DNA of 33,523 bases from an uncultured Bacilli bacterium (GTDB lineage Bacteria > Bacillota_I > Bacilli_A > RF39 > UBA660). Of the stretch, positions 1-33,523 are shown in pieces. The notes under the pieces are model-generated. The model was not told the origin of the DNA. It did no database searches and saw only the letters and a program-made list of their open reading frames with translations. The stretch is from the NCBI GenBank assembly GCA_947626095.1, contig CANQQV010000016.1:1-33523 (forward strand). The letters run 5' to 3'. A program made the position numbers and the translations under genes. Within the stretch, counting starts at the first letter, position 1. Every line of letters begins with the position of its first letter.

Positions 1-4924
<4,924 letters not shown>

Positions 4925-5019
4925 TTTTTGTTTCACCCCTATACCTAATATTTGTTTTAATTCCAGACAAAAAACAATATGTCACTAAGTTATGATTCTA
5001 CGTGACGGCTTATTTCTTG

Positions 5020-5625
5020 TCAATTATTTTCGGCCTTTATAATATAAAAACCTTTGCTTTTTTCGACTACTTCACACTTATAAGTTTCCTCTAAATGTTT
5101 TAAAGTACTCTTTGCTCCTTGATCTTTTCTTATAACCATCCAGAGCTCACCACCCTCTTTAAGATAGTCTCTTGCTCCGTCTAAGATGCTGTAAACAATT
5201 TCTTTACCTGCTCTGATTGGGGGATTTGTTATAATTAAATCATATCTATCAGTAATGTTTTCATAAACATTACTTTCTATCACTTGAACTAAATGAGAAA
5301 CACTGTTGGCTTCAGCATTCTTTTTAGCCAAATGTAGAGCTCTTCTATTAACATCGCACAAAGTTGCCTTTGTACCCAAAATTTTGGCCATAGATATACC
5401 TAGCAAGCCATATCCACAGCCGACATCTAATATATTTAAATTATCATTATTAATATTTTTATGTTTAAATAAAGTTTCCAACAATAAATTACTTCCAAAA
5501 TCAATTTTATTTTTTGAAAAAACCCCATTATCACTATAGAAGGTTAAATTATAACCTTTATACTTATAAATAATGGTTCTTAGCTCACTTTTCAAATCAG
5601 GGTTATTAGTAAAATATTGTTCCAA
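5020..5625 (-). CDS. rsmC: Class I SAM-dependent methyltransferase, RsmC/YbxB (MTS) family
   Basis: GVFSK..IDFGS, LDVGCGYG and NPPIRAGK motifs. Lies directly upstream of rpoB, as ybxB does in Bacilli. TTG start after GGTGA. Confidence 0.9.
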   Translation of the reverse strand: MEQYFTNNPDLKSELRTIIYKYKGYNLTFYSDNGVFSKNKIDFGSNLLLETLFKHKNINNDNLNILDVGCGYGLLGISMAKILGTKATLCDVNRRALHLAKKNAEANSVSHLVQVIESNVYENITDRYDLIITNPPIRAGKEIVYSILDGARDYLKEGGELWMVIRKDQGAKSTLKHLEETYKCEVVEKSKGFYIIKAENN

Positions 5626-5664
5626 AGAATCACCAGTTTCTTTTTTTAAGACATAATATACTTA

Positions 5665-5693
5665 ATTATATATTTATTGACATGAAAAGTCAA
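5665..5693 (-). promoter_or_regulatory. Sigma-A promoter of the rsmC-rpoB-rpoC unit
   Basis: Minus strand TTGACT (5693-5688), 17-nt spacer, TATAAT (5670-5665). Confidence 0.8.
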
Positions 5694-5764
5694 TAAAAGT
5701 AATTCTTATTGTACTTATTTTTTACAATTTTGCAAGTATATTTTAAAGAAAATAAAAAAAAGAT

Positions 5765-6700
5765 TTATTTTTCAATTGTAAATAAATCTTTTTCTTCTAT
5801 TTTTGTTTTAAAATATGTTACCTTTTCTGCCCAATGTTCATCAACACGTGTTCTTGTTCCATGAACATATGGCCCAGATAAGATTAGGATTGCATCAGGG
5901 CTACTCATATCTACTTCATATGATTGAATTATATTTTTTAAAGATAAAACATAAGCGATAATACCAGCTTCCAATGTTGGAAACTTCATCCAACCATCAT
6001 ATCCCTTTTGACCACCTAAGTTATTACTATTAACAAATAAACTACTTGTATGAATACCTGTTTCATGATAACTAATAGCTAAAGCTAATGATTTATCAAT
6101 GCCAAACATATCACATAATTTACCAAGATATTGATAAATTGTTAAACCATCAATCATTATAACATTATCAACAAGCACTCTTCTTGTTTCAACTTCATCA
6201 GAAATACGAATTTCCCCATAAGTTGTCCCATACTTTTCTGGATTACGATATATATCTCTTACAAAATATATTACTCCTGCTTCAAAGCTATCAAAAGCTT
6301 GGGCTTTAGCTCTATACTCATCTGGTACTATTATATAATCTTTATTAAACGTTTCATCATTAAAGTTATCTGTTAGATTATGGGCTATTTCTAAAGTTTT
6401 AGTCGCATCCAAATTAAACTTTTGTGCATAGTAGATAACAGTATTATCTTTTTGGCGTGTTTCTGTTAAATTACTTAAATTGACAAAGAAAGGTCTTTCA
6501 GATAATTTAACCACATCATCAATCGTCGCCGGAGAACTAGTTATCGTCGTTATTCTTTTGGCAACACCAGAAGATCTAACAGCAAAAATATTTTCTCTAT
6601 CTAAAACAACGAACATTCCAACAGTAACTATGAATAATAAAATAGGAATACACATAATAACTTGTTTTCTAAGACGTAATTTATGTCTTCTTTTCGTCAT
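5765..6700 (-). CDS. Membrane-anchored lysozyme-like/glucosaminidase (GH73-like) domain protein with a tandem domain duplication
   Basis: Basic N-terminus followed by a TM helix. C-terminal FGID..LALAISYHETG...NNLGG...FPTLEAGI pattern typical of lysozyme-fold glucosaminidases. Confidence 0.7.
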   Translation of the reverse strand: MTKRRHKLRLRKQVIMCIPILLFIVTVGMFVVLDRENIFAVRSSGVAKRITTITSSPATIDDVVKLSERPFFVNLSNLTETRQKDNTVIYYAQKFNLDATKTLEIAHNLTDNFNDETFNKDYIIVPDEYRAKAQAFDSFEAGVIYFVRDIYRNPEKYGTTYGEIRISDEVETRRVLVDNVIMIDGLTIYQYLGKLCDMFGIDKSLALAISYHETGIHTSSLFVNSNNLGGQKGYDGWMKFPTLEAGIIAYVLSLKNIIQSYEVDMSSPDAILILSGPYVHGTRTRVDEHWAEKVTYFKTKIEEKDLFTIEK

Positions 6701-6725
6701 ACAAATTCTCCTTTGTATGTATATA

Positions 6726-6754
6726 ATTTTACTTGATAATTAAAATTTAGTCAA
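6726..6754 (-). promoter_or_regulatory. Sigma-A promoter of the lysozyme-like gene
   Basis: Minus strand TTGACT, 17-nt spacer, TAAAAT. Confidence 0.6.
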
Positions 6755-6808
6755 ACTTACTTCTTTTTTGCCATTTTAGGCAGTGTCTATTAACACTTTT
6801 GTTGACAA

Positions 6809-8038
6809 CTATTTAAATTCTTTTGTAAAATTTCCCTCTTGAAAAATTAATACTTCTTTACCATCTTTCGTAATACCGGTTATCTCTAAATCTTTTGTTC
6901 CAATCATAAAATCTACATGATTAGTACAATCATTTAAATTATTTTCTTTTAACTCTTTTTTCGTCATTTTAGGTCCATTCTCTATACATTCAGGAAATGA
7001 ATCTCCCAATGCTAAATGACAAGAAGCATTTTCATCAAATAATGTTTCATAAAAAATAATATTTGATTTAGAAATAGCTGAGTCATATTCAACTAAAGCT
7101 ACTTCTCCTAAACGATTAGAATTCTTACAACCAGAAATAATATTTTCTAATATCTTCTGTCCCTTCTTAGCATGACATTCTATTGCCACACCTTTCTCAA
7201 ATTTAATATAAAAATCTTCAATAATATTATCTTGATAAGCTAAAGGCTTACTTGAATAAACAATCCCTCTTGCACTTGTCGCATCAGGTGATGTAAAGAC
7301 TTCTTCTGTTGGAAAATTTACTAATACTTCTTTTTTATTAGCTAGTTTCTCTTTGCCAGAACACCAAACATGCTTTTTAGGTAAATCAACTTCAAAATCA
7401 GTACCTAAAGAATTCTTATATCTTAATGTTTTAAATTTATAAGCATTAAGTTTTTCACATCTCGTAGCTAAAGAAGCAATTTTTTTATCCCATAACTTTT
7501 CGGGATTACTTGAAGTTATTCCACATATTTCCAAAATTTTATTCCATAAATCATTTTCAGGATCTTTACTATTCGGAAATACTTCCTTCGCCCATTCTAA
7601 TGTTGGCACCGCTGCAATACACCAAGGAACCATTGATTTAGCACGTAAATCATCAAACTCTTTTCTTGTTTCAAAGCCATAAATTGTTAATGCACTCATC
7701 TTATCTGGATCAACATCCTTCATTAAACCAGGCGTTTCCGAAGCTAACATAACAAAAGCTGCACCCTTTTTCGCATATTCATTCCAAGCTGGACGATTCC
7801 AAAAACTAGTTTTCTTTAAATCCTTTTCCTCTAAATTAATTAAGGCATCATGCTTTAAATAAGGATCAGAGGCATCAAAATAAATATCTTTAACTCCAAG
7901 CTTATAAGCTTCATTAGCTAAAATTCTCGCAAAATCTCTTCTAGCTACATTATAACTTATGAACAAAGGTTGATTTTTTTGCACTTTTAAACAAGTATTT
8001 AAAATTACTTGGGCATATTTTACTAATAATTTATCCAT
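6809..8038 (-). CDS. Aminopeptidase, M29 family (AmpS/PepS/AmpT)
   Basis: NFPTEEVFTSP, RLGEVALV, LFDENASCHLALG and HVDFMIG motifs. Start more likely ATG 8038 (after GGTGA) than 8053. Confidence 0.93.
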   Translation of the reverse strand: MDKLLVKYAQVILNTCLKVQKNQPLFISYNVARRDFARILANEAYKLGVKDIYFDASDPYLKHDALINLEEKDLKKTSFWNRPAWNEYAKKGAAFVMLASETPGLMKDVDPDKMSALTIYGFETRKEFDDLRAKSMVPWCIAAVPTLEWAKEVFPNSKDPENDLWNKILEICGITSSNPEKLWDKKIASLATRCEKLNAYKFKTLRYKNSLGTDFEVDLPKKHVWCSGKEKLANKKEVLVNFPTEEVFTSPDATSARGIVYSSKPLAYQDNIIEDFYIKFEKGVAIECHAKKGQKILENIISGCKNSNRLGEVALVEYDSAISKSNIIFYETLFDENASCHLALGDSFPECIENGPKMTKKELKENNLNDCTNHVDFMIGTKDLEITGITKDGKEVLIFQEGNFTKEFK

Positions 8039-8094
8039 ATTCTCACCATCCATTTGCTATTATACCATAAATTACCAATTTTATTCTCAAGACT

Positions 8095-8121
8095 AAAAAA
8101 AAGATAAACTAAGTTATCTTT
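8095..8121 (-). terminator. Probable intrinsic terminator after the 8120-8494 gene
   Basis: AAAGATAA/TTATCTTT inverted repeat followed by a T run on the minus strand; AT-rich and weak. Confidence 0.5.
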
Positions 8122-8494
8122 ATTTAATATTATCTAAATTCCCTTTTAATACTTTAACTTTCCATCCCATTAATTCATCTAAATAAGGTTCATAATAATC
8201 ATTTAATAAATATACATCTTTATTAAAATAAAAAGCAAAAGCTATCTCCGCAAAAGAATTAGGTCCTATATAATTGTTAATATCTTTCTTAGTCGCATTA
8301 ACAACTAAAACCATTTCATTACTAGGATCAGCTATTCGCTTAAAATGCGCACGCGAAGCAATCTCCTTTGATTTACCTTCCATACATTCCACTGGTAATA
8401 AAACATTAAACCCCTTATCTTTTAAAAGATCAGCTACTTTAATTATTTCATCTTTTACTTTCATACTTCCACAAAGCACAATATTTTTCATCAA
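8120..8494 (-). CDS. Small Rossmann-like protein, nucleoside 2-deoxyribosyltransferase-like
   Basis: IVLCGSM...VLLP...VLVVN...YIGPNSFAEIAFA...KDVYLL resembles the NDT-like fold, with a conserved Glu. Confidence 0.5.
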   Translation of the reverse strand: MMKNIVLCGSMKVKDEIIKVADLLKDKGFNVLLPVECMEGKSKEIASRAHFKRIADPSNEMVLVVNATKKDINNYIGPNSFAEIAFAFYFNKDVYLLNDYYEPYLDELMGWKVKVLKGNLDNIK

Positions 8495-8500
8495 AATCCC

Positions 8501-9028
8501 CTACCTAATAATTTGCGTATCTTTACTATATTTTTTAACACACTTTAGAATATTATCTTCACACCCAATATCAAAATAAAAATAAAATGGAGTATCAGTT
8601 AAAATAGTTATTGAATATTTTTTAATAACAACCGCCTTAATTTTTGACCACTTAAAAGTTATTTTTATGTCATAATATGAATCATTAGTTAAGCCATCCT
8701 CATCTAAAAGACACTCCCCTTTAAAACATTTAGTATAACGATAACAACGAATAGCTAAAAAACGAATTAATTCTACAACTAAATAAATTAAATCAAAGAA
8801 AAGAATAAGTGACAAAAACAAAGTACTACAACTACCACAAGGTTTCATCACAAAATAAACAATAAGTCCTATCACAAACCAAAAACCAAAATTACATAAT
8901 AAATGCGGTAAAAAATTCAATTTATTAACTTTCCCCTTTTTTATTATTTGCTTACGATGACGCACCACATTCAAAGTTTCATTATAAATAGCTAAATAAT
9001 TTTTTGATAAATCACATTTTATTTTCAT
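8501..9028 (-). CDS. Membrane protein, YcxB-like
   Basis: Two TM helices followed by a beta-rich domain containing FKWSKIKAV. Confidence 0.55.
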   Translation of the reverse strand: MKIKCDLSKNYLAIYNETLNVVRHRKQIIKKGKVNKLNFLPHLLCNFGFWFVIGLIVYFVMKPCGSCSTLFLSLILFFDLIYLVVELIRFLAIRCYRYTKCFKGECLLDEDGLTNDSYYDIKITFKWSKIKAVVIKKYSITILTDTPFYFYFDIGCEDNILKCVKKYSKDTQIIR

Positions 9029-9152
9029 CTAACCACATCCTTACCTATATCATATCACTAATAAAAAATAAATTTACTATTTACTTAACATAACTTGACA
9101 ACTTAACTAGATTTTCTAAAGAAACTTTGCTAAATTAAAAAATGGTGATTTT

Positions 9153-9878
9153 ATGAAATACATCATAAAAACTAATCCTTTGATAATGACTAATATCAAT
9201 TATGAAGAATTAGATAAAATCGAAAATAAAATTAAAAACAAACTTCCTTTAACCATAGCAGAAGCTAATTATTTTTTAGACTTTGTTGTATATACAACAA
9301 GATGCAAAATCGTTAAAGATTTTAATGAAACCTTTGAATACAAATGTGATTTAGCTCAAAGTATTATAACCTACTATTTAAAGAGTATAGGCGTTGAAAC
9401 CTTTCCTAACGCAACACAAACTGCTATCTCACCAAATATCGAAGGACATAATTTTAACATTGTAAGATTAAATGTCTTAGATCAAATAAAAGACTACATT
9501 GTTGATGCCACTTATCGACAATTCTTCTTAAAAGAAAATTGTCAGGATAGCAAATTTATTGTTTATAATGGTTTAGTTTTAGTCTCTGCTCATCCTGGTT
9601 ATTTCATAAAAAAAGAAGATTACGAACTAATTGAAGATTTCTTAAAACATGGATACATGGAAATGAACGAAAAAAATGCTAAAGTTTATGGTGATAGTTT
9701 TTTTCAAACCAAAACTAATATTCCCAAAAAAGATATACCTACTTACAAATTACCTGGTACATCATATATAAAATTATTCTTAAAAGGTAACGTTAGCTTA
9801 AGTAAATCTGAAGAGGAATTACAAACAAACAATCTATTAATTTCTTTACCACCAAAAGACAAGCCAAAAACTCTTTAA
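9153..9878 (+). CDS. Hypothetical protein with a transglutaminase/papain-like Cys-His-Asp triad
   Basis: KC65DLAQ, GH99NFNIV, IVD118ATYRQFF; GGTGA RBS. Confidence 0.55.
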   Translation: MKYIIKTNPLIMTNINYEELDKIENKIKNKLPLTIAEANYFLDFVVYTTRCKIVKDFNETFEYKCDLAQSIITYYLKSIGVETFPNATQTAISPNIEGHNFNIVRLNVLDQIKDYIVDATYRQFFLKENCQDSKFIVYNGLVLVSAHPGYFIKKEDYELIEDFLKHGYMEMNEKNAKVYGDSFFQTKTNIPKKDIPTYKLPGTSYIKLFLKGNVSLSKSEEELQTNNLLISLPPKDKPKTL

Positions 9879-9971
9879 TACTTTAACAAGTATATTTACA
9901 CCAAAATATTTATATTTAATGACTATTATATTATTCGTGTTATAATAAATATAATAAGTGAGGTAATTTAT

Positions 9972-10751
9972 ATGAATAATGAAAATAATCAATTTGGCTT
10001 TAATAACAATCCCAACGATATGAACAATCAAAACAATTTTAATCAAGGAATGCCCCAAGATCAAAATTTAAATAACGGAACCTTTTTTAATCAAAATGTT
10101 CAACCACAACCAATGCCTAACATGCAACCTAATCCAACCCCAGATTACAATAGCATGAATCAAGGTATGCAACCTAATCCAGGTTTTAATCAAAGTATGC
10201 CAATGAATAATGGCTATAATACTCAATTTAATAATGTTCCAAATAATGGTATGGATCCAAACATGAATAACACTCAAATGCCATTCCCTAATTATGGCCC
10301 TGGTAATGCTCCAGTTCCAACTAATAATGGAAATAAGAAAAATACAATGCTTGGTATTGGTATCGTTGTTGGTGTAATAGTTCTAATTGTTGTAGTTGTT
10401 TTAGTCTTCGGTAATTTCGGTAGCAAAACTCTAACTTGTGAACAAACACAAAGCTTAGGTAATATTGACATGAAAATAATTGAAAAAATCAAATACAAAA
10501 AGAAAGGCGAATCAACAATTAATAGCACAATAATATATTCTAAAGATGGCGGTTTTTCTGATGAAGAATTCGACATGATAAAAGATAGTCTAGAATCATC
10601 TGATAGTGACGATGTTTTAGGTGAAGATGTAAAAATTACCAAAGATGGTGACGATATTAAAATTACCGGAACAATAAAAAAAGAAGTTAACGAAAAATCT
10701 TATGATGAACTTAAAGAAAGTGCTGAAGACGACGGATTTACTTGTAAATAA
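9972..10751 (+). CDS. Single-pass membrane protein with an Asn/Gln/Pro/Met-rich N-terminus and a Cys-bounded C-terminal domain (DUF1307-like)
   Basis: About 120 aa of low-complexity sequence, a TM helix, then KTLTC...GFTCK. GAGGT RBS; TG-T-TATAAT upstream at about 9938-9946. Confidence 0.8.
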   Translation: MNNENNQFGFNNNPNDMNNQNNFNQGMPQDQNLNNGTFFNQNVQPQPMPNMQPNPTPDYNSMNQGMQPNPGFNQSMPMNNGYNTQFNNVPNNGMDPNMNNTQMPFPNYGPGNAPVPTNNGNKKNTMLGIGIVVGVIVLIVVVVLVFGNFGSKTLTCEQTQSLGNIDMKIIEKIKYKKKGESTINSTIIYSKDGGFSDEEFDMIKDSLESSDSDDVLGEDVKITKDGDDIKITGTIKKEVNEKSYDELKESAEDDGFTCK

Positions 10752-10769
10752 AAAGAATAATTGAAAAAA

Positions 10770-11441
10770 TTATTCTTTTTTTGTTTTAAGTTCATACACA
10801 ACATCTACATTATCACAAACATTCTTGGAATGAGTTACGATAATAACACACTTATTTTCCTTATGTGCTAAATTTTTAAAAATGTTAAGTATTTCATCTT
10901 CTGTTTCTTTATCTAAATTACCTGTCGGTTCATCAGCCAAAATAATTTGTGGATTATAAGATAGACTTCTCGCAATTGCTATTCTTTGTTGTTCACCACC
11001 AGATAATTTTAAAACTCTTCGATTAGCAAAGGATTCATTAAGTCCAACCTGTCTCATCAAATCCAAAGCTTTTTCTTTTTTATTTGGAACTTTAACCTTA
11101 CTAATATCCATTGATAAAATTATATTTTCACTCGCCGTCAAATGCGGTAATAAATTATAACTTTGAAAAACAATCCCTATATAAGTATTTCGATAAGTAT
11201 CAAGATTAATTGTTTTTAAATCTTTATCTTCATAAAATATTTTACCTTTATACTTAGTTTCTAGTCCACTTATTAAAGATAATAAAGTTGTCTTACCACT
11301 TCCACTCTTACCTTTAATGGCATATATTTTACCATTTGCAAATTCATAATTAATATCTTTTAAGACATATTCATCTTTTTTAGCATCTTCGTATCGATAA
11401 CTAACATCTTCTAACTTTAATATTGCTTTACTCTTTTTCAT
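10770..11441 (-). CDS. ABC transporter ATP-binding protein (LolD/MacB-like)
   Basis: [28 protein letters not shown] and VTH motifs. Confidence 0.95.
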   Translation of the reverse strand: MKKSKAILKLEDVSYRYEDAKKDEYVLKDINYEFANGKIYAIKGKSGSGKTTLLSLISGLETKYKGKIFYEDKDLKTINLDTYRNTYIGIVFQSYNLLPHLTASENIILSMDISKVKVPNKKEKALDLMRQVGLNESFANRRVLKLSGGEQQRIAIARSLSYNPQIILADEPTGNLDKETEDEILNIFKNLAHKENKCVIIVTHSKNVCDNVDVVYELKTKKE

Positions 11442-12922
11442 TAGCTACGCTCCTTTAATATAGTTAATGGTGAGAACCTTTCAATACTAATCATAGATGC
11501 TGTCGAACTAATTAAAGTTAATAATAAACCGATACCCATTAATTCTAATAATACTTTTATATCAACTGCTGCATCTATTGATTTAATCGCGTCAACTTGT
11601 ACAACACCATTTGGTTTACCAAAATCGTGGTTACCCATTTTACCACCAAAATTCTGTTCAATATTTTTTGTCTCTGCTACAGCATTATTCTGTTCATTTT
11701 TTAATAAATAATTTGAAACAGAAACACTACTTAAAGCCCCAATACCAGCTCCAATTAATAAGCCAAAGAACGAAACAATAACTAATTCGATAATAAATTG
11801 ACAAGATAGTAAACTTTTTTTCATACCAATTGTTCTTAAAACACCAATTTCATATTTTCTTTCACGAATATTTAACATATTTAAAACAAATAAAACAACT
11901 GCTCCAATTAATAGCGTAATAATTAAAAAAGTTGTCGCAAATGTTTTAACATTACTAACTGTTTGCGTTGAACCTTCTATCTCATCTAAGTTAGTTGTAA
12001 CAGATAAATATTCACTTAAACCTTTTTCAGTTAATTCAGCACTAAACTTATCTACAACATCCTTACTAGTTAAAATAAAAGTAGGAGTTAAAGAAAGAGA
12101 AAGATCTTCATTATTTTCTTTTAACTTATTAATAACATTAGTATTAGTAATAATATTATTAACAGATCCAGTAAACATACCCATGGCACTATCAGTTTCT
12201 TCCTCTTCATCAAAGAAACCTGTAACAGTTAAGGTTATCTTATTATCTTCATCAGTCGAATCAACTAAAACAATTTCATCCCCTACTTCTATGTCATTTA
12301 AACTAGCCAATTCTGTATTAATAATACAAGAAAGACTACTAATATCATCAGATACTTCACCATCAACTATTTTATACTGCCCATTAATAAATTCTTCCAT
12401 CGCTTTTAATGATGAATAACCTATTAAAGTAAAATCACTGCTTTGAATATTTTGAAAATTTTCACGACCTCCACGACCACCATTCGGCATTCCTGGACCA
12501 TTAGGATTCTCATCTGTCATTTCCATTGAAGCTTTTTCTAAAGTTTCAGAATTAACTCCCACATTTATTTGATAATAATATTCTTTAACATATTCACTAT
12601 CTCCATAATTTTCTACATCAAGAGTAGTCATTTTATTAGCTTCATTAAACATATTATTCATGTTTTCTCGACGATCTTCTTTTTCTGCATCCGGCGCATT
12701 ACGATCCATTTGCATTTCGTCCCTCATTTGTTCACGATTAACTCCAATTGTTGCTTTTACATCATATTTATTTTCATATGAACTAATTAAAGATGTCGCC
12801 GAAGTAATAATCGCTAAACTAATAGTTGCTGCACAAGCTATAACCACAACTATAATCCCAATTAATAAATTTCTTCCTTTATTACGCGTTATTGACTTTA
12901 AAGCATTTTTAACAATATACAT
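11441..12922 (-). CDS. ABC transporter permease (FtsX/MacB-type)
   Basis: One N-terminal TM, a large extracytoplasmic domain, ERKYEIGVLRTIG, and three C-terminal TMs. Stop overlaps the ATPase start. Confidence 0.92.
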   Translation of the reverse strand: MYIVKNALKSITRNKGRNLLIGIIVVVIACAATISLAIITSATSLISSYENKYDVKATIGVNREQMRDEMQMDRNAPDAEKEDRRENMNNMFNEANKMTTLDVENYGDSEYVKEYYYQINVGVNSETLEKASMEMTDENPNGPGMPNGGRGGRENFQNIQSSDFTLIGYSSLKAMEEFINGQYKIVDGEVSDDISSLSCIINTELASLNDIEVGDEIVLVDSTDEDNKITLTVTGFFDEEEETDSAMGMFTGSVNNIITNTNVINKLKENNEDLSLSLTPTFILTSKDVVDKFSAELTEKGLSEYLSVTTNLDEIEGSTQTVSNVKTFATTFLIITLLIGAVVLFVLNMLNIRERKYEIGVLRTIGMKKSLLSCQFIIELVIVSFFGLLIGAGIGALSSVSVSNYLLKNEQNNAVAETKNIEQNFGGKMGNHDFGKPNGVVQVDAIKSIDAAVDIKVLLELMGIGLLLTLISSTASMISIERFSPLTILKERS

Positions 12923-13101
12923 GATAACTTCTCCTTTTTGCTATTTAAATCTTATAAGACAAAAATGAAAATTATGTGAAGAACTGTTGTAAATTTAATG
13001 AAATGTTTTTATTACTACTGTTTACATATAATAATATTCAATTATAAAAATTTAAAGCATATATGATATAATTTATTTAATAATAAGTGAGGTATTAATT
13101 T

Positions 13102-13635
13102 ATGAATATTGAAAATGAAAATCAAACTAATAATAATCAAAACGGAATGAATAATAGTAGTAATCCTAATACACAATCACCAACAAATAGTAATACCAAA
13201 AAAGCAATCCTCGGTATTGTTGCTAGTATTGGTGGTATAGTCTTAGCCTTAGTCTTAGTTGTAGTAATAGGATTAGTCGTAACTAAAATTGGTAGTAAAA
13301 AATTAACCTGTGAAAACACTATTAATTTAGCTAATGGTGAAATAAAATTCGTTAAAGAAATAACTTATAAAAAAAGAGGATCAGCTCCCGAAAAGGATTC
13401 AATCATCATAAAATTAGATGAAAAAATTGATGATGAATTTTATGAAGAGTATAAAGCAAAAGCTCCATTCTTATTTAGGGTTTACCATGACCTTAAGCTT
13501 GATGAAGACGATTTTGAAATCACCAGAAAAGATAATGAAATGGTAATTTCTGCTAATACGGAAAATAGTTTTGTAGGAAAATCATTTGAAGAAGTTAAAG
13601 AAAAAGAAGAAAAGTTTGACTATACTTGTAAATAA
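13102..13635 (+). CDS. Single-pass membrane protein, paralog of 9972-10751
   Basis: Asn-rich N-terminus, TM helix, GSKKLTCE...YKKRG...KSFEEVKE...YTCK. Confidence 0.8.
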   Translation: MNIENENQTNNNQNGMNNSSNPNTQSPTNSNTKKAILGIVASIGGIVLALVLVVVIGLVVTKIGSKKLTCENTINLANGEIKFVKEITYKKRGSAPEKDSIIIKLDEKIDDEFYEEYKAKAPFLFRVYHDLKLDEDDFEITRKDNEMVISANTENSFVGKSFEEVKEKEEKFDYTCK

Positions 13636-13640
13636 TAATT

Positions 13641-13675
13641 AAACTTAGTTAAGTTTAAAACTTAACTAAGTTTTT
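13641..13675 (+). terminator. Long perfect inverted repeat, probable terminator
   Basis: AAACTTAGTTAAGTTT-A-AAACTTAACTAAGTTT (16-bp arms) ending in a T run, directly after the 13635 stop. Confidence 0.65.
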
Positions 13676-13740
13676 ATATGTAATATTAAAATTAATGTTA
13701 TAATATAATTACAAATATTAAATTTAAAGGATATGAAATT

Positions 13741-14250
13741 ATGGTAAAGAAAAAAGAAGAAGTTAAAGAAGCAAAAGAAATTAAAGGAAATAACCTTTAT
13801 AAAATACTAATACCTGCTCTTTTAGGCATTATTGTTTTATTACTTGTCATTATTTTAGTTGTTGTTCTTAAAGATGATATTAAAGATGACGATAAATTAG
13901 TCAATAATAATCCATCATATAATGAAAACTATGATGACGATTATTACGAAGACAATAACAATGTCATAGACGATAATAACCAAGAAGATAACAATACTAC
14001 TAATAATGACAATAACAATAACAACAATACAACTACTACTAAATATATTTCTAAAGATAAAGCTTTAAGTATTGCTTTAAATAACGCTAAATTAAATAAG
14101 AGTGATGTCTATGATATTAGTGTTGAATTAGATTATAAATACGGTCAAACTGTTTATGAAATAGACTTTGACTATAATAAATATGATTATGAATACTATA
14201 TTAATGCTACAACTGGTAAGATCATTCATCACTTTAAAGAAATAGATTAA
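13741..14250 (+). CDS. Membrane-anchored PepSY domain protein
   Basis: TM helix, Asn/Asp/Thr linker, then ISKDKALSIAL...VELD...YEIDF...YEYYINATTGKII (PepSY pattern). Confidence 0.85.
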   Translation: MVKKKEEVKEAKEIKGNNLYKILIPALLGIIVLLLVIILVVVLKDDIKDDDKLVNNNPSYNENYDDDYYEDNNNVIDDNNQEDNNTTNNDNNNNNNTTTTKYISKDKALSIALNNAKLNKSDVYDISVELDYKYGQTVYEIDFDYNKYDYEYYINATTGKIIHHFKEID

Positions 14251-14278
14251 AAAAGCCAAGACTCAATCTTGGCTTTTT
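14250..14278. terminator. Bidirectional intrinsic terminator between the convergent PepSY and bsh genes
   Basis: AAAAAGCCAAGA-CTCAA-TCTTGGCTTTTT. Confidence 0.85.
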
Positions 14279-14286
14279 ATTTGGTA

Positions 14287-15261
14287 TTAATTTTGATAAT
14301 TAATTTGTTGTCCTTTAATCAAATCATAATTAACTAAAGTACTACTATCTAAATCTTCATGATGCATATCAACAGCTGTTATCTGACTATTTTCATAAGT
14401 TGTATAGTAATAAATACCTTTATCCATATTACAACATGAACTATAAATAGTTATTTCGTATTTACCTTCTCCCATATGAACTAAACCACGTTGTTGATCA
14501 ACAGAACCTAAAATATGAAAAAATTGACTAATACTTTCTGATTCTGTATCTCCAGATAACGAATTCATTTTCGTATATGAAGCTTTAACAAAGCGTGATA
14601 ACGAATCTAAACCACCTGGTAAATCTCTAGTTCCCATTCCCCTGCTATATAAATCAAAATTTAATTTAGAAGAGAACGTATTAACTGGTTGTTCATTAGA
14701 TAAATTTGTATAATTATTTAAATTAAACATATGAATATCAAAAGTTGGATTGTTAGTTAGAATACCTACTGGATTATCATATATTTTTAAACCGTCTTTT
14801 ACTGATTCCACTGTTATAGAAGCTTCTTGATCAGCAATAATCCAATGTAATGGTGATGCTGGTAATTCATCACTAAAATTAATCTTAGCTATATTAATCT
14901 TACTTAATAAGTCTTTAGCTTCACTAATATTAGCACATTGTGATAAAACCCAAGGGATAAATTCAAATGGTGCAATATTATTTTTACCTTTTATTTCTTC
15001 ATGATAATAAGCATTAGTTGGAAAATTAAGTCCGGCCATTCCTAAACCTTTTTCATTAATTGCATCATAGTATAATGGATAATCATTAGCAACATAAGCC
15101 ATGCCAATTAAGGCATAATGCGTTTTAAGACTACCCTCTTTTCTAAAATTAAATTCATAATTACGTGGCGTAACTGTAACAGTTTCCTTATAAGAAAACT
15201 CCAAATCTAAATTACGACCAAAATAATGATCTTTTGTATAATAAGTTGCAGCTGTACACAT
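14287..15261 (-). CDS. bsh: Choloylglycine hydrolase (bile salt hydrolase), Ntn-hydrolase
   Basis: MCTA N-terminal Cys nucleophile; FGRNLD, AGLNF, LTNNP, SRF and YYYTTYEN motifs; 324 aa. Confidence 0.92.
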   Translation of the reverse strand: MCTAATYYTKDHYFGRNLDLEFSYKETVTVTPRNYEFNFRKEGSLKTHYALIGMAYVANDYPLYYDAINEKGLGMAGLNFPTNAYYHEEIKGKNNIAPFEFIPWVLSQCANISEAKDLLSKINIAKINFSDELPASPLHWIIADQEASITVESVKDGLKIYDNPVGILTNNPTFDIHMFNLNNYTNLSNEQPVNTFSSKLNFDLYSRGMGTRDLPGGLDSLSRFVKASYTKMNSLSGDTESESISQFFHILGSVDQQRGLVHMGEGKYEITIYSSCCNMDKGIYYYTTYENSQITAVDMHHEDLDSSTLVNYDLIKGQQINYQN

Positions 15262-15281
15262 CTTTCATTCCTCCTTATTTA

Positions 15282-15788
15282 TTATTTTTCAACTAAAGAT
15301 AATGTCATTATTACATCATCTGCCCCTAATATTTGTTTTAATTCATCTCTATTTTTATTTATTACTTTACCTAACTTAGTATAACTCCAAGTATTTGAAT
15401 TATAAAATAAAGTAACTTGATCTCCTTGATAAAGCATTAAGTCCCCTGGCTCTGTTTTAATCTTAGTATCACTAGTTGGTAAACTAAAACTCAAACTTCC
15501 TACCTTTTCAAAATTACCATACTCAGAAGCATTAACAACCACGTCTTGTTCTTTCAATTTATTTATTAATTCTTTTGTCGCTTCATTATCAACTAACTCT
15601 AAAATAAGTTCTTCGTTATTAACAGTTATTTTCAAATTATAATTCATATTATTTTCTTCCTTTTCTGTTTGTTCTTGATTACTTGGTTTTAACGCATCAT
15701 CTTTTTCCTTTTTATTAAATACAACCAATAAAGCTATTATACCAATAATTAATAAAACAACAATAAATATACCAAATTGCTTAGACAT
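15282..15788 (-). CDS. Membrane-anchored cyclophilin-like fold protein
   Basis: N-terminal TM; L.DNEAT..L...L, EYGNFEKVG, PGDLMLYQG.QVTLFY and YTKLGKV patterns. Confidence 0.75.
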   Translation of the reverse strand: MSKQFGIFIVVLLIIGIIALLVVFNKKEKDDALKPSNQEQTEKEENNMNYNLKITVNNEELILELVDNEATKELINKLKEQDVVVNASEYGNFEKVGSLSFSLPTSDTKIKTEPGDLMLYQGDQVTLFYNSNTWSYTKLGKVINKNRDELKQILGADDVIMTLSLVEK

Positions 15789-15790
15789 TA

Positions 15791-16678
15791 TTAATCCTTC
15801 CTTACTTTTATTATATCATCATTTTGTAATTCGCCAACCAATAAAGAAGAATTAGGATTATGCTTAACATAATTATTTTGTACTTTTAATTCATCATAAT
15901 TTGCATAGCAATACTTACAAAAATGTTTACAAGAATTATAAACCCCAATATCAACCATTTGGACACAGTTACATTTATGTCCCTTACGAGCTGTCCAATT
16001 TTTATATTTTTTCCCTGTTAAAATATAAGCTAATTCATGCGATAAACATTCGCCTTCAATAAAACCATATTCTGTTAAATTACGTTCTTCAAAACAAGTT
16101 TGTACTGCCATATTATGTTCTTTAGCTGACTTGCTAAACGAAGTCCCTATTCCTTTATAATCTTCTTCCGTAAATAATCGATAATTTAAAGTCTCTGCAT
16201 TATTTCTTACATTTTTATAATCATCTATAAAAGACACAATAATATGTTTAACATAACCATCTAGTAATTCACACATTTTAGCAAAAGCTTTTTGATGATA
16301 AGCTAAATTATATTTAGTACTTAAAAAGATTGGATCATACCTAATATATAAGTTATCAACACCTAAAGTAACTGACAATTTTTTTATTGCTTCAATTATT
16401 TCATTTTTATCAGGTACATTTGGTTCAATATCTTTTTTATAAGGCGTTAAAGTAACATGAAAGATAATTGGTTTATTTATTTCTTTTATATAATCTAAAA
16501 TAGGCAGCGGATTTTTAGTACAAAATAAAATAGCATCAACATCACTAAAATTAATGCGACTAACTAATTTAGGATTAAATGGATTACGTACATCAACAAA
16601 TCCTTCATGATAGCGTTTCATAAACCATTCAGTATAAAACGCCACAATATCTGTACGACCACTAACATTTAAAATCAT
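15791..16678 (-). CDS. DUF1848 family protein
   Basis: MILNVSGRTDIVAFY, FCTKNP, RYDPI and C-terminal DIGVYNSCKHFCKYCYAN. Confidence 0.88.
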   Translation of the reverse strand: MILNVSGRTDIVAFYTEWFMKRYHEGFVDVRNPFNPKLVSRINFSDVDAILFCTKNPLPILDYIKEINKPIIFHVTLTPYKKDIEPNVPDKNEIIEAIKKLSVTLGVDNLYIRYDPIFLSTKYNLAYHQKAFAKMCELLDGYVKHIIVSFIDDYKNVRNNAETLNYRLFTEEDYKGIGTSFSKSAKEHNMAVQTCFEERNLTEYGFIEGECLSHELAYILTGKKYKNWTARKGHKCNCVQMVDIGVYNSCKHFCKYCYANYDELKVQNNYVKHNPNSSLLVGELQNDDIIKVRKD

Positions 16679-16692
16679 CTAATCACCTACTT

Positions 16693-17256
16693 TTAATATT
16701 CTTTCTCCTCTGTTATTACCTTATCCATCTTAATATCAAATTGATTAACTGGTAAGATATCATCAGTTAAAAGCTGGCAATTAAAACCAACCCCTATTTT
16801 ATAAACGTTTGATTTAGCTAAATAACGATCATAAAAGCCTTTACCAAAACCTAAACGATTTCTTTCTTTATCAAAACAAATGCCAGGAACAATAACTAAA
16901 TCAATTTGCTTTTTATCAACTAATTTTTCTTGATTAGAAATCGGTTCTAAAATACCAAAATTACTCTTTACTAACTCTTCATCTATACCTATTACATAAA
17001 AGAATAAATCACTACCTTCTACTTTAGGTAAAACAATCTTTTTATTATGCTCTATTGCATAATTAATTAAGTCATCCAAATTAACTTCTGAAGATAAACT
17101 TTTATATAAAGCAATTACTCTAGCTTCTTGATATTCCTTAGTCTTAATTATCTTAGTAATAATAGTTTTAGATTTTTCTTCTTTATGAGGTAAGTCTTTA
17201 CGAACTTCTAAATACTTCTTACGTAACTCTTCTTTATTTATTTTTATATCATCCAT
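16693..17256 (-). CDS. 5-formyltetrahydrofolate cyclo-ligase
   Basis: KEELRK, FGILEP and IVPGICFD..RNRLGFGKGFYDRYL motifs. Start is ATG 17256 or GTG 17265. Confidence 0.93.
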   Translation of the reverse strand: MDDIKINKEELRKKYLEVRKDLPHKEEKSKTIITKIIKTKEYQEARVIALYKSLSSEVNLDDLINYAIEHNKKIVLPKVEGSDLFFYVIGIDEELVKSNFGILEPISNQEKLVDKKQIDLVIVPGICFDKERNRLGFGKGFYDRYLAKSNVYKIGVGFNCQLLTDDILPVNQFDIKMDKVITEEKEY

Positions 17257-17293
17257 ACTAATCACTTGACATATATTATATCATTTGCACAAG

Positions 17294-17320
17294 AAAAAAA
17301 GTAAACCTTTCAGTTTACTT
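17294..17320 (-). terminator. Intrinsic terminator overlapping the MBL gene stop
   Basis: Minus strand AAGTAAAC-TGAAAG-GTTTACTT followed by a T run. Confidence 0.6.
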
Positions 17321-18185
17321 GATGCCAATACATTTTATTATCTTTAAATAAATAACTTATCTTACCTTCATCACAAAGATATGATAAATAAGCTTTCACC
17401 GTACTACCAATTAAAACATATTGATTAGAATTCATAACTAAATTATAAATATCAAAAATATTCTTTAAAATATCTTCAAAAGTCATTTCATTTTGACATA
17501 AATTATATATTTTTTCCATAACTTCATTAATCTTTTGTCTATTTAAATTTATTAAACTCGTTATGTCTTTAGTAGCCTCACAATGGGATGGAATATATAA
17601 CTCACCATTTAATGTTGATAGAAAATCTAAAGTATTTAGATATTCTCTTACATTATAAATAAAAAATAAATGATACTTAGTAATTGTCTCTTCACTAAAT
17701 AAAGAATCACCTAAAAAATATACATTATCTGATGTTTTAATACCAATTTGATCAAAGAAATGACCTTTTAAACTAAAATACTCTAAACCTTCTGGAAGGT
17801 TACCATCAATTTCAGTTACAACTGATTCTTTAGCTAATAAAAATTTATTTTGTAAATCTTTAAATGGATAAGCCCCATATAAGAAAGATGATTCTATAAT
17901 AGGATTTTCTGTAATACTCTTTTCAATACCATGTGTATAAATAGAACAATTTGTACGATCTTGAATTACTTTATTACCGCCAACATGATCAGCATTCGAA
18001 TGCGTATTAATTATTCCTTTAACCTGCCAACCTTGTTCTTCAACCATTTTCAAAATCTTTTTTCCGGCATCCTTGTCATTACCCGTATCTATTAAATAAA
18101 CTTCCTTATCATTTATTTTATAAACACCAATATTAGTTGGATTCTTAAAATAATAAGTTTTTTTACCTACTTGTACTAATTCCAT
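17310..18185 (-). CDS. Metallo-beta-lactamase fold hydrolase
   Basis: LIDTG, THSNADHVGG (HxHxDH variant), LKGH, FLGD and IPSH motifs. Confidence 0.88.
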   Translation of the reverse strand: MELVQVGKKTYYFKNPTNIGVYKINDKEVYLIDTGNDKDAGKKILKMVEEQGWQVKGIINTHSNADHVGGNKVIQDRTNCSIYTHGIEKSITENPIIESSFLYGAYPFKDLQNKFLLAKESVVTEIDGNLPEGLEYFSLKGHFFDQIGIKTSDNVYFLGDSLFSEETITKYHLFFIYNVREYLNTLDFLSTLNGELYIPSHCEATKDITSLINLNRQKINEVMEKIYNLCQNEMTFEDILKNIFDIYNLVMNSNQYVLIGSTVKAYLSYLCDEGKISYLFKDNKMYWHQVN

Positions 18186-18195
18186 CTTTTCACCT

Positions 18196-19032
18196 CTATT
18201 CTGGAAGCACTACCTCTTCCCTAACTTTATCTTCTAACATCTTAGGATTACTTAGAATATATTGCATCATATGAATAGATTTGATTAAATAAAAACCATC
18301 TGAGATACGTTCATCTATCGTAATCCCTAAATCACAATAATACTTAGTTTCATTTTTTACTTTAACTTCTTTTATTTCCCCAATTGTTACAATCCCAGAA
18401 CAAGTACCAAAGTCCGTTACATTATGATAAATACCATTACAATGTAAGCTACCGACATTAGATACTAACATACTACTATAATACAAGTTATCTTTAATTA
18501 AAGAAGTTGGTAAGATACCATGACGATCACAGAACATAAATAAACTAATTAAAGGAATTCTAATTAAATTAGGCAATTTACCTAGGAAGTTTATGGCATC
18601 ATTAGCACCGGTTCCACTATCTTTTTTATCTCTTATATTATTAACTTTATTACTTATTTTTTTACTGATAGTAAATAGATTATCATCGTCACTAACTGGC
18701 ATTACAACCATTAGTTCTTGCGATTTATCATTTAAAGCAACTTTCATAACGTAAGATATAGATATATCATTATGTTCATAGACATGATGGTTAGCAACAA
18801 AGCGATTAAGTAAAGGACGATTAGCTATAACTTTAGCAAAAAGCGTCATAAAAGCATGAAAGTATGTAATACTATTATCATCTTTTTTAAGATTTCTTAT
18901 ATATTTAACTAATTCTGTAACATCCATTTGTTGATCAATATAAAGTTCGCCTAAAGAACGTTTAGGTTTAATATCAATTAGAATTTGACTCATACCATTA
19001 ATATCTTTAATCCTTTTAGCATCTTTACGCAT
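18196..19032 (-). CDS. Stand-alone 2-oxoacid dehydrogenase E2-like/CAT-like acyltransferase domain
   Basis: MDVTEL, P.LNRF, VSNVGSL and TIDERISDG motifs; no lipoyl or E3-binding domain. Confidence 0.75.
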   Translation of the reverse strand: MRKDAKRIKDINGMSQILIDIKPKRSLGELYIDQQMDVTELVKYIRNLKKDDNSITYFHAFMTLFAKVIANRPLLNRFVANHHVYEHNDISISYVMKVALNDKSQELMVVMPVSDDDNLFTISKKISNKVNNIRDKKDSGTGANDAINFLGKLPNLIRIPLISLFMFCDRHGILPTSLIKDNLYYSSMLVSNVGSLHCNGIYHNVTDFGTCSGIVTIGEIKEVKVKNETKYYCDLGITIDERISDGFYLIKSIHMMQYILSNPKMLEDKVREEVVLPE

Positions 19033-19120
19033 TAAATCACCTACATTTAAATATTTCTCATATAAACTATTCTCTTATATAATAATTATATCACATGAAA
19101 AGATAGATTATTTTAGTAAT

Positions 19121-19471
19121 CTACCCGTTATACTTTTCTTTTACTTTATCTGGTAGTTCTTCATACTTTACTTCTTGCCAGTTATTAACCCCAAAAATAT
19201 TATAATATTTTATTTTTAAGAAAGCTTCTTCACGTAAGATACGTGATGTTTTAAAACTTATTTCTTTCTTATGACCATTTGCTTCATACATCGTAAGGGT
19301 ATATTCATATTTCATATCTTCTTTAGCGTCTAATTCTTCTACTTTGGAATTATCTATTTGCGTATAATAATACATTTCTTTTTCAAATAAATAGTAATAA
19401 GTAAAACCACATAATAAAATAAAAATTATAACGCCAAGAATAATAGGTAATTTTTCTTTGATAAAATTCAT
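19121..19471 (-). CDS. YxeA family (DUF1093) membrane-anchored protein
   Basis: TM helix, YYTQIDN, YEYTL, LREEAFLK, W.EV...ELP.KVKEK. Confidence 0.8.
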   Translation of the reverse strand: MNFIKEKLPIILGVIIFILLCGFTYYYLFEKEMYYYTQIDNSKVEELDAKEDMKYEYTLTMYEANGHKKEISFKTSRILREEAFLKIKYYNIFGVNNWQEVKYEELPDKVKEKYNG

Positions 19472-19479
19472 AAATCCTC

Positions 19480-19929
19480 CTACTCTATTTTAATATTTAC
19501 TTTACCGGAGTAATTATTACCTTTAATAATTAAATAATTACTACCATCTTTAACATTGAAATCATATTCGTAATTTCCGTCTTTTATGGCTAACACCTCT
19601 TCTTTTTCTTTTAATTTAAAAATAATCTTTAAATCACCTTTAGATTCAGAAACTTCCAATTTTATATGAATATTTTCATCTTCTCTATCAATCGTTGTTC
19701 CCCCAAATACTACTTCTTCACCAGTAAATTTTTTATAAACAACTTCATATGTTCCCGTATAGTGATCTTCACCAAAATCTCGATTACCTTTTAATTTACT
19801 TTTAATTGTTAAAACTAAATCACCAAATTGTTCACTAGTTCTTTCATAGAAATCTAAGACTTCATCTTTGGTACAACCAGAACATAAAGCTAGAGCTATT
19901 AAAGTTAAAAAGATAAATATTTTCTTCAA
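19480..19929 (-). CDS. Putative lipoprotein
   Basis: MKK plus a hydrophobic stretch ending LCSGC (lipobox-like). TTG start after AGGTGA. Confidence 0.6.
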   Translation of the reverse strand: MKKIFIFLTLIALALCSGCTKDEVLDFYERTSEQFGDLVLTIKSKLKGNRDFGEDHYTGTYEVVYKKFTGEEVVFGGTTIDREDENIHIKLEVSESKGDLKIIFKLKEKEEVLAIKDGNYEYDFNVKDGSNYLIIKGNNYSGKVNIKIE

Positions 19930-19933
19930 GCTA

Positions 19934-21031
19934 TCACCTACTTCCCTTTTTTATCGTACTAAGATATTTCACTTGAAAGAAATGATCATAATATATCGCT
20001 TTATTCTTTATTAAAAGGATAATATTAGTTAAATAAAAGATTAAGATTCCACCAATACTTATAATAAGTAAGGCATACTCTTCTAGAGCATTTAACTTAA
20101 TATTATTAGCTATTAAAAATAGTAAAAACATCATTAAATTGACACTGCCGAAATAATAAAGAAATAAAAAGATAATACGTAGTGTTAGTTTAAGTAATCT
20201 ATATTTACCAAATTCTAATCTAACATTTAAAAACCTACTACCAAGAGTTTGGCCCTTTCTACAGAAAGGATAAAGAATAAAATAGATAATAAAGATAATT
20301 AGAAACAACCATTTATAATGCATAAAGATGCTTAAGAATATAGCGATAAAGTTATATAAGAATAAATCTAAACAAAAGATAGTTATTCTTCTAAATCCAG
20401 ATACTACTTCACCTTTTTTCGTTGATTCCTCATCAATTTGGTCTCGCGTTGGTAAGAAATTATCAATTAAACCCATGATAAAGTAACCGACTACTCCACC
20501 TAAGGTATTCATTAGTAAGTCATCAACATCAAAAACACGATATGGATATTTATATAAACCATATAAGCCAGAAACTTGCGTAAGCTCAAATAATAAACTT
20601 AAACTAAGACTTATAAAAATTGTTTTTATTAAAGAACATTTAAAGTAATATCTTAAATACATACCTAGAGGAATCATCATTAATAAATTAAAAGCAACAG
20701 TATAGAAACAAGGTTCAGTTAAAGCTTTTAAATAAGTATTAGGTTGTGTTAGGTTAAATGATGATTCTCTTAATAAGTCATTAATAAAACCAAAAGGCAT
20801 AAGTCTTATCATATTAGGTTTATATACTACTTCATTCTTATTTGGTAAAGGAAGTATAACTAAAAAGTAGATAGTTATTAAGTAAAGAATGAAAGAATAA
20901 ACTATTAAAACACGAAAAGGATTAATAGAACCATATTTATGATATTGATGTAATATAAAAGGAATCCATAATAGTAAAGCAATAAAAGGAAAGATAATAA
21001 GAGCCGTTTTAATTGAAATAAAATAACTCAT
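19934..21031 (-). CDS. VanZ family membrane protein with a C-terminal RDD-like domain
   Basis: N.LMMIPLG, ELTQ, RVFDVDDLLMNTLG (VanZ); RRITIFCLD and GQTLG (RDD). Confidence 0.85.
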   Translation of the reverse strand: MSYFISIKTALIIFPFIALLLWIPFILHQYHKYGSINPFRVLIVYSFILYLITIYFLVILPLPNKNEVVYKPNMIRLMPFGFINDLLRESSFNLTQPNTYLKALTEPCFYTVAFNLLMMIPLGMYLRYYFKCSLIKTIFISLSLSLLFELTQVSGLYGLYKYPYRVFDVDDLLMNTLGGVVGYFIMGLIDNFLPTRDQIDEESTKKGEVVSGFRRITIFCLDLFLYNFIAIFLSIFMHYKWLFLIIFIIYFILYPFCRKGQTLGSRFLNVRLEFGKYRLLKLTLRIIFLFLYYFGSVNLMMFLLFLIANNIKLNALEEYALLIISIGGILIFYLTNIILLIKNKAIYYDHFFQVKYLSTIKKGSR

Positions 21032-21040
21032 TTATATTTA

Positions 21041-23116
21041 TTATAATCTTTCTTTAATAATATTTTTACTAGAATAATAAGTAATTAAGAAATATCCACC
21101 ATAGATAATGACTAAAATAATAGCCGTAATAATAATTGATGGTAGTAATTCCTCATTACCAAAGACTTCTAATATTTGCATAGCAAACATAATACCAAAG
21201 ATAGAATGAATTAAAGCTAAAAGTAAAGGAAGCGCAAAGAAGATAGCTATTTGTCTAAATAAAGCTTTATTAATTAATTTTTCATCAGCACCTAGTTTTC
21301 TAATCATTCTAAAACGTTCTTTATTATCACTACTTTCAGATAATTCTTTTAATCCTAAGATAGCTGCACTACTAATTAAGAAAATAATGCCTAAATATAG
21401 ACCGATAAAAGTTACCATTGCTGATAAGCCAACGGTCGCTTCTTTAATCGATAATTTAGTTGAACCACTAGGAAGTAAATAAGTATTGGTTCTTTCATCA
21501 TTATCTAATTTATTAATCCTATTTTCGATTTCAGTTATTTCATCTTTATCAGTTGTTTTATAATTACCAATTAAATGATTATAAACTTTATAATCTTCAT
21601 CAATAACATTGTCAGGTACTAAGATAATCCCAGTATTAATATGGTTACTAGACATTTCTAAGAATCCTTCTTGGCAAGAATCATATTTAGGTTTTAAGGT
21701 ATGACCAAATAAATTAATTTTTTCATGATTAGCTAAAGCAAGATTTCTTATTTTAACCATTGATTCAAAATCAGCAACGATTATATATTCGTCGTCTTTT
21801 AAAGAATACTCTTTTATACCATAAAATTTAGCAGCTTTATTATAATCACTAATTTTCATTATTTCTTCTTTAGTATCGTAAGCTAAGAAAGGAAAACTTT
21901 TTTTAACATCATCTAATAAGGATCCTAAAGTATCATTCATTGTTAAATCTGGGGTAGCATAAGTATTAACTTCAACATATTCTTTAAAATAAGAAGTAAT
22001 ATCAAAGTCAAATAACTCAAACATTTCTTTAACGGTATAATGAGAAGTTTTAATTTGCGAATCGTTATAACCATATTTACGATAACTTTCATAGTATCTA
22101 TCCATATTCATATTTTGCGTAAAGATAGCATCAGCTGGAGCTAACTCTTTAATGTTGGCATTCATTGAGTTTTTCATTGTAAAGCAAGATGATAATAAAC
22201 AGATAGTTACAAATAACATTAAACAGATGATTGTCGTTGAAAAAACGGTTGTATTTATTTTGCTAGAAAATTGTCTTAGGGTAAAACTATTTAAACCTTT
22301 ATAGTAATATTTTTTTAGACTTTGAACAATTCTTAAAATTAAACCGGATAATGACCAAAAGATAAAGAAAGTTGATACGACACCCATAATAATTGGGACC
22401 ATAGCATCTTCAACATCTTGTAAGGTTAAGAAATCATGCGTAACTATGTAATAAGCTTTACCAAGAATAATACAAGATATAATAAAAATAATTATACATA
22501 GATAAGGATTTTTTAACTTTATTGTTTCACTTGCTTTAGCTCCACTTAGTAAATCAATTAACTTACACTTACTAACACTTATCGTATTAAAAATCATAAC
22601 AATTAGATACATAATACTAAAATAGATGATTGTCTTAAGACATGATGTGCTAGAAAAGACAAAAGTAAATTTGGTTAAATCAGCTTCAAACATATTAGCG
22701 ACAACTAAACTCATAACTTGAGATAGAAGTATACCAATACCTAAACCAACTATTAAAGATAAAATACCAATAAATAGCGTTTCAAAAAATAAGATTAAAG
22801 ATATTTTTCTTTTACTCATCCCTAAAGTTAGATAAATACCAAATTCTTTATTTCGTCTTTTCATTAAAAATCTTGTAGCATAGATAATTAGAAAGCCTAA
22901 GATAAAAGAAATAAAGACACTGACACCTGATAACATAGTCATCATAAGTTCAATTAAATCAGCCGTTGATGAAAAAACATCCATCATAACAGTTTGACTA
23001 TCTAAGGCATTAAAGACATAAAAGATAGAAATACCAAGAATAAGCGTAAAAAAGTAGATGGCATAGTCTTTAATACTTTTCTTGATATTTTTAAGGGATA
23101 ACTTACAAAGCATCAT
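21041..23116 (-). CDS. BceB-like ABC transporter permease
   Basis: About 690 aa, multi-TM with a large extracellular loop; KRRNKEFGIYLTLGM. Confidence 0.9.
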   Translation of the reverse strand: MMLCKLSLKNIKKSIKDYAIYFFTLILGISIFYVFNALDSQTVMMDVFSSTADLIELMMTMLSGVSVFISFILGFLIIYATRFLMKRRNKEFGIYLTLGMSKRKISLILFFETLFIGILSLIVGLGIGILLSQVMSLVVANMFEADLTKFTFVFSSTSCLKTIIYFSIMYLIVMIFNTISVSKCKLIDLLSGAKASETIKLKNPYLCIIIFIISCIILGKAYYIVTHDFLTLQDVEDAMVPIIMGVVSTFFIFWSLSGLILRIVQSLKKYYYKGLNSFTLRQFSSKINTTVFSTTIICLMLFVTICLLSSCFTMKNSMNANIKELAPADAIFTQNMNMDRYYESYRKYGYNDSQIKTSHYTVKEMFELFDFDITSYFKEYVEVNTYATPDLTMNDTLGSLLDDVKKSFPFLAYDTKEEIMKISDYNKAAKFYGIKEYSLKDDEYIIVADFESMVKIRNLALANHEKINLFGHTLKPKYDSCQEGFLEMSSNHINTGIILVPDNVIDEDYKVYNHLIGNYKTTDKDEITEIENRINKLDNDERTNTYLLPSGSTKLSIKEATVGLSAMVTFIGLYLGIIFLISSAAILGLKELSESSDNKERFRMIRKLGADEKLINKALFRQIAIFFALPLLLALIHSIFGIMFAMQILEVFGNEELLPSIIITAIILVIIYGGYFLITYYSSKNIIKERL

Positions 23117-23867
23117 TTAAATCGCCACCAAGTAAAGTTACAACATCGATAATCTTATCAAAAAATTCTTTACGAGAATCATCACCTTTACGAATCTCTT
23201 TAAAAATTTTACCATCTTTGATAAAAATTACTCTTCTAGCATAACTAGCAGTAAAGGCATCATGTGTAACCATTAGAATAGTTGCACCTAGTTCATCTAA
23301 ATAATTAAACTTTTCTAAAAGCATTTTTGAAGATTTAGAGTCTAGAGCACCGGTTGGTTCATCAGCTAAGACTAGTTTGGGTTCAGTAACAATAGCACGA
23401 GCTGAAGCGACACGTTGTTTTTGCCCACCACTCATTTGGTATGGATACTTATTTAAGACATCCTTAATATCAAGTTCGTTAGCGACTTTTTTAATTCTTT
23501 CTTCAATTTCTTTAACACTCATATTTTGAATAGATAAAGCAAGAGCAATATTTTCGTAAGCAGTTAAGGTATCTAATAAATTAAAATCTTGAAAGATAAA
23601 ACCCAACTCTTCTCTTCTAAATTTATTAAGATCATTACCTTTAAGTTTGGTAATATCAACTCCTCCAACATAGATATGACCAGCAGTTACTTTATCGATT
23701 GTTCCAATACAATTTAAAAGAGTTGTCTTACCTGAACCGGATGCACCCATAATAGCAATGAATTCACCCTTTTCGACTTCAAATGATAAGTTATCAATAG
23801 CTTTAGTTAAAGATGAACGACTACCATAGTATTTTTCTATTTTGTCAACTTTTAAAATATTTTCCAT
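23103..23867 (-). CDS. BceA-like ABC transporter ATP-binding protein
   Basis: [43 protein letters not shown]. Confidence 0.95.
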
Positions 23868-23940
23868 ATATATTTTCTCCTTTCAGTAACAATAATAAGT
23901 TAAATAAACTATTTTGTCGTTCGTTTAATATTACAGAATA

Positions 23941-23954
23941 TTACAATTTTGTAA
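23941..23954. promoter_or_regulatory. BceR-like response regulator binding site upstream of the ABC operon
   Basis: TTACA-ATTT-TGTAA matches the TNACA-N4-TGTAA BceR-family consensus; an extra TTACA half-site sits at 23931. Confidence 0.75.
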
Positions 23955-23956
23955 GT

Positions 23957-24976
23957 TTACTTTAAAACATCATAAAATTGGTCTTTAGCAAAAGTTATTA
24001 AGACCTTTGTATATTTATTGTAAGTAGATTCGATATTTATTTTATGACCTAGTTTATCACACATGTTTTTGGCAATGTATAACCCCATTCCGGTTGATAA
24101 GTGACCTTTTCGACCATTTTCCCCAGTAAATGATTTATCAAAGACTTGTTTTAAATCCGATTCTTTAATACCTATTCCATTATCTTCAATCGTTAAGATT
24201 ATACGATCCTTTTCTTCTTGAACAGAAATCTTGATATAAGAATTATTGATATTTCTTTTATATTTAATACTATTATTAATTATTTGATTTAAAATAAATT
24301 CTAACCATTTAGAATCAGTTAAGACTTTAACTTGGACATTATCTACTATGTAATCAATTTTATTTTCTAATAAGTCATCCATATTTTTTAGACCGACATT
24401 TTTAATAACTTGAGATAGATTTGTTTCTTTGATTAAATAATCTTTTTCGGCATTTTCACTTCGCGCATAATAAAGGACTTGATCAACATAATCTTCTAAC
24501 CTTTTTAATTGTAATCTAGTTTTTTTATCAAATGATTCTTGATGATTGTTACTCATTAAGACTAAAGAAGATAAAGGTATTTTTACTTCATGAATCCACA
24601 TTTCGATATATTCTTTAAAATCTTGGAGATGGTCTTCCATTAATCTTACATTTTCATTCATTGACTTATTAATTTCATATAAAGCTTGGTATAATAGTTC
24701 TCCTTCATAAAATTCAGGTTTAGTTAAGGTTTCTAAAACTAAATAACTCTTATCTAGGACTTCAATGTTAGCTAGTAAGTCAGTATAAAATTTTCTTTTA
24801 CGAAAATAAGGAATTAAGATAATAAGTAAAAGAAAAATAAGATAAATAAATGATGAAGATATAATAACGGATTTTGGGACTTTAAAAGCTAAAAAGATAA
24901 GAAGATTAAGCATATAACAAATAATAAAAATGAGAAAGATATATAGTTTATCTTTTAAATATTTACTAAATTTCAT
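23957..24976 (-). CDS. BceS-like intramembrane-sensing histidine kinase
   Basis: Two adjacent TMs with no sensor loop; WIHEVKIP, TDSKWLEFILNQIINNSIKY, DNGIGI, STGMGLY. Confidence 0.93.
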   Translation of the reverse strand: MKFSKYLKDKLYIFLIFIICYMLNLLIFLAFKVPKSVIISSSFIYLIFLLLIILIPYFRKRKFYTDLLANIEVLDKSYLVLETLTKPEFYEGELLYQALYEINKSMNENVRLMEDHLQDFKEYIEMWIHEVKIPLSSLVLMSNNHQESFDKKTRLQLKRLEDYVDQVLYYARSENAEKDYLIKETNLSQVIKNVGLKNMDDLLENKIDYIVDNVQVKVLTDSKWLEFILNQIINNSIKYKRNINNSYIKISVQEEKDRIILTIEDNGIGIKESDLKQVFDKSFTGENGRKGHLSTGMGLYIAKNMCDKLGHKINIESTYNKYTKVLITFAKDQFYDVLK

Positions 24977-25635
24977 AATAAGATATACCCCTGTCCTTTT
25001 CTAGTTTCAATCGCCTCTTCATAACCTATTTCTTTTAATTTAGCTCTTAGACGACTGATATTAACCGTTAAAGCATTATCATTAATAAATTCTTCATTAT
25101 TCCATAAATCTGTCATTAATTCATCACGTGTAACAATTTTATTTTGATGAGATAAAAGATATGAAAAAATTATCATTTCATTTTTAGTTAGAATTATTTC
25201 TTTATCAGCTTTTTTTAATAAACCTTTTTGTAAGTTTACGGTTAAATCTTTATATATTAAAATGTTAGAATTGTTATTACTTCTTTTTAAGACAGCCCCA
25301 ATACGCAAAAGAAGTATATTGGGATTATAAGGTTTGGTTATGTAGTCATCAGCACCATAAGAAATAGATAACGCTTCATCAGTTAAGTTATTTTTACTAG
25401 TAACCATAATTACTGGAATATTAGATTTTTTACGTAAATTTTGCAGTAAGACTTCACCATTGGTGTATGGAATATTAATATCTAATAAGATTAAATCAGG
25501 TTTAAGATGTAATATTTCTTCAAGAGCATTGGCATAATTGTCTAGAATATAAGATTCATAACCACTATTATCTAATAAAGATTTTAATTCATTACTTATT
25601 AAGGTATCGTCTTCAATAATCATTATTTTGTACAT
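24973..25635 (-). CDS. BceR-like OmpR-family response regulator
   Basis: IIEDD, LLDINIP, GADDYITKP, LTVNISRLRAKL, IETRKGQGY. Confidence 0.93.
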   Translation of the reverse strand: MYKIMIIEDDTLISNELKSLLDNSGYESYILDNYANALEEILHLKPDLILLDINIPYTNGEVLLQNLRKKSNIPVIMVTSKNNLTDEALSISYGADDYITKPYNPNILLLRIGAVLKRSNNNSNILIYKDLTVNLQKGLLKKADKEIILTKNEMIIFSYLLSHQNKIVTRDELMTDLWNNEEFINDNALTVNISRLRAKLKEIGYEEAIETRKGQGYILL

Positions 25636-25687
25636 AGGAAAGATTCCTTTCTAATATTTATTATACTACCATAGATTTTTTCTTTAC

Positions 25688-25703
25688 CTTACATTTTTGT
25701 AAG
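25688..25703. promoter_or_regulatory. Second BceR-like site, upstream of the response regulator
   Basis: CTTACA-TTTT-TGTAAG, about 23 nt upstream of a minus-strand TATAAT at about 25660-25665. Confidence 0.7.
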
Positions 25704-25706
25704 ATT

Positions 25707-25735
25707 AAAAAAGATTATCTTTTCGGATAATCTTT
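25707..25735 (-). terminator. Intrinsic terminator after dinD
   Basis: Minus strand AAAGATTATC-CGAAAA-GATAATCTTT followed by T residues. Confidence 0.75.
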
Positions 25736-25772
25736 GCCTTCTTCTTGGTAGGAAACTAGAATTTTTTCAAAT

Positions 25773-26615
25773 CTATTGCTTAATATTTCCTATAAGTCTT
25801 CGTTGCTTTTCCTTCTCTAACTCTTTAAGACTTCTCTTAGGGGTTGGTAAATCTTCTGGCATTGTTCCACCTAACTCTTTTATTGTTTTTCTTATTTTAC
25901 TTCCAACTTTATAATGTGTTCTATTAGCTTCATTCTCTGTTTTAATATTATCTCTTTTTAATTTTTGCTCTGTTTGGGTAATTCTAAATAAATTAGCAGC
26001 AAGTTCTTCACTACCCATATTATCTAATATATCTTCTCGATATCTTAAACCTTTTCTTCTAGCAATGTCGTCAGCCGTTTCCCCATTATATAATCCTTTA
26101 TATCCAGAATTATGAAATTTATCAAAGTTTCTGACACCAGCATTTTTGGCAGCTATATTTAAAGAATAATTACCTTTTTTGGTTAGTTTTCTTTGATAAA
26201 ATCTCTTTTCATCTTCAGATAATTTACTATATTCTAACTCAGAGATTTCTTGCTTTCTTGTTTGAACAGCAAAATAGGTTTGCCCAAGTGCAACATTTTC
26301 TTTTCTGGGATCTGCATTTTGAACAATTAAGTAACAAGCATATCTAGATAACTCATAATCAGCTTGTTTTCTTTTTGCTCCTGAACCGATTTCTACCATT
26401 TTTCCCACCTGGGAAAAATGGTCATCAATAAGATTATTACTTTTTTCACAAGCTATTTTAGCATTATCTATAACATTATTGAATTTATCCCATCTTTTAT
26501 ATTCAAGTGCTATCATTAACTCTCTGGCTTCCCAATATTCGTTTCCTTCCTCATCAATATGTTTGATTTTTTCAAATGTTTTAGTTGTTTTTTCAATTTT
26601 CATAGTTTCTTTCAT
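25773..26615 (-). CDS. dinD: DNA damage-inducible protein D (Bro-N domain)
   Basis: EYWEARELM, LSRYACYLIVQNADPRK, GQTYFAVQTRKQE, LDNMGSEELAANLFRITQTE, GGTMPEDLP. Confidence 0.92.
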   Translation of the reverse strand: MKETMKIEKTTKTFEKIKHIDEEGNEYWEARELMIALEYKRWDKFNNVIDNAKIACEKSNNLIDDHFSQVGKMVEIGSGAKRKQADYELSRYACYLIVQNADPRKENVALGQTYFAVQTRKQEISELEYSKLSEDEKRFYQRKLTKKGNYSLNIAAKNAGVRNFDKFHNSGYKGLYNGETADDIARRKGLRYREDILDNMGSEELAANLFRITQTEQKLKRDNIKTENEANRTHYKVGSKIRKTIKELGGTMPEDLPTPKRSLKELEKEKQRRLIGNIKQ

Positions 26616-26647
26616 TTAAATTTTCCCCCATCTTATCACTTATTAAC

Positions 26648-26676
26648 ATTTTATCATTAAAACATTTGTTCGTCAA
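26648..26676 (-). promoter_or_regulatory. dinD sigma-A promoter with an overlapping Firmicutes LexA (Cheo) box
   Basis: Minus strand TTGACG, 17-nt spacer, (TGA)TAAAAT. CGAAC-AAAT-GTTT at 26672-26660 matches GAAC-N4-GTTY. Confidence 0.8.
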
Positions 26677-26714
26677 TATATTTTGTTATATTTTTGATAC
26701 AAAGATATTTTTGT

Positions 26715-26745
26715 AAAAAAAACAAACCTTACAACCGGTTTGCTT
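26715..26745 (-). terminator. Intrinsic terminator ending the MerR operon
   Basis: Minus strand GCAAACC-GGTTGTAA-GGTTTGT followed by a T run. Confidence 0.7.
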
Positions 26746-26755
26746 TCTAATTTTT

Positions 26756-27184
26756 TTAATTATCTAATTTGTTATATTCTTCATCTGTTACAGGTTCTAA
26801 CCACTCGTTTGATGTTTCTTCACCTGGTACTTCGACAGCAATATGGCTGAACCAAGAGTCTTTTCTTGCACCATGCCAATGTTTAACATTAGCTGGTATT
26901 ACCACAATATCACCAGGAGATAATTTTTGGGCTTCCTTACCTTCTTCTTGGTAGTATCCATATCCCGCTGTACAAATTAAGACTTGTCCTCCACCTGATT
27001 TAGCATGATGAATATGCCAATTATTACGACAACCTGGTTCAAATGTTACATTAGCAAAACTAATACCGTTTTCAGTCTTGGCAATAGGATTTAAATAACT
27101 ATTACCTGTAAAATACTTAGCATAAGCATCGTTAGGATTCCCTAGGCCAAAAACATTTAATTTATCAAATTCTTCTTTATTCAT
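26756..27184 (-). CDS. Cupin domain protein
   Basis: NVTFEPGCRNNWHIH, GGQVLIC and VKHWHGA motifs. Start is ATG 27184 (coupled to the CMD stop) or 27199. Confidence 0.9.
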   Translation of the reverse strand: MNKEEFDKLNVFGLGNPNDAYAKYFTGNSYLNPIAKTENGISFANVTFEPGCRNNWHIHHAKSGGGQVLICTAGYGYYQEEGKEAQKLSPGDIVVIPANVKHWHGARKDSWFSHIAVEVPGEETSNEWLEPVTDEEYNKLDN

Positions 27185-27506
27185 TTTTATCACTTCCATA
27201 TACTTCCTCTATTAAAGGAAATGTACTCCATGCTTTAGGCCAGCCACAGTAAAAAGCTAATTGAGTTACTGTTTCAACAACTTCTTCTTTGGTAAGCCCA
27301 TGTTCTTTTCCCATTACTAAATGAGCTTTTAATTGGGGATATAATCCTTGAGCAAATAAAGCTGAGATAGTTATTAAACTTCTATCTCTTGGGGATAACT
27401 TATCCTCTCTACTCCATACCTCCCCAAATAGTACATCATCATTTAATTCAGCAAACAAAGGGGCTATATTACCTAATTGTTCTCTACCAGCTGTTTGTTT
27501 TTTCAT
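27177..27506 (-). CDS. Carboxymuconolactone decarboxylase (CMD/AhpD-like) family protein
   Basis: DDVLFGEVWSR, LSPRDRSLITISAL, QLAFYCGWPKAW. Confidence 0.9.
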   Translation of the reverse strand: MKKQTAGREQLGNIAPLFAELNDDVLFGEVWSREDKLSPRDRSLITISALFAQGLYPQLKAHLVMGKEHGLTKEEVVETVTQLAFYCGWPKAWSTFPLIEEVYGSDKNE

Positions 27507-27539
27507 TATTCATTCTCCTTCTCTATACTTTTTAATTCC

Positions 27540-28007
27540 CTATATTATCCAATCTATTATATCACTATCTGATACACTACTTGATAATCTTTTAGCACTT
27601 ATAAAGTTAAGATTACTATATGTATTTTTTAAAGTATTAAAGCTATTATTTACACTTGTTCCACCTGATGTAGCAAAGACATAAATCTTTTTATTTTCAA
27701 GATTGTTTTCTTCAATAAATGTATTGATGATTGTTGGAGCTAAATCCCACCAGACAGGAAAACCAATTAAAATAGTATCATAATCATTTAAATTAGAAAC
27801 TTTATTTTTTACTTCTGGTCTTGATGATGGATTACTCATTTCAACTGATGATCTACTTTGTTTATTAGTCCAATCTAAATCTTCACTTGTATATTTATTT
27901 ACTGGTTCAATTTCAAATAAATCACCACCTGTAATATCAGTAATTTTACTTGCTACTCCTTTTGTTACACCACTAGCTGAAAAATAACTTACTAAAATCT
28001 TACTCAT
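27540..28007 (-). CDS. Flavodoxin (Flavodoxin_4-like), cytoplasmic
   Basis: YFSASGVT, IGFPVWW, FATSGG. Confidence 0.9.
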   Translation of the reverse strand: MSKILVSYFSASGVTKGVASKITDITGGDLFEIEPVNKYTSEDLDWTNKQSRSSVEMSNPSSRPEVKNKVSNLNDYDTILIGFPVWWDLAPTIINTFIEENNLENKKIYVFATSGGTSVNNSFNTLKNTYSNLNFISAKRLSSSVSDSDIIDWII

Positions 28008-28021
28008 AAATTCATTCCTCC

Positions 28022-28684
28022 TTAATATTTTAATCCATTAACCCAATTTTTTACTTCATCTTCAGTAGCACTAGATGAAAATCTTTTACCATCTATCCAA
28101 TTAACATTTTTATTATAATTTTTTAAAGTACTTAAACTTCCACTTATTCCAGTACTTCCAGATGTACAAAATGGAATAATTGTTTTACCATCTAAATTGT
28201 GATTATCTAAGAATGTTAAGATGATTTTTGGAACATCTCCCCACCAAATTGGATAACCTAAATAAATAACATCATAAGAATCAGTATTTATGTTATTAGA
28301 TATTGCAGGTCGTGCTTTAGAATCATTTTGTTCTTTATTAACTCTAGAATTATCATTTCCATAATTTAAATCACTATCAGTGTATTTTTCTTTTGGTACT
28401 ATTTCAATTAAATCACCATTTGTTGCATTTTTGATATATCCTGCAACTTTTTTAGTTGTACCTGTTGCGGAGAAATAAATGATAGCAACCTTTTTATCGT
28501 TAGTCGTCCCGTTGTCATTATCTTTTGTATTTTCTTCTTGTTGTTCATTACTATTTTGATTTTCAGCTGGATTTGTATTTGAATTAGTCGAAGATTCTTC
28601 TTTATTAGAATTTATAAACCAAAATCCAACCCCTACTGCAATTACTACTATTGCAACAATTAAAGCTATTATTTTTTTATTCAT
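28022..28684 (-). CDS. Flavodoxin with an N-terminal membrane anchor
   Basis: MNKK plus TM and an Asn/Glu linker, then YFSATGTT, LGYPIWW, FCTSGS. ATG 28684 follows GGAGG. Confidence 0.88.
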   Translation of the reverse strand: MNKKIIALIVAIVVIAVGVGFWFINSNKEESSTNSNTNPAENQNSNEQQEENTKDNDNGTTNDKKVAIIYFSATGTTKKVAGYIKNATNGDLIEIVPKEKYTDSDLNYGNDNSRVNKEQNDSKARPAISNNINTDSYDVIYLGYPIWWGDVPKIILTFLDNHNLDGKTIIPFCTSGSTGISGSLSTLKNYNKNVNWIDGKRFSSSATEDEVKNWVNGLKY

Positions 28685-28704
28685 AATATTATAACCTCCT
28701 ATTT

Positions 28705-29679
28705 TTAATACCAATCATGTTTTTCATTTCTATCTAAAGAATTTATTTTTTGCATTTCTTCTTCTGTTAATTCAAATCCATAAATATCCGTATTTTCTTT
28801 AATGTGTTCTGGATTAGATGAACCAGGAATTACTACTACACCTTTTTGTAAATTCCAACGAAGGATTACTTGGGCTGCTGATACATTATGATTATTAGCT
28901 ATTTCAACAATTGTTTCATTATTTAATAGTTCACTAGTATGACCTCTTCCACCAAATGGATACCAACCTTGAACGACAATACCTAAGTTTTGAATAAATG
29001 GTATAACATCATTTTCTTGATAAAATGGATGAATTTCATTTTGCACAAGAGCAGGAATAATATTTATTTTGGGAAGAAAATCATTTAATTCTTCAACATA
29101 CCAATTAGAAAGCCCTAAAGAATGAATCTTACCACTTTCAACGTATTTTTCCATCTCTTTATAGGCATTAACATCATTCGTACCTGGATGGTGTAAAAGC
29201 ATCATATCAATATAACCAATATCTAACTTCTTTAAAGCAAGTTCTATGGCTTCTTTAGGATTATTATATTGTGTAGGATATATTTTTGTTATTACAAATA
29301 TTTCTTCTCTAGGTATTCCTGAATCTCTAATTGCCTTTCCTATTTCTTCTTCGTTATCATACATATAAGCAGTATCAATTAAACGAACACCTGAAGCTAA
29401 AGCACTAGACACAGCATTATAACAAGTATCACCAGTTAAACTATATGTACCAAGTCCGTTTATTGGCATTTCATAGCCACTATTAAGTTTTACTGATTTG
29501 GTTTCAAAGTTAAAATTAGCAACATTTTCTGCATTTTCTAATTCAGTTATTATATTTTCATTCACTATCTTTTCATTCTCCTTTTGTTTTTCTTTACCAT
29601 TTAATAAAAAGAATATTCCAAATCCTATAATTAAAATGAGTATGATAGCAAGAATTATAAATATTATTTTCTTTCTCAT
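28705..29679 (-). CDS. Aldo/keto reductase with an N-terminal membrane anchor
   Basis: MRKK plus TM; GLGTY, IDTAYMY, ITK, LLHHP, GLSNW, AQVILRW, IPGS. Confidence 0.92.
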   Translation of the reverse strand: MRKKIIFIILAIILILIIGFGIFFLLNGKEKQKENEKIVNENIITELENAENVANFNFETKSVKLNSGYEMPINGLGTYSLTGDTCYNAVSSALASGVRLIDTAYMYDNEEEIGKAIRDSGIPREEIFVITKIYPTQYNNPKEAIELALKKLDIGYIDMMLLHHPGTNDVNAYKEMEKYVESGKIHSLGLSNWYVEELNDFLPKINIIPALVQNEIHPFYQENDVIPFIQNLGIVVQGWYPFGGRGHTSELLNNETIVEIANNHNVSAAQVILRWNLQKGVVVIPGSSNPEHIKENTDIYGFELTEEEMQKINSLDRNEKHDWY

Positions 29680-30665
29680 TTTAGATTATCTTTAAAAAAC
29701 TTTTCTATTTTATCAAATGGAATTATATCTTTATTATCATATAAATCAGTATGAACAGCATTAGGAATTATCATTAGTTCTTTATTATCAGTATAATTAC
29801 TATTTGTGGTCATATTTTTATAAGCATCTTTACTAAAATAACAAGAATGAGCTTTTTCGCCATGAATCATTAGAACAGCACTTCTAATTTCATTACTATA
29901 TTGTAAAATTGGTTAATTTATAAAAGACATACATCCTATTTTATTCCATCCACCATTAGAATTTAAACTTCTTTTATGATATGCTCTACCTTTATAATAT
30001 TCACTATAATCTTTAACATAGAATGGTGCATCATCTGGTACAGGTAAATCTAAGCATCCTCCACCAAGTTCATAACTACCATTTTCATAATCAACTATTC
30101 TTTGGGCATTAAGATTTTTTTTCATTCCATATCTGGCATTTTCATTATCACTCTCATCAAAATAACCATTAGCATTAACTCTTGACATATCATACATAGT
30201 AGAAATAACTGAGGCTTTAATTCTTGTATCAAGAGCTGCAACATTTAAGGCCATTCCACCCCAACCACAAATACCAACAATACCAATCCTTTCAGGATCT
30301 ACATTAGGAAGTGTTGATAGGAAGTCGATAGATGCTTGATAATCTTCGGTATTTATATCAGGACTAGCCATATATCTTGGTGTTCCTCCTGATTCTCCAG
30401 TAAATGATGGATCAAAGGCGATTGTTAAAAATCCTCTTTCAGCAAGTTCTTGGGCATATAAGCCACTTGCTTGTTCTTTTACTGCTCCAAAAGGTCCACA
30501 TACACTAATTGCTGCTAATTTACCTTCATAATTTTTAGGCACATACATATCAGCAACAAGTGTTATTCCATAACGATTATGAAAAGTTACTTTCTTATGA
30601 TTAACCTTATCACTTTTAGGGAATGTTTTATCCCATTCTTCAACTAAATTTAATTCTTCTTTCAT
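29676..30665 (-). pseudogene. Alpha/beta hydrolase (YcjY-like, Cys nucleophile) interrupted by an in-frame TAA
   Basis: ORFs 29913-30665 and 29676-29870 share one frame and read SFIN*PILQYSNEIRSAVLMIHGEKAHS. GAVKEQ, FDPSFTGESGG and GICGWGG lie upstream of the stop; HTDLYD lies downstream. Confidence 0.85.
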
Positions 30666-31111
30666 TTTTCATCTTTCCTTTCATTTTTGGGTATTTTATC
30701 TATTTCTAAAGTAGGAAGAGTTGATGTAATATTTTCAACTATTTTTTCAGTTCCTGCTTTAATAGCTGTTTTATAATACCATTCCTTATATTCTAATTCT
30801 TTATAACAATCTTTTAATTTTTTTAATTCTTTTTCTATAGCTTGCTTCTGCTCTAAAATCATATTATATCTTTCTTTTAAAGTACTATCTCCCTCTTCTG
30901 CTAAGTCGACATACTCTTTAATTTTAGAAATAGGCATATTAATATTTTTCAAACAATTTAAAACTCTTAACCATTTAAAGTCTTTATCTTCAAAAACTCT
31001 TCGTCCATTAACTTTTTTAACATTTGGAAGTAAGCCCATTGAATCATAATATCGTAAAGTTGATGGTGCAACATTCATCATATCAGCAACTTCTTTAATA
31101 GAATATGACAT
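30662..31111 (-). CDS. MerR family regulator, AdhR/NmlR-like
   Basis: YSIKEVA, STLRYYD..GLLP and W...LNCLK with the conserved Cys. Confidence 0.92.
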   Translation of the reverse strand: MSYSIKEVADMMNVAPSTLRYYDSMGLLPNVKKVNGRRVFEDKDFKWLRVLNCLKNINMPISKIKEYVDLAEEGDSTLKERYNMILEQKQAIEKELKKLKDCYKELEYKEWYYKTAIKAGTEKIVENITSTLPTLEIDKIPKNERKDEK

Positions 31112-31131
31112 ATAATCCTCCTCTCATTATA

Positions 31132-31162
31132 ATTATACAAGTTAAAGTTAACTTTAAGTCAA
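31132..31162 (-). promoter_or_regulatory. MerR-type promoter with a 19-bp spacer and AdhR-like operator
   Basis: Minus strand TTGACT, 19-nt spacer, TATAAT. Perfect palindrome TTAAAGTTAACTTTAA at 31142-31157. Confidence 0.9.
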
Positions 31163-31165
31163 TAC

Positions 31166-31198
31166 AAAAATAAAATAAGTTATAAATTTAACTTATTT
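31166..31198 (-). terminator. Probable terminator after the anti-sigma gene
   Basis: AAATAAGTTA/TAACTTATTT arms (31173-31182, 31189-31198) and a T-rich tail on the minus strand. Confidence 0.55.
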
Positions 31199-31214
31199 CA
31201 TCTAAAATATAATT

Positions 31215-31934
31215 TTATTTTAAAATTGATACTAAATAATTAGAAAATTCTTGTTCTGTTATATTAGAAGTTTCAATATCAAAATAATAACCATTATAAC
31301 TGAATGTAGTATAAAAACTATTTTCATATTTATATATTTTTAAATCTATATTATTTATTGTTGTTATTTTACTATCTTCTTCACTAAAATAATAATCTCT
31401 TAATGGTTCTTGTTCTTCTGAATATTTAACTTCAATACTTCTTTCATTACCATCAGTAATAAGCATTATATAATTAGCTACTGTATCATATTCTTTACTA
31501 TCTTTATCTTTTTTAACATAAACAATATAATTTTTAGTTTGAGTTAAATCACGAGGAATAATAAACCATTCTTCATTTTGATTTTCATTTACTTTAAAAG
31601 GATAAGGTATGTTAACACCACTAACAGTTTTGACATCAGCATCTAATTTTGTCATACCTACTTTTGCTAAATCATTGATATTTAAAGTTATATTGTTTTC
31701 TTTATCGATATATGGTTTATTTTCAAGTAAGTCATTATTATCATTTTTATAATTTAAAAAGATAATTCCACTTATAACAACTATTAAACATATTGGTACT
31801 AAAGACCATTTTAATAAATTATTTTCCTTTTTCATTTTGTCTTCCTTCTCTATTTTCTTAATTATTTCATTATAATTATTTGTTGGGTTAATATCTTGTT
31901 CTATTGCTTTTTTTAATTTTTCTTTGTTAGTCAT
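31215..31934 (-). CDS. Putative single-pass anti-sigma factor
   Basis: Short cytoplasmic N-terminus, a TM helix and an extracellular domain. ATG 31934 overlaps the ECF sigma 3' end. Confidence 0.65.
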   Translation of the reverse strand: MTNKEKLKKAIEQDINPTNNYNEIIKKIEKEDKMKKENNLLKWSLVPICLIVVISGIIFLNYKNDNNDLLENKPYIDKENNITLNINDLAKVGMTKLDADVKTVSGVNIPYPFKVNENQNEEWFIIPRDLTQTKNYIVYVKKDKDSKEYDTVANYIMLITDGNERSIEVKYSEEQEPLRDYYFSEEDSKITTINNIDLKIYKYENSFYTTFSYNGYYFDIETSNITEQEFSNYLVSILK

Positions 31935-32478
31935 TAGAAATACCCCCATCTCCAAATTTTTTTTGCAATTCTTTTAATGTCCTATAAATTAAATTTTTTA
32001 TATATGATTCACTTACATTTAATTCTTTAGCTATTTCTTTAATAGATAACTCTAGTTTATAATACAAATAAAATACTTTAGGAATATCTTGATTCTTTTT
32101 ACTTTTAATAAATTGCCATATAGTAAGCCAATTATCTTTTTGAATAACTATATTTTCAATATTAATTTTATCTTCTAAAAGATCAATTAACTCTATATCT
32201 TTATCATTTTTTTCAAAGATAGATATAGTCTTTATTTTTTGTAGTAAAGTATAATGTTTTTTGATTTTGTTATTAGCAATACCTATAAGATAGCTTTTAA
32301 TGTTATCATTTGATAATTCTTTTTTATTTATAATGTTCCATAATTCTAAATATGTTTCTTGAATAATATCATTAGCATCATTTATATTATGACATTTTAT
32401 AATTACATATTTAAGTAAATCTAAATAAGTTTTATCATATATATTATTAAATTTATATAGGTAAGTATCGCTAGCCAT
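31927..32478 (-). CDS. ECF-type RNA polymerase sigma-70 factor
   Basis: DANDIIQETYL (region 2) and LSIKEIAKELNVSESYIK (region 4). ATG 32478 follows AGGTGA; the ORF track gives GTG 32487. Confidence 0.88.
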   Translation of the reverse strand: MASDTYLYKFNNIYDKTYLDLLKYVIIKCHNINDANDIIQETYLELWNIINKKELSNDNIKSYLIGIANNKIKKHYTLLQKIKTISIFEKNDKDIELIDLLEDKINIENIVIQKDNWLTIWQFIKSKKNQDIPKVFYLYYKLELSIKEIAKELNVSESYIKNLIYRTLKELQKKFGDGGISND

Positions 32479-32548
32479 ATTCATCACCTACAATACAATT
32501 ATCCCAACTTTTTTTGAAAAAGTTTCAAAAATTTATTTTTAGTCATAT

Positions 32549-32576
32549 AAAAAGCAAATCTCATGTGGAGTTTGCT
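32549..32576 (-). terminator. Intrinsic terminator after the DUF2798-like gene
   Basis: Minus strand AGCAAACTC-CACAT-GAGATTTGCT followed by TTTT. Confidence 0.7.
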
Positions 32577-32594
32577 CATACAAATTGTATTTTT

Positions 32595-33134
32595 TTATTT
32601 TCTTTTAAAGATTAATTTAAATGTTTGTCTAACAAAAGGTTGAATAAAGAATAATTGAGAGAAATAAGCAAATGGGAAATTAAAACAAATCAATTTTAAC
32701 CAATTAGCTAACAAAGTAAATATATTAAATCCCATATAATAAGGATAATATAAAAACGCTGCTATAAAACTCATTACAGGTACCATTATTCCTACTGTAG
32801 CACATATTACTGCTGTTTCAAAATGAACTGGATCAGTTTTTTTGATATTAAAGTTTTTACATGCCATTTTAAATGAAAAAGGTTGACCTATTAACATTTC
32901 TGCTAAATAGGCAAAACAAAATTCTACTAAAACAACTGCCCATATAGGTAAATAACGACCAAACATATAAACTCCACCAAGTTTATTAATAGCATTTAGT
33001 ACACTATTAGCACCTGTTAAATTCATAAGTGTTGTTCCATTTACAACATATAAACTATAAAAGACATATGCATGAACGGTAATAATTACAGTAATTAAAG
33101 CAAACAATGCTCTTTCTTTTTTATTTGTAGGCAT
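32595..33134 (-). CDS. Four-TM membrane protein, DUF2798-like
   Basis: MPTNKKE..LF start, four hydrophobic helices, W....NFPFAYFSQLFFIQPFVR; strong AAGGAGGTG RBS. Confidence 0.7.
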   Translation of the reverse strand: MPTNKKERALFALITVIITVHAYVFYSLYVVNGTTLMNLTGANSVLNAINKLGGVYMFGRYLPIWAVVLVEFCFAYLAEMLIGQPFSFKMACKNFNIKKTDPVHFETAVICATVGIMVPVMSFIAAFLYYPYYMGFNIFTLLANWLKLICFNFPFAYFSQLFFIQPFVRQTFKLIFKRK

Positions 33135-33247
33135 TTAATTCACCTCCTTTTTGGCAATAAAAAACACATATGGCACTATCACATTTTCTAAATACATTTC
33201 TGTAATCAGATTTATGTGCATAGCACTACATGTGTCAAATGTATTAC
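33135..33247 (-). promoter_or_regulatory. Structured 5' leader (attenuator/riboswitch candidate)
   Basis: Long imperfect hairpin (33235-33214 with 33184-33164) plus a U tract; alternative 9-bp pairing 33245-33237 with 33199-33191; TG-T-TATATT extended -10 at 33262-33254. Confidence 0.6.
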
Positions 33248-33352
33248 TTGTTAAATATAACATAATTTAAATTTTTTTGTAAGTATTTTTATTCTTACAA
33301 ATTACTATTTATTTGACTCATACAAATTGTAATTTGCACTTATTATATTTGT

Positions 33353-33523
33353 TTAATCCACATTTACACCTTTCTTGAATATTTTTATATCTATGAAATA
33401 ATAGATACCAATTAAAATGATATATAAGCATATTCCTAAAACTAATGCTGTTTTTACAATATCAACTGTAAGTGTATTACTTATATTTGAATTAAATAAA
33501 GCCATAATACTTGGATTAAATAA
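33353..33523 (-). CDS. 3' end of a membrane protein (possibly an ABC permease), truncated by the window edge
   Basis: Manual translation LFNPSIMALFNSNISNTLTVDIVKTALVLGICLYIILIGIYYFIDIKIFKKGVNVD*. Confidence 0.7.
   Translation of the reverse strand, partial: LFNPSIMALFNSNISNTLTVDIVKTALVLGICLYIILIGIYYFIDIKIFKKGVNVD

Follow-up and report, generated by a model that had tools for sequence, protein, structure and literature searches.

The window analyzed here is a stretch of 33,523 nucleotides that comprises one whole contig of a 1.6-Mb, 34-contig genome. On its minus strand lie, in order of transcription, a small open-ended ORF that ends at 33353, a promoter-like site, a leader of approximately 110 nt downstream of that site, and the gene for a DUF2798-like membrane protein. 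The elements that frame the leader are as follows.

33254..33283, minus strand: promoter-like site, with a -35 element CTTACA (33283-33278), an 18-nt spacer and a TG-extended -10 element TATATT (33262-33254)
33141..33149, minus strand: ribosome-binding site AAGGAGGTG, separated by 6 nt from the ATG at 33134, read from the sequence
32595..33134, minus strand: the regulated gene, an ORF for a DUF2798-like membrane protein of 179 aa, modelled with four long helices
32549..32575, minus strand: the gene's own terminator-like hairpin with a T run, closing a one-gene unit, read from the sequence

A promoter scan was not above chance by itself (7 sites, against 10.4 expected in shuffles), and the same -35/-10 pair is kept upstream of close homologs of the DUF2798-like gene. 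Judging from these promoter boxes, a transcript start near 33247 is plausible. Two further groups of genes follow on this strand. Downstream of the DUF2798-like gene are a sigma-70 region 2/4 gene (31927-32487) and an overlapping 246-aa ORF that has no Pfam match (31215-31955), and a MerR-family gene (30662-31111) overlaps by 4 bases the start of an alpha/beta-hydrolase gene of S15/DLH-like type (29913-30665), the two of which look like a small regulator-enzyme pair.

Two competing folds of the leader

Folding of the segment 33135-33250 gave a minimum free energy (MFE) of -33.8 kcal/mol (z = -5.09), and none of 200 shuffled sequences was as stable; this MFE structure of the leader is the OFF hairpin. 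Two alternative structures, an intrinsic-terminator fold (OFF) and an aptamer-like three-way junction (ON), draw on the following elements.

33159..33236, minus strand: intrinsic-terminator fold, with 5' arm 33236-33214, 3' arm 33184-33164 and U run 33164-33159
33190..33246, minus strand: aptamer-like three-way junction of about 57 nt, the full extent of the covariance-model match
33237..33245, minus strand: P1 5' strand, pairing with 33199-33191 in nine Watson-Crick pairs with no mismatch
33227..33236, minus strand: J1/2, a nearly invariant junction strand (consensus ACGACACAYGU) that is also the base of the terminator 5' arm
33216..33226, minus strand: P2 hairpin, GUGC, a 3-nt loop and GCAC, with 33226-33223 pairing with 33219-33216
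33210..33215, minus strand: J2/3, a conserved junction strand, AUAAAU in the window and GUAAAU in most members
33200..33209, minus strand: P3 hairpin, CUG, a 4-nt loop and CAG, with 33209-33207 pairing with 33202-33200
33191..33199, minus strand: P1 3' strand, pairing with 33245-33237

The terminator stem is built from runs of 9, 7 and 5 bp that include G-U pairs and are interrupted by one A/C mismatch and one bulged G, and this interrupted 21-bp stem runs into UUUUUU at 33164-33159, so that a stable hairpin is joined directly to a U run in the manner of an intrinsic terminator. A simple terminator scanner, whose rule asks for a loop of 3-8 nt and at least three G-C pairs, listed no site in the window; it missed the OFF hairpin because a long AU/GU-rich stem with inner structure breaks its loop and G-C rule. 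Folding of growing transcripts showed that the junction is the MFE structure (-9.6 kcal/mol) of the nascent RNA 33248-33190, and that it is overtaken once the 3' arm has been made, the terminator reaching -28.9 kcal/mol at transcript end 33164. In the window the terminator fold is approximately 20-24 kcal/mol more stable than the junction fold, and the two exclude one another through the shared J1/2 strand.

A previous sequence-only reading of this stretch had described the extended -10 together with the other leader elements, and all of them lie where it had placed them on the minus strand. The OFF pairing that it had proposed was borne out by the fold of 33236/33235-33214 with 33184-33164 and by the stability of the segment relative to its shuffles. 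Its ON fold was upheld for P1, P2 and P3, which together form the MFE structure of the nascent RNA, but not for a fourth P3 pair, U33210-A33199, which reuses a base of P1.

Distribution and covariation of the RNA family

In order to find related leaders, an exact pattern drawn from the leader core was scanned against a collection holding one genome per species, and at least 120 loci were found to carry the motif. Among the matches listed, most come from gut and rumen metagenome-assembled genomes (MAGs) of Clostridia, Lachnospiraceae, Oscillospiraceae and Bacilli, with a few isolates; four are Eggerthellaceae or Adlercreutzia records, and one is a MAG labelled Prevotella. A covariance model was built from 14 seeds and rebuilt from 100 matches, and the junction of the window scored 51.3 bits (E 8e-12) against model R1 and 63.4 bits (E 5e-16) against model R2. 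With model R2 the genome of the window contains a single copy, and the RNA was found in 14 of 150 other genomes from the family of a Pseudobutyrivibrio isolate, which is of Lachnospiraceae type, in 6 of 150 other Clostridia genomes sampled from the class of the same isolate, and in 2 of 149 other genomes of the phylum sample to which the window itself belongs. The RNA is common, at about one in ten genomes of the Lachnospiraceae-type family sample, and concentrated in animal-gut and rumen genomes.

Within the family to which the genome of the window belongs, 15 of 201 genomes, its own included, encode homologs of the window protein. Six of these homologs are 84-93% identical to the window protein and share the leader in their upstream regions, and a 42%-identical homolog (L011, in genome G069) shares the leader core. 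The L011 leader matches model positions 9-51 only, its promoter leaving no room for P1. As a separate observation, the L011 gene contains one in-frame TGA, and with its P1-less leader it may be either a decaying copy or part of a genome that reads TGA as sense.

In the 100-sequence model alignment, 87.7% of cells were paired, compared to 71.3% in shuffles, and the covariation score was 0.371, a value that none of 500 shuffles reached, compared to 0.123 in these, although an alignment made by the model is fitted to it and leans towards its own structure, and kinship among the sequences means that shuffle counts overstate support. Controls with slid partners scored at most 0.127 on the same alignment. 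All six modelled P1 pairs covary, each with every kind of compensatory change. The second pair of P2 is UA in 56 sequences, CG in 30, AU in 10, UG in 2 and GC in 1, with none of 99 unpaired. Covariation was seen in one of the four P2 pairs in the pattern-selected set, where three P2 pairs and the P3 5' strand had been fixed by the search pattern and are invariant by construction, and in all four in the unbiased set. The latter consists of 17 sequences found by the model alone, among which 10 of the 13 pairs have undergone compensatory change, the four P2 pairs being among these.

The P3 3' strand was not part of the search pattern. The middle pair of P3 is UG in 85 and UA in 14 sequences of the pattern-selected set, and UG in 16 and UA in 1 of the model-found sequences, with no compensatory (double) change in either alignment; most members have CGG in the 3' strand and hence a conserved U-G wobble where the window has U-A. 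The window copy additionally departs from the majority in an A for G at the start of J2/3 and in a P1 that reaches the core, and the positions at which it departs, the CAG for CGG of P3 among them, vary independently in other members.

P1 was also examined without an alignment. Complementarity of the flanks next to the core was 9.27, compared to 6.95 +/- 0.37 with shuffled partners (reached in 0 of 200), and remained at 8.14, compared to 6.32 +/- 0.42 (0 of 300), for 81 distinct flanks from which the window's own type had been dropped. When the best helix was instead sought without constraint across wide flanks, no signal emerged (13.06, compared to 13.33 for controls). P1 is imperfect, with 67-72% of positions paired, often only 4-6 bp, and a distance from the core that varies. 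The junction strands (ACGACACAYGU, GUAAAU and the P3 region) are nearly invariant; the columns of J1/2 are invariant in the 14-sequence seed, and this strand is kept with few changes in the 17 model-found sequences. The P2 loop has 3, 4 or 5 nt across the seed alignment. An A/U-rich box noticed by eye on the 5' side was not confirmed in a fixed register.

The overlap between junction and terminator extends to the family. When MFE structures were computed for segments that begin at the conserved 5' strand and extend to the nearest suitable T run, a terminator that uses the conserved J1/2 strand and ends in a T run was found in 110 of 126 distinct sequences. The only variable base of this strand faces the 3' arm as U-A in 63, C-G in 24 and U-G in 18 of these, while 5 leave it without a partner. 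Where model-found sequences have an A at this base, the 3' arm usually supplies a matching U, and at one locus (L141) a C-to-G change is matched as well. The spacing between the arms ranges from 55 to 167 nt. The 16 sequences in which no simple terminator was found include cut loci, members in which a second hairpin and T run can be seen by eye, and four actinobacterial copies. Furthermore, the 5' junction strand is conserved far beyond the need of a terminator arm, so that the aptamer-like junction and the expression platform share a strand in the classical manner. The proposal that a three-way junction competes with a terminator, originally read from this single leader, is supported by the comparison of loci, in which P1 and P2 covary across the family and the terminator arm covaries at the variable base of J1/2.

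Regulated genes and probable spread of the cassette

Examination of the genes that follow the motif in the 120 matches listed identified 63 DUF2798-like, 33 MATE and 8 MFS genes, along with 13 loci that were other or unparsed and 3 that were cut; several of the 13 turn out to be DUF2798-like or MFS genes that are truncated or had been missed. According to Pfam and NCBIfam, the transporters are MatE and MFS_1 of the DHA2/LmrB type. The 17 unbiased loci consist of 13 DUF2798-like, 2 MATE, 1 sigma-70-like and 1 decayed fusion, and the 7 class-sample loci of 5 DUF2798-like, 1 cut and 1 unparsed. A structured, covarying, aptamer-like RNA therefore recurs in the 5' leaders of functionally related genes, with DUF2798 counted among three unrelated exporter families. 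In a single case (L156), a sigma-70-like gene and a further ORF come after the motif and the DUF2798 gene is absent.

The assignment of the window protein itself to Pfam DUF2798 falls below the gathering cutoff (18.5 bits, E 0.0022, against 23.5 bits). Of 38 relatives in the alignment, which have 39-91% identity to the window protein, 20 reach the family at E <= 0.01 (best 49.4 bits, E 4.9e-13); no other family matched, and an NCBIfam search returned no family. The AlphaFold2 model of the window protein (pLDDT 89.5) consists of four long helices, and three acidic residues (E71, E79 and E106) together with R169 are invariant or nearly so in the protein alignment. Foldseek against the PDB returned no match to the model at E <= 0.001, and a wide structural search with VIA-align yielded generic helical matches that are uninformative (best Z 7.1, rmsd 4.8, 130 aligned). 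The genes that accompany it under the same RNA suggest that the DUF2798-like protein is an exporter. That no substrate could be named for the downstream gene had been remarked from the sequence; across the family, the regulated genes are uncharacterized or generic exporters.

The promoter, leader and gene form a block of approximately 0.7 kb that shares 76-92% nucleotide identity with blocks in other genera while the flanks are unrelated, which suggests that this cassette has spread horizontally. A search of plasmids and phages for the cassette gave no match. An exact 15-base direct repeat (19 bases at 95%) at 33317-33331 and 32575-32589 on the minus strand brackets the block, and homology to the other genera begins and ends near its two copies. 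The repeat was not found around 13 homologous blocks; chance or the scar of an insertion may account for it.

A candidate riboswitch and its alternatives

We consider it likely that the leader belongs to a widespread, conserved cis-regulatory RNA, most plausibly a transcriptional ON riboswitch. We infer both ligand binding and the ON direction, the latter because a ligand that holds the junction must block the terminator with which it shares the 5' arm. In the proposed mechanism, transcription would start near 33247 and the first ~57 nt would form the P1-P2-P3 three-way junction, the near-invariant strands of which presumably form the ligand pocket. The 3' arm of the terminator (33184-33164) would be made about 10 nt after the junction. 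Without ligand, the more stable terminator hairpin would then form by strand invasion and RNA polymerase would stop at 33164-33159; with ligand, the junction would be held, the 3' arm would be left partnerless, and the DUF2798-like gene would be transcribed.

The same fold could instead be bound by a protein or another trans factor (an antiterminator, a ribosomal or other RNA-binding protein, an sRNA or a tRNA) that controls attenuation. The structural and covariation data show a functional RNA fold and are silent on what binds it, and protein-dependent attenuators also overlap terminators. We nevertheless regard this as unlikely, since the motif occurs in lineages as distant as Clostridia, small-genome Bacilli and Eggerthellaceae, since a ~0.7-kb cassette between unrelated flanks would need the factor to be present in every recipient, and since a multi-stem, near-invariant junction ahead of non-homologous exporters is the usual signature of a metabolite riboswitch.

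It is quite improbable that the leader is a constitutive, ligand-free element, whether one that senses temperature, stabilizes the RNA or, as a fixed attenuator, keeps the level of a toxic membrane protein low. The excess stability of the terminator fold does mean that, on thermodynamics alone, the leader would mostly terminate; a fixed attenuator, however, needs neither P1 nor invariant strands, whereas here P1 covaries and the strands are conserved across phyla, and the RNA is common to three non-homologous exporter families. A DNA operator for a repressor, for example an efflux regulator of the MerR or TetR type, would account for a long imperfect palindrome between promoter and gene, and the window does contain a MerR-family gene at a distance of 2 kb. 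We hold this to be very improbable, given that the arms keep their pairing through G-U wobbles, which in DNA would be C/A (18 of 110 sequences have U-G at the variable base, and the window has several such pairs), and such pairs argue for RNA rather than DNA; that a T run follows the 3' arm and the arm spacing varies; and that the conserved part is one arm plus the P2 and P3 hairpins and not a symmetric site. Finally, ribosome stalling on a leader peptide, for which a 42-codon ORF (33135-33263) that spans the leader could be invoked, can practically be set aside, as the start codon of this ORF precedes the inferred transcript start and lacks a ribosome-binding site, indels among members are not multiples of three (the P2 loop alone being 3, 4 or 5 nt), and the changes in P1 are compensatory and not synonymous.

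Returning to the ON riboswitch, we asked how it relates to RNAs already described. At gathering thresholds, the 4227 models of Rfam 15 gave no match in the whole window and none in 20 motif loci. At E <= 10 the leader gave chance matches only, of 4.7-19 bits against thresholds of 47 or more, and at E <= 1 eight further motif loci gave no match except an unrelated lysine riboswitch in L140 (2271-2449, 113.6 bits), which lies downstream of a DUF2798-like gene and serves as a positive control for the scan. The earlier impression that the leader is not a purine, preQ1, guanidine, fluoride, SAM, FMN, TPP or T-box element therefore agrees with the Rfam results for window and motif loci alike. In its layout the RNA resembles purine-type riboswitches (RF00167 and relatives), in which the aptamer is likewise a two-hairpin junction closed by P1, with its 3' side in competition with a terminator. 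It differs in that no Rfam purine model matched even at E <= 10, in that J1/2 is long (~11-13 nt) and is itself the terminator arm, and in that P2 and P3, at 4 and 3 bp, are too short for the loop-loop docking of purine aptamers.

The closest likeness in regulatory layout is to guanidine-IV (the mepA motif) and Gd4v, which the accessible parts of two reports describe as transcriptional ON switches whose aptamer lies partly inside or overlapping an intrinsic terminator, and of which Gd4v is enriched in gut metagenomes and still orphan (bioRxiv 10.1101/2020.10.21.349134; PMC9788692). As far as those parts go, both stand ahead of MATE-type exporters, as do 33 of the 120 listed loci here. The same texts give them two hairpins joined by a loop-loop pseudoknot (bioRxiv 10.1101/2020.10.21.349134; PMC9788692), unlike the present leader, which is a three-way junction closed by P1, and the Gd4v alignment rows available to us carry loop words of the CGCCGGA and UUAGGCC type, none of which is present in the window leader (33135-33262). 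The gene partners named in the available text of PMC9788692 (SugE, PnuC, transaminase and GNAT) also differ from the DUF2798-like and DHA2 MFS genes found here; in the loci examined, no SugE/Gdx, PnuC, GNAT or transaminase gene was seen immediately downstream of the motif. Identity with guanidine-IV/Gd4v was rejected on a comparison by eye with those alignment rows and descriptions, the pseudoknotted two-hairpin plan and the conserved words both being absent.

The logic proposed here, in which a toxic solute turns on its own exporter, is shared with the guanidine-I, -II and -III and fluoride riboswitches, for which the accessible text of the same two reports treats toxic-ion ON control as established (bioRxiv 10.1101/2020.10.21.349134; PMC9788692). 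The present RNA is distinguished from these by the lack of an Rfam match and by its genes, as no SugE/Gdx, CrcB or carboxylase gene was seen downstream in the loci examined. Rare FMN-riboswitch variants, as presented in the available part of PMC6298564, likewise control efflux-type transporters in Clostridia, but are recognizable derivatives of the FMN aptamer, whereas the RNA here has no match in Rfam.

In our search of open-access papers and bioRxiv preprints, with subscription journals, motif repositories (ZWD) and supplements outside its scope, no description of the motif was found; its words, searched as text in the open-access literature, returned primers only. Nothing in that literature linked DUF2798 to a riboswitch, the papers on DUF2798 being unrelated, and the accessible part of a 50-genome ncRNA survey (PMC11109978) contained nothing relevant on MATE, efflux, MFS, multidrug or mepA. 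The RNA is accordingly put forward as a candidate new orphan riboswitch class, set apart from Rfam 15 and from guanidine-IV/Gd4v.

Since the regulated genes are DUF2798-like, MATE and DHA2 MFS, the ligand of such a riboswitch would probably be a toxic small molecule that the regulated proteins export, and most likely an organic cation. Our fullest proposal, which is tentative and which we could well see fail, is that this is an undescribed, widespread riboswitch class sensing a toxic gut metabolite not yet recognized as such, probably a small organic cation, and that DUF2798 proteins are its dedicated four-helix exporters. If this is true, DUF2798 would be a new family of small exporters with a role comparable to that of Gdx/SugE, and the MATE and DHA2 pumps would share its substrate. 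Orphan riboswitches have repeatedly exposed hidden chemistry; guanidine, fluoride and others, according to the available portions of the two reports, were recognized as biologically relevant only after riboswitches had been decoded (bioRxiv 10.1101/2020.10.21.349134; PMC9788692). Three unrelated exporter families are under the control of the present RNA, among them DUF2798, which is without known function or solved structural relative. Identifying the ligand would name a stress compound of the gut ecosystem and assign a function to DUF2798. It would also make available a natural ON switch of compact size (~57 nt) for Gram-positive anaerobes.

Several copies of the motif are decayed or unusual (L160, L032, L088, L143 and L144). 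The L160 copy lies mid-gene, fused to the coding sequence on which it sits. In three of these five loci the motif is followed by an ORF of 75-82 aa that corresponds to a later part of the protein only, and in L144, from an isolate genome, it faces a convergent gene and has no gene of its own. A different leader precedes two DUF2798-like genes of approximately 30% identity (L016 and L018), in which a hairpin and T run come directly after the promoter; the 9-nt loop of the hairpin is conserved, and its stem shows two compensatory changes. This type of leader was present in 2 of 401 genomes of the family and, among 8 matches in metagenomes, in a single genuine one, the other 7 being chance matches in unrelated sequence; it could represent a second regulatory RNA for the DUF2798-like gene family.
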